Origin: an uncultured Candidatus Saccharibacteria bacterium
GTDB lineage: Bacteria > Patescibacteriota > CAZHWT01
Length of the DNA stretch: 64,000 nucleotides
Direction: 5' to 3'
Assembly: GCA_964597145.1 (NCBI GenBank)
Contig: CAZQWH010000002.1
Span: 49,232 to 113,231, forward strand
A model generated the notes under the pieces. It worked only from the letters and a program-made list of their open reading frames with translations. It did not search any database and was not told the DNA's origin. A program made the translations under genes and the position numbers. Shown here one piece after another: positions 1-64,000 of this stretch. Within the stretch, counting starts at the first letter, position 1. Every line of letters starts with the position of its first letter.

Positions 1-16
1 CATACTATAATCAGTT

Positions 17-868
17 ATGGGTATTTTGATTGATTTACTACTATTGGGCTTTATAGGAATCGTAATTCCTACTGTAATTAGATTCGCCATCCTTAGAAAG
101 CCGATTGATGGATGGCCAAACTATCTTGTAGTGGCAATAAACGCCGTAATACTCTTTTTTACTCCAGTAATCGTATTTAGCGTATTCATTGCTCCCCTAG
201 AAATAGCCCCTTATAGTGAATACACCTTTGTAAAATTAAATTCATCTACAATTGTCCCAGTTTCAATTCTTGCTTACTTCATACTAAGGCGCCAGACTAA
301 ACAAAAGACCGTAAAGCCGGAAGAGCCTGTCAAAATCCCGTTTGAACAACACATTAAGAATGAAGTCGGAGTAGAAGAAGAGACCGCTAAGCCTATCAGT
401 AAAACCAATAAACATCGCAACGAATTAAAACCTAGTTTAAAGTTGGTCACAGTAATTGCGATAGTCGCGGTTGTCGGGGGGTTATCCTATTGGTTTATTC
501 AAAGGCCTCAAATTGTACGCTCTGCGTGTTATCAAGAATTCAGCCAAGACACCGAATCCCTTGAAGCAGCCATCGAGTATGATAAGTGTCTACGTTCAAA
601 GGGTCTACCAGGGGACAGTACTGCGATAAACGCACATCTCATTAAGCAAGTTGAAGGGCTTCAAGAGGAAATTAATAACTATTCTTGGAAGGTAGACTTC
701 TTGCTTGATGCCCAACGAGAAACTCTTATGCAGCAAAGCGATTATCAGTCAAGACTAGATGAGGTACAAAATAGCTTAAACTACATCGAGCGCGAAAACA
801 GACTAGAGCAGTCTATCAATTGCGGAGAGGGTAGATATGTAGGCGGGGGAATGTGTGTCTATTATTAA
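17..868 (+). CDS. Membrane protein with N-terminal TM helices and C-terminal coiled-coil; hypothetical
   Basis: 283-aa ORF; 3-4 hydrophobic helices at the N-terminus, a mid-protein TM segment, charged/heptad-rich C-terminus; no recognised catalytic motif. Confidence 0.4.
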   Translation: MGILIDLLLLGFIGIVIPTVIRFAILRKPIDGWPNYLVVAINAVILFFTPVIVFSVFIAPLEIAPYSEYTFVKLNSSTIVPVSILAYFILRRQTKQKTVKPEEPVKIPFEQHIKNEVGVEEETAKPISKTNKHRNELKPSLKLVTVIAIVAVVGGLSYWFIQRPQIVRSACYQEFSQDTESLEAAIEYDKCLRSKGLPGDSTAINAHLIKQVEGLQEEINNYSWKVDFLLDAQRETLMQQSDYQSRLDEVQNSLNYIERENRLEQSINCGEGRYVGGGMCVYY

Positions 869-869
869 G

Positions 870-1253
870 TCAGCTGGCAGCAATTCGTTGCTTTTTAATT
901 ATTTCAGCCTTCGCAATTTCTGCGTCTAATTCTACATCACTCAAATCGTCCAACGGGTCGTGCAGAGGAGTGGATTTGTGCATCCTATACATGCCTCTTA
1001 GCCTAAATGCCATATCCAAACCTTTTGCCCTAATGCTCATATTGTCTGAATCAACTAAGCCTCTTACTGATTTAATCAGTTCCTCCATTGGTAAAATCTC
1101 GGCACTCAATTCCTGCCACGCCTTACTTTGCAGTAGCTTTTGTGGATTGTGTGACATAGCATCAGAATACCCAGCTTCACGCATTGCAGCGCTCACATTT
1201 CCACCATTTTCAACCATTTTATTAAAAGCTAATAATTGTCGCTTGGTTGCCAT
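870..1253 (-). CDS. Phage terminase small subunit-like protein (Terminase_2/P27-type HTH)
   Basis: N-terminus 'MATKRQLLAFNKMVENGGNVSAAMREAGYSDAMSHNPQKLLQSKAW' fits the recalled TerS consensus (LTxKQxxF...N.T.A...AGYS...A...LL); no large terminase adjacent. Confidence 0.5.
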   Translation of the reverse strand: MATKRQLLAFNKMVENGGNVSAAMREAGYSDAMSHNPQKLLQSKAWQELSAEILPMEELIKSVRGLVDSDNMSIRAKGLDMAFRLRGMYRMHKSTPLHDPLDDLSDVELDAEIAKAEIIKKQRIAAS

Positions 1254-2425
1254 ATACTAATTATGCCATGAATTCCACTACCCCCTCTACATCAAAACAA
1301 TCAGTCGATAGTAGATATTCATTTAAGCTCGACAATCATGGTCGTTATTTTCTTGATGAGTACCCAACAGTGTTTATTGGTGGATTCACTGGAACAGGTA
1401 AATCAGTATTGCTGCGTTACATATACCACCAGCTTAGACTGCATTCTGTTGTGCAATTCGTCCATATCGATTTAAAGCAGGTAGAGAGGATAGATATCCC
1501 CAGCGATCGACAGTTTGCCACATCAACCTCCAACCTATTTGAGGCAGATAAGGTTATTGATGACTTACTCGACCTACCGACTAATCATAAGCCTGTTGTG
1601 CTTTTATGGGATGTATTTGAGGACTACTATTTCAGCCATGATAAAGCAGGCGATAAATTTAGACGCTTAATTGAGGCGGCAAATCATAAGCCAAACCTGT
1701 TTGTTATTGCAGCCACTTCTTCTTATAGAGGCAAGACAGTGGAGCCGTATAAGCTTCGATTATTAAGTTCGTGGGCACTTGAGAGTTATAGGCAGCTTAC
1801 AAGCAATCAAATGGGTGTTGAAAGGCTACAGCATCTTATATCACGAACTATTGAGACAAATAACAATCATCTATATTTACCATCAGCAGGTACTTTTATC
1901 GCATTTAATGCTGATGGAAACTTTATCGGCTTCCATAAAGTTCCAGAGTCTATTAGCGACCTAGCTACAGGTAACAAGTTTCTGAATGATAGCCAGTGGA
2001 ATGAGCTGGTTGATTCAAACACTGGCTCGGTAGGGGATAGGGTCAATGCTTGGCAATTCGCCTGGCCGTTAAAAGGGCTCTATACTGAGCTTTATTATGA
2101 TTTTGATATACCACTTCGAGATAAGCTGAAGTCTAGAGCGATTAAGGGTTCGGCAGATTGGATTGCAGTGCAAATTAATGACTTAAACAAGCTTAGAGGG
2201 AAGATGGATTCTATGAAGAGCAGGATGGATGAACAGTCGCATAAATTTATTTCCAAATTCTACAACCAATTAATTAGTTACAGCGATGAGATATTAAAAG
2301 CTTATGAGAAAGCGAGCACCCTCAGGAATGGTGCTGACACAATGGTGGATTTAGACACACTTAGCCATATGAATCATCTGGCGCTTGGGTATATTGGACA
2401 ACTTGAGGCAATGAGCGGGGAATAA
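1247..2425 (+). CDS. P-loop NTPase (Walker A/B), hypothetical
   Basis: Walker A 'GGFTGTGKS', Walker B-like 'VVLLWDVFED'. Real start probably the ATG at 1265, since the 1247 start overlaps the divergent TerS-like start. Confidence 0.5.
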   Translation: MPYTNYAMNSTTPSTSKQSVDSRYSFKLDNHGRYFLDEYPTVFIGGFTGTGKSVLLRYIYHQLRLHSVVQFVHIDLKQVERIDIPSDRQFATSTSNLFEADKVIDDLLDLPTNHKPVVLLWDVFEDYYFSHDKAGDKFRRLIEAANHKPNLFVIAATSSYRGKTVEPYKLRLLSSWALESYRQLTSNQMGVERLQHLISRTIETNNNHLYLPSAGTFIAFNADGNFIGFHKVPESISDLATGNKFLNDSQWNELVDSNTGSVGDRVNAWQFAWPLKGLYTELYYDFDIPLRDKLKSRAIKGSADWIAVQINDLNKLRGKMDSMKSRMDEQSHKFISKFYNQLISYSDEILKAYEKASTLRNGADTMVDLDTLSHMNHLALGYIGQLEAMSGE

Positions 2426-2427
2426 AA

Positions 2428-2826
2428 TTATAAAATACTAATCGTCTCAATCAAGCTCTGAGGACGAGATGTTAAATCTGTTTTAATCCATCTACCATAT
2501 GCGCTATTCTCCCTCAGTACTTTTTGTTCAGATTCCAGCGTGTAATCATCAAACCAAACAAAGGAAGTCTCGAAGTCGATCGCATCAGTCTTTAACACAT
2601 CCCAATTAGTCGGGTTAATGCGCTTAGTTAATTTAAGTACATCCTTATCTTTTATATACCTACCTAAGTACAATTCTAAATACTCTAGATTACCTCTACA
2701 ATGAGATGTAAGCCAGAAAACCTTATGATTGGCTAATATGTGTTCTAAAAATAACTTGAGGCCAGCTGCAGGCGCTCCTGTCTTTTTATCCAAAATGGTG
2801 CCGTCGATATCTATGTAAATATTCAT
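2428..2826 (-). CDS. HAD-superfamily phosphatase-like small protein
   Basis: N-terminal 'IYIDIDGTILD' (DxDGT motif I); 132 aa. Confidence 0.5.
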   Translation of the reverse strand: MNIYIDIDGTILDKKTGAPAAGLKLFLEHILANHKVFWLTSHCRGNLEYLELYLGRYIKDKDVLKLTKRINPTNWDVLKTDAIDFETSFVWFDDYTLESEQKVLRENSAYGRWIKTDLTSRPQSLIETISIL

Positions 2827-2849
2827 ATCTTGGTGCAGACTTATATATA

Positions 2850-3221
2850 CTAACAGCCACGCGTACTCCTTCTGCTGTGATTGTCAGGACTACACCGCCA
2901 CTCCTGTTTTTGTATCTCAAGCTGCTCTTCCTGGATTTCTAATTCTTTTTGTCGATCAGCTTGTGCAGCCGCTTCTTGCTGGGGTAATTGATATCCAAAG
3001 TAATAGCCAGCTACTCCAATAAAGCATAGTAGAATTAGGGCGAGTAAAACTTTAACATCCTTCGATTTGCCTTTACCTGATTTCTTATCACCCGGTCTTA
3101 TGTGTGGACCTTCTAAAAGCGCTTTTTTGTGTTCAGCTAGCTCTTCATCACTTAGTACACCTTTTTCTTTTAGCTTCGCAAGTCTTTCTAATTCGTTCAA
3201 TGTTCGTTCATTCATAAGCAC
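2850..3221 (-). CDS. SHOCT-domain membrane protein
   Basis: 'LERLAKLKEKGVLSDEELAEHKKALL' matches the recalled SHOCT consensus; single TM helix 'VLLALILLCFIGVAGYYF' follows. Confidence 0.55.
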   Translation of the reverse strand: MLMNERTLNELERLAKLKEKGVLSDEELAEHKKALLEGPHIRPGDKKSGKGKSKDVKVLLALILLCFIGVAGYYFGYQLPQQEAAAQADRQKELEIQEEQLEIQKQEWRCSPDNHSRRSTRGC

Positions 3222-3258
3222 ATATTAGTTAACACTTACCTTTATAGTCAATCAACTA

Positions 3259-4119
3259 TTAACCATGCTCCTCATGGTATTTGACCAGCTCTAAATTGAT
3301 TGAATGACTGTCATGTAAAGTTAATCGGCCTACTTTTTTGCCTTCTATCCGATTTTGAACATTAAAATTTTGGTCGATATAAATTGCGCCAGTATCAAAA
3401 AGCACGTGGTGGTTAGGGCATAGGCACAGTAGATTTGATTCAATATCAGGGCCGTTGTGTGGAGCGCCTAACGGCTTTATATGGGCAGCTTCTGCGTACG
3501 GACCTGCGCTAGTTAATAGCCTTGTATCGCATACCTGACAAGTGTAATCGTACAATTCTTTTATTCTAGATGCAGTATTCGTATTTCGAACAATACGCTG
3601 AATAGTTGCCGACTTACGCTCTGTTGCATAATTTGCGCCCTCATCCTCAACTTCTCTCACTAATACAGGCTCTTCGCGGAGTAATCGGAATCTCCAGATA
3701 TTAAAACCGTCACGCCCCTTTTCATGCCAATACGACTCAACTCTATATAAGCCGTCATAACGATAGCCTGTGGTGGGGCTATGGGGAGATTTATGCTCCG
3801 AACCTCTAATCACTCGAACAGGCAGGCCATTTATGCAATTGAGTGCAAGCGCTTTGTTTTGATTAGTTAATTCTTGGTCTGCAATTTGAACGCCTGTATT
3901 TATGTCTCTACCCCCATGACCTGTATAAATCACTTCATCAAAATAATCTTCGTCATCTACATACCCACCTGATATCACCAATGAATCAGCACCCTCAGTA
4001 CTCGAACCGGAAATACCCGCCTGCAAAGGTCGATGGATGCCAGCATCATGCAGTTCACGCCTATTTGCAAACACATCACCAGATTTAATATTTTCAATTT
4101 CACCAAAATGTCTTGCCAT
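3259..4119 (-). CDS. SRA(YDG)-HNH type IV modification-dependent restriction endonuclease
   Basis: SRA blocks align with the UHRF1 SRA domain: 'GIHRPLQAGISG', 'SLVISGGYVDDEDYFDEVIYTGHGGRD', 'QELTNQNKALALNC', 'YRYDGLYRVESYWHEKGRDGFNIWRFRLLRE'. C-terminal HNH: 'CQVCD...HIKP...NLLCLCPNHH'. Confidence 0.85.
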   Translation of the reverse strand: MARHFGEIENIKSGDVFANRRELHDAGIHRPLQAGISGSSTEGADSLVISGGYVDDEDYFDEVIYTGHGGRDINTGVQIADQELTNQNKALALNCINGLPVRVIRGSEHKSPHSPTTGYRYDGLYRVESYWHEKGRDGFNIWRFRLLREEPVLVREVEDEGANYATERKSATIQRIVRNTNTASRIKELYDYTCQVCDTRLLTSAGPYAEAAHIKPLGAPHNGPDIESNLLCLCPNHHVLFDTGAIYIDQNFNVQNRIEGKKVGRLTLHDSHSINLELVKYHEEHG

Positions 4120-4198
4120 GCAGAGTAATTTCTCCTTATTAGATGTAGAAAAATTTCTACCTGCTAATCATTATTTACAATATTAAGCTCCCAAATGA

Positions 4199-6574
4199 TT
4201 AATGCTCAAAATCAATTTTGCGCAATCGAAGCTCCTCTTCAACTCGCTGTCGCTCTGCGATTATAGCTTTATCTAGACTATCAAGTTCTAATCGTGCAAA
4301 CTCTCGTATGTTTTTGTTTTTACTATTACTAAAGTTGGCTTTAATATGGTCATACTTTGCCTGATGTGCATCAGCTACACCATACTCGCCTGAAACTACC
4401 CCTGTTGTAAATATTGATGCGCTAACTTTAGACCAAATCTTTTTATTTTTGGTACGAGCAATAATTGCAAATGCTGTTTCTAAATCTATTGATTCAAACG
4501 AGCTAGAGTAGAAGTTAGCAACTTTTAGAAGCCCGTCCTGATCGGCCTTTTTGACGAAGGAATTTAAATACTGTCTATGCACAGTCAATTGCTTAAGTAA
4601 TTGCGACATTTCAGAATTATACATTGTCCACTGAGTAGAAAATGATTTAATAACGTCAATAAAAACTTCACCAAATTCAGGGTCATTTTCACATATCTCG
4701 CGAGGCCCATCACCAATATGATATGGAACAGGGTCGTAATCTTCATTTTTGAGCCTAGTGGAATCTCTGAGCTTGATGCGCCTGGAGAAGAACTCTATTA
4801 ACCACCTACTCTTACCACTAGCAAGCTTTGTAATAATCCGCTCATGTTCATGTGAAAGGCGAGGAGTATTGATAAGCTTCTCTTCAAGAGTTTGTCTAAT
4901 TTCTTTACTCAATTTTTCTACATGTATTTCGTCTCGATGCTCAGCTATATCAATGGCATGGAAATATAAAGATGAGTGACTTTCATACATGTTAAGAAGG
5001 TCAATAAATAACTTGATTGCTTCATTATCATTGGGGTCTACGGTCAACCTTTTTCCCAGCACCTCTACCAACCCACTGATGTACGATGGCCAGGCCTCTT
5101 TGTCGATAAACTCAAAACGGCCAGACTTGTGTATCATCTCACTAACAACCAGCATTTCATCCTTTTCTACACTACCAAGTGATATTGCTTGAGGGATAGA
5201 AATAAGAGCTTCGCCAACCTTATGTTTAACTATAATTTCGAGAACGCCATTATATTCTTTTATTGCATCCGCTTTTTTAAACCCTATTAAAAATTTTCCT
5301 GCCATTTTTAAAAGCTCGGAACCATCCTGTGCTGCCTCAATAATTAGCTCCATGGCCAATCCAGGCTTTGCTTCCGCAAGCTCGATAAGTAGGGAATAAT
5401 ATGAGCTCAGCTTCCAACTCTCAATCTCTGTAGAGTGGCTAGCTATTTGCTTAATAATCTGCGCTCCATTATCTGACGTGTCTTGAATTTCCTCAATCAG
5501 ACTCGCACGTTCTAAACTCGATTCCTTCTGAATTTGCTCGTAGGGCTTCTTTGAAATATGACGCAACTTATCGCCTAATAACATTGAGTAAATCTGATAA
5601 TTTCTATCGCTACTTAAGCCCTTAGATATGCTATCCATCTTAAGCAAAATGTCTTCATCTTCGTGGTCTTTACCCATAAAATAAAGCTGCTCTTCAATCT
5701 CCAGTCCAAGTACTGGGTCACAAACAAAATCACCTTCACCCAATAAAGAGTCGCTATATATATCGAGAACTTTTTTAGTATTATTCTGGATTAACCCTAT
5801 TAATTCAGGAGATGCCTCGCCGCGACTAGGTATATGAGTTAATGTCTTCATTAAATCTATAATCCTGTTTTTTGTACTAAGGCTGGCATTATTAGATTTA
5901 AGTAACAAACCTAGCTTAGTTAATATCCACTCGCGAATCTCAACTAGCTCATCGTTAACAGGAAGTGGCGCAAATCCCCACACAAATGTATTCTCATCTT
6001 TCATCGAATGAGATTCACCCTCACTAGAAACGAGGTGACTTGTTAACTTTATAAAAAAATCTAAGTTACCATTATGGCTTAAGTCAAGCGTATCTAGATA
6101 TTTAATAATATCTAGTTGGGTTCTATATCCAATATGTGATAACGCCTCCAAATTATATTCGGCAGTTTCCCTAATTTTGTCCTCTAATTGCCTGCTTAGC
6201 GAATCGTCTTTCCTTTGAAAGAGTTTGTGGTAGATTGCAACTACTTTGGTGGTTTCATAATAGCGAATTTGATTAAGTAGCTGAATAGTTTTACTGTTTA
6301 AATCGCTATTACTTTTGCCGACAATTTTCCCAAACTTAGTGTTGCGAACAACAGGCGGCATAGGCTCGTTGTCCAGAAGCTCTCTTAGTAGCTCAACAGC
6401 TTCTCCAGGAACTTGAAGAACAAACTGTGACAATAAATTCAATTGCTCGAAAATTGTATCGTTGTTAGATGCTTCTTTAATAGTCTCTGCAATGGAATTA
6501 AATTTATCACCTAGCAAATTATTCGCTGAAGGCGATTGTAGGCTCATTAGTTTTCTATAAACGTCTCGCTTCAT
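4199..6574 (-). CDS. Large (791 aa) uncharacterised protein, predicted mostly alpha-helical; downstream partner of the Mrr-like nuclease gene
   Basis: Long uninterrupted ORF. Its start lies 3 nt after the stop of the upstream gene (translational coupling). No Walker or other catalytic motif recognised. Confidence 0.6.
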   Translation of the reverse strand: MKRDVYRKLMSLQSPSANNLLGDKFNSIAETIKEASNNDTIFEQLNLLSQFVLQVPGEAVELLRELLDNEPMPPVVRNTKFGKIVGKSNSDLNSKTIQLLNQIRYYETTKVVAIYHKLFQRKDDSLSRQLEDKIRETAEYNLEALSHIGYRTQLDIIKYLDTLDLSHNGNLDFFIKLTSHLVSSEGESHSMKDENTFVWGFAPLPVNDELVEIREWILTKLGLLLKSNNASLSTKNRIIDLMKTLTHIPSRGEASPELIGLIQNNTKKVLDIYSDSLLGEGDFVCDPVLGLEIEEQLYFMGKDHEDEDILLKMDSISKGLSSDRNYQIYSMLLGDKLRHISKKPYEQIQKESSLERASLIEEIQDTSDNGAQIIKQIASHSTEIESWKLSSYYSLLIELAEAKPGLAMELIIEAAQDGSELLKMAGKFLIGFKKADAIKEYNGVLEIIVKHKVGEALISIPQAISLGSVEKDEMLVVSEMIHKSGRFEFIDKEAWPSYISGLVEVLGKRLTVDPNDNEAIKLFIDLLNMYESHSSLYFHAIDIAEHRDEIHVEKLSKEIRQTLEEKLINTPRLSHEHERIITKLASGKSRWLIEFFSRRIKLRDSTRLKNEDYDPVPYHIGDGPREICENDPEFGEVFIDVIKSFSTQWTMYNSEMSQLLKQLTVHRQYLNSFVKKADQDGLLKVANFYSSSFESIDLETAFAIIARTKNKKIWSKVSASIFTTGVVSGEYGVADAHQAKYDHIKANFSNSKNKNIREFARLELDSLDKAIIAERQRVEEELRLRKIDFEH

Positions 6575-6577
6575 AAA

Positions 6578-7465
6578 CTAGCCTCCTTGAATTTGGCTAA
6601 TGACTTCTTCTAAATCTCGACCCATCGTCTCGATCATGTCAGTCGCTACTTCTTGAGCAATTTTAGGATTATTTGCAGTGATAATGTTGCCAGTAATATC
6701 TATACTGGCATTTGTCATCAACATACCATGAACCTTCAATTCGGCGTCCTCATCAATTTGGAATAAATCTCGAAGAACAGCTCTTACTTTATCGTGGTCA
6801 TCTAAATATAAGGGTTCAAATAAGTATACAAATGCATGATACCTACTTGCCAACTTGGGCCAGTCAATATATTGGGTCTTAAACTTCCGACTAATTCTTT
6901 GGAACTCGGGGGCCTGCCGAAATAATTCCCTCTCCTTGGCAGCTTGAGCAGCTTTTTGTTTTTCGAGTTGCACTCGCAGCTTGTCAATTTCTCGGGCATC
7001 GTAAACTTTCAGCAGCGGCTTAGAGATTTCAGGGTATGCGTCCACTAGGTGGGCTAGCTTTTCGAAATCCCAGTATTCAATTCTAGCCTTAGGATAATTG
7101 GCAATAATAGCGTTAACAGCCTCATGGTCCTTTTTAGTCCTACGCACGTTGGTTATATAAACGTATGAGCCTACGCCGTCTTTACCACACTTGGATTCAA
7201 GCCAGTCTTCAAACTCTTTGATAACCTCTCGTCGTTGTCTTGCCCCATCCCCTCCAGCTATCTCCCTGAATTTAAGCTGGTGATATTGAACACCAGCTTG
7301 AGAGCCTGGATAGCTAGAGTCAATACCCCCATCCTTTCCTTTTCTTGGTCCAGGAGTATACCCATCTCCGCCAAACTCTTTTCGTAAGAATTGGTGGCAC
7401 ATCCGGTCAAAATTATCTTGACCGAGCGAGTCGAACATGTAGTTATGGGGCGTAAATTCAAGCAT
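6578..7465 (-). CDS. Restriction-endonuclease-fold protein (Mrr_cat-like PD-(D/E)xK N-terminal domain) with a C-terminal domain of unknown function
   Basis: 'FDRMCHQFLRKEFGGDGYTPGPRKGKDGGIDSSYPGSQAGVQYHQLKF' resembles the Mrr catalytic core (FE..V..LL...G...DGGIDG...VQCK). Confidence 0.45.
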   Translation of the reverse strand: MLEFTPHNYMFDSLGQDNFDRMCHQFLRKEFGGDGYTPGPRKGKDGGIDSSYPGSQAGVQYHQLKFREIAGGDGARQRREVIKEFEDWLESKCGKDGVGSYVYITNVRRTKKDHEAVNAIIANYPKARIEYWDFEKLAHLVDAYPEISKPLLKVYDAREIDKLRVQLEKQKAAQAAKERELFRQAPEFQRISRKFKTQYIDWPKLASRYHAFVYLFEPLYLDDHDKVRAVLRDLFQIDEDAELKVHGMLMTNASIDITGNIITANNPKIAQEVATDMIETMGRDLEEVISQIQGG

Positions 7466-7564
7466 AGATGCAAATTATAGGTATAATTATATACTTACAC
7501 AGTGATACAGTTAAGGAGTATAGCATGCGGATAGCAATTTAATTTAAAATTATAAGTCTTTGTC

Positions 7565-8755
7565 TTGACTTCCGACACTATACTAGTTGTTATGAATTCT
7601 TTTGTGATATTGCCTTACGTGCTTGTAGCTGGACCATTCACCTTTAACGGCTGCACCTTCTTGCCTTTCGATAAGTTAAAAGAGGAGGTTGCCGACCAGG
7701 AAATTCGAAATTTGGCTGAGCAATTACGTAAAACTTATATTAAGTTCGATAATCGTACAGATGAGAATCTAACTTTTATTTACCCAGCTGAATCACACTT
7801 GGGCGATGAAATCGAATCAGAAAGGCTATCTCAGGTCATACAGACCATACAAGTGGCATTTCTGGGGTATTTCATTAACAATCACCAATGGCACTGGATT
7901 ACATCAGATAATTTTGAGCCAATCATGGTGAGATATGACGGTGAGCACATCTCCCTGCAAGGCGGCTCAATTCACCAAGTCTTATCAGGAGGGCATACAC
8001 TTGAAGGCGCTAAAACAATTCGGCCCAACTGGATTAATAATGTAGGCAAACTAGGACCAATTGGAATGAAAAAATATGCGGGTCCACTATTAGAGGCGGC
8101 GCTTCAGAATAATACCAGCAACGCAATCACCTCAATGCTGTTCTTTTTCGAAGCTTATAAAAACAATGACTCAATCCCTTTGGTAAATCGTCTTACAAAC
8201 CTCTACTTGGCATTTAACACACTTTTTAAAGTTCCAACTGGTAGTGGAAGCGAGCGAAAGGTTATCAAAGAACAACTCGTAAAGCACTCCGAACCAAGTT
8301 TGCCAACTTACAGTTATCCCATCATCAATACCAATAATGGCAGAGAAATAGCACGGGAAGAATTAACGGTTGTTCAAATCTGGTGGGAAGAATTCTATAA
8401 GCTTCGATGCCGCATTTTTCACGGTGACGCATTGCAGGAGGGTGACTTTTTATTTACTGATATTTCCGGCCAAAATATTTTCCCACGCCCGACTCTACAC
8501 TTACATTTTGCGAGCAATATTTATGCTGGTGTGCTATTTAATGTCCTTCGTAATTCAGCCGGTAATGCGGATTGTCCTTTACGGTACGAGCTTGGCCCTA
8601 CAACAGGCAGAGGAGATACCTTGAATCCGTCTGGACTAGGATTTGCTGACCGAAATTACATGCCACCATTTAAAGTCTTTGACCGCACTTTTGAAGAGGA
8701 ATTACGGATAACAATGGAGAAGCATGCCGTAAACAATGCTGATTCAGATAGCTAA
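7565..8755 (+). CDS. Hypothetical 396-aa protein with a HEPN-like Rx4H motif (possible Abi-type RNase)
   Basis: 'LRCRIFHGD' gives R-x4-H; no other recognisable domain; sits in the defence island. Confidence 0.3.
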   Translation: MTSDTILVVMNSFVILPYVLVAGPFTFNGCTFLPFDKLKEEVADQEIRNLAEQLRKTYIKFDNRTDENLTFIYPAESHLGDEIESERLSQVIQTIQVAFLGYFINNHQWHWITSDNFEPIMVRYDGEHISLQGGSIHQVLSGGHTLEGAKTIRPNWINNVGKLGPIGMKKYAGPLLEAALQNNTSNAITSMLFFFEAYKNNDSIPLVNRLTNLYLAFNTLFKVPTGSGSERKVIKEQLVKHSEPSLPTYSYPIINTNNGREIAREELTVVQIWWEEFYKLRCRIFHGDALQEGDFLFTDISGQNIFPRPTLHLHFASNIYAGVLFNVLRNSAGNADCPLRYELGPTTGRGDTLNPSGLGFADRNYMPPFKVFDRTFEEELRITMEKHAVNNADSDS

Positions 8756-9306
8756 TAACAACGCCAAAGCGAATGCTAGAACCAACGCTTAGTTCCTATA
8801 AGTAGTGGTAGTTAGTTTACTGAAGCCACGATACGCTTTGAATTCATATCTTTTATTAGTTTATCCCAAGTAGTTAATACCTGAAGCAATTCGTTCCACT
8901 CTAATTTTATCCGGCTCACCAAAAATCCCTCATGACCGAAAGGTTGTGGGGGATTTTTGTTGGGCTGTGTTGAGCCAACCCGCGCAATTCGCTGGGTTCG
9001 ATATCGAGGAGAGCAACTATCGCTGCCGCCAGGCATGCTATAGTTGAGAACTCTATATATTGCCATACTCCCTCCCGGCTCACCAAAAGGGACATTACGA
9101 AGGTAATGTCTTTTTTGTTTTTTGTAATAACTAAAATTTTAGGAGTTGTGTTCGATATTTTGGGACCCGGATGCACAAATCGAACACTTTGACATCATGT
9201 CTGTAGATAGCATAGTAGAGTGATCTTGATGCATAGTTTCTATGCAAGTGGTTGAATGAATTGTTAACTGAGACTGTTTTGTTAGTAGCTGAGTTATAAT
9301 TACCGC

Positions 9307-10158
9307 ATGTATGAAAATTTTGATTGGCAGTTTTTATTACCCTATACCAAAGAGGCGACTCCTGAAAGCTTAAATCCTGTAACGGTTATACATGAGTTAG
9401 ATCAATTACCTAAAAGTATAGTTGAGGCTACAGGGAAAATACATAGCTCAACACCACTCTCTCAAGCCTTATGCAATTATGTGCTATTGCTTAATGCCGA
9501 AAAGGGTGATTTTATCCTAAAAATAGCTAGAGGAGCATATAGAGGCGCGCAGTTGCAGCATGAGTACGCTATAGGCAAATACTTGATTCATAATTCCCAA
9601 TTTCGCTTGCTTTCAAATCCCATAAATTTTTCTAAGGAGGGCGACTTTTATTATTTCCTACAGACTCGAATAAGCGGTAGTGTACTTAGTCCAAGTATTG
9701 ACCAAAATATATGCATTCAGCTGGCTAAGTCATTAAAGGAAATTCACTCATCGAGTTTAATTTATGAGAATTATGATGTAGTTCTCGAATATAATCTCGC
9801 TTTAGCTGAAGCAAATTTTCATAGCAAGCTTATCGATCTAGAGGAATTTATTGGCATAGGTGATCCTTCGACTGTGTTGTCATGGCTTCAGAGTCATCGG
9901 CCTTCTCATCACCCCTTAACTCTCATTCATGGCGATTTTCGACCGAAAAATACACTTTGGCAAGATTCTAAAATAGTCGGCATCATTGATTGGGCTTTTT
10001 CTTCCATAGGCGATCCCTACTACGATATAGCAATAATTCAGTTTTACCTCAAAACACAGCAGCTAAAGGATACCTTTTATATTGAATACGGTATCACTGA
10101 TTTAGATTGGGGAAGGCTTGACTACTATGACAAGTTGAGCAAATTCCTAAATGTTTAA
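9307..10158 (+). CDS. Aminoglycoside/choline-kinase-type phosphotransferase (APH fold)
   Basis: Brenner motif 'HGDFRPKN' and 'IIDWAFSSIGDPYYDIA' (DFG-like), nucleotide-binding-lobe features; flanked by identical 22-nt direct repeats. Confidence 0.7.
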   Translation: MYENFDWQFLLPYTKEATPESLNPVTVIHELDQLPKSIVEATGKIHSSTPLSQALCNYVLLLNAEKGDFILKIARGAYRGAQLQHEYAIGKYLIHNSQFRLLSNPINFSKEGDFYYFLQTRISGSVLSPSIDQNICIQLAKSLKEIHSSSLIYENYDVVLEYNLALAEANFHSKLIDLEEFIGIGDPSTVLSWLQSHRPSHHPLTLIHGDFRPKNTLWQDSKIVGIIDWAFSSIGDPYYDIAIIQFYLKTQQLKDTFYIEYGITDLDWGRLDYYDKLSKFLNV

Positions 10159-10637
10159 TGGCACAATTCTAGCCTTATATCATCCAACCACTCCAGCAGG
10201 TGTTCGAACCAAATGGCATCCGGCTCACCATAAATGGCTCAGATCATTTGATCTAGGCTATTTTTGTTGCGTCGCTAGCGAATCTCCCAGTTCATAGTAC
10301 TGTTCGCTTGGCAGGAGAGTACTATTTGCACAACGATACTAATTGTATGAATTACCAACTTGGCGGAGCCAACTCCCTCCCGGCTCACCAAAACATCTAA
10401 ACAGTGCGCCTCGGATCCATCCATCTATCTGAGGTAAAAAAGCTTTGTTACGTAACATGTTACGCAATAATAGGGTCTGGTGATATCTGTGAGGGGAGCA
10501 GGTGTCATATTTAACTCAACGTACATCCATAGGATCATGTAAATTAATTTTATTTGATATATAGCCTATAATATTATATAATCGTCACTATACATAACCG
10601 AGGTTCGCAAGCAAGTATCTACAAAGGAGACTGCAGA

Positions 10638-10976
10638 GTGGAAGCAATTCTCATAGTCCTTTGTGCATTGGTGGCTGTTATAGTTGCAGGGATAATCATC
10701 CTCAACCCGTTTGCTGCAATGCGCTTTCGGCAACGGTTTGTATATGTGGGCCCTGCCAAACCGCTTTCATATAGAACTGGTATGCAGGATAAGCAGCGAT
10801 GCTTCTGCACAGCACGTGGCACCACTCTGATTCTGTTCAAACCACTGATCGGCAGTAGTGTTATCGCCAACTATCAATCAACCGGCGACACTAACTGTCA
10901 GTCATGCACTGAGCATGAGGCGCTCCTCATCAAGAAGAGCGATCTCGCAAGTTGGCTGCACGCGAACGCCAGATAA
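10638..10976 (+). CDS. Small membrane-anchored hypothetical protein
   Basis: GTG start after RBS 'AAAGGAG'; N-terminal TM helix; strong terminator immediately downstream. An alternative minus-strand ORF overlaps it. Confidence 0.35.
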   Translation: MEAILIVLCALVAVIVAGIIILNPFAAMRFRQRFVYVGPAKPLSYRTGMQDKQRCFCTARGTTLILFKPLIGSSVIANYQSTGDTNCQSCTEHEALLIKKSDLASWLHANAR

Positions 10977-10993
10977 GCCTACTAGCAATACAA

Positions 10994-11036
10994 TGGCGCC
11001 CTACCACTCACCGAGGTCGACGGGCGCCAGTTTTAT
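10994..11036 (+). terminator. Rho-independent terminator
   Basis: GGCGCCC stem ... GGGCGCC followed by TTTTATT. Confidence 0.6.
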
Positions 11037-11178
11037 TCTCGACTTTTATCCCTAGTGTAAATAGGGGATAAACACCTGACAGGTGGAAAGATGTACATTA
11101 CGTCATTCGGATGGCACAATCGAACACTTTGCATTATTCATTATTAAATAGAGACAAAAATTACCGTTTCAAGCAGAA

Positions 11179-12291
11179 CTAATTATAGAACGACCAATTT
11201 TGCGTATTGATGACTGTCTTTCCAAGATACTTATTTAGTATATTCGCCAATTTCTCATAAAAATCATCGTCAAGATTTCCACTCAAAATTCGCTCTTTTA
11301 TGTGCTCCGGCACCGAAGCCATAAATCTTCCTAGTAACGCCTCTCTATATTTAGACGCTGAATATTTTTCACCATTCCGATCCTTAATGCTTTTTTCTGC
11401 AGCCACACCCATTCCTGGGGCTAGTTCGGTGGTAACAAAAGGCACCTTACTGTTAACAAAATCATCAGCATGTGCTTGGTATATTCGTTGAATCACCGAT
11501 AATGCTTTATCTGCCTGCTCGTCATCGGAGTACAATACAATTCGATCATCTCTATGTTTCGTGGCAAAATCGCCGGCTACCATCGAGGCCTCAGATACTT
11601 TAATTTGGACCGATAGGTCCTCCTCTACAATCGCCTCCATCACTTCTTCAAAAACCTGCTTAGCTGCAGCAGGGTGTGGATTAAGATAAATTCTTTTAGA
11701 CGGGTAATTGAACGTGCCATTTTCAATATTTTGCATGGCTTTTGGTGAAGTATACTCCGCAAAAACAAGTGAATTATCCGAACACGAGAATCCTGCTTGC
11801 TTATATTTGCTACGCAAGGATTTCAGATCTTGGTAATAGGCTTCGCGCAACTTCTCGCTATTTGAGTAAGGCTGCTCGTATTCATTGTCCAGATAAAAAT
11901 CGTAACTTAGGTTTATCTGGCCTCCATTTTTGCGATACGAATCCAGGAGTAGCTTTGTTTTTTCGGCGTCGAAATGGTTGGGTATTTGCATTGCCTGTTC
12001 AAAGGTGGTTGCCTTGAAAGTCTCAGCCTCTCTTTGTATTCGAACTTCCTTACTCCTTAGGGCATCCATATAAGCTGCGTGGTCGGGATATTTTTTAAGA
12101 ATAGCAGTATACGCTTGGAGCTCAGGATGACTTAGATCCTCCCACCCCGAACGATACATTTCTTGAATAACCTGGGCTTCGGGATCATCTTGCGTTGCAA
12201 AGCGATCAATAATTTCTTGCGGAGTTTCTGGATTAAATCCTGGCACTTCACTCATAAAAAGTATTGTACAGAAAAAACTTTCGCGATCCAA
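11179..12291 (-). CDS. Hypothetical protein (370 aa)
   Basis: Long ORF, acidic/helical; start ambiguous (TTG at 12291 with 'GGAAG' upstream, or ATG at 12255); no motif recognised. Confidence 0.45.
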   Translation of the reverse strand: MDRESFFCTILFMSEVPGFNPETPQEIIDRFATQDDPEAQVIQEMYRSGWEDLSHPELQAYTAILKKYPDHAAYMDALRSKEVRIQREAETFKATTFEQAMQIPNHFDAEKTKLLLDSYRKNGGQINLSYDFYLDNEYEQPYSNSEKLREAYYQDLKSLRSKYKQAGFSCSDNSLVFAEYTSPKAMQNIENGTFNYPSKRIYLNPHPAAAKQVFEEVMEAIVEEDLSVQIKVSEASMVAGDFATKHRDDRIVLYSDDEQADKALSVIQRIYQAHADDFVNSKVPFVTTELAPGMGVAAEKSIKDRNGEKYSASKYREALLGRFMASVPEHIKERILSGNLDDDFYEKLANILNKYLGKTVINTQNWSFYN

Positions 12292-12623
12292 CTATTACCC
12301 AGCTTCCATACTTTCATTAAAGTAAGGAATTTGGTTGTACAGAGGGGATACCCACTCCCGATATGGTAAAGTTCTAGTCATAACGCTAGTAGTTTTATCT
12401 GAGTTAAAATGACTTTGTTACGTAACACGTTACGTAACAATAGGCATAGTGGTATCTACAAGAGGGCACCTGTTAAGAGGTAAACGCCTGACAGGTGGCA
12501 GAGCTGATTACTCCATAGCCAACCACTCACCCTCAAAGTTGTTGTCGCACTACTTGCGCATAATATTTCAACTCCTCTGTATCATCTGATATAATTCCGC
12601 CACGTATCAAAGGAGTAGACAGT

Positions 12624-13022
12624 ATGCCAAAGACATTCGTCACCTGCGCCATTATTATTGACGACCAAGACCGCTATCTACTAATTAAACGTGCCCGAGA
12701 TCCCTATGCAGGATATTGGGCATGCATTAGTGGTATAGGCGCCTCAAGGAAAGGATTTCCGCCCGAGCAAGCAGTTATCAACGAAGTCAAACACGACATT
12801 AGAGCGGAGTTCCAGGGACATCTAGCCTTCAGCTACCCTTTACCAGAATCTAGGTTAGCCAGCACTGCCTATGTCTTTATTGGCCAAGTCAATCAAAGCC
12901 AGATCGCTCTTAATCCAAGAGCTGCTACAGACTATAGATGGTTCAGCCACCACGAATTAGAGCAAGAAGCATCATTGGCTTTCGAGGATAAGTGGATCCT
13001 TGAGCAAATCACCACAAGCTAG
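12624..13022 (+). CDS. NUDIX-like hydrolase (degenerate Nudix box)
   Basis: 'GYWACISGIGASRKGFPPEQAVINEVKHDIRAEF' is a degraded GX5EX7REUXEEXGU box; RBS 'AAAGGAG'. Confidence 0.45.
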   Translation: MPKTFVTCAIIIDDQDRYLLIKRARDPYAGYWACISGIGASRKGFPPEQAVINEVKHDIRAEFQGHLAFSYPLPESRLASTAYVFIGQVNQSQIALNPRAATDYRWFSHHELEQEASLAFEDKWILEQITTS

Positions 13023-13253
13023 CTCAACCACACCTCCTAGCAACCAAGACCAAAACCTACCTTTGGTCTTGGTTAATCCATGCCTCTTTTATGTCTGTAA
13101 ATTAATGGATTAGGTTATTATTCAATCACTCCAATAGGCATCCGATACTTTAGAGTCTAAATACATTAATCGAGCATTGCAATCATTGACTCGAGATGGC
13201 TCATCTCTTAAACAGTTATAATAGCCTATATTACACAGCCGAATGTATTATGT

Positions 13254-14198
13254 ATGAGAATAAAGATTAGACAAGAAGTATACGATGATTACTGGCGGTT
13301 TGCTGCCGAACGCCAGGAAATATTTTTTCGGCGTTTAGAGGGAGAACTGCCACCATATACATCTGATCCAATTTTGTCTCACTATAAATTTTGTAATACC
13401 TACCGGGCTAGCGACCGAGTGTCTCAGTTTTTAATTAAAGAAGTCATTTATAGCCAACAGCGCTCAGATGCCGACACGCTCTTTCGTATTTTTCTGTTTC
13501 GCCTGCTCAATAAAAACACAACCTGGATGGAACTAGAGAAGCGAATAGAGGAGATATCGCTGACAAAATTTAATACCGATCATTATGCATCAGCACTGGA
13601 GAATATAAGAAAAACACAACCCATTTACGGCAATGCGTTTATACTCTGCGCCAATAAGGCGTTTGGTTTTGACCAGAAGCATCGGAATCACTTAGCATTA
13701 CTTGAGCAAGTTTTTGTGAAAACCAATATTTCTAATGATTTATTGGGAGCCAAAAGTTTAAAGGATTTATTTAAAACCCTTCGATCACTACCATTAATTG
13801 GGGATTTTATGGCATACCAGATTGCCATTGATATGAACTATTCTGAGGTATTTAACTTCAACGAAAACGACTTTACAATTGCGGGCCCAGGAGCAATTCG
13901 TGGCATTAAAAAGTGTATCGAAGATCCCAACGGAACCACTACGGAAGAAATCATTAGCTATATGGTGGAACATCAAGATGAAGAATTTGCGCGCTTAGGG
14001 CTAACATTTAAAAATTTAGGCGGGAGAAAATTACACGCCATTGATTGCCAAGGCCTCTTTTGTGAAACGGACAAGTATTCGCGGGTAAAACACCCCGAGC
14101 TGAAAAGCAGCCGGTCTAAAATAAAATCGACCTTTAAGCCCCTGGCAAAGCCAATCGACTATATGTACCCGCCAAAGTGGAACATTAGACTTGGCTAA
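13254..14198 (+). CDS. Hypothetical protein (314 aa), function unknown
   Basis: Clean ORF; conserved-looking 'YKFCNTYRASDRVSQFL'; no family recognised. Confidence 0.45.
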   Translation: MRIKIRQEVYDDYWRFAAERQEIFFRRLEGELPPYTSDPILSHYKFCNTYRASDRVSQFLIKEVIYSQQRSDADTLFRIFLFRLLNKNTTWMELEKRIEEISLTKFNTDHYASALENIRKTQPIYGNAFILCANKAFGFDQKHRNHLALLEQVFVKTNISNDLLGAKSLKDLFKTLRSLPLIGDFMAYQIAIDMNYSEVFNFNENDFTIAGPGAIRGIKKCIEDPNGTTTEEIISYMVEHQDEEFARLGLTFKNLGGRKLHAIDCQGLFCETDKYSRVKHPELKSSRSKIKSTFKPLAKPIDYMYPPKWNIRLG

Positions 14199-14555
14199 CT
14201 GATACCCAAGTCACCAAACTTGCCGTATATAAGGGGTTTAACCATTTCAGAAGGTGTTCAAATAAAATTGCATCTAGGGTAACTATAAATACGCATGTAG
14301 CTTACTTACCTCAGACAAGTAAGCTACGTCTTAAATCAAGCAACCTAGGTTCAAAGCTATTTAACCTTTGAGGTTAAAGTCGTAAAGGTCTATATTATTA
14401 GAGGCTTAATACGAGGTACGAAAATTTACTCAAACTCTACCCAACCGTCATTGCCAGGTCGCCACGCTCCCCACCATGACGACAAATTCAGACTATGAGA
14501 AAGGAAAAGGGAGCATCAATTGATGCTCCCGCGACGCCAGTGGCGCCCAATAAAT

Positions 14556-15245
14556 CTACTTGGCCTGTTGCTGAATCAGCCAACGAGTCAGATCACCATC
14601 CGTCGGATTAACAAGCGTATCCTTCGCCCCGAAGAACTCGAGGGCAAGCTCGCTGTCTAACCCAATAGCATAAACGACTACCTCAAGGCGTAGTTTATAC
14701 TCGTAGAGGTAGTTGCTCACCTCCACTCGGGGCGGTTGGGAGGCAAAGCTCTGTCCGCTCCAGAGAGCCTGCTGAATTCCCTCGGAAGGCTGCTCCGAAA
14801 GAGAGGCCTCAAAAGCAGCAGCTTCCTGCTTAACCCATTCAATCGTCTGATTGAGAATTACCCGTGTATGTTCCCACACGGCATCGCTTGGTTTGGGGTA
14901 GACTAACCTCGACAAATGTCTCAGCATAATCCGTTCGGCTGTATCGAGGGCAACCGAAGTCGCCTCAACACTTGCTCCTCGCAGCCTTGCTAATTCCACC
15001 ACAGTCCGCGTTGACATATCTTGAGTGCCTGGCAAGTCAAGCTTGTGTTTGGCTACAAACAACTCATACCTCAGTTCTGATAGTTCAGCTTCTGCCACCT
15101 CCTCAACTTGATCCACCGTTGGAATGACAGCACCGAGTGTACTGCTAAAAAGCCGTCCAACTAAGCCCACCATATCGGCTTCTGCATGGAAGTCATAGGT
15201 GTCTGGCAAAAGCTTAGCCATCTCAGGTGACTTTGACCGCCGCAT
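14556..15245 (-). CDS. Hypothetical protein on a GC-rich segment
   Basis: 229-aa ORF; local GC is clearly higher than its surroundings. Confidence 0.4.
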   Translation of the reverse strand: MRRSKSPEMAKLLPDTYDFHAEADMVGLVGRLFSSTLGAVIPTVDQVEEVAEAELSELRYELFVAKHKLDLPGTQDMSTRTVVELARLRGASVEATSVALDTAERIMLRHLSRLVYPKPSDAVWEHTRVILNQTIEWVKQEAAAFEASLSEQPSEGIQQALWSGQSFASQPPRVEVSNYLYEYKLRLEVVVYAIGLDSELALEFFGAKDTLVNPTDGDLTRWLIQQQAK

Positions 15246-15901
15246 GTCTTACTCCTTACCTTACTAACCCGCAATAGCACGGCCACCTGGCCTTAAGGTT
15301 AGCCCGCCGAATTTAGCACAAACTACTAAAAAGGTCAACGAGTGTGCCTAAAAAGGGAATATCAATTGATACTTCCATATAGCCTAGACTGCAACAGCTA
15401 GGCTGCGCTGGCGCGGGCAGTCTTCTGTCTCCAGACGCCAGCTCTCCATTAAGTAGCAACCAATCACCACCGGTTGGCTAGTAAACTCGCCTGGCACCGC
15501 CGAATCTGCACAAAAGCGTAAGTGAGATAGCCTATTTTCTCTTGTCTCAGTGGTGATTTTCACGGCAATGGTGAAGTGATGCAAGTCGTGCTAAATCCCG
15601 AGGTGTCAAGGGATAAACACCCCCGAGGTGTAGTTATCTGAACACCATGCTTACGCGCTGCCTGGGTGGCACTGAGACGTTGCATGCGAACATCATTAAC
15701 GCCAGGCGCCTTACTTTGGATGCAAACGGATTAGTGCTGTACATAAAAACGAGTGCCCTCCTAGATGTAGTCATATACAACTAGTGTGGCACCCGTTTCT
15801 GGTCTTACCCAGTGCTGCATAGGTAGTGAAGTATTGCGCTTGTAACCTATAGTACGGTACAGTATCTATGATATTGTTCGCGACAACACAGGAGAATTAC
15901 C

Positions 15902-16279
15902 GTGAAAATCAAGAACTATCTCCGGGAAGATCTTAGTCGCATGATGATTATGGTCATCGTCATGCGATTACTGCTCGAAGTGGGAGCCATGACTATATTC
16001 GCCACAATGCTGCATGAGGGCTTGCTAGACATGAGACTCATTGTCCTGGCCTGCTTGTCCATTTCGGTATCCAGAGTCGCTATAAGGGAAATCGAGCCAG
16101 CTTTCGGTAACCCGGGGAGAGCTCTGTTCTGGGTCGAAAAAGCAGCAATTGTGTTGCTTTCAACCTCCGTAGCAGTTCTGGTCGCCGGTCTGTATCTGCA
16201 CCAAAGAGATAGCACTGCGGGTGTTATGGCATCAGCTTCAACTAGCGGCACTACTCGTGTTTTGCTGTGCCCTGATTGA
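15902..16279 (+). CDS. Small multi-TM membrane protein, hypothetical
   Basis: GTG start after 'AGGAGAA'; three hydrophobic helices. An overlapping antisense ORF exists and the region is GC-rich, so the strand call is uncertain. Confidence 0.3.
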   Translation: MKIKNYLREDLSRMMIMVIVMRLLLEVGAMTIFATMLHEGLLDMRLIVLACLSISVSRVAIREIEPAFGNPGRALFWVEKAAIVLLSTSVAVLVAGLYLHQRDSTAGVMASASTSGTTRVLLCPD

Positions 16280-16440
16280 TGCCACCATCACCATGATTGG
16301 CATCCGGCACAGTAAAAAACCTCGACGTCTTAGTACAACACCAGGCGCAGATGTCCACCTATCAGCTCGCAAAACAGCATCGCGATCAATAGTCTAGCAG
16401 CGCCCAATTCCCTAATCGGATACGGGCGCTATATTTTTAT

Positions 16441-16470
16441 ACAAATACATATATATATATATATATATAT
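16441..16470. repeat. (AT)n dinucleotide microsatellite (~13 units)
   Basis: 'acatatatatatatatatatatatatatattc' read directly. Confidence 0.9.
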
Positions 16471-16625
16471 ATTCTGGGATAAAATATTATACCGTTCATC
16501 GCTGAATCCCAGAGAAGTGGAGTCTTAGGTTTTATGGAGCACAAATAACCCAACTCCAAAGTTCAATTTGGTAATTCTACTCAGAAGTATTAGTATAGTA
16601 GCAGTATTTTGAAAAGGTAGCAGAT

Positions 16626-17177
16626 ATGACTATAGCCATCATTATTGGCAGTGTGCGCCAAGGTTCCTTTAATCAACACTTAGCTAAATTAGCAATTGCC
16701 CAGACCCCCAAAGAGGTAGAAATAGTCGAGCTACCCATTACTGGATTACCTTTTTATAATCAAGATTTGGATGACAAGTTGCCACGGCCAGTCCAGCAAT
16801 TTAAGCAGGCAATAAGCCAAGCCGATGGGGTTCTTATCGTTACACCCGAATATAACCGCTCCTTGCCCGGTATAGTTAAAAACGCCATCGACTGGGCTTC
16901 TCGCCCAGATAAAGACTCGGTGTGGGCCGGTAAGCCAGTCGGCATAATGGGCGCATCTAATGGGCAGTTCGGCACTATTACTGCCCAGTTCGACCTGCGC
17001 CGAATTCTAACGCACACCAGTTGCTTAATTATGCCCCAACCGCAAGTGTATGTTGCCAGGGCCCAAGATAAGCTTAGCCAACAAGGCACATTTGACGCTA
17101 CCACTACTAAAGTGGTCAACCGCTACATGAAAGCACTGGTGGAGTGGGTCGAACTCAATCGGCAGCAAACGCCCTAA
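16626..17177 (+). CDS. NADPH-dependent FMN reductase family flavoprotein
   Basis: 'IIGSVRQGSFNQHLAK', 'GVLIVTPEYNRSLPGIVKNAIDW' typical of FMN_red (SsuE/ArsH-type). Confidence 0.85.
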   Translation: MTIAIIIGSVRQGSFNQHLAKLAIAQTPKEVEIVELPITGLPFYNQDLDDKLPRPVQQFKQAISQADGVLIVTPEYNRSLPGIVKNAIDWASRPDKDSVWAGKPVGIMGASNGQFGTITAQFDLRRILTHTSCLIMPQPQVYVARAQDKLSQQGTFDATTTKVVNRYMKALVEWVELNRQQTP

Positions 17178-17256
17178 AACCCCCAACCGCTTCGCCTCGT
17201 CTTAACAAAAAGAGCTAGGCTAAACTCTAATCCACAATTCTAGACAATAATAAAAA

Positions 17257-17946
17257 TTAGTCGTTATAGCCCGGGAAATAATCGGTTATGATCTGGTCTT
17301 TCTCAACACCAGCCTCACTCAATTGCTGGGTGTAGCCACCAACCATTGGTTCAGGCCCAGAAATATAGAAGTAAACTTTTTCTCCGTCAAACTGATCGGC
17401 CGCCGCGGTAATATCGGTCAGCTGGATGCGTTGGTCACCAATATAGTATCGCGTCGTGAAAGTAAAACTGGCTGCAGCGATTTTTTCCAACACATCTTTA
17501 AACACCACCTCGTCGTCACGATTAGCATACAACAAGGCCACCTGGATCGGTTGCTGCCGATGTGCCAAATCAAGCAAAATAGAGTGGAATGGTGTAATAC
17601 CAATCCCTCCGGCAATAAACACATAATGGGCCTGAGGATTATCAACCACAAACTCGCCCATGGGTTTGGAGACCTCAATTTCATCACCTATGTTCAACTC
17701 ATCCAAGGCAGACTTAAAAGTACTCCCATGTTGATGGTCTAGCCGGGTCGTAATTTGAATGTGCTCCTCGTAAGGAGCAGACGAAATGGTAAAGTAGCGC
17801 GACTCACCTCGGTCATCCGGTGATGTTTGCGGTAGATGGTACTCAATAAATTGACCAGCTTGCCATTCAACCGAATCAGCTGGCTGGAACTGGTAGGTTG
17901 TGACTGTTGAAGTTTCTGGGATTTTTTTAATCAGAGTTGCTTTCAT
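17257..17946 (-). CDS. Ferredoxin-NADP reductase-like oxidoreductase (FAD/NAD(P)-binding)
   Basis: FAD motif 'RYFTISS', NAD motif 'GGIGITP'. Confidence 0.8.
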   Translation of the reverse strand: MKATLIKKIPETSTVTTYQFQPADSVEWQAGQFIEYHLPQTSPDDRGESRYFTISSAPYEEHIQITTRLDHQHGSTFKSALDELNIGDEIEVSKPMGEFVVDNPQAHYVFIAGGIGITPFHSILLDLAHRQQPIQVALLYANRDDEVVFKDVLEKIAAASFTFTTRYYIGDQRIQLTDITAAADQFDGEKVYFYISGPEPMVGGYTQQLSEAGVEKDQIITDYFPGYND

Positions 17947-18156
17947 AACAAACCTTTCTGTTGTGTTGTATCTAGCCTATCTCATTATACATCTCTGTGG
18001 CACCTGTTGGCATGATCAGCAGGTGCCATCACACATCCCATTCGGCTAGATTGATGCACCTACTAAAACGAGCCATTTTAGTTTCCTCTCTTTACAATTT
18101 AACCTATAGTGGTATACTTGGTTAAAATTCGAGAGAGGTAAAAGAAGGAGAGACTC

Positions 18157-18579
18157 GTGGATGTAATGCTGGTGGGGCGGGCATTTATCTTGCACCGTGA
18201 TAAACTTTTGTTGATCCAGCGTAATCTCGACGATGCCAACAATCCCGGCTTATGGGAAATTCCTGGAGGTAAAATTGACTCAGGAGAACTGCCTCTAACT
18301 TCTTTAATCCGTGAGGTAAAGGAGGAGGTTGGATTAAACATCCGGCCCATTTCACCAACTTTGGCCGGTTGGTCGTACTACATTACAGGCCAAGGTAAAT
18401 ACGCCGGCATGCTGTACTTACCGCTGTACACTGTCTTTGAGACCAATGACGAGGTGTCGCTCGGAACCGAACACTGTAGTTTAAGCTGGCTACCTTGGGC
18501 GGAAGCAGTGAGCCAACCTGGTTTAACACCAGCCACTGCCTACATGTTGGTCATAATGAAAGACTGGCTACGCCGTTAG
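18157..18579 (+). CDS. NUDIX hydrolase
   Basis: Canonical Nudix box 'GGKIDSGELPLTSLIREVKEEVG'; GTG start after 'AGAAGGAGAG'. Confidence 0.85.
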   Translation: MDVMLVGRAFILHRDKLLLIQRNLDDANNPGLWEIPGGKIDSGELPLTSLIREVKEEVGLNIRPISPTLAGWSYYITGQGKYAGMLYLPLYTVFETNDEVSLGTEHCSLSWLPWAEAVSQPGLTPATAYMLVIMKDWLRR

Positions 18580-18597
18580 AGCCTACAGCTATGCCAT

Positions 18598-18628
18598 AGG
18601 ACGCCGCCTCGTCGGCGTCCTATTTAAT
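18598..18628 (+). terminator. Rho-independent terminator after the NUDIX gene
   Basis: AGGACGCCG stem ... CGGCGTCCT followed by ATTT. Confidence 0.55.
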
Positions 18629-18800
18629 TCCCATTACACCAAATATACTTATTGAAAATAACGATCATAGATGGGCTGAATATTGATCAAGTAAGCCAGG
18701 TTCAAGCACGTTTAACCCCGATCAAATCAGGGCTAGCCTCCGAGGTTGCATCTTCAGTCTAGTTTGCCCATGGTGACTGCGGATAGGTATAATTAATTGG

Positions 18801-19241
18801 ATGGCCCGTAGCAACCCCCGTAACCATACCCACCATTTAGATAAACGGCTTCGTTTTCGCTTGCGCCTCTATATAGTTATTAGCCTTATCCTGTTAGGGA
18901 TACTGGTGTTTAATCTGGTACGGGGCGACTTGCGTCTCAATTTCGCATTGCTAGGGTTGGGTGCCGGAACAATACTCGGCGCACTTTCATCCCGTATGTT
19001 CCATACTTCCTGGGACAAAGATGCCGCCAAAATTGTCAGCCAGCTAGATTGGTATGGCGGGGCAATTTTAATTGGATACGTACTAATTGAGCTCAATCGC
19101 AATACAATTGTCCAATATTTTACTCATGGTATCCAAGTCACCACTACCGGACTTGTCGTATTGGCTGGGATCATGCTCGGCCGAGTGCTCGGCACAAGGG
19201 GACGAATCATCACTATATTAAAAGAGCAGCAGATACTATAA
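18801..19241 (+). CDS. Membrane protein, hypothetical
   Basis: 146 aa with 3-4 TM helices. Confidence 0.4.
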   Translation: MARSNPRNHTHHLDKRLRFRLRLYIVISLILLGILVFNLVRGDLRLNFALLGLGAGTILGALSSRMFHTSWDKDAAKIVSQLDWYGGAILIGYVLIELNRNTIVQYFTHGIQVTTTGLVVLAGIMLGRVLGTRGRIITILKEQQIL

Positions 19242-19699
19242 TCCAAAGCTTGGTTACAAACCAGCCAGGCATCGTTACTTACTTCCCAGCAAGAAACCTA
19301 ACTAAATCCCTACAATCCCTAAAATTCCAGCCAAAACCGGAGGAGCCGGGATAGGTAAGTTAACTTTGGCAAAAACATAACCGAGCACAGTTCCAGCCGC
19401 CAAAGCTAGCCCAGCCTCTTTCCAGTCTGTAGTCATAACTGTTTGGAAGACATTTTGAAAATTCATCATGAATCCTTTCTTATTATCCTACTAATACTAC
19501 CCAGTATACCAGAGGTATTTTGCAGATCTGCCTGTTTGATTTACAATGGTTTTATCGAGAGCATACTCCGACTCCTCCGTTCGTCATTCCCACCCTGTGC
19601 TAAGTGAAGTCGAGTAGGTCGGGAATCAAAGCCTATACTGACTATATATATCGGATTTCCACCTCCGTGGGAATGACAGAAATCTAGAGCTAGTTATTT

Positions 19700-20884
19700 A
19701 TGAACATTGCCCTCGGCTCCACATCCCTCTATAAAAAAGAAATTTTACAGAAAGCTCTTAAAGGCAAGTTAGCCTATTGGGATATTGAAAGCGTAGAAGC
19801 TCGATCCGGAGTTTCCGATCAACCACTCAGTATTGAAGAGACTATTACCGGCGCAACCAACCGAGCCAAAACAGCTTTAAACCAACAACCCAACGCTGGC
19901 CTGGCAGTGGGCATGGAAGGTGGACTAGAGCTAATTGGCGGTATTTACAACCTAGTGTGTGCTGTGGCGTTTTGGGATGGAGAGCGGCTAATAATCGGCC
20001 AAAGCGGCCATCTGCCTCTACCTCGAGCTGTTTCGGATAAAATAAAACAAGGCGGAAAGCTTGGCCAGCTCATCCGTCAATATCAAAAGACCGCTCCACC
20101 TGAAGAAGGGGAACGCCTCAAGCAACTAATCTCCCGCGAATTATCGTTTACTTCGGCAATCAATGATGCTCTACCTAAACTAGATGTCGGCAAAGTTAAC
20201 TCCTTAGTCGCCTGGGCTAGCCCTCAGCTTCAACCAGGTATAATAGCTCCTAAGTTGTTAAAATTAGCGGCAATTATATCCGGATTCTACGTATTAACCG
20301 CGCCAGTCATTATAGTTTATGGACAAGCTTGGGGGAGGCCAGAGGTCTTTGCGAAACTAAGTGTTCTCATTCCTGCCTCATTAGGCCTCATTCTATTAAG
20401 TATACTTTCAATATTATCTATACCTTTAACCAAATCTAAGTCCGATCTTCGTCGAAGCTTGACCCTGATTGCTATTGCCACAACCTTACTACTAGCCGTC
20501 AATATTCCGTTAGTAGTCACAGTAATTGATGCCGTTGTGACTGATGTCGGCTCCATTGGATTAATCGCAATGGCCTGGACGCCTATCATTTACATCGTTG
20601 GACTCGTTGTGTTTGGCTTACTTGGGTTGGCTTTGAGGCAAGCAGGCATCTACAGTATCGTCTCCATGGCCACAATAACCTACCTGTTGATTGGAACCAT
20701 GGGCATTGTCCAAAGTTATTGGATACTAGCTCATGCAAGCGGCGTATCAATATTTATTATCCCCACCTTACTTCTTGGTCTACCGTGGAGCATCGGCTTA
20801 TGGCACTTAGCCGATGAACTAGATGCCACTATAAATCCACGAGGTGTTAAAGTTTCAGCTTTTTATAAAGTTGATAAAGTCTAG
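19700..20884 (+). CDS. YjjX/DUF84-like non-canonical NTP (ITP/XTP) pyrophosphatase domain fused to a C-terminal polytopic membrane domain
   Basis: N-terminal ~170 aa align with the E. coli YjjX sequence as recalled ('SGVSDQPLSIEETITGATNRAKTAL' vs '[24 protein letters not shown]'); C-terminal ~220 aa has about 6 TM helices. Confidence 0.65.
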   Translation: MNIALGSTSLYKKEILQKALKGKLAYWDIESVEARSGVSDQPLSIEETITGATNRAKTALNQQPNAGLAVGMEGGLELIGGIYNLVCAVAFWDGERLIIGQSGHLPLPRAVSDKIKQGGKLGQLIRQYQKTAPPEEGERLKQLISRELSFTSAINDALPKLDVGKVNSLVAWASPQLQPGIIAPKLLKLAAIISGFYVLTAPVIIVYGQAWGRPEVFAKLSVLIPASLGLILLSILSILSIPLTKSKSDLRRSLTLIAIATTLLLAVNIPLVVTVIDAVVTDVGSIGLIAMAWTPIIYIVGLVVFGLLGLALRQAGIYSIVSMATITYLLIGTMGIVQSYWILAHASGVSIFIIPTLLLGLPWSIGLWHLADELDATINPRGVKVSAFYKVDKV

Positions 20885-20951
20885 AATAAAAAAGGTAGCC
20901 CTCCGCTGTTGCCAAAAGAATCGGAGGGCATGCTCTAGCTAGCTGTTAATG

Positions 20952-21338
20952 CTAGCAGGAAATATCGATGCGATCCCATGTGTCGCTAAACCATCCCCCC
21001 GTCAGCTGATGTTGGCCCTTGTTGATCCACGAGTAGCCTCCATCATAGGAAAAGAGGAGATTCACGTAGCCTTGCCAAAGCCACCCATCAGGATGAATGT
21101 GGTAGCCTTCGCTGAGACTCCACGTCACCGTCCAGGTATGATTCTGTTGCTGCCCGTTGGAATCTGTGCCGAAGACTTGGATTTCGTTGGAGTTGTTCGG
21201 ATACGACAGTGAGCTGCACTTGACATAGATCTCCTTACTGGTTGCCGCCATAGCCGGCTGCGCCGACAGGCCGAAACTGACCAGCAACATGAGTGAGGCC
21301 ACCAAGACAATTGCCGAAGTCTTGAGCTTGCGCAGCAT
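20952..21338 (-). CDS. Secreted hypothetical protein
   Basis: Signal peptide 'MLRKLKTSAIVLVASLMLLVSFGLSAQPAMAA'; Trp/Gly-rich mature part. Confidence 0.5.
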   Translation of the reverse strand: MLRKLKTSAIVLVASLMLLVSFGLSAQPAMAATSKEIYVKCSSLSYPNNSNEIQVFGTDSNGQQQNHTWTVTWSLSEGYHIHPDGWLWQGYVNLLFSYDGGYSWINKGQHQLTGGWFSDTWDRIDISC

Positions 21339-21484
21339 GTCTCTACCTTTCTGCGTCTCTAAAGTTTGGCAACTTGACCACCTTACCAAGGCCAGAAAAA
21401 TCAGTCAAGCTTTGCATTTATCTGACATTCATTTTAAACTGTAAGGGCTGGTTTGCTCGGTTACAACACTTGATTGGCTGTTAA

Positions 21485-23233
21485 ATGTCTCGACTTCTAC
21501 TATTTTCACTTGCCAGAAAAAAGCTATTTTTCCATAAATTTAAAACTTTTATCATTGCACTCCCGGTGGCAATTTTAATTGCTATTATTGTTGCATTGGC
21601 GGGTTGGGTGGGTGGGCTACAATACACCATTCAAAAAGAAGTACTAGAACCAATTGAACAGCAGCAGGTTTTAATTGGAGTGAATGAATCCTCGGGTGGA
21701 TCAGCTCGTAATGATCTCGAACTAAAGGGAGCTTGGGGCTGGGACTCTACAGATGAGAAATTAATTGCAAAAGCATTAAAGATTCCCGGCATAACATCTA
21801 TAACACCCCATCTCTCATTAAGTTATTCCTCAAATGCAACAATTGATGGTATAGATAAAGTCTTTGAGCAGTATGATCTATGGACATTGGATGAATCCTT
21901 GGCAGAATTATACGGAGTAAAAGACTTTGATTACACTGCTGGACAACTAATTCCAATAATTATTGGTGAAAACTTCTTGCGAGAGTTAAAGTTAAGCGGT
22001 AAAAAAGTTTCAGTTCAAGAGCACATATTTAATGAACCTGATGGCATGACTGAGACTATAGACAATAGCGACTTACTCAATAGTAGCTTAATTGGTAAAT
22101 CAGGCACACTCAGCCTCCCACTCCTTCCACCTGAGCCACAAATAGTAAACGACCAAATTGTGAGAAATAGGATTGTACAAAGAGAAGAAAAGAGGTTGAT
22201 TACGGCTGAACAGTTAGCTGCCTATCGGCGGGCCATCGATGAGGTAATTTCTCCATATTGGAATATTAATTCCCTCAAAGAACCGGCTCTATTTAGGTTT
22301 CAGGTTGTAGGCATAGACAAGTCTGGTGGGCTGTCAGCCTTTATTCCAGAAGATGCCTTAGTTAGCATTATGCAGGAGTTGCAAAACCGACAGCAAAAGG
22401 CGAGGACGGCGACGGAAATTCCAGCCGAACTCATGCAAGAACAGATATACGCCAGCCTGATTCATGATAATCAAATCCGGTTTTCGAGCGGCTTGATGCA
22501 CGATATAATCATCACCGCCAATAAGCTAGAGAAGCCCACCTTTACCATCCCCGGACTGTTAGGTAAGGCCACAAAAGATGCTGAGGGTAATGTGACTTTT
22601 ACTGAGGTGGTCGACTACAAAATAACCAAAGACAGCTTTGTAAATCCGTTTTTGGTGGCTCGCATCTCAAATTACAGCCAGCGCGAACGCATTACAACAG
22701 AGCTGCAAAATATCGGCCTGTTTCCAGGAAGTATTAGTCAGTTTTCTGAGTATGACCGCTTATTCGGCATACTTATGGGAGCTTTGGGTATTGGATTAGG
22801 AGTTATAAGTATTCTTGTGGCCATAGTCTTATTTATCTTGTGTTGGGGGTATATAGCCGACTCTAACCAGGAAATCGGCGCATTGCGAGCGTATGGCCTG
22901 CGCCTTGGTGGAGCAAGACGATTGATAGCCTGGCAACTAGGGATGATATTATCCGCAGGCCTTACCATAGGAGTCTTGATTGGCATAGGCCTGATGTACA
23001 CACTTTCAGGGGCTGTGGCTAATTTTGTTAATACTACATTGCTGGAGTCGGTTGGCTACACCGAACTCTTAGACGGAGTTAAATTTGCAGCCAACGATTT
23101 AACCCATATTAATTGGCAATTAGCTGGGATAGGAACAGTCGCAGCACTGCTTTTGCCAATCATTTTATCTCTAATTGCCTCATATAAGAGATTGCAGTTA
23201 AATCCAGTGGAAGCGCTGAAAAAAGATGCCTAA
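21485..23233 (+). CDS. ABC transporter permease, FtsX/MacB-like (large extracytoplasmic domain plus C-terminal FtsX helices)
   Basis: N-terminal TM, ~400-aa extracytoplasmic region, C-terminal 3-TM FtsX-type domain; in an operon with the ABC ATPase. Confidence 0.8.
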   Translation: MSRLLLFSLARKKLFFHKFKTFIIALPVAILIAIIVALAGWVGGLQYTIQKEVLEPIEQQQVLIGVNESSGGSARNDLELKGAWGWDSTDEKLIAKALKIPGITSITPHLSLSYSSNATIDGIDKVFEQYDLWTLDESLAELYGVKDFDYTAGQLIPIIIGENFLRELKLSGKKVSVQEHIFNEPDGMTETIDNSDLLNSSLIGKSGTLSLPLLPPEPQIVNDQIVRNRIVQREEKRLITAEQLAAYRRAIDEVISPYWNINSLKEPALFRFQVVGIDKSGGLSAFIPEDALVSIMQELQNRQQKARTATEIPAELMQEQIYASLIHDNQIRFSSGLMHDIIITANKLEKPTFTIPGLLGKATKDAEGNVTFTEVVDYKITKDSFVNPFLVARISNYSQRERITTELQNIGLFPGSISQFSEYDRLFGILMGALGIGLGVISILVAIVLFILCWGYIADSNQEIGALRAYGLRLGGARRLIAWQLGMILSAGLTIGVLIGIGLMYTLSGAVANFVNTTLLESVGYTELLDGVKFAANDLTHINWQLAGIGTVAALLLPIILSLIASYKRLQLNPVEALKKDA

Positions 23234-23242
23234 TTAATTTTT

Positions 23243-24982
23243 ATGCGAAGATTCAATTACTTTTTTACCATACTGCCTTGGAAAAGAATGAGAACAAATA
23301 AGGCAAAGTTCGGGGTCATGTCGTTGCCACTAATTTTGCTGGCGATAGTCATTACATTGCTCAATGTTGCCCAAACTAGCTATGCGCATATTGTGAACCA
23401 GCGCATTTTACCAGCCATTGAAGATAGAGAGCGGATATTCAGCTTGAAGAAGCAAAACAGTATGGATCTCGAGTATTATGTTCCATATTACACGGAAGAA
23501 GATATGACAGCTTTACGAGGAATTGGCACTATTTCTGACGTGTTGGAAGTAAGGCCCTCATTGCTGACGCCTGCAACTACCGATTCGCTAATTGATGGAG
23601 AATCGATTGTATTGCAGGATTTTCGCGGGGTATCAGATAAAGCTGTAGAGTTAATTGGGGTGGAAGATTTTACCTTTACTGAGGGACAACCAATTCCAGT
23701 AGTGATTGGCATAGAAGCCTTGAAACAGTACAAAGACATTGTAAACGTAAGTAATGATACCAGCGCGAAGCAAAAGGAGGAGTTGTTGGCAGATTACCAG
23801 CGCACCAGCTCTTTTACTAGTAATTATCCTCACCGAGATACGGTTAACCAGATTAAAAATAAACAATTTACATTTACCCTTGGTACGATAGATCAATCAC
23901 CAATTCTGTATCATAGTATTCAACCAAGCGATGTACCTTACTCGTTCATCTCTGGCGAATCTCGCCAGGCCATACAAAATCAGACTAGAAGATTAATCGA
24001 GCAATATTGGGACTATGACAACTTGGCTAAGGGGATAGAGGTCAAAGCAAAGGTGGTGGGCATTGATTACTCTCTGAACAAATCGGTAATTAGCTTGCCA
24101 TATGAAGCAGTAGAATATTTACACCAAAGCCTACTTGACCATCAACAATCTGCTTTATTACCAGGCGCAACTATTGACTCGGTCGGTAGCATATATCACG
24201 GCATTGAAGTTGCATCTGAGGGGATACAGTCGAGATATGAGGGTGATGGTGAACTTATTGCGACCGAAACGATGGCAGAGATACTTCCAAACGTTTATGT
24301 CCCAGGCTTGTATTACTCAATAAATCAGAATGATGCAAAAACAATCCTAAATACTCCGCCAAGCTTGAGCAACATAAAAACCTCTGAGATTAACGTAGTA
24401 ATGACCAATGCTTCACAGCTAAATAACACTATTAATGGGCTTGTCGGGCAAGGGTTAATCGGAGGCTTCCAGGCTGCCAATATTTACACTAGCTACACTG
24501 GCTTTAGTGAATCATTAAAGTCTTTTGCTTTTTACGTTTCCATGATATTAGTAATCATTTGTGTTGTAATCACTTTATTTTTAATGCTGCGCATCGCCAA
24601 AAACACTCAATACGAGACTGGAGTACTCAGAGTGATTGGAGCAACACAAGGGCAAGCACTTCTGCATACGACTGGTCTACTGTCATGGCAGCTATTTATC
24701 TCTGTAGCTGTTGGCGTTGGCTTGGGATATCTGACCGTGGTGGCTGCAGCTCCTCTAGTATCCAGTTATTTGCAGTATGGCAGCTATCTGGCCCTAGATC
24801 GAATACAAGACACTTACGGTATAGAGATTGTAATCCGAAATTTTGATGTATCCCAGATTGATCTTGCTTCACTCGCGACAAACTTAGGTTGGGTAATTGG
24901 CCTTTGCTTAATTGGAGTACTGCTTGCCATGCTTTTAACTGCACGAGTAATGCCGATTGACATTGTTTCGAAAAACAGATAA
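23243..24982 (+). CDS. ABC transporter permease, FtsX/MacB-like (paralogue of the upstream gene)
   Basis: Same architecture; 9 nt after the upstream permease gene. Confidence 0.8.
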   Translation: MRRFNYFFTILPWKRMRTNKAKFGVMSLPLILLAIVITLLNVAQTSYAHIVNQRILPAIEDRERIFSLKKQNSMDLEYYVPYYTEEDMTALRGIGTISDVLEVRPSLLTPATTDSLIDGESIVLQDFRGVSDKAVELIGVEDFTFTEGQPIPVVIGIEALKQYKDIVNVSNDTSAKQKEELLADYQRTSSFTSNYPHRDTVNQIKNKQFTFTLGTIDQSPILYHSIQPSDVPYSFISGESRQAIQNQTRRLIEQYWDYDNLAKGIEVKAKVVGIDYSLNKSVISLPYEAVEYLHQSLLDHQQSALLPGATIDSVGSIYHGIEVASEGIQSRYEGDGELIATETMAEILPNVYVPGLYYSINQNDAKTILNTPPSLSNIKTSEINVVMTNASQLNNTINGLVGQGLIGGFQAANIYTSYTGFSESLKSFAFYVSMILVIICVVITLFLMLRIAKNTQYETGVLRVIGATQGQALLHTTGLLSWQLFISVAVGVGLGYLTVVAAAPLVSSYLQYGSYLALDRIQDTYGIEIVIRNFDVSQIDLASLATNLGWVIGLCLIGVLLAMLLTARVMPIDIVSKNR

Positions 24983-25009
24983 GTAATTAGAAGGGTTAAA
25001 AGATTAATT

Positions 25010-25708
25010 ATGAGCCAAAACATACTTATTCAAACAACTGACTTAGTCAAGCAATATAAAGTAAAGCATCGTGAAATATTCGCCTTGAATGGGATTTCGA
25101 TTGAGGTAAAGAGTGGTGAGCGAGTGGCGGTGATGGGCCAGAGCGGTTCAGGCAAGAGTACCTTAATGCATATGATTGGAGCGCTAGATAAGCCGACCTC
25201 AGGTGCAATTACTGTGCTGGGTCAAGAGCTGAGCAAACTCAATGACAAGGAACTCTCGTTATTTCGTAATTCAAAAATAGGCTTTATTTTTCAGGACTTT
25301 AATTTGATTAACTATCTCTCAGTCGCAGACAATATTACCTTACCGTTACGAATACTGGGTAAAAGTAGTAGCGAAGCAGCTGAGAAGGCCAATGCCTTGC
25401 TCGACAAGCTGGGTATGGCTGATTTGTCGGACAGATACCCTCATCAGCTATCTGGAGGGCAAAAGCAGCGCGCGGCTGTGGCCCGAGCGCTCATCGTTGA
25501 CCCGGCAATAATTTTAGCTGATGAGCCGACTGCCAATCTTGATGAACAAAATAGCGAAGTGGTTTTGGATTTAATTCGAGGAATAGAAGTGGGCGAAGAC
25601 AAAGCTATGGTGATTGTGACTCATAACCATGACATCGCCCAGCAGTTTGACCGCATTATATATTTAAGTGATGGCAAGGTAACCACCAGATCTAATCTGA
25701 TCAACTAG
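25010..25708 (+). CDS. ABC transporter ATP-binding protein (MacB/LolD-type)
   Basis: Walker A 'GQSGSGKST', signature 'LSGGQKQRAAVARAL', Walker B 'ILADEPTANLD', H-loop 'VTHNHD'. Confidence 0.9.
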   Translation: MSQNILIQTTDLVKQYKVKHREIFALNGISIEVKSGERVAVMGQSGSGKSTLMHMIGALDKPTSGAITVLGQELSKLNDKELSLFRNSKIGFIFQDFNLINYLSVADNITLPLRILGKSSSEAAEKANALLDKLGMADLSDRYPHQLSGGQKQRAAVARALIVDPAIILADEPTANLDEQNSEVVLDLIRGIEVGEDKAMVIVTHNHDIAQQFDRIIYLSDGKVTTRSNLIN

Positions 25709-25893
25709 TCCAGGCCTCCTCAGATTTTTGGTATGATGTTAATTCAAAAAACCGTCCGAAGCGTTAAAGTGAGATGTAGGCTCGTATCTATGGGCGAAGC
25801 GATGATTATGGCATTGAATTGTACGCACCAAGAAATAGGGCGGGTGGCGTTGTAGCCACCCATTGGGGTTGTCTCTCAAACTGAGCAGTTGGA

Positions 25894-26499
25894 CTACTTA
25901 ATTAACTCAAAAGCCTGGCTAATCTGGGTGTCTATCGTAGCTAGGTTAATGGTTGGCCGGGGCATTTGGCTGGAGTACTCCAATCGGCCCTGGTACTGGC
26001 TGCGAAGATTATGGTGCCAACATTCCAAGCCACGCTTGGCCAGCTTCAGCCGCTTTCGATTGTCGCCGTGGCACAACTCGGGATTCGCGCGGTAAGTCTC
26101 GACGACTCTCAACCAAAAATCCACCTGCAGCCACCAGGACTTGATCGCCGTTTGGCTAAGCGCTTTGGTTCGTCTCAGCTCAACAACTATAGAGCTAGCT
26201 GTTGTCAATGCACGCTCCAACTCGACTGCTGCCCAAACTTGAGCCGCAGTCGATTCAACTTCTTCCAACCGGACCTTCATCTGCTGCCGATCATCCTCGT
26301 CACCTTCGGCCTCAACTGCCAGAGAAATAAGCGGTAGCTGCCGACGCAGGCGCTTAACATCAGTCATCACGGCGACAAAATTGGGACAATGCCGACTGCT
26401 TTCGGGGGCAACCTGCAATTTCAAGTTGTTAACCCAGGCTAACGCCGTCAACAAATCGAGCCGATGGTTATTTCCGGTAAATCGATACTCAACTCCCAT
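25894..26499 (-). CDS. Hypothetical protein on a GC-rich segment
   Basis: 201-aa ORF; several overlapping ORFs in other frames because of high GC, so strand and frame are uncertain. Confidence 0.3.
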   Translation of the reverse strand: MGVEYRFTGNNHRLDLLTALAWVNNLKLQVAPESSRHCPNFVAVMTDVKRLRRQLPLISLAVEAEGDEDDRQQMKVRLEEVESTAAQVWAAVELERALTTASSIVVELRRTKALSQTAIKSWWLQVDFWLRVVETYRANPELCHGDNRKRLKLAKRGLECWHHNLRSQYQGRLEYSSQMPRPTINLATIDTQISQAFELIK

Positions 26500-26686
26500 G
26501 GTGTCTCTCCTGAGAAAAAGTCAATACAGCACGTAAGTGAGGCGTATTATAGCACAGAACTAGCCAATGTAACCTGCTTTGCCAAGTTAGGATAAGATCA
26601 ACAACTACACCATTCAGCAGGCGCACACACCAATAGGTCAAAACCAGTAATGAGCCCTACTTTTCGGTGCGGTATATAATAAATAT

Positions 26687-27310
26687 ATGCGGTTAAATTA
26701 TAAAATACTGACAGCTATGTTGGGCGTACTACTAATTGTGATCTTGATTGGAGCCGGATACTATTTCGTAATGCAGCAAAATCAGCCAACCAATCAGTCA
26801 ACCAACAATAGCAATCAATCATCAACCCAATCTTCGCCAACTCCGACAGTCGCTCAGATAACAACTCCTACTCCGGCACAGACTGCTATCGAAGGCCAAT
26901 GTCAAAGCTCGCAATTACAACTTACTATATCGCCCGCTCCTGGGGGCGGCGCAGCCGGAAGCGTGTATTACCAAGTGCTACTCACCAATACCGGTATCCA
27001 AAGTTGTAGCCTGTATGGCTACCCCGGCGTGTCGCTGCTTAATAACCAAGGTCAGATGGTAGGCCAGCCTGCCGAACGCCAAGACTCGACCGTTAAAACC
27101 GTTACCCTCAACTCGGGACAAACCGCCGAATCAACCCTACGTATAACCCAAGACAACTTTGATCCTGGAGTATGCCAAGACGGCGTAACTCAAGTCAAAG
27201 TCTATCCACCTGGCAATACTGAACCCTTAATTTCTCATCCAACCATCGACCATTGGTGCCCTGGAATGAGCGTTAAGGCAGTCACGCTAAGCGGCACCAT
27301 CATTAATTAG
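26687..27310 (+). CDS. Membrane-anchored secreted protein, DUF4232-like
   Basis: N-terminal TM; Ser/Thr/Pro-rich linker; 'CQSSQLQLT...APGGGAAGSVYYQVLLTNTGIQSCSLYGYPGV' fits DUF4232 as recalled. Confidence 0.5.
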   Translation: MRLNYKILTAMLGVLLIVILIGAGYYFVMQQNQPTNQSTNNSNQSSTQSSPTPTVAQITTPTPAQTAIEGQCQSSQLQLTISPAPGGGAAGSVYYQVLLTNTGIQSCSLYGYPGVSLLNNQGQMVGQPAERQDSTVKTVTLNSGQTAESTLRITQDNFDPGVCQDGVTQVKVYPPGNTEPLISHPTIDHWCPGMSVKAVTLSGTIIN

Positions 27311-27702
27311 GGCATATTGCGATATCTTTAGTAAAGGCCTGCATTGCATCTTGCGTCATGCTAAGCGTTAGCAGCCTGTCAGCCTCTGGCTGCAAGAATC
27401 TTTTAAAGCCTCCATTGTTAGTAGCAATTAACGATCCAGCCACCCATTCAACCTCCGAGGTTAAACGTGCTTGAACCTAGGTTGCTTGATGTAATATTTA
27501 TGTACCTTGTCATTCCCGGCTTGACCGGGAATCCGAGCGCCGAGTGACTCCACACTTCTTAAATTGCCGCTGACACAGAGATAACCTTAAGTTTTAACTT
27601 TTGCGCTGTAGTTTCGACCCTTAACCTTTGCCCTTTGAATTTTGACGTCCCTTCACGTTTGCTTGGTTACAGGTACAGAGTTAACGGTATACAATAGACA
27701 AC

Positions 27703-28920
27703 ATGTATACACCTTCATCCCAAATTTTAGCCAACTATGCCGATGTACTGGTTAATTTTGCCCTCAATAGTGGTGAAGGTATCAAATCTGGTGAAGTGGT
27801 GTATGTAAGTGCTCCAGAAATTGCCAAACCCTTGTATGCTGCACTTATACACGCCATTATTGATGCTGGCGGACATTATATTGGCGGTTATCACCCCAGT
27901 GTGGACGACCGATATAATATCGGTCGCGATTTTTACGAGCAGGCTAATCCAGACCAAATCACCTTTTTCCCCGAGAAGTATTATCGGGGGCTAATTGACC
28001 AGATTGACCACCAGTTAATGGTCATCGCCGACACCGATAAACAAGCTCTTAAGGGTATTGATCCTCAAAAAATTATGGCACACGGTAAAGCCATGAAACC
28101 ATACATGGAGTGGCGAGATATTAAAGAAGGTCAGGGGAAATTCACTTGGACTCTAGGCCTATACGCCACCGAAGCTTCGGCTAAAGAAGCCAGTATGTCG
28201 TTAGAGGAGTATTGGCAGCAAATTATTCAAGCCTGCTATCTAGACACCGACAACCCGGTGGAGGAGTGGCGGTCAATGTCCAAGCAGGTTGAAGAAATCA
28301 AAAATTGGCTAAACGACCTAAAGATTGAAACAGTGCATATCCATGGCGAAGACGCTGATTTGCGGATTAAAATTGGTCAACATCGGGCCTGGATGGGCGG
28401 TAGTGGTCGCAATATTCCTTCTTACGAGTTATTTACTTCACCCGACTGGCGCGGCACCCAAGGCTGGATTCGCTTTAACCAGCCCCTGTACCGCTACGGT
28501 AATTTAATTACCGGCATTGAACTTACGTTTAAACAAGGCAGGGTAGTCCAAGCTAAAGCCAAGGAAAATGAAGCCGTCCTCAAAGAGATGATTGCCACCG
28601 AAGGGGCAGATAAGTTAGGCGAGTTCTCGTTAACTGACGCCAGATTCTCTCGTATTACCCGGTTTATGGCTGAAACTTTGTTTGATGAAAACATTGGCGG
28701 CGAGTTTGGCAACACCCACGTGGCCTTGGGTAAATCGTATCACGATTGCTACAGTGGCAACCCAGCCGATTTAAATGACGAAAAATTAGCCCAAGACCTG
28801 GGATATAACGACTCATCCGTCCATACCGACGTTATTTCCACCACCAACCGCACCGTTACCGCCACTTTGCCCGACGGTAGTCACAAGATCATTTACCGCG
28901 ACGGACAGTTCCAACGGTAA
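27703..28920 (+). CDS. Aminopeptidase, M29 (AmpS/PepS/aminopeptidase T) family
   Basis: Length ~405 aa and N-terminal region 'LANYADVLVNFALNSGEGIKSGEVVYVSAPEIAKPLYAAL' consistent with M29 as recalled. Confidence 0.65.
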   Translation: MYTPSSQILANYADVLVNFALNSGEGIKSGEVVYVSAPEIAKPLYAALIHAIIDAGGHYIGGYHPSVDDRYNIGRDFYEQANPDQITFFPEKYYRGLIDQIDHQLMVIADTDKQALKGIDPQKIMAHGKAMKPYMEWRDIKEGQGKFTWTLGLYATEASAKEASMSLEEYWQQIIQACYLDTDNPVEEWRSMSKQVEEIKNWLNDLKIETVHIHGEDADLRIKIGQHRAWMGGSGRNIPSYELFTSPDWRGTQGWIRFNQPLYRYGNLITGIELTFKQGRVVQAKAKENEAVLKEMIATEGADKLGEFSLTDARFSRITRFMAETLFDENIGGEFGNTHVALGKSYHDCYSGNPADLNDEKLAQDLGYNDSSVHTDVISTTNRTVTATLPDGSHKIIYRDGQFQR

Positions 28921-29017
28921 GCGACTTATAACATATATATCTTCTAGTTTGACTAATGAAGTATAATTTTCTAGCCAAGCAAACGGTGCTTGGCCGTTTT
29001 CACATGGAGAGAGTCTC

Positions 29018-29236
29018 ATGATTACGCACCAACATTCCAAACCAATCTTGTATCATGACGGGTCAGTCAAAAGAGACGAACTGCGCAAAGCGTTACTCGA
29101 TGCCAAGCAGGCATACACCGAGCGCCAGACTAGCTTGCCTGGCACGGCAGTGGTAGTGCAAGACGGCAACTGCTATCATAGTGCGCAAAGTGTTCAAGCA
29201 TTGCTGATTGTCCGGCTGCGTGGCTATAACCACTAG
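29018..29236 (+). CDS. Small hypothetical protein
   Basis: 72-aa ORF preceded by 'GGAGAGAG'. Confidence 0.3.
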   Translation: MITHQHSKPILYHDGSVKRDELRKALLDAKQAYTERQTSLPGTAVVVQDGNCYHSAQSVQALLIVRLRGYNH

Positions 29237-29316
29237 AGGACTATCAGTTTAAGGCCAGGGTGCTCGCCGCTGGCGGGTACCCTTTTTGATTACCTTAGAT
29301 ATTCACCACGAAGCTT

Positions 29317-29841
29317 TTATTTCGTCTTTTTGTCCGCTTCAACTTTTTTGCTTTTGGTGCGTCTAATTGGAGTCAGCTGAGAAGCAATCCCAATCGCTGC
29401 ACTCACTAAAACTGTATTTTTAATAATATACTGGCCCTCCAAGGTGGGCACCAACCAGCCTTGCCAAACCATATCAGGAGTTAGGGCTAAGGGCAAGGCA
29501 GTACTAACCATATGCGGCAAAAGTAGAGCAATGGCGGCGCGCTCAAACCCTTTAATAATAAAGGTTAAGCCAATCACCACCTCGTACACGCCAAAGGCCA
29601 TATAAAATTCATCAAAGGGGATGAAGGGTATTGTTTGATCGTGCAAGGCTTCAACTAGCGGCGTGGCGGGGGAGAGACCAAAGACTTTAAGTGCCCCAAA
29701 CCAGGCAAAAACAATAAATAAGGCCACACGGGCGCTAGGCAGAAACGCCTTACGCATGGCACCGATAATATGAACGTCGAGGGATGATAGGCCACTTTTA
29801 CTCACTGGTTCAGTATAATCTATCAACCAAGCTAACGCCAT
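29317..29841 (-). CDS. Small integral membrane protein (DUF417/YkgB- or DoxX-like)
   Basis: 174 aa, 4 TM helices, Lys-rich C-terminus; a heptamer array lies immediately 5' of its start. Confidence 0.5.
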   Translation of the reverse strand: MALAWLIDYTEPVSKSGLSSLDVHIIGAMRKAFLPSARVALFIVFAWFGALKVFGLSPATPLVEALHDQTIPFIPFDEFYMAFGVYEVVIGLTFIIKGFERAAIALLLPHMVSTALPLALTPDMVWQGWLVPTLEGQYIIKNTVLVSAAIGIASQLTPIRRTKSKKVEADKKTK

Positions 29842-29843
29842 GG

Positions 29844-29882
29844 GAGGTCAGAGGTCAGAGGTCAGAGGTCAGAGGTCAGAGA
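29844..29882. repeat. Heptanucleotide tandem array (AGGTCAG, 5 units)
   Basis: 'gaggtcagaggtcagaggtcagaggtcagaggtcagag' read directly; begins 3 nt upstream of the 29841 start codon. Confidence 0.9.
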
Positions 29883-30001
29883 AGGCAGTTTAGCACATGG
29901 TTGGCAGTGCAAATTAAACGGGGAATCCAATGTATTTCTTAATGTCATACTTGTTAACCTCCGCCGCCTGGTGGCTCATTTTATAGATTCAACCTATTAC
30001 T

Positions 30002-30070
30002 CACCCTTCATCCAATTATCTGAGTTAATTTGGCAAACGTATATACGTCCGTATATACGTTTTTTAAGCT
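30002..30070 (+). repeat. Dispersed ~70-nt element: TTATCTGAGTTAATT box plus perfect hairpin AACGTATATACG-N3-CGTATATACGTT and T-run (terminator-like)
   Basis: Near-identical copy at 51970..52040. Confidence 0.75.
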
Positions 30071-30243
30071 ACAAGGTTTCATACTTATTCGTCATTCCCA
30101 ACTCCTGCTCGCAACGCTTCGCTTACGATAGCCGATGGGCGATCGGGAATCTAAAACGTTATCAGCTCATTCAACACTTTTAATTCCCGCCGGAGGTTAT
30201 GCTGCACTAGATTCAGTGCGGGAATGACAGGAAGGGTGTCGGG

Positions 30244-30345
<102 letters not shown>

Positions 30346-30703
30346 GAAGGTTAGTATACGTCATTACGAAGCCATTCGGCTCTAAAGACTCAAGCCTCAT
30401 CGTCCATTCGACGGTCTCAAGCTTATGGTTGAAGGATCAGGCTCGAATGAGGAGTGGTAACGGACTGTGGCGACCTGCCTGTTTGGACGGCGAAGGCATG
30501 GGGAGTGGGCCAAGTTTCGGATTTCGAACTTTATCAATAAACCTACCCCTTCACCTCTTGTGCCAACGAATCATCGTAGGCAGACTCAGCATGATAGGAT
30601 GCCGGCAGAAAGCTGCAGTTTGACAACAAGTGTATTGATTGTCTGCCCAATATGTGTTACTATAGGTTATGTAGATTATTCGATTTCACCAAAGGTGGGG
30701 AAA

Positions 30704-31261
30704 ATGAGTCGGATTCCACTCGCTGATCAGTTTTCGCTATTGCGTGTTGCGTTCATGCTATTGGTGATTATCTCTAGCCTGTTTGAGAGGTGGGAATTCG
30801 CCCTTGTTTACCTTGTAGCGGGGTGGGTGACCGATATCCTGGATGGCTATCTCGCTCAGGAGTTTGGCTCCTGGAGAGACAAGTATCCCAGCCTGGACAT
30901 GGATGGCCTGGCCGATACGGCTTTGGCCTTTGGCTCCAGTCTGGTAGTTGTCATCTATGGGTGGCACTACTACAGTCTGGGGATAGCCTGGTCGCTGACT
31001 GGACTTTTCGCTCTGACAGTAATCTCGGGGGTGGGCATGGTGCTAGTGATGAACCAGACCGTAACCACCTGGACGCGTCGTCTGATCGCTGTCAACATGA
31101 TTGTGATGCATGGCGGAATCCAAATTTTTGGCACCGCCGCCTGGTTCGCCTACATGACCTTCGGTACCCCCGGGGTGCTCATCACTCTGGCAGTGGCGGT
31201 ACCCGTCGTTTTGCTGCAGCGACCTAAAATGCAGCTATGGATGGCTGGCAAGTTCGCCTAG
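30704..31261 (+). CDS. CDP-alcohol phosphatidyltransferase family protein
   Basis: 'DILDGYLAQEFGSWRDKYPSLDMDGLAD' is the D-x2-DG-x2-A(R/Q)-x8-G-x3-D-x3-D motif; multi-TM; ATG at 30704 after 'AAAGGTGGGG'. The longer ORF from 30467 runs through the repeat DNA. Confidence 0.7.
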   Translation: MSRIPLADQFSLLRVAFMLLVIISSLFERWEFALVYLVAGWVTDILDGYLAQEFGSWRDKYPSLDMDGLADTALAFGSSLVVVIYGWHYYSLGIAWSLTGLFALTVISGVGMVLVMNQTVTTWTRRLIAVNMIVMHGGIQIFGTAAWFAYMTFGTPGVLITLAVAVPVVLLQRPKMQLWMAGKFA

Positions 31262-31268
31262 CATCCAC

Positions 31269-31309
31269 GGGCGGTGTTCGTTTCTAACGCGCACCGCCCT
31301 TTGCTTTTT
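31269..31309 (+). terminator. Rho-independent terminator
   Basis: GGGCGGTG stem ... CACCGCCC followed by TTTGCTTTTT. Confidence 0.6.
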
Positions 31310-31422
31310 CCGAAGAGATAACCAGTTCTAATTTTACCAGACTGTGGCTAAACGTTCTTCCATAGGGTCAGACCCTGCCCAAGGGTCCGACCCTCACCTG
31401 GCGAATCTATGGTAAGCTATGA

Positions 31423-32889
31423 GTGCAATTACTTTTGCTTTCCAATCCAAACCAAATGTTGCAAGATTTTGACTCTAAATTGCAAGAAAAGTGTGGCGTC
31501 TTTGGCGTGTATGGTAAGGGATTAGAGGCCGCCCGGCTGGTGCATGTTGGTTTGTGGGCCTTACAACACCGTGGTCAAGAAAGTTCGGGTATTTGTTCTA
31601 GTAACGGCCGCTCATTATTTGCCCACAAAGATGCTGGTTTAGTGGCTCATGTTTTTAATGAAGCCAACCTAGGCAAACTTAAAGGCCACATCGCTATTGG
31701 CCATAACCGCTATGCCACATCCGGTAACGTCTCCAATTTTCATCACCAGCCAGTCACCCAAGCTGGCGCACTTTTAGCTCTAGCCCACAATGGTAATTTA
31801 CCTTCTACACTAAAACTAGAACGTTTTTTAAAAGGACGCCACTTCGATACGGCTACCATGAATGATTCCGAGATGATGCATGCCGCAATACAGGCATATT
31901 TAATGGAAGGCAAAACCATTGAGCAGGCAATTGAGTCGGCCTTCCCTTTATTCACTGGGGTGTTCTCTATAGTGGTTATGACCAATACAAAGATCATCGC
32001 GCTACGCGATACCTGTGGTGTGCGGCCACTGTCAATTGGTCGCCTCAGTGATGGCTTTGTTATTTCGTCGGAAACCTGTGCCATCAACGCCATCATGGCC
32101 GAGTATATCCGCGACGTCCAGCCAGGCGAAATGGTTGTTATCGATAGTAAAGGCCTCCACTCATACACTTTGGCTTCTGGCCAAACTAAGCTGGATATAT
32201 TTGAATTTGTTTATTTTGCCCGCCCCGATAGCCTACTGATGGGCAAGAGCGTTAATCAGGTTCGGCAACAGATGGGAGAACAGTTAGCCATCGAACATCC
32301 TCTAAAGGCCGACGTCGTCATTCCAGTTCCCGATTCGGGTATTCCAGCCGCAATTGGCTATGCCCGCAAAGCAGGCATTCCCTTTGACCACGGTTTTGTT
32401 AAAAACCGCTACATTCATCGCACCTTTATCCGTCCAGCTCAAAGCTTGCGCGAGCGCGATGTTAACATTAAATTAAACCCATTAAAAAGTGTGATTGCTG
32501 GCAAAAATGTCATTATTGTCGACGACTCAATTGTCCGTGGCACTACCTCAAAGAAAATTGTCGCTATGGTGCGAAGAGCCGGGGCAAAACAAGTGCATAT
32601 GCTGGCCAGCTCACCACCTGTGCGCTACCCCGACTTTTATGGGATCAACACGCCAAACCCACATGATTTACTCGCTTCTCGTCTAACCCACGCCCAAATC
32701 GAAGCCTATATTGAGGCCGATTCAATTGGCTATTTATCAATGAAGGGCATGATATCGGCAACCGGCGTACCGGCCAATCAGTTCAACACCTCCTGCTTTA
32801 GCGGAGAATACCCCGTTGCAGTTGGACGCAAAGCCCAACGTAGCATTGACACAATTACCAAACATCTCCAATCACTTGGCTTGGCTTAG
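31423..32889 (+). CDS. purF: Amidophosphoribosyltransferase
   Basis: Ntn-type GATase with 'CGVFGV' after a propeptide-like leader (start may be the ATG at 31459); PRTase motif 'VIIVDDSIVRGTT'; C-terminal 'CFSGEYP' Fe-S ligand region. Confidence 0.9.
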   Translation: MQLLLLSNPNQMLQDFDSKLQEKCGVFGVYGKGLEAARLVHVGLWALQHRGQESSGICSSNGRSLFAHKDAGLVAHVFNEANLGKLKGHIAIGHNRYATSGNVSNFHHQPVTQAGALLALAHNGNLPSTLKLERFLKGRHFDTATMNDSEMMHAAIQAYLMEGKTIEQAIESAFPLFTGVFSIVVMTNTKIIALRDTCGVRPLSIGRLSDGFVISSETCAINAIMAEYIRDVQPGEMVVIDSKGLHSYTLASGQTKLDIFEFVYFARPDSLLMGKSVNQVRQQMGEQLAIEHPLKADVVIPVPDSGIPAAIGYARKAGIPFDHGFVKNRYIHRTFIRPAQSLRERDVNIKLNPLKSVIAGKNVIIVDDSIVRGTTSKKIVAMVRRAGAKQVHMLASSPPVRYPDFYGINTPNPHDLLASRLTHAQIEAYIEADSIGYLSMKGMISATGVPANQFNTSCFSGEYPVAVGRKAQRSIDTITKHLQSLGLA

Positions 32890-34596
32890 CTGATCGGCCG
32901 CAGACTCAACAATCTCTTCCAAACCAGCATCGTTATGAGACGAAACGTGCTTTTGTCGATAGGCAGCGAACGAACTCTTACTCATGCCGTGCTTTTTTAA
33001 ATGGGAGCTTAACCGTTCACTGCCAATATAATGGGGCAGTACTACATACGTAGCTCCCAAATCGTACAATTGCTGGGCCTGGTCAAGATGGTCAGCGTGG
33101 CAAATAAATAATGCTTCGGATTTATGGTGTTTAAGATAATCAAGCAAGACCACATTCACACTAAACTCATCAATCGTACTCACCACCACCGCAGCCCGAT
33201 TAACATTCAATTCCTCAAGAAATTCTAGGTCAGTAGCATCACCATAGGCATGCCGGATGCCCTGCTGCTCTAAATACTCAACTACCTCTGGATCATAGTC
33301 AATCACTAAATAGCGTTGACGAAGATGTCGGAAGGCTCGAAGAAACTCATGCCCGCCTTTAGTATACCCAAAAAGAATCGCCTCATACGTCGTTTGTTGT
33401 TGCTTGGTCGCGCGCGGCTTGTGATGTTCAAAAATATGTAGCCAGCCATTAATCCTATCGTAAATGGCATCATCATACTTCATTAGATAGGTCGAAACCC
33501 CAATGGTAAGTAAGGCCACCATCGTAATAATGGCTAACACATGCTGGTTAATAAGCCCCACGCTATAGGCAAATACTACTAAGACCATCGAAAACTCACT
33601 AATTTGCGACAAGTGAATACCCGCTTTAAAACTCGTCAGTCGAGTGTAGCCGAGTGCCCCTAGAGTAGCAATCACCGCCAACGGTTTACCCAATATAACA
33701 ATGACTGATAGCAGTAAAGCTGGGAGTAGACTAATCCCAACCTGTTCAAATGAGAATGATTCACCCAGATGGACAAAGAACAGCACAATAAAGAAATCCC
33801 GTAATGGTTTAAGCCGAGAGCTCATTTGCGTGGCATAAGGCAAGGCGGCTAAGCTAATACCAGCTGCCAGCGCTCCAACCTCATACGAAAACCCAATTAA
33901 CGAAAACAAAGTGGCGATCCCAAAGGCCCACGCCACCGCGAATAGAAAAAGCAGTTCCTGAGAGCCAGCAAACAACCGGCCAATGTAGGGCATTAACTTG
34001 GTGCTAACTAGATACAAAGCCAACACAATCCCGCCCCCCTTTAAGATTAGGACCAAAATATCGGAATAATTAAGACCCCCTGTTGTACCAATCGCCGCCA
34101 CTACCAGCAACGCCAGTGTGGCCACCATATCATCCATCACAATTACCCCAATCGAAAGCTGGGAGTAGAGTCGGGACAATTCTTTTTTATCGGAGATTAC
34201 TTTTAAAATGATAATAGTACTACTAAAGAATAAGGCGAGCCCAATAATTAGCCCTTCAAAAGTACTAAATCCCAAAATGGTACCAACGGCAAAACCAGCA
34301 CTCCCAACCAAGAGCAAAATGGAGATGGCTGTGAGTAGCACTGGCCGCCCCAAGCTTTTAATCACATTTGGGTTGAGCCCTAGGCCAATGATGAACAACA
34401 GTAAAGTAATACCAATTTCACTAAAAGAAGCGAATGCCTCGCTATCACTAACCAGGTTAAGAACTGCCGGGCCAACCAGAATACCCGTTACGATATATCC
34501 CATAATCAGCGGCTGGCGGAATAGTCGCATCAGCAATGAGATAACACCGGCGATCACTAAAACTAAGGTAAGCTGAGTAAAGATTGCTTGATCCAT
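32872..34596 (-). CDS. Monovalent cation:proton antiporter-2 (CPA2, KefB/KefC-like) with C-terminal TrkA-N/KTN regulatory domain
   Basis: ~12 TM helices of the Na_H_Exchanger family, then 'YLVIDYDPEVVEYLEQQGIRHAYGDATD' Rossmann-type KTN domain. Confidence 0.85.
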   Translation of the reverse strand: MDQAIFTQLTLVLVIAGVISLLMRLFRQPLIMGYIVTGILVGPAVLNLVSDSEAFASFSEIGITLLLFIIGLGLNPNVIKSLGRPVLLTAISILLLVGSAGFAVGTILGFSTFEGLIIGLALFFSSTIIILKVISDKKELSRLYSQLSIGVIVMDDMVATLALLVVAAIGTTGGLNYSDILVLILKGGGIVLALYLVSTKLMPYIGRLFAGSQELLFLFAVAWAFGIATLFSLIGFSYEVGALAAGISLAALPYATQMSSRLKPLRDFFIVLFFVHLGESFSFEQVGISLLPALLLSVIVILGKPLAVIATLGALGYTRLTSFKAGIHLSQISEFSMVLVVFAYSVGLINQHVLAIITMVALLTIGVSTYLMKYDDAIYDRINGWLHIFEHHKPRATKQQQTTYEAILFGYTKGGHEFLRAFRHLRQRYLVIDYDPEVVEYLEQQGIRHAYGDATDLEFLEELNVNRAAVVVSTIDEFSVNVVLLDYLKHHKSEALFICHADHLDQAQQLYDLGATYVVLPHYIGSERLSSHLKKHGMSKSSFAAYRQKHVSSHNDAGLEEIVESAADQLSQAK

Positions 34597-35216
34597 GTGT
34601 ATTTATTGTAACGTATATTGTTTCCCGACGCACAGGAGGAATTCGCTGACGCGAGACTTTGACTAAGAGAATTGGAGATGGGATGTAGGATGAAGGATTC
34701 GGGATATAAGTAGGTTAAAGTGCAAAGTGTAAATGGCAAAGCCAAAGGTTAAAAGCTAAGACATTAAAGATCTTCGGTTTATCACGATAACCGATCTACG
34801 ATCAACTCATAATCCAAAACCGATAGACGATGTGCAAGATACAAAATACCTCAGCCTAGCAACCAACGTCTTGGATAAAGTCCTATAGTATAGTATAATC
34901 TTGGGAAAGGCAGCTGATCTTTTCGCTTAAAGTCAGGAGAGGATTATGACTCCAGAAGCGCTCGAAGAGGCAAGTCATCCTCAGCCAACAGTTCGATCTT
35001 CAGGGTCATCTCGATCCAGGCGACTCTGTCATCTTCCAAGGCGAAAATGACGGTGTTCAGCTCTTTATCGAGACCAACCAGGCTGGCGACGTTGTCTACT
35101 TCTTTGCTCCCGAAGACTACGAGCCATAAGGAGCTTGCCCCGGATGCACAGCAGTGCATTCCGTGGTTTAACTTTTTATCTGTTCATACACACAGGCTTG
35201 AACAAGGAGAGTGAAC

Positions 35217-35399
35217 GTGTCTACCGCAAAGATCTTTTGTCCCAATTGCAACCAGATGCAGTTGGTGTCCGACGCTAAGTCCAAGACCGAAGTTGTTGAT
35301 GGACGGCCGCCGAAAATCCAAACCACCATCCAAGGCACCTGCCCTAGATGTGGCCGGGAAATTAGCAAGTCCCCACCTGCAGCCGGCAAGCTTCGTTAG
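35217..35399 (+). CDS. Small zinc-ribbon protein
   Basis: 'CPNC...CPRC' two CxxC pairs; GTG start after 'AAGGAGAG'; GC-rich segment. Confidence 0.4.
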   Translation: MSTAKIFCPNCNQMQLVSDAKSKTEVVDGRPPKIQTTIQGTCPRCGREISKSPPAAGKLR

Positions 35400-35433
35400 G
35401 CATTACCACCGCAATCACATTTAAGGAGAGGTT

Positions 35434-35880
35434 ATGAAGCGGGGACAAATACTCCACGAGCTGCAGCAGAAGCAGCGTCAAATCATCAAGCAACAATACG
35501 GTCGCGATCGGATCTTTGGTTACAGGCTGGTACAACAGCCTTCAGTGGTCAATATCCAGCAACGCCGGGCCATGCTGCCATACATTAAACGGCAAGTACG
35601 GGAGATCATTGGTAGGCTGGTCGTTGAAGTGCTCAATAACGACACTCCTGTTGCCCTAACTGGCAATGCCATGGCGCTGCCTCACGATCCGCTCACGCCG
35701 AGCGAACAAGAAGTCTTACGCTTAGTTCTGGAAGACATCTTCCAAGTGGAGGATTGGCCACATCTTCAACCCAATGAGGATGCGCTGGTCATAGTACGAG
35801 GAGGTATCCGCCTCGGCGCCCAGTGTTCAAAAATAGGCAAGGTTATCTACTACCTTGCTCCAAAAAACTACCAGCCGTAG
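35434..35880 (+). CDS. Hypothetical protein (148 aa)
   Basis: ORF 35 nt downstream of the zinc-ribbon gene, RBS 'AAGGAGAGG'; followed by a terminator hairpin. Confidence 0.4.
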   Translation: MKRGQILHELQQKQRQIIKQQYGRDRIFGYRLVQQPSVVNIQQRRAMLPYIKRQVREIIGRLVVEVLNNDTPVALTGNAMALPHDPLTPSEQEVLRLVLEDIFQVEDWPHLQPNEDALVIVRGGIRLGAQCSKIGKVIYYLAPKNYQP

Positions 35881-35888
35881 AAAGTCAG

Positions 35889-35930
35889 ACCCTAGATACG
35901 CACCTAAGCGCTCTAGGGTTCTTTATTTCA
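35889..35930 (+). terminator. Rho-independent terminator
   Basis: ACCCTAGA stem ... TCTAGGGT followed by TCTTTATTTC. Confidence 0.5.
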
Positions 35931-35938
35931 TACACTAC

Positions 35939-35983
35939 TTGACGACTCTGTCATAATAGAATTATATCCCCCTAGGGGGGATA
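35939..35983 (+). promoter_or_regulatory. Candidate sigma70-type promoter (TTGACG-17-TTATAT) overlapped by a G/C-tract palindrome ATATCCCCCTAGGGGGGATA, putative CsoR/RcnR-type operator
   Basis: Palindrome at 35964..35983 overlaps the -10 element. Type-2 G-tract operators are typical of CsoR/RcnR repressors, and the csoR gene follows. Confidence 0.5.
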
Positions 35984-36094
35984 AGTATGAAGTTAAAAAT
36001 CAAAAATCAAAGGTCAAAACCACAGTTCAAAGCTTAAAATTTTACCTCCAAAGCGCAGTTTTGCCTTTTGACCTTGCGACAAAGGAGGCTATTT

Positions 36095-36364
36095 ATGTAC
36101 CGACCGAAAGACGACAAGGACCGTATTATCCACCGGCTAAAGATTGCCCGTGGACACTTAAACAAGGTTATGCAGATGGTCCAGGATGACGAATATTGCA
36201 TTAACGTGTTGCATCAATCCCAGGCAGTACAGCAGGCTTTACGGCAAACCGAAACGGTACTGATTGAGCATCATTTTAATCATTGTATGGTGGATCAGCT
36301 GCAAAATGGCCAACAAAATAAAGCGGTTCAAGAAATGATGAAAATTATTAAAAAGAGAGGCTAA
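36095..36364 (+). CDS. csoR: CsoR/RcnR-family metal-sensing transcriptional repressor
   Basis: 'RLKIARGHLNKVMQMVQDDEYCINVLHQSQAVQQAL...EHHFNHC' carries the C-H-C ligand positions of DUF156; RBS 'AAAGGAGG'. Confidence 0.85.
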   Translation: MYRPKDDKDRIIHRLKIARGHLNKVMQMVQDDEYCINVLHQSQAVQQALRQTETVLIEHHFNHCMVDQLQNGQQNKAVQEMMKIIKKRG

Positions 36365-36366
36365 CC

Positions 36367-36999
36367 ATGACCAATAAACCAACCATATACACCTGTCCCA
36401 TGCATCCAGAAATAAAATCGGACAAGCCAGGCAAATGCCCCATTTGTGGCGGCATGGATTTAGTCGAACAGAGTACACTGTCTCAGTTAGCTCCCCTTGC
36501 ACCTCAATCACAGGAAAGCTATCGGCCTTTGGTTATCATTATTAGCTTAATTAGTCTGGTTACCATTGTACTGTCAATCACCCAATGGCTAGCCGGCCAA
36601 TGGTCATGGCAACAGAGTATGGCCTATTTTATGGCCGGGTTTTTCTTAGTATTTTCGGGCTTTAAATTACTCGACCTTAAGGGGTTTGTAGATGGGTATC
36701 AAACCTATGACCTGTTAGCTAAACGAATTCCCGCTTATGGCTATGTGTATCCCTTTTTAGAACTTGGCCTAGGCTTACTTTATGCTACCATGGCATTCCC
36801 GTTGTTCGCTGATATAGCTACGGTTATACTACTCGGATTTAGTGGTATTGGTGTAGCCCAAAAACTACGCAAACATGAGCGCTTCCAGTGTGCTTGTTTA
36901 GGAACATTTCTAAAAGTGCCCTTAACTAAAGTAACCTTGGTTGAAGATTTTGGTATGGCCATAATGGCCTTAATCATGCTCGTGATGCGGCTCATGTAG
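36367..36999 (+). CDS. Heavy-metal-binding-domain (YHYH/'TCPMHPE') protein fused to a 4-TM membrane domain (MauE/DoxX-like)
   Basis: 'YTCPMHPEIKSDKPGKCPICGGMDL' is the heavy-metal-binding domain (HMBD) motif; the gene starts 2 nt after the csoR stop, so it is co-transcribed. Confidence 0.7.
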   Translation: MTNKPTIYTCPMHPEIKSDKPGKCPICGGMDLVEQSTLSQLAPLAPQSQESYRPLVIIISLISLVTIVLSITQWLAGQWSWQQSMAYFMAGFFLVFSGFKLLDLKGFVDGYQTYDLLAKRIPAYGYVYPFLELGLGLLYATMAFPLFADIATVILLGFSGIGVAQKLRKHERFQCACLGTFLKVPLTKVTLVEDFGMAIMALIMLVMRLM

Positions 37000-37052
37000 T
37001 ATAAAAGGGTGTTTAGGTTATACGCCTAAACACCCTTATTTATTCAGTTAAC

Positions 37053-38258
37053 CTACGGCAGCGACAGCTTATGGCTTTGACAGCCACGGTTGGGGTAGGG
37101 CACCCGCAACGATTCTCTAATCAACTGCAACTCCTCTATAAAAGCCTGAACTCGGGGGTTAGACCGATCGCTCAAGTCAACGCAACCCTCCATAGCCAGT
37201 TCGTTCCAACTCCATTGTTGAAGCTCCGGCATATCGTCGAGCACCTGCTGCGACCATTTACCGGGCGGCAAAAAGATCGGCTTGGGGGAGTAATAAATCG
37301 GGTCATCCTCACCCCGGAAAGGATTGGGAGCACTCCATCGGCCAATATGAACCCGATCATCTCCAAACAAGTTATTCGGCGTCGCCGTGGTTAGCACGGG
37401 GCTATTACCAATCATCTCCGTTCCTTCAAACGGTTCAATGCCATGGTTTCGACTCTGAAACCGCCGTTGGGTAGCCACCACCCTGCCATCTGGCCGAAAA
37501 ATCTGCTCCATCACCCATTCAACATCCAGCGTCCGCTGGAACGACGTCATTAAACGGGTTGGCATGCTGCCGCCATTCTCGGAGGAGAAGATGAGGTGGG
37601 AAGAGACTAGGTACTCAGCGGTAGAATCACGCTTTTTAATGTGGCAATAGCCTACCAGTGGAATATCATCGAGCACGTTGTGAAGGTTCTTAATTTTAAC
37701 CACAGGATTGTGGTCAATAAAGCTGGCTAACAACGAATCGGATGCCGGCCGAGCCGCAGTCAAAGTCAGCGAATCTGGTATAGGAATAGCAACCGCTGCG
37801 TCCTGGTTTACGGTAATTTGATGATCACCAGCCGTAAACGTACCCAAGTTAATCGAATTGGGAACTCGCCGCCCTGGAGTTTCAGAGCGAATAAGCGACA
37901 GCAAATGACGCCGACCGCTACCCAATCGCACAATCAAGGGATGAACGAATGTTACTTCGGCGCTAGCTGCACTTGCAGTTAAGTAAACCGTCGTCTCCTC
38001 GGCCAGAGAAAAGGTGAAAGTTTTCACTTCGTTATCGCTACCAGCCACCAGCCGAAGATCGATTGGTAATTCAGCCTGGGATCTAACCAATCCCCAAAAC
38101 TCAAGTGGCTCCAAGAGGGCAAATCCGCGGAATTGACGATTAAACTCCCGCGCCCACTCCGCCTGTGCTTTAACCGTAATTGCAGCTGATTGCATAGCAA
38201 CCAGTGCTGCACCCAGCACAAAGTTCCGCCGGTTAAGCCGCCTTAGTCCGCTGGACAT
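37053..38258 (-). CDS. Tat-secreted hypothetical protein (401 aa)
   Basis: Twin-arginine signal 'RRLNRRNFVLGAALVAMQSAA'; no catalytic motif recognised. Confidence 0.5.
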   Translation of the reverse strand: MSSGLRRLNRRNFVLGAALVAMQSAAITVKAQAEWAREFNRQFRGFALLEPLEFWGLVRSQAELPIDLRLVAGSDNEVKTFTFSLAEETTVYLTASAASAEVTFVHPLIVRLGSGRRHLLSLIRSETPGRRVPNSINLGTFTAGDHQITVNQDAAVAIPIPDSLTLTAARPASDSLLASFIDHNPVVKIKNLHNVLDDIPLVGYCHIKKRDSTAEYLVSSHLIFSSENGGSMPTRLMTSFQRTLDVEWVMEQIFRPDGRVVATQRRFQSRNHGIEPFEGTEMIGNSPVLTTATPNNLFGDDRVHIGRWSAPNPFRGEDDPIYYSPKPIFLPPGKWSQQVLDDMPELQQWSWNELAMEGCVDLSDRSNPRVQAFIEELQLIRESLRVPYPNRGCQSHKLSLP

Positions 38259-38349
38259 GCCATACCCCTTTCTTTGTTTGCCTGCCTCCAGTTAGGCGCA
38301 TTATAGCACGGTTAATTGAGTCTTAAGTCCGAAAAGAAGGTGTGTACTT

Positions 38350-38417
38350 CATTGCCAGGGAGTGGTAGCAACCGTGGCAACCTGCCTGTTTCGCATCTAA
38401 AATTCGCTCGCTATGAC
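38350..38417. repeat. MITE-like element with GTCATTGC(G/C)AGG-type inverted termini (family copy)
   Basis: 'TTCATTGCCAGGGAGTGGTAGCAACCGTGGCAACCTGCC...CGCTATGACGAGGGAGG'; the internal 'GGAGTGGTA.C..C..TGGCAACCTGCC' is shared with the copy at 52815. Confidence 0.6.
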
Positions 38418-38581
38418 GAGGGAGGGGTGGGGTTGGAGATCGGGTTTTAGGTTTCTAGCTCTAAGCGTCAGTACGTCCTCGTCATTCCCGCGCAGGCGGG
38501 AATCTGAGACTGTGGTGGTGGATGTAGGGCTTAGATTTAATTGGAGAAGATCGCCACGGCGTAGCCTCGCGATGACGGGCT

Positions 38582-38623
38582 GTAGACCGTAGACCGTAGA
38601 CCGTAGACCGTAGACCGTAGAGG
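38582..38623. repeat. Heptanucleotide tandem array (GTAGACC, 6 units) inside a composite repeat element
   Basis: Read directly; flanked by the conserved 'GATCGCCACGGCGTAGCCTCGCGATGACGGG' (38551..38580) and 'GAGGAGATTCTATCTCTTCGCT' (38621..38642). Confidence 0.9.
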
Positions 38624-38816
38624 AGATTCTATCTCTTCGCTGCGCTCCGCTCCAGAATGACGGGAGGGTGTCGAAGATCGGAGGTCGGAGATCTAATATC
38701 GTATTTCATTCATCCAGCAGTCCAATCTCCTAACTCCTGCCTCCTGCAGTACATACAAAAAGACCCCGGAGATTATCCGGGGTCTTTTTGTTAGGCGTTA
38801 GCTAATTAATGGTAAT

Positions 38817-39566
38817 TTAAGAGATAAACTTTTTACCAATTAATGCTGCGCTAATACCACCCAAGGCTACCATCATGGCCGCACCAGGACCAGTTGAAGG
38901 AAGTTGTGTTACTTCACCTAGTACATCTGGAGTAGGAGTTGGCGTTGGGTTCTGGCTACCACCAGTAGGCTGCTGAACCTGATGCACCTTAGTAGGTGTA
39001 GGGGTTGGCTTATGGTGGTTGTGCTGCTCCGGTGTAGGAGTTGGGGTATTATCCTCAACAGCTGGAGTCGGAGTTGGAGTTGGGGTATTATCCTCAGGAG
39101 TTGGGGTAGGAGTTATTCGAGGTGTTGGGGTAGCTGTAGGAGTTGGAGTAGGCTGACTTGTCACAATAGTTAAGCGACAGTCATTCTTGTAAATACCATT
39201 AAAAGTAGTTAAGGTGCCTTGGCCCAAAACCTTTGAGTCACAAACCCAACCTTTATCATTAGCAAAGTCCTTCAAACTATAGTCGCATGAACTTTCCTTA
39301 ATAATACCGTTAAACGAAGTTGGTGATTTTTGACCCAAAATCTTAATTGGGCAAACGCTTTTACCATTAACAGAGCAATCGCGCTTATAAATACCATTCA
39401 TTTTATCGGTGGTGGCATTATATTGGCCCAGAAACTTAATTGAACAATGGATTACTTTAGTACTAACAGTGCTGCTCGCCGAGACGGTGGCTGGTTGAGC
39501 AAACATGCCCATCCCCATCAAGCTTACAGCTGCGACTAAACTAACAGTAGATTTAATTGAATTCAT
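38817..39566 (-). CDS. LPXTG-anchored cell-surface protein with three Cys-containing ~35-aa modules and a Pro/Thr-rich stalk
   Basis: Signal peptide; thrice-repeated 'K.LGQ....FNGIYK.DC' modules; 'PTPTPT' linker; C-terminal 'LPSTG' plus hydrophobic helix plus 'KKFIS' sorting signal. Confidence 0.85.
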   Translation of the reverse strand: MNSIKSTVSLVAAVSLMGMGMFAQPATVSASSTVSTKVIHCSIKFLGQYNATTDKMNGIYKRDCSVNGKSVCPIKILGQKSPTSFNGIIKESSCDYSLKDFANDKGWVCDSKVLGQGTLTTFNGIYKNDCRLTIVTSQPTPTPTATPTPRITPTPTPEDNTPTPTPTPAVEDNTPTPTPEQHNHHKPTPTPTKVHQVQQPTGGSQNPTPTPTPDVLGEVTQLPSTGPGAAMMVALGGISAALIGKKFIS

Positions 39567-39817
39567 ATTAGTGTCCCTCCTTGGGGTTACTAGTTATTGA
39601 TATATTTATACCATATACTATAGGATATGTCAAGATGTACTATTATATGCCTATCTTCTGGGATTTGCAAATAAGAAATTATCTGAGTTAATTCTTTAGT
39701 CTTAAATCGGAGTAAATTATAGGGTTTATAAACTAATTTTAATAGAACCCAGATGGTATAATGGGCGCCGATAGAATTTGGAGATAGAAGCTAGGAGCTA
39801 GGAGCTCGAATGTAAAT

Positions 39818-39892
39818 GTCATTGCAAGGGAGTGTATTGACCGCGGCAATCTATATAAACCAATCAAGATTGCTTCGCTAGGGCGCAATGAC
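39818..39892. repeat. MITE-like element, GTCATTGCAAGGG ... GCGCAATGAC terminal inverted repeats
   Basis: ~75 nt; internal 'GACCGCGGCAATCT'; preceded by GCTAGGA x2. Confidence 0.7.
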
Positions 39893-39924
39893 GACAAGCA
39901 ACTTACAATTAACGGTATTTAAGT

Positions 39925-40971
39925 ATGAAAATTTACGTTGGCATGAGCGGCGGGGTAGATAGCTCCCTGACCGCGGCATTATTAAAAGAACAAGGGCATG
40001 ACGTCACTGGGGTTTACCTCAAGAACTGGGCCAAAGAATGGGATATCTTTGACTGTCCCTGGGCAGATGACTTGCACGATGCCTCACGGGTAGCCGAGCA
40101 ACTTGGGATAGAGTTGAAAGTGTTTGATGTCCAGCAGCAGTATCGCCATTATGTGGTGGACTATATGTTGGCCGAGTACCAGGCTGGGCGCACGCCTAAC
40201 CCCGATATCATGTGCAACCAGGAGATGAAGTTTGGGGTGTTTATGCGATTGGCTGAGGCTGATGGGGCAGAGGCTATCGCGACTGGACACTACGCACGAA
40301 TTAAAGAAGGGAACTTGATGGCTGGCGTTGATAAAAACAAGGATCAGAGTTATTTCCTTTACCGTATCAGGCCAGAATCATTAACCAAAGCCTATATGCC
40401 CATTGGCCAATACACCAAACCTCATGTTCGCGAAATGGCTAAAGAGCGCGGATTAGTGACCGCCAGCAAAAAAGATTCGCAAGGCATATGCTTCATCGGC
40501 AAGGTTAAGTTAAAGGACTTTCTGAAAATGTATGTCAAAAGTGAACCGGGTGAGGTGATTGATCAGCACGGTCAAGTGATAGGGGAACATGATGGCGCAA
40601 TTTATTACACCATCGGCCAGCGGTCAGGCTTGGGTATCGGTGGTGGCCAGCCCTACTTTATTACTGGTAAAGACATGAATAAAAATGAGATCTATGTCAC
40701 CACTGATCCGCAAGATGATGAACTGTGGAAAGACACTGTATCAATCAATCAGCTCCATTGGCTGAACGAGGCTCCAAAGTCAAATAAGATCTACCACATC
40801 CGAGCTCGCTATCGCGCACCATTAGTTGAAGCTAGAATTACCCAGCTTAACAACACGTCCATGTCTTTCAAGTTACAACAGCCAGTCCGCGCCATCGCCC
40901 CTGGTCAGTCATTAGTAATGTATGACAAAGATAGGGTGGTGGGTGGAGGCATCATCACCGCAGAGCGGTGA
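39925..40971 (+). CDS. mnmA: tRNA-specific 2-thiouridylase
   Basis: PP-loop 'YVGMSGGVDSSLTAALL', conserved Cys positions, length 348 aa. Confidence 0.9.
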   Translation: MKIYVGMSGGVDSSLTAALLKEQGHDVTGVYLKNWAKEWDIFDCPWADDLHDASRVAEQLGIELKVFDVQQQYRHYVVDYMLAEYQAGRTPNPDIMCNQEMKFGVFMRLAEADGAEAIATGHYARIKEGNLMAGVDKNKDQSYFLYRIRPESLTKAYMPIGQYTKPHVREMAKERGLVTASKKDSQGICFIGKVKLKDFLKMYVKSEPGEVIDQHGQVIGEHDGAIYYTIGQRSGLGIGGGQPYFITGKDMNKNEIYVTTDPQDDELWKDTVSINQLHWLNEAPKSNKIYHIRARYRAPLVEARITQLNNTSMSFKLQQPVRAIAPGQSLVMYDKDRVVGGGIITAER

Positions 40972-41039
40972 TGAGTAGTAAGTATTGAGTCCGGAGTAGG
41001 GAATAAATGAAGTCTTTCTCAGAATAATGCGGTTCCACC

Positions 41040-41122
41040 GTCATTGCGAGGGAGTAAAACGACCACGGCAATCTTCTCAGCACAGCCAAGATTGCTTCGT
41101 CATTTACATTCCTCGCAATGAC
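41040..41122. repeat. MITE-like element, GTCATTGCGAGG ... CCTCGCAATGAC perfect 12-nt terminal inverted repeats
   Basis: 83 nt, read directly; internal 'ACGACCACGGCAATCT' box shared with other copies. Confidence 0.8.
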
Positions 41123-41263
41123 GAAGTACTCAAAACCCATTCGCACACCACCCATCACCCTTCGTCGATATATCTGAGATATAAACGGCTTGTTACGTAA
41201 CATGTTACGTAACAAAATCAATTGGTAATGATAACTTACGATTAACTAAATAACCCATAGTAT

Positions 41264-41292
41264 TTGATATTAAAAGATTTTTTTGGTATAAT
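41264..41292 (+). promoter_or_regulatory. Near-consensus sigma70 promoter TTGATA-17-TATAAT
   Basis: -35 at 41264..41269, 17-nt spacer, -10 at 41287..41292; about 95 nt upstream of the 41389 ORF. Confidence 0.6.
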
Positions 41293-41388
41293 TTACGCAC
41301 AATTCCCAGGTGGATGTCTGGGTGCTTCGAATCATTCGGGGAACAGTGAGTCCTGCCACTGAAGCATGACGTGGAGAAAGGCTAGTCG

Positions 41389-41790
41389 ATGACTCAACCC
41401 AAGGTGAAAAGCGAGTGGGCTCTCAGGTATGTCCAGGCACAAAATAATAAAGACGCTGGCAGACCGAAGGGTTCACTTCTTACTCAAACAGACTTCCGGC
41501 CTGTTGTAGGGAACGAGTATGAGATCGAAGATGCCCCCAGCATCGCTGATCTCGACCACAGTAAGAATTTTGGTTTCGTTTTCTCTAGCGACCAGCATCA
41601 GGTAGGTTTCCAGATAGCTGGAAAACTCGGCGGTTTTGCCGGATGGATCGTAGAGATGGGGAGAGCAGGATACAGCAGTGACTCGTGGACAGTCGAGGGA
41701 GTAACAAACTCGTTTAGCAACGACCTCCACTACTTCGTAGTCACCATGAGCATCAGGTATCGCACCGGTCGCGTGAAGTTCTACCGCTAA
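41389..41790 (+). CDS. Hypothetical protein (133 aa)
   Basis: Monocistronic unit with the promoter above and a strong terminator below. Confidence 0.45.
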   Translation: MTQPKVKSEWALRYVQAQNNKDAGRPKGSLLTQTDFRPVVGNEYEIEDAPSIADLDHSKNFGFVFSSDQHQVGFQIAGKLGGFAGWIVEMGRAGYSSDSWTVEGVTNSFSNDLHYFVVTMSIRYRTGRVKFYR

Positions 41791-41810
41791 ATCAGCGGCT
41801 TGACCGCAAA

Positions 41811-41845
41811 AACCCCGGAGGTCCGCCTCTGGGGTTTTCTTTTGT
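41811..41845 (+). terminator. Rho-independent terminator
   Basis: CCCCGGAGG stem ... CCTCTGGGG followed by TTTTCTTTTG. Confidence 0.7.
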
Positions 41846-42344
41846 CTTTGTCATTCTGAGTGTCAACGCCTACCAGCCTCTAGCTAGAAGAATCCTCCAA
41901 TCTAGATGGCCATAAGGATCCTTCGCTTTCAGTTCAGGATGACAAATACCTGTAATTCCTAGAAAGTAGTTAATCAAGATCTTTATTAACTGTTCATCGC
42001 TCAGATTCCGGCTCGGAGCCTCAATGGAAACATTCCAAACTCAGGCGCATTTATGACGCGCTTCACTCCCTATAAACCACAGTCTATCTAGATACTTTCG
42101 TCTCAATAAACCCGAGAATTGCACGATACTTAACCATAATTTCATCTATTCCACCCATCAACCTATCCAAGTTAATATATCTCAGACAGGAACCTCCCAT
42201 AAATTTGACCTCTCACATATAAAAGCCTAAAAAACTACACACAATCAGTACCAAGTAACAGTATGTAACATGCAGCCTCCATCACGCCTTAACCTAAAGC
42301 CTGAGCCAGAAATTCCCAACTCTTCGTCACACCAACAAGCAACC

Positions 42345-42412
42345 TAGGTTCAAAGCTGTTTAACCCCCGAGGTTAAATGTGTTTGAACCTAGGTTGCTTG
42401 TTAAACTTTAAG
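42345..42412. repeat. Palindromic dispersed element ACAAGCAACCTAGGTTCAAAGC-TTTAACCCCCGAGGTTAAA-TTTGAACCTAGGTTGCTTGTT (complete copy)
   Basis: Half or partial copies at 14335..14380, 27450..27491, 54516..54572 and 18696..18720. Confidence 0.8.
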
Positions 42413-42755
42413 CGCAATAACACCTCGCGGGTGTTGCACCCATACACTATCCACAAAATCGCGTCAGAGTCATGTGATTTAGATTAATTTTGTGATGATG
42501 AATAGCTATAATTAGAGATTTATGTGCCACGAAGGAGTGCTCAAAATGAGGCCTTGGGGTGTTTCATCTCTCCAAACTTTACTGGCATTCTAAGTGTCAA
42601 CCGCCTGCCAGCCTCTGGCTGGAAGAATCTTTCAACCTACATAGCCACAAAGATCCCTCATTGAGGGCAATTGAGGTTTAACCTCAATAAGGGGGTTGAG
42701 GTTAAACCTCAATTATACGCATTCTGAATGCTATACGCGTGACGCTGACCGCTTT

Positions 42756-43808
42756 CTAAAATTCTCCCACCAACCCAATTTCCATTTCCAATTGATAGCC
42801 GGTTTCGGCTTTGACTTTCTCCTGAGCCAGTATGGCTAAGGCCATAACATCAGCCGCAGTAGCCTGACCCGTATTGACTAAAAAGTTAGCATGTTTTTCG
42901 GATATTTTTGCTCCGCCAACCTGCTTGCCTTTTAGTCCCACCTGATCGATTAATCGACCAGCGCCCACCCCTTCAATTTTTTTAAAGACCGAACCACAAG
43001 AGGGGAAATCCTCTAGTTGGGGTTGACGTTCGCGACGCCATTTAAGATTTTCTTGGGCTTGATGGACTATTTCCGCCTTTGGTTTAGTTATCAGATTAAA
43101 GGTGGCCTCTAACACAATAACCTCCTGGTGGTGGAGGATAGAATCGTCATAGCCAAACTGAAAAAAGTCGGTACCCACTACTCGAGTTGAATTATCTGGC
43201 ATCAGAACTTTGGCACTATCTAAAACCTCCTCAATAAACACTGTCCGACTACGATCTGGCGACAAAAAATGCAGATTCTGCCATAAGGCGCCACCAACGC
43301 TACTTGGAATGCCGGCAAAATGCTCGAGGCCGGAGAGTTGGCGCTCGGCTGTATATTTAATTAAATCGGCAATGGTTGCCCCGGACTCGGCAGTGAGCAA
43401 GCAGGTCGGAGATCGCATGTCGGAGGTCGATTCACTGTCATCCAGGAGTGCGTCAGCACGATAGGATCTATCCTGGACATCATGACCATCCTGAGAGATT
43501 CTATCGCCTCCGGCTCCAGAAAGACGAGATAAAGGGTTAATCTCAACATTATCTGCCTGATTATAAATTACTAACCCACGAAATCCTTTGTCGCCGATGA
43601 GGATATTGGCGCCGGTGCCGAGGAGGAAGTAGGGGATGGACTGCTGTCGCGCTTGAGTGATGGCAGTTACGAGCTGGTCTTGGGAGTGAACCTCCACAAA
43701 ATAGTCAGCTGGGCCGCCGATCTGGTAGGTGGTGTAAGGGGCAAGGGATACATCTCGTTGTATATCTAACCCAGGTATATTGAGATCCATATGAGTGTAG
43801 TGTACCAT
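42756..43808 (-). CDS. murB: UDP-N-acetylenolpyruvoylglucosamine reductase
   Basis: FAD-binding 'YTTYQIGGPADYFVEV...LLGTGANIL', 'GLEHFAGIPSSVGGALWQN', C-terminal MurB domain. Carries an extra ~40-aa acidic insert encoded by repeat-like DNA at ~43400..43520. Confidence 0.9.
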   Translation of the reverse strand: MVHYTHMDLNIPGLDIQRDVSLAPYTTYQIGGPADYFVEVHSQDQLVTAITQARQQSIPYFLLGTGANILIGDKGFRGLVIYNQADNVEINPLSRLSGAGGDRISQDGHDVQDRSYRADALLDDSESTSDMRSPTCLLTAESGATIADLIKYTAERQLSGLEHFAGIPSSVGGALWQNLHFLSPDRSRTVFIEEVLDSAKVLMPDNSTRVVGTDFFQFGYDDSILHHQEVIVLEATFNLITKPKAEIVHQAQENLKWRRERQPQLEDFPSCGSVFKKIEGVGAGRLIDQVGLKGKQVGGAKISEKHANFLVNTGQATAADVMALAILAQEKVKAETGYQLEMEIGLVGEF

Positions 43809-43878
43809 TTTGCAATTATATAGCCTATAGTATATAATGTATTTTGATTATTGGATCTTCAAACCAGGAGATTGCTCA

Positions 43879-44457
43879 ATGTATGGTCCGATTCTCAAAG
43901 GCAAGACCAAGCATGGTCGTCAATTCGTACTTCGCCCTCCCACCGAGGATGACGCCCCACTGCTGATTCGATGGATGGCAGATCCAGAGGTAACGCGTAC
44001 CTTGGGTCGGATCTTTCCTATGTCGCTTGACTCGGAGAGAGAGTGGCTGTCCGAGGAAGCAAACAACTCTGAATCGGTCATTTGGATCATCGAGTGCAAA
44101 CATAGATGGAATTTTGTTCCAATTGGCATAGCTGGTATCCACGAAATCGATTCTATTCATCGGAACGCAGTCACTAGCATGTTTATCGGCGAAAAATCGC
44201 TTTGGGATCAAGGCATCGCAACAGCAGTGATGGAGTTGCGTATCAACTTTACCTTTACATTTCTAGGCCTGCACAAGCTCAAGTCGTCTTTTTTGGAAGG
44301 AAATGAAGGCAGCCGGAGGGCTCAAAAGTCTGCTGGCTACCAAGAAGTTGGCCGAAACAGAGAAGAGTTTTGGCGTGACGGTCAATGGGTGGATGAAATT
44401 TTAACCGAAGTGCTGGCCGCAGACTGGTTTGCTGCGAATAGACCAGTAGTTGAATGA
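43879..44457 (+). CDS. GNAT-family N-acetyltransferase (RimJ/RimL-like)
   Basis: 'FVLRPPTEDDAPLLIRWMADPEVTRTLG' and a GNAT core; ATG at 43879 (the longer ORF begins at 43837). Confidence 0.7.
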   Translation: MYGPILKGKTKHGRQFVLRPPTEDDAPLLIRWMADPEVTRTLGRIFPMSLDSEREWLSEEANNSESVIWIIECKHRWNFVPIGIAGIHEIDSIHRNAVTSMFIGEKSLWDQGIATAVMELRINFTFTFLGLHKLKSSFLEGNEGSRRAQKSAGYQEVGRNREEFWRDGQWVDEILTEVLAADWFAANRPVVE

Positions 44458-44580
44458 AGATTGATACAATTCCCTGGAGGCGAAAGCCGACGGGGAATTT
44501 TTATTGCTAATATTTCATGCTTAGAATTTGTTTCATATACTGTAATTCTGATTTCTCATTTCAAAACATCAGATTCCCGA

Positions 44581-46215
44581 TCAGGTCGGGAATGACAGGG
44601 GAGCGGTGTTTGTTAATTGAGGCGAATATGGTTTGATATTGGATCGATTGCTAGGACTACTTATATATCGTTTTAAGATTTTATATTGATCCAGATCGAA
44701 CTGAGGGATTATCGATTGGTGCTCAATTAACTGGTCATGTTGGATAATATGGCCAACCAAACACCAGTTATCAATAATATACCCATCACTTTGGCCTTGA
44801 TGGTCGCTTTCGGTAATAATAATCGGTGTCGCATATGGCCATTGTTTAATTCTGGTTGTGGCAAAAGCTTGGTTGAATCGCATTAAATACTCCAAGCTGG
44901 ATTCTTTTCCCACACACGCTCCATAGCAAACTTTGAGTTGATGAGGGAAACAGGCGCCAGAGGTTTTTTGGAGCCCTAATAATTTGTGACAAAGGTGATG
45001 CTCTTTGGCTAGAGCAACTAATGATTCTTTAGCCTGTCGCTCGGAGCGATAGACGGCCATAACTGCGTCCAGAGGGACGCAGGAGGTCGATGGTGGGAGG
45101 TTGGAAGGCGACTTGGATTTTAATTTGTCGTCATCCCGGAAGAAGTCTTGCGACTGATAGGATCTAGATTCTATCGCCTTTGGCTCTCTTCGATCCTGAG
45201 CCTCAGAGCCGAAGGCCAGAATGACATTTTCTATATTTATTTTTTCTGATTTCTGATTTGTTTCGATTTTAGGATTTAGAATTTCTGATTTGCGCTGCAA
45301 GGAGATTGTTGGATAGCCAGCCTCATCTTTGCCTTTAATCGCCACCATCATCTCGGTTTGGCATCGCAGCAGCCGGTTATGGATCGGCATTAGCTCCTTA
45401 ATTAAGCGTGATTCAGTAAGCAAGGCACCTAGTTCGCCGGTAGTAGATATGGTTTCAATATCCGTAATTTCCCGGGCAATCCGTTGCTCTTTGGGGGAGC
45501 GGTGGTCATCGCTAAAGTGAGATAAAACTCGATCACGGATACTCACACTTTTGCCGACATACAAGGGTGCATTAGTGGCAGAGCGAAAAATATAAACCCC
45601 CGGCGACTCAGGTAAGTCATTCACAATTCTCTGGGGCAGGTGAACCGGCAAAGATGGCTGACGTAGCTGTAATCGAACCTGCTGGTTAATAATTGCTTCG
45701 TCATGTTGTTCAACCATGCATTGCAAGGCTTTCCAAGTCGCTTCAGCATCAGCAAAAGCCCGGTGGCGTTCGAGTATAGGGATAGCAAAGCGTTCAATGA
45801 GGGCGTCTAGTTTATGGCTGCGATAGTGCGGGTAAAGTGCTCGGGACAACTTGACCGTGCAGAGCAGGCGAGGTTTAAACTGGTACCCAGCTCGCCCTAA
45901 TTCCTCTTTGATAAAGGCATAATCAAACCGGGCGTTGTGCGCCACAAAAATACAGCCTTCAAGTAAGTCGTACACATCCTGAGCCACCTCAGTAAAAGTA
46001 GGTGCGCCCGTTATATCATCATTAGAAATCCCAGTTAATTGGGTAATAAAGGCTGGGAGTGAGGTACCAGGATTAATTAATTGGCGCATAGTTTGCACCA
46101 CCTGCCCCTGCTCAATCCGTAAAATACCCACATCAATCACGCCGCCGTTTTTATACGACATCCCAGTAGTTTCGACATCAACAATAGCCAGCGGAGAATG
46201 GAACAGATTGGGCAT
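44581..46215 (-). CDS. DnaQ-like 3'-5' exonuclease (DEDDh) fused to GIY-YIG nuclease domain (Cho/UvrC-homologue-like)
   Basis: Exo motifs 'VDVETTG', 'HNARFD', 'HRAFADA'; GIY-YIG 'GVYIFRS...LYVGKSVSIRDRVLSHF'. A ~75-aa low-complexity insert is encoded by repeat DNA at ~45060..45300. Confidence 0.85.
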   Translation of the reverse strand: MPNLFHSPLAIVDVETTGMSYKNGGVIDVGILRIEQGQVVQTMRQLINPGTSLPAFITQLTGISNDDITGAPTFTEVAQDVYDLLEGCIFVAHNARFDYAFIKEELGRAGYQFKPRLLCTVKLSRALYPHYRSHKLDALIERFAIPILERHRAFADAEATWKALQCMVEQHDEAIINQQVRLQLRQPSLPVHLPQRIVNDLPESPGVYIFRSATNAPLYVGKSVSIRDRVLSHFSDDHRSPKEQRIAREITDIETISTTGELGALLTESRLIKELMPIHNRLLRCQTEMMVAIKGKDEAGYPTISLQRKSEILNPKIETNQKSEKINIENVILAFGSEAQDRREPKAIESRSYQSQDFFRDDDKLKSKSPSNLPPSTSCVPLDAVMAVYRSERQAKESLVALAKEHHLCHKLLGLQKTSGACFPHQLKVCYGACVGKESSLEYLMRFNQAFATTRIKQWPYATPIIITESDHQGQSDGYIIDNWCLVGHIIQHDQLIEHQSIIPQFDLDQYKILKRYISSPSNRSNIKPYSPQLTNTAPLSFPT

Positions 46216-46475
46216 TACCCGAAATTATAACGAAGTTGGTGGGAAAATAGTAAGAGGCAGGCGAGTCAGCGGAGCCGACAAAAGTTGGGAGATAGGAGGT
46301 AGGATATAGTAGGGTTATCGTATGTTTTTATCTTGGCCCCTTTTTACGGTGGCTCACTTCAAAAGGCCTGATAACCTCTTATATAAATGTAATACAGAAG
46401 TAAAAAGGGCAGGGCTAAGTGGGGAATACCCACAAAGCACCTGCCCTTGCGTTGCACCTTTCTGTTTAGCTGTTA

Positions 46476-47297
46476 CTACTTACCTACACCCAGCACCGTG
46501 GACAAGGCCAAGATCAGACAATCGATCAGCCTGTCAATGATCTCCTGAGGAACACCCGGGTAAGGGTTGTCCACACCAGTGTCGGTGCCGGTGTCGGTGT
46601 CGGTGTCAGTGTCACCTCCGCATTGAAGCGCGAAGTAACTGAAATCCGCCCCGTTGATCACCGAGCCGTGAATGTACACTGGCTCAGTGAATACCTGGTC
46701 CCCAGGCAGCAGATCAAGTTGGCCCGACGTATCCGCCACAGCACTGACCGCAAGTCTTTCGGTCAGCACCTGGGTGTCGGACTCACCATCACGAGCGAAG
46801 AACTCGATCTGATAGGGCCCACCTTCTTCGTAGTTAACGAAGATAGTGTATTCAATCAGCCCACTACAGTTTGCATCCGTGATGACGGAGCAGACCGAAT
46901 GGTCACACTGATTGACCGGGCCACCATCCGATTCTGCATCGGTATCCGGGGCGCCCGTATCGGTATCGACGTCTGTGTCAGCGTCAGCTGAGGTGTCGGC
47001 GTCGAAGTCAGAAGTTGTGTCGGTCGTTGTATCAACGATCGGCACCGACGAATTGTCGATGTCCTCGACTGGGACAATCTGCTGATCCGACGGAGTGTCG
47101 GTGTCGATATCGGTGTCGGTATCGATGTCAGAATTGTCGATGTTTTCGACCAGCTGCTGGCCGGAATTATCGATCGGCACCGACGAGTTGTCGATATCCT
47201 CAACCGGGACGAGCTGCTGCTCCGTCTCGGCACTAGCCATCGCCGGCATGATCGCCATCATGAGCGCTGCAAACAGCGGAACCAGAATCTTCTTCAT
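46476..47297 (-). CDS. Secreted acidic repeat protein (DT/DxD-rich), hypothetical
   Basis: Signal peptide 'MKKILVPLFAALMMAIMPAMASA'; duplicated 'QQLVPVEDIDNSSVPI' segments; (DT)n runs; GC-rich. Confidence 0.5.
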   Translation of the reverse strand: MKKILVPLFAALMMAIMPAMASAETEQQLVPVEDIDNSSVPIDNSGQQLVENIDNSDIDTDTDIDTDTPSDQQIVPVEDIDNSSVPIVDTTTDTTSDFDADTSADADTDVDTDTGAPDTDAESDGGPVNQCDHSVCSVITDANCSGLIEYTIFVNYEEGGPYQIEFFARDGESDTQVLTERLAVSAVADTSGQLDLLPGDQVFTEPVYIHGSVINGADFSYFALQCGGDTDTDTDTGTDTGVDNPYPGVPQEIIDRLIDCLILALSTVLGVGK

Positions 47298-47741
47298 CTC
47301 TTTCTCCTTGTTTTACAAAAAAGAACTAACTCTACTGTTGCAAAAACCTCCGTGGCGAGTCCTCCGACCCTACCACCTGATAAGGCCAACAGCAGATAAA
47401 ACGACGCACACACGTGTGTCGTTAATCCTACTGTTGGTCATCCGATAAAGGTTGAGTTACGTACCAATACAAAATCCGTCCGCAGATGTGGGTTTTGAGC
47501 TAACCGTATTAAGGTGCACAGCAAAACATAGGTTGTGCTGTTCATTTAGTTACTGCGTTATATCATATTTTACATCTTATCGCAATACTATAAGCTTTAA
47601 TAGATTGGCTGATAAGGTAAATACATTTACCTAGAGAAAATTTTTGCACCAATTTAACCACTAAAGCAGCATCCAGTAAGGACACCCTGAGACTATTAGA
47701 TATGGCCCGATCTGAATAAAGTATTCAATCAGCATGCTAGG

Positions 47742-48293
47742 TTGACAGCCAAGCATTTGACGTACGATACTAGATGTGTGTATAGATTAAACCTTGACCC
47801 CTTCGGTCCTCCATTTACAAAGCTTCACATTATTGCCTATGGCAGCATTACTTTGGCTTTGGGCTTTGTAATTTTATTGGGCGTGATTCCAAAGTTACGC
47901 CAAGGCCAAGAAGCGTTAACCGCTGTAGCTACCGCAACTCCAGCCAGCTTGCAGCAGGATTACAACAAGCCGTTAGCTACTGTCCAAAATAATCAATTCG
48001 CCAAAGCCTGGAAAGAAGATGGATTTCTTATCTTTGATATAAGACCTGCGGTAGAATTTGAAGTCATACATATTACGGGCTCCCGCAATGCACCAATCGA
48101 GTTTCTAGCCGCATCTTCCTTTGACACCGATACCACCACCGTGATTTATAGTCCCAACCTGCAAGACCTGGAAAAGGCTACCCAAATACTCACAGATAAG
48201 GGAGTAAAGCAGGTAGTTCAATTGCACGGAACCATCGAAGAACTGCGGGCTCAGGGATATGCATTAAAAGCATCTGAAAGTATTACCCAATGA
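47742..48293 (+). CDS. Membrane-anchored rhodanese-like domain protein (catalytic Cys apparently replaced)
   Basis: 'FLIFDIRPAVEFEVIHITGSRNAPI' rhodanese fold; loop 'VIYSPN' has Ser where an active rhodanese has Cys; stop overlaps the start of the next gene. Confidence 0.55.
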   Translation: MTAKHLTYDTRCVYRLNLDPFGPPFTKLHIIAYGSITLALGFVILLGVIPKLRQGQEALTAVATATPASLQQDYNKPLATVQNNQFAKAWKEDGFLIFDIRPAVEFEVIHITGSRNAPIEFLAASSFDTDTTTVIYSPNLQDLEKATQILTDKGVKQVVQLHGTIEELRAQGYALKASESITQ

Positions 48294-51200
48294 ATATACG
48301 ACTAAGAATCCAGCGCTCAGCCACCTTACTAGTTGCCTTACTAGCCGTTGTTGGAATAGTGTTTCCAACTAATAGCTTAGCGGCAGACGCGGATAAGGTC
48401 ATTATTGGTGGGTCTTCATCGTATTCAGCTGGCGATACGGTAAATATTGAAGTCAGAGTACCGTGGCCCGATTCTATTGACGTTAACCCTGTCGAAATTG
48501 TATTAGTGGTTGATGCTTCGGCGTCACTAGATTCGTACATCGCGGCAGCTAAAACTCCACTTAAAAACTTTGTTGATGACCTGGCTAATTTCCCCGGAGC
48601 AGCCAAAGTGTCTGTAGTTACCTTTGGCCATCGGCCATCCTCAAGTTCTGCTCCAAACAGCCCTTTCACCCACACCCAGTTTGCCATGAGACAAATTAAG
48701 ACATCGACGGATAGAACCGATTTAAAAAATGCGATTAATAGTATTGACACCAACAGCCTTGAAGCCTATTCGGATATCCGACAAGGAATTATCTATGGCA
48801 ATAGCAAGTTCTCAACAAGTAGCAACGTAAGTAAGCGCTATTTAGTACTAGTGACAGATGGATTAGATAACTATCCTGCATCGGGCTCGAGTATCTTGGG
48901 TGAAACAAGCTGGAATGGACAGTGCGCCATCACTCCGTCTGGAGCATCTAATATTAGTGGCCTACGGTATGATGAATTTACAATCTTACCTGGCGGAGAC
49001 ACTTCAAAAAAATTAGATTTTAGCTTTAATGACGGCTCAAATAAGCACTATATTTCGCCATGCGGATACGGCCAAGGTGATAGTATTCCAACTGGTTCAC
49101 AATTCATTAACAAAATGACTACCGCTTTTTCCAATACAGATCGGGCTACTAGCCTACAGGATACAATCAACCAGATCTACTACTTAATCACGCCAGCTCA
49201 GGTTGAAGTCACCGATCGATTAAACAGCAATGTATTCGACTCAATCATCACTACTCAAAACCCCAAGAATTGCAGCTCTGGTGACACCTATTCATTTGGC
49301 GACACTCAAAAAACTGGCGCTATCTCATTTAGCTCAACAGCACTTTCGCCAAGCAAAAATGGCACCTGTATTCGAATTAGCGCTCGAGTTAAATCTGGGG
49401 CAAGTACAGGCAGTCAATCAATCAATTCCAGTATTAACTCGGTCAAGTACAAAAACGTGCCTGGCGATATTTTGTCTGAGACAGATATTAAACTTGGCTC
49501 CATAAATATTAGTGGTGGAACCTTCCCCACACCAGACCCTACTTCTACTCCCATAGACAATTCGCCAACGCCAACACCAACACCCAAACCAACACCAATT
49601 TCAACGCCACCACCATCAACCAAAGATCTAGGGTTAAACGCTGGGCCTAATTTTAGCGTCAATGCTGGGGAGCAGCACACCTCAAGCGTCAGTCTGCAGT
49701 ATTATCCAAATTCCTCCGCCTGGTCCACCAGCGACAGAGTGATGCTGAAAATTACGGGCATTGTATCTTCGAGTAGTAGTTGTCCTAGTAGTTACACGGC
49801 CGATGCAGTATCAACCGGATCTAACATAACCGCTGGACTAAATACACTAGGTAATGACACCACCTTCTTATATTTTCCAGACTCATCCCGATCAGTCATT
49901 GTTAAGCCAAACACCAGTGCAAGTCCTGGTAATTACAAAGTCTGTCTTGGTGGCATGCTGGTTGGCCACACCGATATTTATGCCACCGATTCCCTTAACT
50001 TTACGGTTGTTGCTCAAAGCAAGGACCTAGCCTTAACTACAGAGTCGGGAATTAGTATAAGTACAGGAACTAATTACAACACCGCGGTGGGTCTTCAGTA
50101 CCTACCAAGTGCTTCTGCTTGGAACAGCAGTGATCGAGTTAACCACCGAAGTGTTGGCATTGTGCCGGCTGGGGCCACTTGTCCCGATGATGGGGGGCTG
50201 CGCACCACTGGCAGTGGTCCAACCGCTGGCATTAGTTTGAATGGTATTTATAAGACCGTTAATTTTAATACCCCTTCAATCCCTTTTACCATCCAAGTCG
50301 ATAACTCAACCGATCCAGGCAACTATAAAATATGCTTATATGCCATAAGAGTCAGAGAGTCTATCAGTGATCCTTATGTCAAGGCCTATAAAGAACTAAA
50401 CTTTACCGTTACCGCCCCACCTAAAAGCATCGGGTTAACAACCGAGCCTAATATTAAGATAAATGCCGGCGCAACCTACACTACCTCGGCTGGAATCCAA
50501 TATTTACCGAGTGATTCGGCCTGGGATACCAGCGATCGATTGTGGCTTAAAATCACCGGGATTATGCCAGCCAGCAGTAGTTGTCCGGCAGACGCTCGGG
50601 CTGATGATGTAACGTCCGGTACTGGCTCGGCATCAAACATCACTGCTGGGATAGATAATCTAGGAGATGGATTTAAATATTTATATTATGATACCGCGTC
50701 AAAATCAATTAAAATCCAACCAGGTACCAACACCCCAATCGGCGATTATAAAATCTGCCTTGGACTATCACTCAACGGTTCGTCTGATGTAGTAACAGTC
50801 GACGCTATTAATTTTGCCGTTACCCAGCAATCTTGGATACAAATAGGGCGCTCCCTGGGGCAAGCTGTTGGTGAAACCGGAGATGTTCACTCTAATAGTG
50901 GTTTAACTATCAAGGTGCCAATAAATCAATATTTCTTTAAAGATGGCACCGCTGGAGTAGTAACAGCCAAAGCCGCTTTTGACGACCCGGCCCAAGACCG
51001 ATTTACCACAGCAGCTGCCAAACTATGGCGAATACCTAGTTATCCCGATGTTATTACCACCGACAGTTATACTCGACTACGCCAAGCGATCCTAGATAAT
51101 GTGGGGCAAACTGCTATTAATTCAAATTCGGCATCCGACATTAACACAGCCTGCACCAATCACCAAACAGTGGTCATTCATCAAGCTTCATTAGCCCAAG

Positions 51201-51610
51201 GAGAGCTCCTCAACTCCGCCGACCTACCAGCCTGTGCTGGCAAAAATATTATCTTCTTAATCGATGGGGCAGCCACCTTTGATGCCAATGTAATTAACAA
51301 CTCAAACAATATTACTTTTACCTTTATTGCAAGCGGCGATATAACAGTAGACCAGAACGTCGACCAACTAGATGGGGTCTATATATTCGGCCACAACTTT
51401 GATGGCGGTGGGGGAGATACGCAACTGGTAGTTAACGGCTCACTGATTGGTTTGGCTGGAAGCTCACCCAGCTCTAGCACTGGATCATTTAACTTGCACC
51501 GAAGCTTGGCCGACAATACTACACCTGCCCTACTTATCCGCTACCAACCCAAGTATCTATTTCTACTTAAAGATGTGATGGGTACCTCCAACTACACCTG
51601 GAGCGAGTAG
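48290..51610 (+). CDS. Large secreted surface protein: N-terminal vWA domain, three tandem ~125-aa beta-rich repeats, C-terminal ~290-aa domain
   Basis: Signal peptide; vWA MIDAS 'VLVVDASASLD' and 'LVLVTDGLDN'; Pro/Thr linker; thrice-repeated 'L.LTTE..I.I..G..Y.T..G.QYLPS.SAW..SDR...GI...S.CP...G.YK.CLG' units. Confidence 0.75.
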   Translation: MNIRLRIQRSATLLVALLAVVGIVFPTNSLAADADKVIIGGSSSYSAGDTVNIEVRVPWPDSIDVNPVEIVLVVDASASLDSYIAAAKTPLKNFVDDLANFPGAAKVSVVTFGHRPSSSSAPNSPFTHTQFAMRQIKTSTDRTDLKNAINSIDTNSLEAYSDIRQGIIYGNSKFSTSSNVSKRYLVLVTDGLDNYPASGSSILGETSWNGQCAITPSGASNISGLRYDEFTILPGGDTSKKLDFSFNDGSNKHYISPCGYGQGDSIPTGSQFINKMTTAFSNTDRATSLQDTINQIYYLITPAQVEVTDRLNSNVFDSIITTQNPKNCSSGDTYSFGDTQKTGAISFSSTALSPSKNGTCIRISARVKSGASTGSQSINSSINSVKYKNVPGDILSETDIKLGSINISGGTFPTPDPTSTPIDNSPTPTPTPKPTPISTPPPSTKDLGLNAGPNFSVNAGEQHTSSVSLQYYPNSSAWSTSDRVMLKITGIVSSSSSCPSSYTADAVSTGSNITAGLNTLGNDTTFLYFPDSSRSVIVKPNTSASPGNYKVCLGGMLVGHTDIYATDSLNFTVVAQSKDLALTTESGISISTGTNYNTAVGLQYLPSASAWNSSDRVNHRSVGIVPAGATCPDDGGLRTTGSGPTAGISLNGIYKTVNFNTPSIPFTIQVDNSTDPGNYKICLYAIRVRESISDPYVKAYKELNFTVTAPPKSIGLTTEPNIKINAGATYTTSAGIQYLPSDSAWDTSDRLWLKITGIMPASSSCPADARADDVTSGTGSASNITAGIDNLGDGFKYLYYDTASKSIKIQPGTNTPIGDYKICLGLSLNGSSDVVTVDAINFAVTQQSWIQIGRSLGQAVGETGDVHSNSGLTIKVPINQYFFKDGTAGVVTAKAAFDDPAQDRFTTAAAKLWRIPSYPDVITTDSYTRLRQAILDNVGQTAINSNSASDINTACTNHQTVVIHQASLAQGELLNSADLPACAGKNIIFLIDGAATFDANVINNSNNITFTFIASGDITVDQNVDQLDGVYIFGHNFDGGGGDTQLVVNGSLIGLAGSSPSSSTGSFNLHRSLADNTTPALLIRYQPKYLFLLKDVMGTSNYTWSE

Positions 51611-51612
51611 AG

Positions 51613-51662
51613 GACTTTGGACTTTGGACTTTGGACTTTGGACTTTGGACTTTGGACTTTGG
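51613..51662. repeat. Heptanucleotide tandem array (GACTTTG, 7 units) starting 3 nt after the stop codon of the 1106-aa gene
   Basis: Read directly; followed by the conserved 'GGAGGAGATTCTATCTCTTCGCT' and 'GATCACCACGGCGTAGC...GATGACGGGAGGG' flanks. Confidence 0.9.
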
Positions 51663-51969
51663 AGGAGATTCTATCTCTTCGCTATAGATACTGCTGGTAA
51701 TACAGGCAGGTCTGGTTGGATAAAGTAGATACCGATTAAATTGGGGTAGATCACCACGGCGTAGCTTCCGCCAGGGGCGGACAGGCGTGATGACGGGAGG
51801 GATTCGAAGATCGTATATCGGGTTTTAGGTTTGGTGTTTGTGATTTCGAGCTTGTGATTTGTTTCTCATTTCGAATTTCTCATTTCGGCTTTTGCCTATA
51901 ATTCCACCTCCATTTCTTGTCTTGCGCATTTCGTATTCTGCCTTCTAGTTTCCCATCCCACCCGGCACA

Positions 51970-52040
51970 TCACCCTTCCATCATTTATCTGAGTTATTTT
52001 GGCCAACGTATATACGGGCGTATATACGTTTTTTGAGCCT
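51970..52040 (+). repeat. Second copy of the TTATCTGAGTTATTT plus AACGTATATACG-N3-CGTATATACGTT-T6 terminator-like element
   Basis: Near-identical to 30002..30070. Confidence 0.75.
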
Positions 52041-52178
52041 TTCGTGAAATCTTCTGGGATATTGGGGAAGTGAGACGCGAGTGGGGTTACATTTTGGTAT
52101 AACTGTACTTAAAAGACCACTGCTGTAGCAGTGGTCTTTTAAGTAATCTCAATTGCAATCAGGCAATCTAGCCATCGG

Positions 52179-52514
52179 TTAGGCTGCTTGACGTTGCTGC
52201 TGGAAGCAGTCGTTGCAATAAACAGGCTTAGCACCGCTCGGTTCAAACGGTACCTCGGTATCTTTACCGCAATTGGCACAAACGGCCGGGTGCATTTGGC
52301 GTGGACCGCCGTTGCGATGACCGTTAAAACGAGCTTTCTTAGCTGCCCGGCAAGCAGGACAACGCTGAGGCTCGCTAAAGCCCTTCTCAGCATAAAACTC
52401 TTGTTCTTGAGCAGTGAAAGTAAACTCGCGAGAGGCAGGCATGCCAGTCTCGTCTAGGGTATTTTCATCGTGGAATGAATCGGTACACGATAAAACTTTA
52501 TCTTGATATTCCAT
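52179..52514 (-). CDS. Zinc-ribbon protein (two CxxC pairs)
   Basis: 'CPACR...CANCGK...CNDC'; ATG at 52514 preceded by a perfect RBS 'AAGGAGGTG'. Confidence 0.5.
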   Translation of the reverse strand: MEYQDKVLSCTDSFHDENTLDETGMPASREFTFTAQEQEFYAEKGFSEPQRCPACRAAKKARFNGHRNGGPRQMHPAVCANCGKDTEVPFEPSGAKPVYCNDCFQQQRQAA

Positions 52515-52769
52515 CTTTCTGTGGTTCACCTCCTTTATTGGCGAACTTCCTTGGCGCAAAGGAGGAGTGCAGAAAGAAGAAATCTCGTCTTACGCTAGCT
52601 ACCAGCCTTATCCTCGGTATGTCAGAAGCCACCTCGCGTATATCTATTTGGCCATTAGTCCAAATCTACAACTAAGTCGGCTTCTGTTGCGAGTATATAA
52701 GTCTGGAATAAGCTGGTCAAGTAGGAAAGCGACAACAGTGAGCGTTGTAGGGTTACAAGACGAGAGACT

Positions 52770-52805
52770 GGATGCGGGATGCGGGATAAGGGATAAGGGA
52801 TAAGG
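52770..52805. repeat. Heptanucleotide tandem array (GGATGCG x2, GGATAAG x3)
   Basis: Read directly; followed by 'GGTTAGTATACGTCATTGCGAAGG', as at 30346. Confidence 0.85.
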
Positions 52806-52814
52806 TTAGTATAC

Positions 52815-52928
52815 GTCATTGCGAAGGAGTGGTAACGACTATGGCAACCTGCCCGCCATGCTTACGCAGCCGTTGCAGGCGGGTCTTGGTGGGATCTAGC
52901 AGATCGCCACGGCGTAGCCTCGCGATGA
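52815..52928. repeat. MITE-like element, GTCATTGCGAAGG ... CCTCGCGATGAC termini
   Basis: 114 nt; internal 'GGAGTGGTAACGACTATGGCAACCTGCC' and 'GATCGCCACGGCGTAGCCTCGCGATGACGG' boxes shared with 38350 and 38551. Confidence 0.75.
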
Positions 52929-53338
52929 CGGGGAAGAGGATTTGTATATTGTATATCGTATATCGTATTTCGGGGATTGGGTTGGTGTGTTGTGATTCCT
53001 GTCCGCAAGGCTGGTTATGGCTTGCCTGGTGGACGGGTTTTGTTTCTGATTTGTTTCGTATTTCGTATTTCGTATTTTGTATTTCTGAATAAGTTTTACC
53101 TTTTATCTTTTCCGTTCAGATCACAGCTGTCCTTTAGGTAAGATTTTTGTCTTATCGAACAACTTCCAACTAAGGCTCAATCTAGCTCATTCCCCTAGCT
53201 ATCTGAGTTAATTCTGTGACTAAGAAATATTTTACCCAATTTCCGGTCTAAATTTTCAAAAATTAACCAACAGCGGAGTACATATTTTACCCTGGTAATT
53301 TGACAGGCAACCAAGCGATTGGATACCATTAACAAGAT

Positions 53339-53971
53339 ATGGAACTGCCCCTTAAACGGACGCATCTACGCCGCACGCTATTGTTATTGTGGCTCCCCTC
53401 AATGGCTTTGCTGATTCCTACGGCCGGCATCGTGCTGGCTAGCTTTAACCAATCGCCAGAGTCTATTTCGTTTATCCCTTTGGAACAGCCTCAAAATGGC
53501 GGGTTATTTGCTGCTGCACCTCCACGTGGTCAAGTGCTTGGCGATTCAATCGTATCTGGAACAGATGCGCGTATCGCTATAGTCAGCAATTATCTACAAT
53601 CTAAAGGCTCACCAATGGCGGGTAGTGCTGCTACATTTGTAGCCACAGCCGATGAATATGCACTAGATTGGAGATTGCTGGTAGCAATTGCCGGCAAAGA
53701 GAGTAGTTTTGGTAAATACATCCCGCCGGGTTCACACAATGCCTGGGGTTGGGGCATTCCAACCGGTGCGCAGAGTGGTATTGGGTTTGATTCCTGGGAA
53801 CACGGTATCGAAACAGTAGCGCGGGGATTGCGTAAAAATTACTTCAACCATGGCTACGACACACTAATCGAAATTGAATCCAAATACACCCCTCCCAGCG
53901 CTTCTCAGGCCGACCATCCTTGGGTTACCGGCGTCAGCCACTTCATGTACGAAATCGAAAACTACCGTTAA
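53339..53971 (+). CDS. Secreted/membrane-anchored protein with SLT-like (lytic transglycosylase-like) motif; hypothetical
   Basis: N-terminal hydrophobic segment; 'LLVAIAGKESSFGKY...HNAWGWG' loosely resembles the SLT 'AIA.QES.F' catalytic region. Confidence 0.35.
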   Translation: MELPLKRTHLRRTLLLLWLPSMALLIPTAGIVLASFNQSPESISFIPLEQPQNGGLFAAAPPRGQVLGDSIVSGTDARIAIVSNYLQSKGSPMAGSAATFVATADEYALDWRLLVAIAGKESSFGKYIPPGSHNAWGWGIPTGAQSGIGFDSWEHGIETVARGLRKNYFNHGYDTLIEIESKYTPPSASQADHPWVTGVSHFMYEIENYR

Positions 53972-54145
53972 TTGGTTAGGAATATTGGGTAGGGAGTAGA
54001 GTGTGTAGCAGCAAGCACCACTTTTCTTTATATAAACCCCCTTTGTGATATAATCCTAAGCGCATTAGATAGCATCCATTGTTAGAATCAAGTTTTCTGC
54101 CTACTAACTACTATCTATGTGCTACCGCAAGCTCCGCTTGCTCAT

Positions 54146-54229
54146 GCCGGGGTGGTGAAATGGTAGACACGCATGCCTTAGGAGCATGTGTCGCAAGACG
54201 TGGAGGTTCAAGTCCTCTCCCCGGCACCA
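54146..54229 (+). tRNA. tRNA-Leu (anticodon TAG), long variable arm
   Basis: Acceptor GCCGGGG/CCCCGGC, anticodon stem-loop CATGC-CTTAGGA-GCATG, T-loop GGTTCAAGTCC, 3' ACCA. Confidence 0.9.
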
Positions 54230-54702
54230 AAAATATGGATTGAATCCGTAGTGATTCAGTCTATGTTTTTTGTGCTTGTGGGTTTGGAGTTTCACTATGC
54301 AAAGCAGGTTCACATTCTAAAAGAGTACTATGCCAACACCGATTGTAATAGTGAGAACTAGAAATCCCAACATAGTCGGGGTCCCTCTCCCCAGTACCGC
54401 ATCTATCAGTCTCAAGCTAGGAGAGTAATAACAACGCAGCAGTCTTATCTAAAGATGTACATTTGAATGTACATCTTTAGATATTTATCTGAGATGAAAT
54501 AAACAGCCATCAAATCAGACAACCTAGGTTCAAGCACGTTTAACCCCGGGGGTTAAACGGGTCGTCATTCGCACTCATTAATAATTCACAGGATAAAAAT
54601 AGCCATCACTCGGCATCATTTGTATTGGCTTATTTGACTTATACCACCCTATCCGTTATATAACCCACATCGGCGTGAGAGTGCATAAAAAGGAGAGACT
54701 TC

Positions 54703-55212
54703 ATGTATGCAACGCTCGTTTTGGTGGTGGTTGGAGCAATTATTGGCCGTAAAATCAGCCAAAAATACAATAGCGACGAGTTCGACGAGTTCACTGGCTT
54801 TGCTGTCGGGATGGTCGGTGGCCTCCTGCTTGGGGCACTACTCATATTTACTCTGGTTCAAGTCTTCTATCCACCCAAGTGGCAACAGGTGGAGACTATT
54901 GCGCTTCAGGAGAGCCATAATCCAGCCCACATACCGTATTATGTGGTGCTTATACAGGGGGATTATCCATCATACACCTACATAGATGAAGCAACTGGCG
55001 ATCCAGGCAAGGTTGAATTGCGCGGCAACACCGTACAGGTGTTCGACAACGATTTTACGGCCACTCTAAGTAAAGAGATTGAGAATCGACCAGACTGGGT
55101 GAGAACCTGGTTGATCGGACCGTCAAGTATACAAAATAAACCAGCCGTTAAGTACTTTCTCTCCGTTCCGCCCGGTGGAATCATACTAGATTCTATGACC
55201 GTCGGACCATGA
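54703..55212 (+). CDS. Membrane protein, hypothetical
   Basis: RBS 'AAAGGAGAG'; two N-terminal TM helices. Confidence 0.45.
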   Translation: MYATLVLVVVGAIIGRKISQKYNSDEFDEFTGFAVGMVGGLLLGALLIFTLVQVFYPPKWQQVETIALQESHNPAHIPYYVVLIQGDYPSYTYIDEATGDPGKVELRGNTVQVFDNDFTATLSKEIENRPDWVRTWLIGPSSIQNKPAVKYFLSVPPGGIILDSMTVGP

Positions 55213-55325
55213 GTCTAACGTCAAAAACCTTGGGGCTATTGGTTAATAACCAATAGCCCCTATATTTACGTAGCAAGACTTCCCCTGTTGACGACAAACA
55301 AAACCTCTGCTACCATACCTAACAT

Positions 55326-55415
55326 ATGTTTACGACAGCAAGCATTGTCGCTCTCACAACCGTCGTCGTCCTACTACTAGGGCGTCGGAGGCATATGGCG
55401 ATAATTGCCAAGTAA
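55326..55415 (+). CDS. Candidate small ORF for a 29-aa hydrophobic peptide 'MFTTASIVALTTVVVLLLGRRRHMAIIAK' (type I toxin-like or leader peptide)
   Basis: Putative promoter TTGACG (55279) ... TACCAT upstream and a strong terminator 30 nt downstream; single TM helix plus basic tail. Below the ORF-track cutoff. Confidence 0.25.
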   Translation: MFTTASIVALTTVVVLLLGRRRHMAIIAK

Positions 55416-55444
55416 ACACCTTACTTGAAAGAGCAATTCTCCAA

Positions 55445-55482
55445 AGCCTCCCGACTAACCACCGGGAGGTTTTTTGTTTTTG
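55445..55482 (+). terminator. Rho-independent terminator
   Basis: CCTCCCG stem ... CGGGAGG followed by TTTTTTGTTTTT. Confidence 0.75.
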
Positions 55483-55658
55483 GTCTGGTCTTAGTGGCTA
55501 ACAAACTGATGGTAAGCATCCATCACTTGTTTGTAGGATTAGAAAACATCTAATCCTACTAGCTGAGACTAGGTACTCACAAAAATGAGTAGAGGTTCAG
55601 TACCTTGCCAGACCACCGTTGGTGAGAAAGAGTAGAGGTGTAGACAAGGAGAGGAGTC

Positions 55659-55826
55659 ATGGCCTGTGCCGACTATGGTGTCCAGTTTATGTCCACAGCC
55701 CAATTGCAACAGATTGCCAGCAAGCGCAAAGGGCGAAACTGGAGAGCAGCCGTGAAAGAGCTGACCAATCGTAAAAGGCGACACAAGCAAGCCTTGCGAC
55801 AGGACAAATCACGCAGCAAGCGCTAA
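55659..55826 (+). CDS. Small basic protein (55 aa), hypothetical
   Basis: ATG 6 nt after 'AAGGAGAGGAG'; Lys/Arg-rich C-terminus. Competes with an antisense 73-aa ORF that lacks an RBS. Confidence 0.35.
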   Translation: MACADYGVQFMSTAQLQQIASKRKGRNWRAAVKELTNRKRRHKQALRQDKSRSKR

Positions 55827-56032
55827 TGCAGCTTTTAGCAAGACTAGAGAGTCAACATATGGGCTATCATCAAGGTCGACAGAAATAGTCATTCAACCCA
55901 GGTTGTACACGATGTGGTGTCAATCTGGGTTGCTTTTTATTCAGGGGAGCTAATCAAACTTTTCCCTTGAACTCCAGAGAATATTAGTGTAATATTGTGA
56001 GGTTTAAAACAGCAAACAAGGACATCTTTACC

Positions 56033-57094
56033 ATGAAATCATCGTTAAAAAAACTACCTCAGAGCCAAGTAGAACTCACCTTTCAGCTCGACCCAAAAGA
56101 ATTAGAAAAAGAGCGCGAAGTTGCATTTAAAAAGTTAGCCACCCAAGTTAAGGTACCTGGATTCCGGGCTGGTAAGGCACCTCGGCGCATGATTGAGGAG
56201 CATATGAACCCCTCTGCACCAATGCAGCAAGCCCTAGATGTGGTGCTCAACCAGGCCTATCAAGAAGCCCTCAAGGAGCATGAACTAACTCCGGTAGCAC
56301 AACCAGAGGTTAATCTTGAGTCGCTAGACTTAGCTAAACCCATCGAGGCTAAAGCGGTCGTCCAAATTCGCCCCCAAGCCAAAGTTGGCGATTATACTAA
56401 GATTAAAGCCAAAAAAGAAGTTATCAAGATTGACGAGAACAAAGTTGATGAAACTTTAAAGACTATTTTTGAACGCTCAACTGAGCAAAAGGGTGAAGGG
56501 AGTCATGAGAAAGGACAGTTGGTTGGGGCGGATGGCCAGCCACTAACCAAGGGCAAGCCCGAGGCTCAGATGGATGACGCCTGGGCCAAAACCTTAGGCG
56601 CCAAAGATCTAACTGGCCTGCGCCAAATGGTCAAAGGCGACCTAGAGGGTCAAGCCGAATATGAAGCTCAAAATAAATGGCAAGAAGCGGTCTTAGACGA
56701 GTTAATTGCTATGACCAAGACCGAGCTACCTCCAGCATTTGTTGAAGATGAGATTTCGCGGATGCGATCACACTACCAACAGCAGCTCCAAGGGGTTGGC
56801 ATAACCATGGATGATTATCTAAAACAGGCCGGTAAAACCCAAGCAGGGCTAGAAGAACAGTGGCGACCTCAAGCCGAAAAGCAGGCCACTATGGAAATTG
56901 CCCTAGCCGAGATAGCCAAGCAAGAAGATATTCAGGTCGAAGAGAGCGAAGTCGAAGCCGAACTGGCCAAGGTAGATGATAAGACTCGGGCTCAATTCCA
57001 AGACCCACAACAACGCTATTATTTAACCTATTCGCTATGGAGACAAAAAGTACTCAAACATATACTTAACACTCTAGATAAAGGGAAGAAGTAA
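56033..57094 (+). CDS. tig: Trigger factor (short form)
   Basis: N-terminal ribosome-binding signature 'GFRAGKAPRRMIE'; 353 aa from the ATG at 56033. Confidence 0.85.
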   Translation: MKSSLKKLPQSQVELTFQLDPKELEKEREVAFKKLATQVKVPGFRAGKAPRRMIEEHMNPSAPMQQALDVVLNQAYQEALKEHELTPVAQPEVNLESLDLAKPIEAKAVVQIRPQAKVGDYTKIKAKKEVIKIDENKVDETLKTIFERSTEQKGEGSHEKGQLVGADGQPLTKGKPEAQMDDAWAKTLGAKDLTGLRQMVKGDLEGQAEYEAQNKWQEAVLDELIAMTKTELPPAFVEDEISRMRSHYQQQLQGVGITMDDYLKQAGKTQAGLEEQWRPQAEKQATMEIALAEIAKQEDIQVEESEVEAELAKVDDKTRAQFQDPQQRYYLTYSLWRQKVLKHILNTLDKGKK

Positions 57095-57240
57095 GGTGTT
57101 GCAAGTCGCAGCGTCAAGGTCAAAATATTGATAAAAGATAGAAACTAGATCCTGGATCAAGTCCAGGATGACAAGGAAAATTAAGTTATTATATATTTTC
57201 CTTGTCAACTAACAACGATAAACTACTCCGAAGGAGCATT

Positions 57241-57816
57241 ATGGATTTGGTTCCAATGGTAATTAAAAAAGATATGCGCGGTGAGCGGGCGTATGATATA
57301 TTCTCCCGCCTACTAGAAGACCGGATCATATTCGTTGGGGGCGGCATTCACGATGACATGTCACATGTGATTGTTGCCCAGCTACTGTACCTTGAAGCGC
57401 AAGACCCTCAAAAGGATATTTCTATGTATATCAATAGTCCAGGAGGCGTGATTACGGCTGGATTGGCCATTTATGACACCATGCAGCATATTCAATGCGA
57501 TGTTTCCACTATCTGTGTTGGCCAAGCAGCCAGCATGGGAACTATCTTGTTGTCAGGTGGTAAAAAAGGGAAACGTTTTACCCTTCCCAATAGCCGAATC
57601 CACATGCACCAGCCTTTAGGTGGAGCAGAGGGGCAAGCAAGCGATATGGAGATCCAAGCCCGAGAGATTTTACGCATGAGGGAAATGCTGAATCAGATGC
57701 TGATGGACAACACTGGCCAATCCCAGGAGCGGATTGAAAAAGACACGGATCGCGACTTCTTTATGTCAGCTGCTGAGGCGGTGGAGTATGGACTGGTAGA
57801 TAAAGTTCTCAAGTAA
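57241..57816 (+). CDS. clpP: ATP-dependent Clp protease proteolytic subunit
   Basis: 'GQAASMG' (Ser), 'HMHQP' (His), ClpP fold throughout; RBS 'GAAGGAGC'. Confidence 0.9.
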
Positions 57817-57910
57817 GAACCTTATCTGGTAAATCGTTGGTCGATAATCGTTGGTCGTTTGGGGGTATGGTACAATCCTTAATGCATTGCCGTAGTTCTA
57901 CTTTTAATCT

Positions 57911-57987
57911 GGACTCGTAGCTCAGCTGGCTAGAGTGCTACATTGACATTGTAGAGGTCACAGGTTCAAGTCCTGTCGAGTCCACCA
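57911..57987 (+). tRNA. tRNA-Val (anticodon GAC)
   Basis: GGACTCG acceptor, D-loop AGCTCAGCTGGCTAGAGT, anticodon loop TTGACAT, T-loop GGTTCAAGTCC, 3' CCA. Confidence 0.9.
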
Positions 57988-58071
57988 TTTGAAATTGACA
58001 GTTAGCACATCCTGCTATCTCTAAGCGCTTAGTGCAACTTTCTATTTCTGGATATACATAAAAAGCAACTC

Positions 58072-58543
58072 ATGATTATTTTTATTAGCGGCAGTGTCAA
58101 CTCAGGCAAATCTACAACATCAAAGCTTGTAGCAGATAAACTCGGCGCCAAGTGAATTGATATCGATGAACTTGCTGACTCTATTGTAAATTTTGATCTC
58201 ACAAAAGACATTCCCAAAGCCATCTCCCTTACGATCGACACCATCAATAAACTGACAGCAGATGGAAAAACAGTCGCCGCGAATTACGTACTGCGTCAGG
58301 AAGATTATGAGCAATTAAGGTATGGCCTCAACGACAATGAGCAATACTATTTTTACCTTAGAACCTAGTCTTGCAATCGCTCACAGCGACCGAGGTCGAG
58401 GATTGAACGATTGGGAGTCGGCACGAATTAAATATCATTACGACACAGGCATAACTAGCCCAAAATTTGGTGTTGTAATTGATACTTCCGATATGACATT
58501 AGAGCAAGTGGCTGATAAGGTTCTACAAATAGTTGCGCAGTAA
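58072..58543 (+). pseudogene. Disrupted P-loop kinase-like gene (in-frame TGA at 58153 and a frameshift near 58310)
   Basis: 'MIIFISGSVNSGKSTTSKLVADKLGAK*' Walker A, then the same frame continues 'IDIDELADSIVNF...' to 58317, then a third fragment in another frame ending '...VVIDTSDMTLEQVADKVLQIVAQ'. Confidence 0.5.
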
Positions 58544-58554
58544 TATAGTGTAGT

Positions 58555-59118
58555 TTAGTTCCTAGCGACTTGTTTTTGGGCAGCTAGCTCAGGAAAAGCT
58601 TTGTATTTTTCGCTTATCTCCGTATTGAAGTGTCCTTGTCCTGACTTTATGACAAGTTCGCCACCAACTTGTTCTGCAAGATACTGAGCGTGCTCAACAG
58701 GACAGTATGGGTCATTGTCAGAGTGCAAGAAAATAAACTTGTCCGCTTTTGTTCTGATAACCTCAAAGTCAAATGGCTCTGTAAATAAGTTCTTTAATGC
58801 GTCCCAGCCTAAATCATCTCTGAACGCACTAACTAAAAATACTGTTTTGACTTTCTTGCCCTCTGGCAAGTGTTGCAGTAAACTTAATACTTCCACCGCG
58901 CCAGATGAATGACCGATAATGATAGTTTCACCATTAAAATCAAAGTTCCCATTTGATAGCAAAAACTGATTGTAGGTTTTGGTACTTGGCTTTTCGCTGT
59001 TGGGCAGTTGTGGCAACCACACCTTGTAGCCGTCTTGCTCTAGTTGCTCCTTAAGCCAAGCAAACCAGTTGCTTGCTGGTGTCGCATCTGTTCCTTGTAA
59101 GATGAGTGCTTGTTTCAT
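58555..59118 (-). CDS. Alpha/beta serine hydrolase (YdeN/RBBP9-like, Ser_hydrolase family)
   Basis: 'IIIGHSSGA' GxSxG nucleophile elbow, conserved Asp and 'GHF' His near the C-terminus; 187 aa. Confidence 0.7.
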   Translation of the reverse strand: MKQALILQGTDATPASNWFAWLKEQLEQDGYKVWLPQLPNSEKPSTKTYNQFLLSNGNFDFNGETIIIGHSSGAVEVLSLLQHLPEGKKVKTVFLVSAFRDDLGWDALKNLFTEPFDFEVIRTKADKFIFLHSDNDPYCPVEHAQYLAEQVGGELVIKSGQGHFNTEISEKYKAFPELAAQKQVARN

Positions 59119-59750
59119 GATTCGTTTTTAATTCTTTCCCATTGCTCGCGGGGACACAACTCTTGCCATTCCGCCCACTTGGTGCGATACTCTCCGAACT
59201 TATCAGGCTCTACCCAATGAAGTTTAGTGTCGTCTGTTATACGGTCTGGGAAACGGATGCCATCGAGATGGTCAATCTCGTGTTGAAAAATTCGAGCAGT
59301 AAAGCCAGTCCAAGCTTCAGACACCAACTCTCCTTGACGGTTATACCCACTAACAACTATTTCACTTGAACGATTCACGTTACCACATACATTGCCGGTT
59401 GAAAAGCAACCCTCGCGTCCTTGTTCCAAATGTTCTGATTTAGAAACTATGGCTGGATTTATGTAGGCGTGTAATTCGGGGGTTTCGCCCATGCCTGTTG
59501 AGGCAGTGTCGATAATAATTATTCTCTTACTAACTCCTAGCTGTGGAGCCGCCAGACCGACCATTGTTCGACGGTTTGTGTCGCCCTGTTCACCGTTAGC
59601 TACCCGAAGCATATCGTCAATGAGTTGTTGGATTTCTTGGTTACCAATTTCTTTGACTTCAATCGTCCCAGCGACATGATTAAGAACCTCGCTACTTGGC
59701 GATAAGAGCGTAAGTTCTCGTTTATAGGTGGTCTGGTCAAGTTCTTTCAT
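59115..59750 (-). CDS. def: Peptide deformylase (with N-terminal extension)
   Basis: Motif I 'GLAAPQLG', motif II 'EGCFS', motif III 'QHEIDHLDG'. Confidence 0.85.
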   Translation of the reverse strand: MKELDQTTYKRELTLLSPSSEVLNHVAGTIEVKEIGNQEIQQLIDDMLRVANGEQGDTNRRTMVGLAAPQLGVSKRIIIIDTASTGMGETPELHAYINPAIVSKSEHLEQGREGCFSTGNVCGNVNRSSEIVVSGYNRQGELVSEAWTGFTARIFQHEIDHLDGIRFPDRITDDTKLHWVEPDKFGEYRTKWAEWQELCPREQWERIKNES

Positions 59751-60118
59751 GTACTTATTTTAGCAGATTTTACTCTGTTTCTGGTTGCGCGAAGCGCGTC
59801 GGCTTTGCCGACCGAGCCACGCCGCCTGTTTCGGCTACTGCCGAAACGCGCACCACCAGAAAACCCTTTTCAACTAAAAAAGAAATTCGGCGGGGGAAAT
59901 CTCAAAAATATGCAAAGGGTTTTTCTGGCGGGGCGCAGCACGGCTTTGCCGTGCTAGGCGGCGGGGCTTGTGCTCGTCAGCCATTTTGCTCAAAATAGGT
60001 TCGGACTTGCGTGTAGTAGTCCACCAATTAAAAAAACGCCAAAGTTGTTTTTTAGTTTAATAGTTTATTGTTTGTAGTTTATAGATGACAAAGCAAATAC
60101 AATATCCCAATTTGCTTT

Positions 60119-60257
60119 GTCGTTGCGAGGAAGCAAGGCGATCATGGCAATCTTTGTTACCAACACCCATTTGCATAATTCGTGGCGAGTAGCTCTACGC
60201 CGAGTATAGAAGATTGCCACACTACGCCTGCCTACAGGCAGGCAAGTTCGCGATGAC
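60119..60257. repeat. MITE-like element, GTCGTTGCGAGG ... TTCGCGATGAC termini
   Basis: 139 nt; internal 'GGCGATCATGGCAATCT' box as in the 41040 and 39818 copies. Confidence 0.65.
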
Positions 60258-60319
60258 GGCAAACTGTTGTAAACTAGCCTCTTAAAAGCAGGTTTGCTGT
60301 TTTTCTTGCTATACTTTAA

Positions 60320-60955
60320 TTGATGCCTTATAGATTTAAGTTGCTGGTTTTGGATTATGGTGGGGTGTATTCGTTTCACCATGCTGACCATGCATTCAAC
60401 ACAATAATGAAGTCCACTTTTGACCGCGAACCCAATGAAGAGGGGCGGCGAGAGATTTCAGAACAATCACGGCTGCTTGGGGCAAACAAAATTACAACCC
60501 AGGAATATATCGCTGTGCTGGGAGAAATTTTTTCAACTCCACAACTCCCAACCGTCCAACAATTTGAAGATGCGACCATTGCCGCAACTCATCCACCATC
60601 ACCTGAAATGGTAGAGCTAGTAGCTACTGTCCGAAGCTCAGGAATAAAAGTGTCGCTATTGTCGGACATGTACCTGTTCGAGGCGGAGCTCACCCGGCCA
60701 TGGGGTCACTACGAAGGATTTGACTATGTATCCCTCTCAGCAGAGACTGGCCTGACCAAGCACGATCCTGGCTTTTTTGAAAATACACTCAATCATTTTG
60801 GCGTAGCAGCACATAAGGCTGTGTTTGTGGATGATACAATTAAAAATAGTGAAGTCGCCAAAACTGTAGGACTAGCGACGCTTGTGGCCAATAAGGAGAA
60901 ATATACTCATGCCAGCGAGTTGGCGACTGCAATACGACAGCTTTTAGGTGTATGA
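60320..60955 (+). CDS. HAD-family hydrolase
   Basis: Motif I 'LVLDYGGV', C-terminal 'VFVDDTIKNSEVA'. Confidence 0.6.
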   Translation: MMPYRFKLLVLDYGGVYSFHHADHAFNTIMKSTFDREPNEEGRREISEQSRLLGANKITTQEYIAVLGEIFSTPQLPTVQQFEDATIAATHPPSPEMVELVATVRSSGIKVSLLSDMYLFEAELTRPWGHYEGFDYVSLSAETGLTKHDPGFFENTLNHFGVAAHKAVFVDDTIKNSEVAKTVGLATLVANKEKYTHASELATAIRQLLGV

Positions 60956-61110
60956 AATCCACTTTGACACAACTTTATTACATTCACTTTGGTTTTATGC
61001 TCTATGCTCATCATCCTTAGCTTGACTGAGGATCTTCTGAGTCTATAGAAAATAGATCCTGAAACAAGTTCAGGATGACAGGGGGGGCGCACAAGTCCTG
61101 TTTATTAGTT

Positions 61111-61518
61111 ATGAAAAACCTCTTAACCTTACCAGAAATTATAGACCGCGTGGCGGACGATATAAAATCCTCCCCACTTATTTATGCTATGTGGTTAGAA
61201 GGATCGTATGCTACAGGCAGGTTTAACCAGCAATCAGACATCGATGTCTGGCTTGATGTGGATGACGATTCATTCGACGCATGCATCTCCATTTTTCGCC
61301 ATGCATTATCTACGGTAGTTGGCATTGACCATGAATCAGGCGCCAAAGGAGTTTATTCCCAAAACCCCAAACTCCAAAAACACACATTTTACTTAAAAGG
61401 TTACGTCGACGATAATTGTATTGAACTCGATCTCCAAGAACACAGCCGCAACTTCAATTTTTCCCAGACCAAGCATGCTATACAGATGTTATTCGATAAA
61501 GACCACACCATTACCTAA
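61111..61518 (+). CDS. Nucleotidyltransferase-domain protein (Pol-beta superfamily; ANT/Lnu-type)
   Basis: 'LEGSYATGRFNQQSDIDVWLDVDD' is the GS-x(9-13)-DxD signature; ATG at 61111. Confidence 0.55.
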   Translation: MKNLLTLPEIIDRVADDIKSSPLIYAMWLEGSYATGRFNQQSDIDVWLDVDDDSFDACISIFRHALSTVVGIDHESGAKGVYSQNPKLQKHTFYLKGYVDDNCIELDLQEHSRNFNFSQTKHAIQMLFDKDHTIT

Positions 61519-61725
61519 AGATACCAACACCTACGTATCTAAATTGACACCCAAATTCAGCCTGATTTTTCACTCCATGTACGTCAGGTCGAGCAATGGA
61601 TTTGCCCACTTACCCAGTGTTTACCTCAAAAACTTAACGACGCCATGATTAATTTAAGCTGACACTTCCAGCTCAACTCGTTGTGGTTGGCCATTCAAAA
61701 GTGGTAGGACTTTGGCGATCAATAC

Positions 61726-61947
61726 TTAAGCCTCGGGATTATCGAGTGAATGATCGGCATCGGCCTTGGAATCCCAGACCTCAAAAATATGGATATAGTT
61801 TGGTTCATTGACATCTTTACTAACCGTATATTGCCGACAGTTCTCAAGCAGCAAGGTCATGGCCGAGGCTTGCACCAAAAGCGCAACTAGATCATCTGCT
61901 TTGCCGGGCTGGGTGGTAAATGTTACGAAACGCCCATATGTACTCAT
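61726..61947 (-). CDS. ABM-domain (antibiotic-biosynthesis-monooxygenase-like) small protein
   Basis: 73 aa; 'FVTFTTQPGKADDL...IHIFEVWDSKADADHS' fits the ABM ferredoxin-like pattern. Confidence 0.45.
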   Translation of the reverse strand: MSTYGRFVTFTTQPGKADDLVALLVQASAMTLLLENCRQYTVSKDVNEPNYIHIFEVWDSKADADHSLDNPEA

Positions 61948-62073
61948 ATGCCTAAAGTATACTATTGCTCTACAATCAGCAAATTAGACTATGTTTGGCA
62001 CTAATAGCACCACTATCTACTTGATAAACCCGAATTAAACCCGTATAGTAGAATCTCATCACCTGGAGGCGTC

Positions 62074-62454
62074 ATGAAAGAGCTTGAAGCATACATCTCA
62101 CAATACTTACAAGAGCGGGGTTGGGATAATTTAAAACCAGCCAATATAGCTAAATCAATTATGATTGAAGGGGCCGAACTACTCGAAGTCTTCCAGTGGA
62201 GCGACCAAAGCTTAGATGAAGTTAAACAAGATCCAGCAAAGTTGGAGCGAGTCAAAGAAGAATTAGCCGATGTACTAGTCTACGCCATTGAAATGGCCGT
62301 ATTATTAAAGCTCGATACTAAACAAATTATACTCGACAAAAACAACCAAGCTCGTATAAAATATCCCGCCGATGCTATACAAAAGGCCAAGGAAGACGGT
62401 AGGGGAGAACTATACCAACACATCAAACAGCAACATCGGCAAAATCGAAAATAA
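62074..62454 (+). CDS. MazG-like nucleoside triphosphate pyrophosphohydrolase
   Basis: 'IMIEGAELLEVFQW...EELADVLVYAIEMA' EExxE/D metal-binding helices of the all-alpha NTP-PPase fold. Confidence 0.7.
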   Translation: MKELEAYISQYLQERGWDNLKPANIAKSIMIEGAELLEVFQWSDQSLDEVKQDPAKLERVKEELADVLVYAIEMAVLLKLDTKQIILDKNNQARIKYPADAIQKAKEDGRGELYQHIKQQHRQNRK

Positions 62455-62623
62455 TAGCCTCTTACTAAGCGCCTGACCTTAAAATAAAGATTACCCAAGA
62501 GTGGCAGGCATGCTGATTTTAAAGAATCTCAGATAAAACGGTCACCTCAACTCTTGAACCAAGCATGGTCATTTTGCACAATGACTGTACAGTATAGTCT
62601 TGCCACTTTAGGAGCTATCTCGT

Positions 62624-63223
62624 TTACAACACAAAGATGAGTACAAATAAAATACCAAAACAAACGAGCATCAAAGGCTTGGTAAATGAATCAATTTGTT
62701 GGTTGCGCTGAGCAAAACGCTCAAAATCAGTCCAGACTCCTGATTCCCACACCTGTCGACGACCGTTAAATATGATATTAGTATAAAAAAAGTTAGCTGG
62801 GAGATGGGCAATGTAGGCTTGGGGAGCATTCATGTACAGATAATACATAAATCCCCAACATCCACCCCAGCTAGCATTGTGAATGTAGGCCATTTGATTG
62901 GCGGTTAGCTCTGGCTTGGTAATTGCTGTGGGGCTTGTTGTTGTCACGGTCTCCAGCTCTGTGGTCGCAGCAGTCGCCGCTGGAACAGGAATCGCAGAGT
63001 TATTAATAGCCTTAACCGCTCCAATTGCCAGAAAAATCACTGCCGTTGGCATAGAAACAAAGAATAAGAGCCCCAGGCCAATCGGATTATCGGATACATT
63101 AAACCCCAGCGCAAGAAGCAGGATGATTAAGAGGAGCGGGCCACAGCCAAAGAGAAAGATGAAGGCTCCAATTTTAAGAAATATATTTTGACTCAACCAC
63201 CAGAATAAACGCATAAGAGACAA
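62624..63223 (-). CDS. Membrane protein, hypothetical
   Basis: 199 aa, 4-5 TM helices. Confidence 0.45.
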   Translation of the reverse strand: MSLMRLFWWLSQNIFLKIGAFIFLFGCGPLLLIILLLALGFNVSDNPIGLGLLFFVSMPTAVIFLAIGAVKAINNSAIPVPAATAATTELETVTTTSPTAITKPELTANQMAYIHNASWGGCWGFMYYLYMNAPQAYIAHLPANFFYTNIIFNGRRQVWESGVWTDFERFAQRNQQIDSFTKPLMLVCFGILFVLIFVL

Positions 63224-63372
63224 GCTAGCTTAAGTTTATTATATTCCCGTTTGCCCATCCTGCCAAACCCAAAACTCCTTGTGAATCTATGATAAAATTC
63301 GCAGGAACACACATAATAAGTAGTCCAAATTACTCCACCATTCGTGATGTGTGCTCATTAACCAACTAAACC

Positions 63373-64000
63373 ATGAAAGATATCAGTAATGCCTGGAATT
63401 TAGCCTTGCAAACTATTAACCAAACACTTGGCATCCCAGCCAATGCATCCCCCCCAATAATAGAATACCATTCCGCTTTACACGCGGTTGGCTATAAAAA
63501 CCCAGCCAGACTGATTGTCCTAAATGGGCCAGCAGGCGCGGGCAAGAGTACAATTGGCAAGCTGCTTGGCCAGCTCAATTACCACCGCATTCCGCGTCTC
63601 ACCACCCGACCCATGCGTTATGGTGAGCAGGATGGGGTAGACTACTACTTTGTTTCTCAGCCCTATTTTAATAATGAGTTACGAGCAGGTAACGTTTTAG
63701 CCGCAAAAACAACCTACGGTCATCACCGTGGATTTTTAGCGAACGACCTAGAGCACGCGATGTTAGGTGACAAGTTTTATATGGAAGGGGATAGCTCGCT
63801 GCAAGCCATTTGGGAATTTAAAGATTCCCAGCAATTCAATTTAATGGACGTACTAAATATTTTCATCCTCCCACCAGATCCCAAAAGCTGGGTGGGTAGA
63901 GTAGAATCCCAGATGAAGGCCGGGCATTTTTCTACAACTGAACGCAATCTACGCGTGCAAGAAGGGATACAGTATATACAAACCAGTGCCAAGCGCTATC
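63373..64000 (+). CDS. Guanylate-kinase-family protein, 3'-partial (runs off the window)
   Basis: 'VLNGPAGAGKSTIGKLL' P-loop then 'RLTTRPMRYGEQDGVDYYFVS' GMP-binding region typical of Gmk; not in the ORF track because it is open-ended. Confidence 0.65.
   Translation, partial: MKDISNAWNLALQTINQTLGIPANASPPIIEYHSALHAVGYKNPARLIVLNGPAGAGKSTIGKLLGQLNYHRIPRLTTRPMRYGEQDGVDYYFVSQPYFNNELRAGNVLAAKTTYGHHRGFLANDLEHAMLGDKFYMEGDSSLQAIWEFKDSQQFNLMDVLNIFILPPDPKSWVGRVESQMKAGHFSTTERNLRVQEGIQYIQTSAKRY

Follow-up and report, generated by a model that had tools for sequence, protein, structure and literature searches.

An acidic segment specific to one MurB lineage

The 64-kb window (the whole stretch of DNA analysed here) contains a murB gene and a gene for a DnaQ-type exonuclease fused to a GIY-YIG/Cho-like nuclease, each of which carries in frame a copy of the same palindromic repeat (Table 1). 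A Pfam search of the 350-aa murB ORF matched MurB_C with an E value of 3e-30 and FAD_binding_4 in two separate stretches, and found no domain within the insert that the gene carries. In an alignment of 118 sequences, the product keeps every one of the 68 invariant columns; its AlphaFold (AF2) model has a mean pLDDT of 88.4 and the best PDB match of that model is S. aureus MurB (1HSK; TM 0.89, rmsd 1.6 Å). As modelled, the protein outside the insert is a normal type-II MurB. The spacer between mnmA and murB measures 1.8 kb here and 4 nt in one relative.

The original prediction had pointed to an acidic stretch of MurB that compact homologues lack, and this segment is real: the peptide PLSRLSGAGGDRISQDGHDVQDRSYRADALLDDSESTSDMRSPT (43–44 aa, residues 92–135), with nine acidic and five basic residues, is missing from all 119 nearest MurB homologues, as judged from alignments with 17 homologues at first and then with 117. 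The DNA encoding it has a GC content of 53%, against 47% in the remainder of murB. Even relatives that are 75–80% identical outside the insert do not have the segment and are 299–308 aa long, so that the orthologue alignment proposed as a check places the insert in this lineage only. There is no empty-site allele of this murB at high identity, the nearest relative being 80% identical, and insertion is for this reason deduced by parsimony; variability of the native loop also blurs the boundaries of the insert.

The other proposed check, a structural model, shows the insert as a disordered loop that joins two β-strands: the AlphaFold model gives residues 97–129 a pLDDT of less than 50, assigns them no secondary structure and has strands on either side of them, at residues 88–92 and 135–141. 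Since the insert adds a number of nucleotides divisible by three and the frame is free of stop codons, the element is probably translated within MurB. Tryptic peptides predicted across the insert junctions include ISQDGHDVQDR and ADALLDDSESTSDMR. Contigs from seven separate sequencing runs and a 243-kb NCBI contig encode an identical MurB protein, which rules out an assembly artefact as the source of the insert. The antisense ORFs mentioned in the original prediction do exist, but carry no information.

Table 1 Features of the murB locus and copies of the element in the window.
Feature	Position	Strand	Details	Basis
murB CDS	42756..43808	-	350 aa, frame intact through insert	ORF list, Pfam
Lineage-specific in-frame insert	43404..43535	-	132 nt = 44 aa (PLSRLSG...MRSPT), FAD-binding domain	
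Complete palindromic repeat copy	43437..43525	+ (consensus orientation, antisense to murB)	89 nt	Covariance model, TIRs
5' TIR GTCATCCAGGAG	43437..43448	+	1 mismatch to consensus GTCATCCTGGAG	
Central hairpin GATAGGATCT, 26-nt loop, AGATTCTATC	43460..43505	+	10-bp stem, one G·T	
3' TIR CTCCAGAAAGAC	43514..43525	+	1 mismatch to consensus CTCCAGAATGAC	
Degenerate heptamer array GCAGGTC GGAGATC GCATGTC GGAGGTC	43401..43429	+	Adjoins element	
DnaQ-type exonuclease fused to GIY-YIG/Cho-like nuclease	44581..46215	-	544 aa	Pfam
Second complete element copy	45128..45227	+	In frame in Cho-like gene	R1 50.2 bits, E 7e-14
Shortened intergenic copy	38623..38661	+	3' half, AGATTCTATC-N16-CTCCAGAATGAC	Exact 3' TIR
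Related GTCAT...ATGAC subfamily GTCATTCTGAG...CAGGATGAC	41848..41945	-	Intergenic	R1 28.5 bits, E 1e-6
Weaker relatives	41038-41124, 39816-39894, 52813-52931			Covariance model R1

A complete palindromic element inside murB

Most of the insert is taken up by one complete copy of an element arranged as GTCATCCTGGAG – arm – GATAGGATCT – loop – AGATTCTATC – arm – CTCCAGAATGAC. A covariance model of the family, R1, which was built from 81 copies, matches murB at 43435-43527 over the full model length (47.8 bits, E 4e-13), and a TIR pair with at most one mismatch in each repeat occurs in the window in the murB copy alone and in none of 300 shuffles. Repeat-like DNA had been noted at 43400-43520; the element and the whole insert are now delimited as in Table 1, and the two motifs quoted at the time, GATAGGATCTATCCTG (43460-43475) and GAGATTCTATCGCCTCC (43495-43511), had been placed correctly.

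The heptamer array next to the element (TRF period 14, 2.1 copies) encodes the C-terminal part of the inserted peptide and resembles the intergenic heptamers GAAGATC GGAGGTC GGAGATC at 38670-38693. In the alignment to the covariance model, the central stem and both arms of the murB copy can form and the outer stem contains two non-canonical pairs; given these two mismatches, the copy is probably old and immobile. Over its full length, the insert folds with no greater stability than its shuffles (z -0.9 as DNA, +0.5 as RNA), and neither terminal direct repeats nor a convincing TSD were seen when looked for at its edges.

Relatives of the element in the window

The window holds two full copies and a shortened one, in addition to related subfamilies. 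The original prediction had linked the insert to dispersed repeats containing GAGGAGATTCTATCTCTTCGCT, which is indeed present at 38620 and 51662, but its similarity to the insert is limited to an exact 11-mer (BLAST E 1.7); as a stringent self-BLAST of the window also gave no repeat match in the murB insert, this evidence by itself is at chance level. More generally, BLAST and motif searches of the insert against the window returned exact matches of 10-14 nt only, the best match being marginal (equalled by 5 of 200 codon shuffles and 6 of 150 dinucleotide shuffles). Mapping of repeats with k=11 was uninformative, with 31% of the window covered by chance. The shortened copy at 38623-38661 comes after a (GTAGACC)6 heptamer array, and the copy at 51665 retains only AGATTCTATCTCTTCGCT.

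Within the window, the murB insert is matched best not by one of these repeats but by the insert in the Cho-like gene, whose chained alignment scores 71.5 against 55.4±3.7 for shuffles, none of 150 of which reached that score. The Cho-like gene has a lineage-specific insert of its own, of about 68 aa at approximately 45073-45276, and its closest homologues (476-487 aa) are without this segment. The copy within it has a TIR pair with at most two mismatches and heptamer-type repeats on its flanks, and lies 1.7 kb from the murB copy in the same orientation. Common to both is GATAGGATCT...AGATTCTATCGCCT..GGCTC; as AGATTCTATCGCCT is read in different frames, giving GDRIS in murB and KAIES in the Cho-like gene, the homology is at the level of DNA and not of protein. 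Elsewhere the two copies diverge, with a loop of 26 nt in murB versus none in the Cho-like gene and a third arm of 39 versus 9 nt. Two tRNAs were all that an Rfam search identified in the window, and 43350-45300 gave no credible match.

A family of structured elements in metagenomes

Metagenomes were scanned with the inner 20 nt of the element as the only query, which gave at least 128 matches. Both TIRs, GTCATCCTGGAG and CTCCAGAATGAC, were found at the right distance in 120 of the 130 matches listed, a set made up of 128 metagenome matches and the two window copies; since the TIRs lie outside the query, family membership is independent of the search pattern. The family is defined by the 5' TIR, GATAGGATCT, AGATTCTATC and the 3' TIR in this order, spanning 62-136 nt, with GTCATCCTGGAG and CTCCAGAATGAC complementary at 11 of 12 positions. 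The murB copy has the four blocks in order with one mismatch per TIR and belongs to this family, and it was only with the consensus recovered from metagenomes that the link between insert and repeats became solid.

At least 110 unique copies lie on unrelated metagenome contigs, some of which carry two or three. The family occurs widely in metagenomes of the groundwater type (Patescibacteria-like), and the single host checked among the metagenome copies is a Patescibacterium. Relatives of MurB, the Cho-like protein and LeuRS are likewise from Patescibacteria, and the nearest matches in a search of genome contigs were Parcubacteria and Saccharibacteria MAGs at 52-57% identity. Searching the literature by sequence strings and by topic, we found no description of this element family.

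The predicted family fold is a four-way junction with an outer stem, a 10-bp central stem and two variable pairing arms. At four covarying pairs, both bases have changed with pairing kept in 13, 49, 21 and 28 of the 81 sequences; these compensatory changes are located in the two arms, while a G·U in the central stem is invariant. Part of the covariation may reflect the way in which palindromes are copied rather than selection. Among the 110 unique copies, 62 showed no direct repeat at their ends, 33 one of 1 nt and 3 one of at least 3 nt, as expected by chance, and about 72% of copies have T at -1 and A at +1, flanks that hint at a target motif. Only 7 of the 128 metagenome copies have a heptamer array no more than 150 nt away.

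Most copies are intergenic. Of 118 metagenome copies, 23 (~20%) lie within ORFs that are open for at least 60 codons on both sides, and in the five cases tested (LepA, LeuRS, ATP-dependent DNA ligase, UvrD and a P-type ATPase) a Pfam domain match spans the insertion. Close LeuRS homologues do not have the segment. Copies inside genes may run with or against the host gene and are always open in the host frame, and 13 of 24 fall in one residue class of length modulo 3, against one third overall. In-frame copies thus recur in essential genes, of which murB is one.

The insert as a probable translated selfish element

Taken together, the TIRs, the internal palindrome, the lineage specificity and the other in-frame copies support the core of the original prediction, an in-frame insertion of the kind known from MITEs and Rickettsia palindromic elements (RPEs). 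In our view the insert is very likely selfish DNA, a non-autonomous palindromic element that entered in frame and is translated as a loop of MurB. An element of ~89 nt, plus heptamer-type repeat DNA of roughly 40 nt, would have entered murB where two β-strands of the FAD-binding domain are linked by a turn, and would be read as an acidic, disordered surface loop of 44 residues that leaves the predicted function of MurB intact. We infer that the loop is translated and tolerated as near-neutral, and that the element is, or once was, mobile.

It is very improbable that the insert instead arose locally, by replication slippage or low-complexity expansion in a variable loop, with a coincidental resemblance to repeats. 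The loop does tolerate indels, a 14-nt tandem duplication is present within the insert, and the relative P0007 has a local duplication of 18 nt at the same site; the six extra residues of P0007 were considered as a remnant of the element and rejected, being a GACCCTC-flanked duplication unrelated to it. The chance-level 11-mer shared with 38620 and 51662 and the empty stringent self-BLAST would also fit a local origin. However, the insert holds the four conserved blocks of a family recovered from metagenomes, in the right order and at the right spacing, and the probability of both TIRs arising by chance is negligible given the shuffles; the covariance model match likewise contradicts a local origin. 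An origin of the murB copy from the Cho-like copy, or the reverse, by recombination or gene conversion of an element as immobile as REP or STRR sequences may be, would account for two full copies in the same orientation 1.7 kb apart, both flanked by GGAGGTC-type heptamers, and for the missing TSD. We regard this as unlikely: the two copies differ throughout their variable arms and loop and are thus not recent duplicates, and the distinct copies on unrelated contigs, in unrelated genes, require some process of dispersal.

The conserved four-way junction, with its compensatory changes and invariant G·U, and the frequent location inside essential genes could suggest an embedded functional RNA, or an intervening sequence that is excised from the transcript or the protein to give a MurB without the loop. 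Such a role appears highly unlikely, as the hallmarks of inteins and introns are missing, Rfam gave no match, most copies are intergenic and those in genes occur in either orientation. Moreover, the host frame is always open and lengths are skewed modulo 3, a skew that translation imposes and splicing would not. Finally, the region is unusually repeat-rich and the mnmA-murB spacer has grown from the 4 nt of the relative, as might be seen around a decaying pseudogene or a chimeric assembly; an ORF of full length with every invariant column kept, a confident predicted fold and the identical sequence in seven independent assemblies and the 243-kb contig make either of these extremely unlikely.

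Comparison with known repeats

RPEs are palindromes of about 100-150 bp with many copies per lineage (Ogata et al. 2000, via PMC10969869), a sizeable share of them in frame in unrelated housekeeping genes, where they encode a fold-compatible peptide, and with no transposase identified in that account (PMC10969869). The element described here is similarly a short palindrome found in frame in murB, the Cho-like gene, LepA, LeuRS, DNA ligase, UvrD and a P-type ATPase. It is nevertheless treated as an analogue and not a member of the RPEs, as its hosts are Patescibacteria-like and not Rickettsia; the family is shorter (62-136 nt) and is predicted to fold into a four-way junction in which two variable arms covary, in the murB genome it is accompanied by tandem heptamer arrays, and its consensus, GTCATCCTGGAG...GATAGGATCT...AGATTCTATC...CTCCAGAATGAC, is presumably unrelated.

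Intragenic bacterial MITEs that fuse to ORFs include ERIC, Coxiella QMITE1 and the Anabaena MITEs (reviewed in PMC10969869). Like these, the family is small, non-coding and dispersed, has TIRs and is occasionally fused in frame to host ORFs, and to this extent the term MITE used in the original prediction is apt; in the strict sense it is not established, since classical MITEs show TSDs and an identifiable parent IS and a search across 110 copies found no TSD. An imperfect palindrome with conserved termini, compensatory changes and no TSD is also what characterises REP/BIME-RAYT and IS200/IS605 palindromes. REPs are 20-40 nt long, extragenic by definition and begin with a 5' GTAG-type tetranucleotide, whereas the present family is longer and also intragenic. 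In cyanobacteria, Elhai and colleagues are said to have described in 2008 small, hairpin-forming dispersed repeats that reportedly occur alongside intergenic heptameric STRR arrays and can be nested. The combination of hairpin repeats and tandem heptanucleotide arrays in intergenic DNA is found here as well, but the element is longer, carries TIRs and comes from a host outside the cyanobacteria, and heptamers are near few of its copies.

Mobilisation and significance

The likeness to REP/BIME-RAYT and IS200/IS605 elements led us to propose that a single strand is recognised in its folded form, for instance by an enzyme of the HUH/Y1 type such as those systems use. This route, which is favoured by the conserved termini, the four-way junction with compensatory changes and the absence of TSDs, is the most likely one, although we offer it as speculation. 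A broader reading, which we advance tentatively and hold to be a little more doubtful than probable, is that the copies represent an undescribed structured selfish family spread throughout the Patescibacteria/CPR, part of a GTCAT...ATGAC superfamily, that, as RPEs do in Rickettsia, colonises surface loops of essential proteins (MurB, LeuRS, LepA, DNA ligase, UvrD), about one copy in five being intragenic; in that case, the four-way junction and the lack of target duplications would point to an uncharacterised, structure-guided mobilisation of single strands.

Repeats of this type inflate or disrupt gene and domain calls in MAGs, as seen here in the split FAD_binding_4 match, and the covariance model R1 can be used to mask or count them. 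The family also constitutes a large natural set of tolerated loop insertions, of use in protein engineering and in judging AlphaFold loops, and its conserved fold provides a handle for finding the enzyme that mobilises it.

In-frame palindromic repeats in essential genes are a textbook oddity of Rickettsia, and the genomes of Patescibacteria are usually called extremely streamlined. The same behaviour is seen here in Patescibacteria-like genomes, where the element is present in murB, in an aminoacyl-tRNA synthetase gene and in replication and repair genes. As even such streamlined genomes carry these repeats in essential genes, the phenomenon may be more general than has been thought.

The murB insert

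A search of 5.8 billion proteins recovered an identical MurB protein (in NCBI and Logan assemblies), beyond which the nearest relatives are just 299–308 aa long. When MurB was aligned first with 17 homologues and later with 117, the acidic extra segment of about 40 aa that the original prediction had described proved to be 43–44 residues long (9 acidic and 5 basic) and lineage-specific, as it has no counterpart in any aligned relative, even in those 75–80% identical elsewhere. Its DNA is slightly richer in GC than the remaining gene (53% versus 47%) and reads on the + strand as a degenerate heptamer array, an 89-nt element with terminal inverted repeats (TIRs) and about 10 further nt. The identical murB gene was present on contigs of seven separate sequencing runs, which rules out an assembly artefact as the source of the insert.

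Mapping the insert on an AlphaFold2 model built from 118 sequences (mean pLDDT 88.4), a check which the original prediction had proposed, placed it in a disordered excursion between two strands (88–92 and 135–141), with residues 97–129 showing pLDDT <50 and no secondary structure. The remainder of the model superimposes on S. aureus MurB (1HSK) with a TM score of 0.89 and an rmsd of 1.6 Å, and all 68 invariant alignment columns are kept. The same turn varies in sequence among relatives, one of which carries a 6-aa indel there, and thus the insert lies where a disordered excursion would be least likely to harm the enzyme. We infer that the insert is translated and that MurB is active.

A palindromic element family

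A stringent self-comparison of the window found no repeat in murB. Nowhere in the window did the insert match better than at a 14-mer (45166–45179) within the neighbouring Cho-like gene (44581–46215), a DnaQ-type exonuclease fused to a GIY-YIG/Cho-like nuclease, and a gap-tolerant alignment against the whole window picked out exactly the lineage-specific insert of that gene (score 71.5 versus 55.4±3.7 for dinucleotide shuffles, 0 of 150 scoring as high), the result being marginal under strict gap costs (6/150). The two inserts are colinear, sharing GGAGGTCGA, GTCATCC, GATAGGATCT and AGATTCTATCGCCT..GGCTC in this order. Because the common AGATTCTATCGCC motif is translated in different frames (GDRIS in MurB, KAIES in the Cho-like protein), the similarity is at the DNA and not the protein level. 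The motifs originally quoted from murB were found where reported, as was the one shared with 38621 and 51663; however, the exact 11-mer match is at chance level (BLAST E 1.7). In hindsight the 38620 locus, AGATTCTATC-N16-CTCCAGAATGAC behind a (GTAGACC)6 array, represents a truncated copy of the element that retains the 3' half.

Scanning metagenomes with the inner palindrome alone, GATAGGATCT-N(0–30)-AGATTCTATC, matched at least 120 contigs, several with 2–3 matches. The flanks, which lay outside the query, revealed a shared architecture: (T)GTCATCCTGGAG – variable arm – GATAGGATCT – 0–30-nt loop – AGATTCTATC – variable arm – CTCCAGAATGAC(A). Both TIRs, with ≤2 mismatches, were present in 120 of the 130 matches listed (128 in metagenome loci and the two window copies), among which element lengths were 62–136 nt; at least 110 copies were unique. 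Independently of the scan pattern, we searched the whole window for properly spaced TIR pairs, finding murB alone at ≤1 mismatch and only murB and the Cho-like gene at ≤2, and such pairs in essentially none of 300 shuffles. A covariance model built from 81 metagenome copies aligned over its full length to the murB copy (47.8 bits, E 4e-13) and likewise to the Cho-like copy. Both tests support family membership of the complete murB copy, and with it the original claim of an in-frame repeat insertion.

Hairpins with GTCAT...ATGAC ends and other cores (GTCATTCTGAG...GAAGAATC; GTCATTGCGAGGGAG...GGCAATC; GTCATTCCCGCGCAGGCGGGAATC) also occur in the window; these hairpins and the murB element have the look of a single superfamily. 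On metagenome contigs L067 (1185–1417), L072, L070, L047 and L020 we observed tandem or nested copies, including a GT39-like gene with two copies, arrays about 10 nt apart and duplicated TIR ends, which suggests that the element inserts adjacent to or into itself.

RNAalifold predicted a four-way junction from 81 copies, with an outer stem GUCAU.CUG / CAG.AUGAC and a central 10-bp stem, imposed by the search pattern, that contains an invariant G·U. Two variable arms change on both sides, four covarying pairs being kept with both bases changed in 13, 49, 21 and 28 of the 81 copies. The flanks of the unique copies (at least 110) had no detectable target-site duplication, and in about 72% of copies a T occupies position −1 and an A position +1. 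Two mismatches interrupt the outer stem of the murB copy, and the whole insert does not exceed shuffled sequence in stability; both observations are consistent with an old, decaying copy.

Features of the window
Feature	Position	Strand	Details
murB ORF	42756–43808	−	350 aa; Pfam MurB_C E 3e-30, FAD_binding_4 match split into two stretches
murB insert	43404–43535	−	aa 92–135; PLSRLSGAGGDRISQDGHDVQDRSYRADALLDDSESTSDMRSPT
Degenerate heptamer array	43401–43429	+	GCAGGTC GGAGATC GCATGTC GGAGGTC; first of three pieces of murB insert
Element in murB, complete	43437–43525	+	GTCATCCAGGAG-TGCGTCAGCAC-GATAGGATCT-[26 nt]-AGATTCTATC-GCCTCCGG-CTCCAGAAAGAC
Cho-like gene insert, in frame, lineage-specific	~45073–45276		~68 aa, in linker
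Element in Cho-like gene, complete	~45128–45227	+	covariance model 50.2 bits, E 7e-14
Related GTCAT...ATGAC subfamilies, intergenic	41848–41945, 41038–41124, 39816–39894, 52813–52931		weaker covariance-model matches; other cores
Further GTCAT...ATGAC hairpins	38340–38580, 30350–30490		other cores
Tandem heptanucleotide arrays, intergenic	29844–29881, 30244–30345, 38582–38621, 39780–39806, 46288–46309, 51612–51663, 52770–52805, 52944–52972, 53054–53085, 60049–60084		varied units
CAAGCAACCTAGGTTCAAGC...TTTAACC(N)GGTTAAA repeat	14337–14378, 18686–18720, 27442–27498, 42333–42402, 54514–54562		palindromic; apparently intergenic
TTGTTACGTAACATGTTACGTAACAA double site	10444–10470, 12415–12440, 41190–41216		upstream of genes
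AACGTATATACGnnCGTATATACGTT double site	30035–30061, 52005–52031		upstream of genes
CCTCAAT..GAGGTTAAA unit	42656–42713		25 nt, tandem x2.3

Copies inside genes

Twenty-three of the 118 listed metagenome copies with both TIRs lie inside ORFs with no stop for ≥60 codons to either side, two of them representing one gene on two contigs. In a Pfam check, five hosts (LepA, leucyl-tRNA synthetase (LeuRS), an ATP-dependent DNA ligase, a UvrD helicase and a copper P-type ATPase) were all genuine genes with a domain match spanning the insertion; other recognisable hosts were arginyl-tRNA synthetase (ArgRS), a second UvrD and GT39-like membrane proteins. Element lengths modulo 3 are even overall (35/37/38) and skewed for in-gene copies (13 of 24 fall in one class), the pattern expected from survival of frame-preserving insertions alone. 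On either strand, two of the three frames are free of stops in each conserved block, and the majority of copies offer one or two open frames.

The segment that the element encodes in LeuRS lies in an editing-domain loop and is missing from homologues with about 70% identity (P0246 against P0241; L076 5122–5212). One such homologue carries a different repeat-derived peptide at this loop (VIASEAKQS..., VIASEAKQSNEQDN), the typical translation of a GTCATTGCGAGCGAAGC-type repeat, so that two different families are inserted in frame at the same place. The LepA (L049) and ArgRS (L106) hosts bear further repeat-like peptides besides the element (NRHPELPNRHPELVSGSNSQILNQVQND; LAQASVSASSSNEIPKRVRDD), and several different in-frame insertions may accumulate in single genes. 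We base the host range on one tested contig, the window and the groundwater-type origin that some contig names suggest: the LeuRS host is a patescibacterium (relatives among Parcubacteria, Falkowbacteria and the Patescibacteria group, 65–71% identity), and the MurB and Cho-like proteins of the window have their closest relatives in MAGs of Saccharibacteria and Parcubacteria.

Other repeats of the window

Heptamer arrays are a hallmark of the window's intergenic DNA, are reminiscent of cyanobacterial STRR repeats and, with a simple detector, occur at about 1.2 per 10 kb both in the window and in the 120 element-bearing metagenome loci listed. A separate palindromic repeat (CAAGCAACCTAGGTTCAAGC-type) is dispersed in five copies, and the short perfect palindromes TTGTTACGTAACATGTTACGTAACAA and AACGTATATACGnnCGTATATACGTT look like putative operator-type binding sites. 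The 25-nt tandem unit, which follows the murB stop codon at a distance of about 45 nt, forms predicted hairpins (AACCTCAAT/ATTGAGGTT) and may act as a terminator or represent a further repeat. The mnmA–murB gap is 4 nt in a syntenic relative (L013 2251–2256) versus 1.8 kb in the window (40971–42756), where several repeat families and a small ORF fill it; repeats have expanded between genes in the window's lineage, an unusual trait in a Patescibacteria-like genome.

Interpretation

The murB insert is best explained as a copy of a non-autonomous palindromic repeat element that is in frame and translated. Four rival readings were weighed: origin by local slippage, copying from the gene next door, an intervening sequence removed by splicing, and a pseudogene or chimera. 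At least one direct result contradicts each of them.

The element behaves like Rickettsia palindromic elements (RPEs) and like the intragenic MITEs ERIC, QMITE1 and those of Anabaena (reviewed in PMC10969869). The Rickettsia-like part of the original label holds for behaviour; the host is not that of an RPE, and the element is best treated as an analogue of the RPEs, its consensus probably being unrelated to theirs. Lacking a target-site duplication, it may count as a MITE only in a looser sense. No Rfam or Pfam model corresponds to it, and full-text literature searched by sequence strings and topic, with incomplete coverage such that an earlier description is possible, described neither this element nor RPE-like elements in Patescibacteria. 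The termini are conserved, variation preserves the structure and target duplication is absent; on these grounds our leading guess, of low confidence, is that mobilisation would proceed through single-strand, structure-guided recognition of the HUH/Y1 type.

The Cho-like protein has 544 aa versus 476–487 aa in its closest homologues, and its insert is a full element copy flanked by GGAGGTC-like heptamers on one side and (TTTCTGA)n on the other. Two relatives (P0126, L015 1150–1310; P0129, L016 10100–10190) have independent in-frame inserts in the same linker, consisting of heptamer arrays with a GTCATTGCGAG...GCAATC hairpin or of inverted heptamer arrays around a short core. Different repeat families have repeatedly colonised this linker. 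We class the element with small palindromic repeats known to settle in frame within coding sequence, under no named family, and the independent linker inserts argue that in-frame repeat acquisition is recurrent in this lineage.

What the first reader, a model, noticed from the sequence alone, without database searches (positions are those of the whole stretch)
45060..45300. Second in-frame repeat insertion: composite heptamer-repeat element inside the DnaQ-GIY-YIG nuclease gene
Between the GIY-YIG domain and the C-terminal domain the protein carries ~75 aa of low-complexity sequence (…KIETNQKSEKINIENVILAFGSEAQDRREPKAIESRSYQSQDFFRDDDKLKSKSPSNLPPSTS…). The DNA contains the same building blocks as the intergenic composite elements: CGTCATCCCGG…CCAGAATGACA, GATAGGATCTAGATTCTATCGCC, and a degenerate heptamer run TTTTCTGATTTCTGATTTGTTTCGATTTTAGGATTTAGAATTTCTGATTTG (compare 53043..53095 and 51840..51900). 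Two independent housekeeping genes carrying in-frame copies argues for an element family able to insert into, or be tolerated within, coding sequence.
Basis: seen in the sequence. Interest (0 to 1): 0.65.

Follow-up and report, generated by a model that had tools for sequence, protein, structure and literature searches.

The report
Hairpin repeat pair inside repair-nuclease gene
A small palindromic "selfish" repeat of the REP type, flanked by 7-base tandem repeats, sits in frame in the flexible linker of a DNA-repair nuclease gene; this behaviour is known from Rickettsia, but this hairpin type is also found in several distant bacterial phyla.

Summary
The 544-aa DnaQ-exonuclease/GIY-YIG/Cho gene (44581..46215, minus strand) has 69 residues (313-381) where its closest orthologues have 4. 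That is a net +65 codons.

The core (45129..45226) is two inverted hairpin units that abut. Their CGTC/TGTC tags face outward, which is the head-to-head dimer layout of CGTC-tagged REPs. A T-rich heptamer run and a weak G-rich run flank the core. MurB, 1.6 kb away, carries the same dimer in frame.

A covariance model built only from units in other genomes hits all four intragenic units (E 8e-6 to 8e-4). The same unit occurs in Patescibacteria, Fibrobacter, Clostridia and other MAGs. Its stem covaries, it has no target-site duplication, and there too it lies in frame inside real genes such as MnmA, RecG, an aaRS and ATP synthase gamma.

AlphaFold predicts the insert as a disordered loop between well-folded domains. 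Only one of the six frames is open.

My verdict is an intragenic REP dimer tolerated in a linker. This is a known kind of event (RPE and CGTC REPs). It is a structural variant because the hairpin is bipartite and heptamer runs accompany it. How it moves is unknown.

The parts
44581..46215 (-). Host gene: a 544-aa fusion of a DnaQ-like 3'-5' exonuclease, a GIY-YIG nuclease, UvrC_M and Cho_C (a Cho/UvrC-homologue repair nuclease).
   Evidence: ORF list. Pfam RNase_T 8e-31 and GIY-YIG 2e-5. Precomputed UvrC_M and Cho_C hits. AlphaFold gives confident domains on both sides of the insert.
45073..45279 (-). Lineage-specific in-frame segment covering residues 313-381. It holds 69 aa where orthologues have 4, a net +65 codons (195 nt).
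   Evidence: Alignment A1 and the linker extraction. Only 1 of the 6 frames is stop-free. pLDDT is below 50 for residues 314-377, which is window 45085-45276.
45229..45293 (.). T-rich degenerate heptamer run: TTTCTGA, TTTCGAT and similar on the + strand, AAATCAG and similar in the mRNA. It encodes KSEILNPKIETNQKSEKINIE. Its promoter-proximal end overlaps the conserved codons R308-I312.
   Evidence: TRF calls period 7 at 45243-45259. Repeat family D7 is 79% and 71% identical to 53043-53084 and 51851-51892. BLAST E 2e-5.
45166..45226 (-). Hairpin unit 2, read on the minus strand as TGTC-ATTCT-GG..[12-bp apical stem]..GAT-AGAAT-CT. It has a TGTC tag (45223-45226), an intact 5-bp basal stem and an unusually long inner hairpin.
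   Evidence: Covariance model R1 hit 45165-45227 (-), 23.3 bits, E 7.7e-4. The fold shows the AUUCU/AGAAU stem plus a 12-bp apical stem, z -3.15, 1/200 shuffles.
45129..45165 (+). Hairpin unit 1: CGTC-ATCCC-GGAAGAAGTCTTGCGACTGAT-AGGAT-CT. The CGTC tag is at 45129-45132. One basal pair is broken (C where all 48 reference units have T). With unit 2 it forms a tags-outward (HH) dimer with a 0-nt spacer.
   Evidence: R1 hit 45128-45166 (+), 30.9 bits, E 8.4e-6. By my hand alignment it matches a Patescibacteria/MAG unit (L121, GTCATCCTGGAAGGAGCGTAGCGACTGATAGGATCT) at about 30 of 36 positions.
45082..45128 (.). Weak G-rich heptamer-like run (GGAGGTC GATGGTG GGAGGTT GGAAGGC ...), encoding ...KSKSPSNLPPSTS.
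   Evidence: Read from the sequence. It is 66% identical to 38657-38688 (family D13). TRF does not call it, so the evidence is weak. The same GGAGRTC heptamer flanks the MurB copy (TRF 43401-43429).
44573..44596 (-). Simple TGTC-tagged hairpin GTCATTCCCGA-CCTGA-TCGGGAAT at the 3' end of the gene. It supplies the last six codons (PLSFPT) and the TGA stop, which lies in its loop.
   Evidence: Inverted repeat I9, the hairpin detector, a weak R1 hit at 44570-44598, and the ORF end at 44581.
43401..43526 (.). Sister in-frame insert in MurB (gene 42756..43808, minus strand). It has five GGAGRTC-type heptamers (43401-43435), a left unit (43436-43469), a 26-nt spacer and a right unit (43496-43526). 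It adds +43 aa.
   Evidence: Sequence, alignment A2, MurB orthologue alignment A3 (299-308 aa against 350 aa), and R1 hits at E 2.1e-5 and 1.7e-4.
38623..38663 (-). Best-preserved intergenic copy of the same unit, immediately after a (GTAGACC)5.7 run inside a composite repeat array.
   Evidence: R1 top hit, 35.1 bits, E 7.4e-7. TRF array at 38582-38621. Sequence.

Best explanation
The segment is an intragenic copy of a non-autonomous palindromic repeat of the REP type. It consists of two inverted hairpin units, each carrying an unpaired CGTC or TGTC tag, with the tags facing outward (a head-to-head heterodimer). Short tandem heptamer runs flank the pair.

Each unit has three parts: a 5-6 bp basal stem (A-T-N-C-T-G pairing with T-A-G-N'-A-T), a conserved internal loop (GA/GA), and a variable apical hairpin.

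The composite entered the linker between the GIY-YIG/UvrC_M module and the Cho_C domain after this lineage split from its closest sequenced relatives. It survives there for three reasons:
1. Its total length is a multiple of three.
2. The one frame without stop codons is the frame in register with the gene.
3. The roughly 65 extra residues form a disordered loop in a linker that tolerates length changes.

The insert is most likely a neutral passenger that is translated with the protein and is now decaying. It is probably not a functional domain.

How it got there is inferred, not shown. I think the most likely route is single-strand, hairpin-directed cut-or-copy and paste by an HUH/Y1-type enzyme acting at the YGTC tags, as RAYTs do on GTAG REPs. 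That route leaves no target-site duplication.
For: Shown here:
- The nearest orthologues lack the insert.
- The DNA is identical in three per-run assemblies.
- Only one of six frames is open.
- Both units are recognised by a model built only from units of other genomes (E 8.4e-6 and 7.7e-4). The two MurB units and an intergenic copy are recognised as well.
- The basal stem covaries in 48 units that the search pattern did not select. 97.7% of cells pair against 84% in shuffles (0/500). Pair 8-47 is CG 20, UA 20, GC 7. Sliding the partners drops pairing to about 30%.
- The base before GTC is T in 35 and C in 13 of 49 dimers, and no dimer has a 2-7 nt target-site duplication.
- In other genomes 22 of 118 units lie in long open frames. 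Eight of the ten I checked sit between Pfam domain hits or within a single domain hit: MnmA twice, a class I aaRS, RecG, GT4, PFOR, PfkB and ATP synthase gamma.
- AlphaFold gives pLDDT below 50 for residues 314-377, between domains at roughly 85-93.
- The same linker is expanded by different repeat-derived sequence in orthologues P0006, P0009, P0012 and P0013.
- Three of the four intragenic units break a base pair that is invariant in all 48 reference units.

From the literature (PMC3733652): CGTC-tagged REPs have a CGTC/TGTC tag, stems that start with A-T then T-A, and mostly HH dimers with tags outside. They occur inside genes, often Uvr, Rec and Pol genes. R. conorii RPE-4 and RPE-6 belong to this group. 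No dedicated transposase is known.
Against: - Mobility was not observed. No empty-site allele from a close relative (same species or genus) is available, so the exact insertion boundaries are unknown, and I cannot say whether the heptamer runs arrived with the dimer.
- No transposase was looked for or found.
- The units do not fit the published CGTC families, which have an 8-9 bp continuous stem and a 4-5 nt loop.
- Translation of the insert is inferred from the open frame only.
- The left unit alone does not fold better than shuffled sequence (z +0.64).
- The reference units were collected next to matches of a pattern taken from this window, so the family definition is anchored on the window's own motif.
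- The covariance-model E-values are rough because calibration was shortened.
Confidence: 0.75

Rival explanations
1. Ectopic recombination or gene conversion rather than transposition. In this view the composite (heptamer run plus hairpin dimer) was copied into the linker from another composite array. Short homology in heptamer tracts, or template switching at stalled forks, would have mediated the copy. The MurB and DnaQ-Cho copies could then be one duplication event.
For: The two intragenic copies lie 1.6 kb apart on the same strand and in the same orientation. They share collinear blocks, including the GGAGRTC heptamers. Composite arrays with similar blocks lie nearby at 38340-38720 and 51610-53100. 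No target-site duplication and no transposase is seen.
Against: The two copies differ in spacer length (0 against 26 nt), in their inner hairpins and in their second flank. The flanking homology is only a few heptamers long. The same unit is dispersed as discrete dimers with sharp YGTC...GACR ends in many unrelated genomes, which fits an element with defined termini.
Confidence: 0.15
2. A domesticated, functional insert. The extra loop, or the mRNA or DNA hairpin that encodes it, would alter the activity or expression of the repair nuclease. Examples would be tuning mutation rate, acting as a translational pause, or providing an RNase site.
For: Di Nocera et al. noted that intragenic REPs are over-represented in replication and repair genes (UvrABCD, RecBCD, polymerases) and speculated about mutator effects (PMC3733652). 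Here the host is a Cho/UvrC-like nuclease. About 5 of the 16 closest orthologues have expansions at the same linker. The sixth basal pair is an invariant G.T (G.U) in 48 of 48 units, which hints at function on one strand, possibly as RNA.
Against: The insert is predicted to be disordered. The linker inserts of different orthologues are unrelated in sequence. Three of four intragenic units have lost an invariant base pair. The family is inserted in many unrelated proteins, and units are about three times less frequent in open frames than random positions (19% against 58%). That is the pattern of tolerated, not selected, insertions.
Confidence: 0.1
3. Purely local origin. Under this view the segment is a low-complexity linker expansion produced by replication slippage of heptamers, and its resemblance to intergenic repeats is coincidental.
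For: The first heptamers (AAATCAG AAATTCT) overlap conserved codons, and the orthologues read AAAGCCG AACTCCA at that place. Orthologues P0009 and P0012 carry heptamer-rich inserts with only a short central palindrome.
Against: The central 98 nt is not heptameric. It matches, on both halves, a model trained on other phyla, and the conserved arms are shared nearly base for base. Slippage cannot create that.
Confidence: 0.05
4. An assembly artefact or an inactivated pseudogene.
For: Repeats are a common cause of misassembly, and the source is a metagenome-derived contig.
Against: Three independent per-run assemblies give identical DNA. The reading frame is intact across all 544 codons, with all four domains detected and confidently modelled.
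Confidence: 0.02

Closest known systems
CGTC-tagged REPs (Di Nocera, De Gregorio & Rocco 2013, BMC Genomics 14:522; PMC3733652)
   Same: Both have an unpaired CGTC or TGTC tag at one end and stems that open with A-T then T-A. Both form mostly inverted dimers with the tags outside (HH), often as heterodimers, with spacers from about 1 bp upward. Copies occur inside genes, notably repair genes, and no associated transposase is known. Simple hairpins that fit the published definition exactly (8-bp stem, 4-5 nt loop) are also in this window at 27509, 38481, 44573, 57149 and 61056.
   Different: The units in the insert have a 5-6 bp basal stem, a conserved internal loop and a variable apical hairpin of about 5 to 40 nt, rather than a continuous 8-9 bp stem with a 4-5 nt loop. 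They occur in Patescibacteria, Fibrobacter and Clostridia MAGs, which lie outside the mostly alphaproteobacterial range reported. Here they are also embedded in heptamer tandem runs.
Rickettsia palindromic elements (RPE; Ogata et al. 2000 Science 290:347 and 2002 Genome Res 12:808, as summarised in PMC10969869 and PMC3733652)
   Same: Both are palindromic repeats inserted in frame in housekeeping genes. They add a peptide that is compatible with the protein fold. RPE-4 and RPE-6 are themselves CGTC REPs.
   Different: RPE families are Rickettsia-specific sequences, and RPE-1 is about 150 bp long. No heptamer runs are described with them. I did not compare the sequences directly.
REPIN/RAYT system (Bertels & Rainey 2011, PMC3116915; RAYT biochemistry as cited in PMC3733652)
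   Same: Both have an inverted doublet of short hairpin repeats as the replicative unit. Both lack a target-site duplication and are plausibly handled as single-stranded hairpins.
   Different: REPINs carry GTAG tags and sit next to a RAYT gene. Here the tag is YGTC and no RAYT association has been shown.
Heptamer tandem repeats (STRR) with nested small dispersed repeats in Nostocaceae (Mazel 1990; Elhai et al. 2008, Genome Res 18:1484). Recalled from memory; the Elhai paper was not available here.
   Same: Both combine tandem heptamer tracts, whose unit sequence changes from locus to locus, with very small hairpin repeats in composite intergenic arrays.
   Different: The window has no HIP1 site, and the nearest named relatives of its MurB are not cyanobacterial. 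SDR sequences could not be compared.
Classical MITEs derived from DDE transposons
   Same: Both are small, non-coding and inverted-repeat-bounded, are dispersed in many copies, and occasionally fuse in frame with ORFs (PMC10969869).
   Different: MITEs leave target-site duplications, and none was found in 49 dimers. The ends here are tagged hairpins, not transposase-binding terminal inverted repeats.

Membership tests
CGTC-tagged REP superfamily | An unpaired terminal CGTC motif, with TGTC or CCTC variants allowed | tested here: met
   The tags are CGTC at 45129-45132 and TGTC on the minus strand at 45223-45226. In 49 dimers from other genomes the base before GTC is T in 35 and C in 13.
CGTC-tagged REP superfamily | A stem that begins with complementary A-T and T-A pairs | tested here: met
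   The pairs are A6-U49 in 48 of 48 units and U7-A48 in 43 of 48. The window units read ATCCC...AGGAT and ATTCT...AGAAT.
CGTC-tagged REP superfamily | A continuous stem of 8-9 bp and a loop of 4-5 nt (published families CGTC-1 to -4) | tested here: not met
   The insert units have a 5-6 bp basal stem, a GA/GA internal loop and a variable inner hairpin. The feature is met only by the neighbouring simple hairpins at 27509, 38481, 44573, 57149 and 61056.
CGTC-tagged REP superfamily | Predominantly HH dimers (tags outside), with short or variable spacers | tested here: met
   The insert has tags outward and a 0-nt spacer. The MurB copy has a 26-nt spacer. 63 of 118 units in other genomes have an inverted partner, mostly 0-23 nt away.
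CGTC-tagged REP superfamily | A short unpaired 3' tail (consensus CCA) | tested here: inconclusive
   The units end in CT(N) after the stem. That is a short tail, but it is not CCA.
CGTC-tagged REP superfamily | Many dispersed copies in the host genome | tested here: inconclusive
   Only 64 kb of the host is visible. It holds 5 model hits at E<1e-3 and about 10 weaker or simple-hairpin copies.
Rickettsia palindromic elements | Sequence membership in the RPE-1 to RPE-10 consensus families of Rickettsia | not tested
The resemblance is in behaviour (in-frame insertion) and through the CGTC link stated in PMC3733652.
REPIN/RAYT | A GTAG tag on the REP | tested here: not met
   The tag is YGTC.
REPIN/RAYT | A cognate RAYT (Y1 transposase) gene flanked by the repeats | not tested
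   I did not screen the window ORFs or the rest of the genome for Y1/HUH transposases.
MITE (DDE-type) | Target-site duplication flanking the element | tested here: not met
   None of 49 dimers has a 2-7 nt direct repeat at its ends. The null expectation is 1.2 at k=2-3.
Self-splicing intron, intein or any described structured RNA | A match to a curated model | tested here: not met
   Rfam 15 gave no relevant match. I tried the gathering threshold on the window, the gathering threshold on 18 loci with canonical copies, and permissive E<=5 on the insert and on a canonical dimer. Pfam shows only the four nuclease domains.
Tandem heptamer repeats (STRR-like) | Head-to-tail 7-nt units | tested here: met
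   TRF calls period 7 at 45243-45259 (2.4 perfect copies) within a degenerate run at 45229-45293. Fifteen further period-7 arrays occur in the window.

The most novel reading that the evidence does not exclude
The bipartite YGTC-tagged hairpin may be one very widely distributed mobile element with no known transposase. It is shared almost base for base by Patescibacteria, Fibrobacterota, Clostridia and this lineage. A still unidentified conserved host or element enzyme would move it, and it would routinely colonise coding sequence. The heptamer tracts that abound in the same genomes would be part of its biology. They could be preferred landing sites or by-products of insertion. Because 7 = 1 mod 3, gaining or losing tract units by slippage could also restore the reading frame after an intragenic insertion.
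Probability: 0.12. Interest if true: 0.8.

Novelty: new variant of a known kind. Interest (0 to 1): 0.5.

Why it matters
In-frame colonisation of essential genes by palindromic repeats is usually presented as a Rickettsia curiosity. A 2024 MITE review still calls its occurrence elsewhere 'conceivable' (PMC10969869).

In this window one hairpin type does it twice within 3 kb. The same type also does it in MnmA, RecG, an aminoacyl-tRNA synthetase, ATP synthase gamma and other genes of unrelated phyla. Insertions of this kind are a general, recurrent source of linker and loop insertions in bacterial proteins. They also cause spurious 'low-complexity' regions and hypothetical ORFs in MAG annotation.

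The family has sharply conserved arms, a covarying stem, no target-site duplication and no known transposase. That makes an old open question testable by phylogenetic profiling: what mobilises CGTC-type REPs?

For this particular gene the practical conclusion is ordinary. The nuclease is very probably intact, and the insert is a tolerated passenger.

Tried and rejected
- Cyanobacterial STRR/SDR was my first working idea. I weakened it because the window has no GCGATCGC (HIP1) site in 64 kb and the nearest named MurB relatives are Thermomicrobiales and Patescibacteria MAGs.
- Elhai et al. 2008 could not be opened, so SDR sequences were never compared.
- Full-text searches for the DNA motifs returned only unrelated primer sequences.
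- Rfam gave nothing relevant at gathering or permissive thresholds.
- I could not identify the source organism. BLAST of the window against the 113 fetched loci found no close relative, and cluster look-ups gave no names.
- The pattern scan of 2.9 million viral contigs found no copy, so I have no evidence for phage carriage.
- No target-site duplication and no extended flank symmetry were found.
- Physical linkage of heptamer arrays to hairpin units outside this window is not significant. 14 arrays lie within 100 nt of a unit against 9.4 expected (p about 0.09). Within the window it is modest: 4 of 16 against 1.0 expected (p 0.017).
- Dimer length shows no bias towards multiples of three in general (14/16/19).
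- The MnmA inserts in L057 and L098 lie at the same site, but those genes are closely related, so I do not count them as independent events.
- I considered an intein or intron reading and dropped it. No model matches, and the segment is open in only one frame, which is in register with the gene.
Full report
THE GENE AND THE EXTRA SEGMENT

The finding lies in ORF 44581..46215 on the minus strand, 544 aa. Pfam finds an RNase_T (DnaQ-like) exonuclease at residues 11-163 and a GIY-YIG domain at 205-274. Precomputed hits add UvrC_M and Cho_C. The gene is therefore a Cho/UvrC-homologue repair nuclease fused to a proofreading-type exonuclease.

A search of 5.8 billion proteins returned about 16 close relatives of 473-529 aa. 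In the alignment and the extracted linker DNA, the stretch between the conserved GYPT and V(L/M)(G/A)(I/V)YRS motifs is 15 aa in the two closest orthologues (77% and 76% identity). It is 80 aa here. Residues 313-381 (window 45073..45279) replace four residues (QPEE-like), a net gain of 65 codons.

The sequence is not an artefact. Assemblies of three separate SRA runs are identical to the window over 4.2-6.8 kb, covering this gene and MurB. Of the six reading frames across the segment, only the one in use lacks stop codons.

ANATOMY OF THE SEGMENT

On the + strand the segment has four parts:
- A weak G-rich heptamer-like run at 45082-45128.
- Unit 1 at 45129-45165: CGTC ATCCC GGAAGAAGTCTTGCGACTGAT AGGAT CT.
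- Unit 2 at 45166-45226, directly abutting unit 1. Read on the minus strand it is TGTC ATTCT GG..(12-bp apical stem)..GAT AGAAT CT.
- A T-rich degenerate heptamer run at 45229-45293. TRF calls period 7 at 45243-45259.

Unit 2 folds as expected and better than shuffled sequence (z -3.15, 1/200). Unit 1 alone does not (z +0.64).

THE SISTER COPY IN MurB AND THE INTERGENIC COPIES

MurB (42756..43808, same strand) carries a collinear copy:
- Five GGAGRTC-type heptamers at 43401-43435.
- A TGTC-tagged unit at 43436-43469.
- A 26-nt spacer.
- An inverted unit at 43496-43526.

MurB orthologues are 299-308 aa against 350 aa here, and the alignment shows a clean 43-aa insertion.

The motif AGATTCTATCKC occurs five times in the window against 0.52 expected, and CCAGAAWGAC three times against 0.27. 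The T-rich run is 79% and 71% identical to the runs at 53043 and 51851. Local alignment significance was z=9.5 against 52740-53100 and z=6.8 against the MurB insert (0/300 shuffles each). It was only marginal against 38340-38720 and 51600-51960.

THE UNIT IS NOT PRIVATE TO THIS GENOME

I scanned one genome per GTDB species for AGATTCTATCKC-N(8-38)-CCAGAAWGAC. By my own rough calculation, chance would give a few tens of matches.

The matches are clearly not chance:
- Almost all share bases outside the pattern (ATCGC..., ...GCTCCAGAATGAC).
- They come several per genome.
- 63 of 118 have an inverted partner unit 0-55 nt upstream, mostly 0-23 nt. It has the form YGTC-A[TNC]TGGAG-(variable hairpin)-CGAT-A[GN'A]T-CT.

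The host records are labelled Patescibacteria (Roizman-, Davies-, Falkow-, Levy-, Curtiss- and Komeilibacteria), 'uncultured Gammaproteobacteria', Fibrobacter, Christensenellaceae, Oscillospiraceae and others. No copy was found in 2.9 million viral contigs.

THE HAIRPIN IS REAL

The partner units were not selected by the search pattern. In them the variable triplet of the basal stem is perfectly complementary in 55 of 63 cases. Four compensatory types occur: TCC/GGA 24, TTC/GAA 18, TGC/GCA 9 and CTC/GAG 4.

On a 48-sequence alignment (A4), 97.7% of cells pair against 84% in shuffles (0/500). There are 57 double-sided changes against 14.6 expected (0/500). Pairing falls to about 30% when the partners are slid by one to three columns.

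The sixth pair is an invariant G.T. This makes the two strands unequal and is compatible with an RNA G.U pair or a single-strand DNA form.

No Rfam family matches the window, 18 canonical loci, or the insert at permissive thresholds.

AN OBJECTIVE MEMBERSHIP TEST

I built covariance model R1 from those 48 foreign units and searched the window with filters off. The five best hits were:

| Position | Strand | Location | E-value |
|---|---|---|---|
| 38623-38663 | - | intergenic | 7.4e-7 |
| 45128-45166 | + | DnaQ-Cho insert, unit 1 | 8.4e-6 |
| 43495-43527 | - | MurB insert | 2.1e-5 |
| 43435-43470 | + | MurB insert | 1.7e-4 |
| 45165-45227 | - | DnaQ-Cho insert, unit 2 | 7.7e-4 |

Both halves of both intragenic inserts therefore belong to the family. 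The E-values are rough because calibration was shortened.

Three of the four intragenic units break a base pair that is invariant in all 48 reference units (A6-U49 or U10-A45). The intergenic copy does not. That pattern suggests decay after insertion, or selection against a strong hairpin inside a gene.

WHAT KIND OF ELEMENT THIS IS

Di Nocera et al. (PMC3733652) define a superfamily of CGTC-tagged REPs with these properties:
- An unpaired CGTC or TGTC tag.
- Stems starting A-T then T-A.
- Mostly 'HH' dimers, with the tags outside.
- Copies inside genes, strikingly often in UvrABCD, RecBCD and polymerase genes. R. conorii RPE-4 and RPE-6 are members.
- No dedicated transposase.

The insert units meet the tag, stem-start and HH-dimer criteria. 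They do not meet the published 8-9 bp stem and 4-5 nt loop. Instead they are bipartite: a basal stem, a conserved internal loop and a variable apical hairpin.

Simple hairpins that fit the published form exactly are also in the window at 27509, 38481, 44573, 57149 and 61056.

In 49 foreign dimers the base before GTC is T or C in 48, and the base after GAC is A or G in 44. None has a 2-7 nt target-site duplication. This argues against a DDE-type MITE. It is what single-strand HUH/Y1 transposition (RAYT or IS200-like) would leave. That mechanism is an inference, because no enzyme was examined.

TOLERANCE IN CODING SEQUENCE IS GENERAL

In the foreign loci, 22 of 118 units lie in stop-free spans with at least 150 nt on each side. 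Random positions do so 58% of the time. Units are therefore selected against in genes, but they are not excluded.

Pfam scans of ten such ORFs found the unit between domain hits, or within a single domain hit, in eight of them:
- MnmA, twice.
- A class I aminoacyl-tRNA synthetase.
- RecG.
- A GT4 glycosyltransferase.
- PFOR.
- A PfkB kinase.
- ATP synthase gamma.

Of the other two, one had a single domain hit on one side of the unit and one had no Pfam hit.

The two MnmA inserts are at the same site, but they may share ancestry.

In the DnaQ-Cho family the same linker is expanded by unrelated repeat-derived sequence in P0006, P0009, P0012 and P0013. P0006 has heptamers plus a CGTCATTGCGAG...GCAATC unit. 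P0009 and P0012 have inverted heptamer runs around a small palindrome.

AlphaFold2 on the orthologue alignment gives pLDDT below 50 for residues 314-377. It gives roughly 85-93 for the flanking domains. The insert is a disordered loop in a permissive linker.

THE HEPTAMERS

In this window, period-7 arrays cluster with hairpin units in composite arrays. Four of 16 lie within 150 nt of a model hit against 1.0 expected (p 0.017). By eye, most of the others sit next to other CGTC-tag-bearing blocks.

In the foreign loci, period-7 arrays are by far the commonest tandem class: 117 with at least 3 copies, against 23 of period 6 and 32 of period 8 in 786 kb. Their proximity to detected units is not significant, however (14 against 9.4, p about 0.09).

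So the two features co-occur in the same genomes. I cannot say the heptamers are part of the element.

The first heptamers of the insert overlap conserved codons (AAATCAG AAATTCT, where orthologues have AAAGCCG AACTCCA). This leaves local origin of the runs open.

VERDICT

The segment is an intragenic head-to-head dimer of YGTC-tagged REP-type hairpins with flanking heptamer runs. It is tolerated as a disordered loop in an inter-domain linker.

The phenomenon is known from RPEs and CGTC REPs, including its occurrence in repair genes. What is not in the papers I could read:
- The bipartite architecture of the unit.
- Its near-identical arms across very distant phyla, including Patescibacteria.
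- The heptamer company it keeps.

The mechanism of spread remains unknown. The source organism was not identified.

Noticed in passing
window 44569-44600: A simple TGTC-tagged hairpin (GTCATTCCCGA-CCTGA-TCGGGAAT, minus strand) overlaps the 3' end of the DnaQ-Cho gene. It encodes the last six residues (PLSFPT), and the TGA stop lies in its loop. The same gene therefore carries repeat-derived sequence at two places.
   Followed up: partly
window 43401-43526 (MurB, 42756..43808 minus strand): MurB has an in-frame 43-aa insert made of five GGAGRTC-type heptamers plus the same hairpin dimer with a 26-nt spacer. All 11 aligned orthologues lack it.
   Followed up: yes
L057:2669-3907, L098:3986-5197, L100:403-3483, L062:3865-6258, L080:5567-6877, L108:3332-4669, L044:4024-5061, L014:2144-3073: In other genomes the same hairpin unit or dimer is in frame inside MnmA (twice, at the same site), a class I aaRS, RecG, a GT4 glycosyltransferase, PFOR, a PfkB kinase and ATP synthase gamma. 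Typical encoded peptides are VILE..., ...AIES(R/H)..., DSIA...LQND and ...SRMT.
   Followed up: partly
L006:203-1792, L007:5001-6518, L009:485-2005; protein P0013: Orthologues of the DnaQ-Cho gene carry different repeat-derived expansions at the same linker: +54, +31, +24 and about +20 aa. One has a CGTCATTGCGAG...GCAATC hairpin between heptamer runs. Two have inverted heptamer runs (CGAGTTT...AAACTCG) around a short palindrome.
   Followed up: partly
loci L010-L122 (786 kb from element-bearing genomes): Tandem arrays of period 7 are by far the commonest class. There are 117 with at least 3 copies, against 23 of period 6 and 32 of period 8. Their closeness to hairpin units is not significant.
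   Followed up: partly
alignment A4, columns 11 and 44: The sixth basal pair of the hairpin is an invariant G.T (G.U) in 48 of 48 units, so only one strand can form the full stem. Many inner loops are of the GCGAAGC, GCGTAGC or GTGAAAC type. From memory, these are known as very stable DNA mini-hairpins.
   Followed up: no
window 14314-14378, 18686-18720, 27442-27511, 42333-42402, 54509-54562: This is another dispersed palindromic repeat family, CAACCTAGGTTCAAGCACGTTTAACCCCGGGGGTTAAAC-like (40-65 nt, at least 5 copies in both orientations). It is unrelated to the tagged hairpins.
   Followed up: no
window 10426-10474, 12396-12444, 41171-41219; 30001-30069 and 51970-52038: These are conserved blocks ending in paired palindromes (TTGTTACGTAACA TGTTACGTAACAA, and AACGTATATACG..CGTATATACGTT). 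Each is preceded by ...CACCCTTC...TTATCTGAG.... They may be regulatory sites or the ends of another element.
   Followed up: no
window 1-64000: The window has no GCGATCGC (HIP1) site in 64 kb despite its abundant heptamer repeats. The nearest named MurB relatives are Thermomicrobiales and Patescibacteria MAGs, so the organism is probably not a cyanobacterium. It was not identified.
   Followed up: partly
window 46476-47297 (minus strand) with hexamer arrays at 46579-46613 and 47095-47129: This 273-aa ORF has a signal-peptide-like start and long D/T-rich (DTDTDT) tracts encoded by GTGTCG hexamer repeats. An internal 59-nt direct repeat lies at 47031 and 47166.
   Followed up: no
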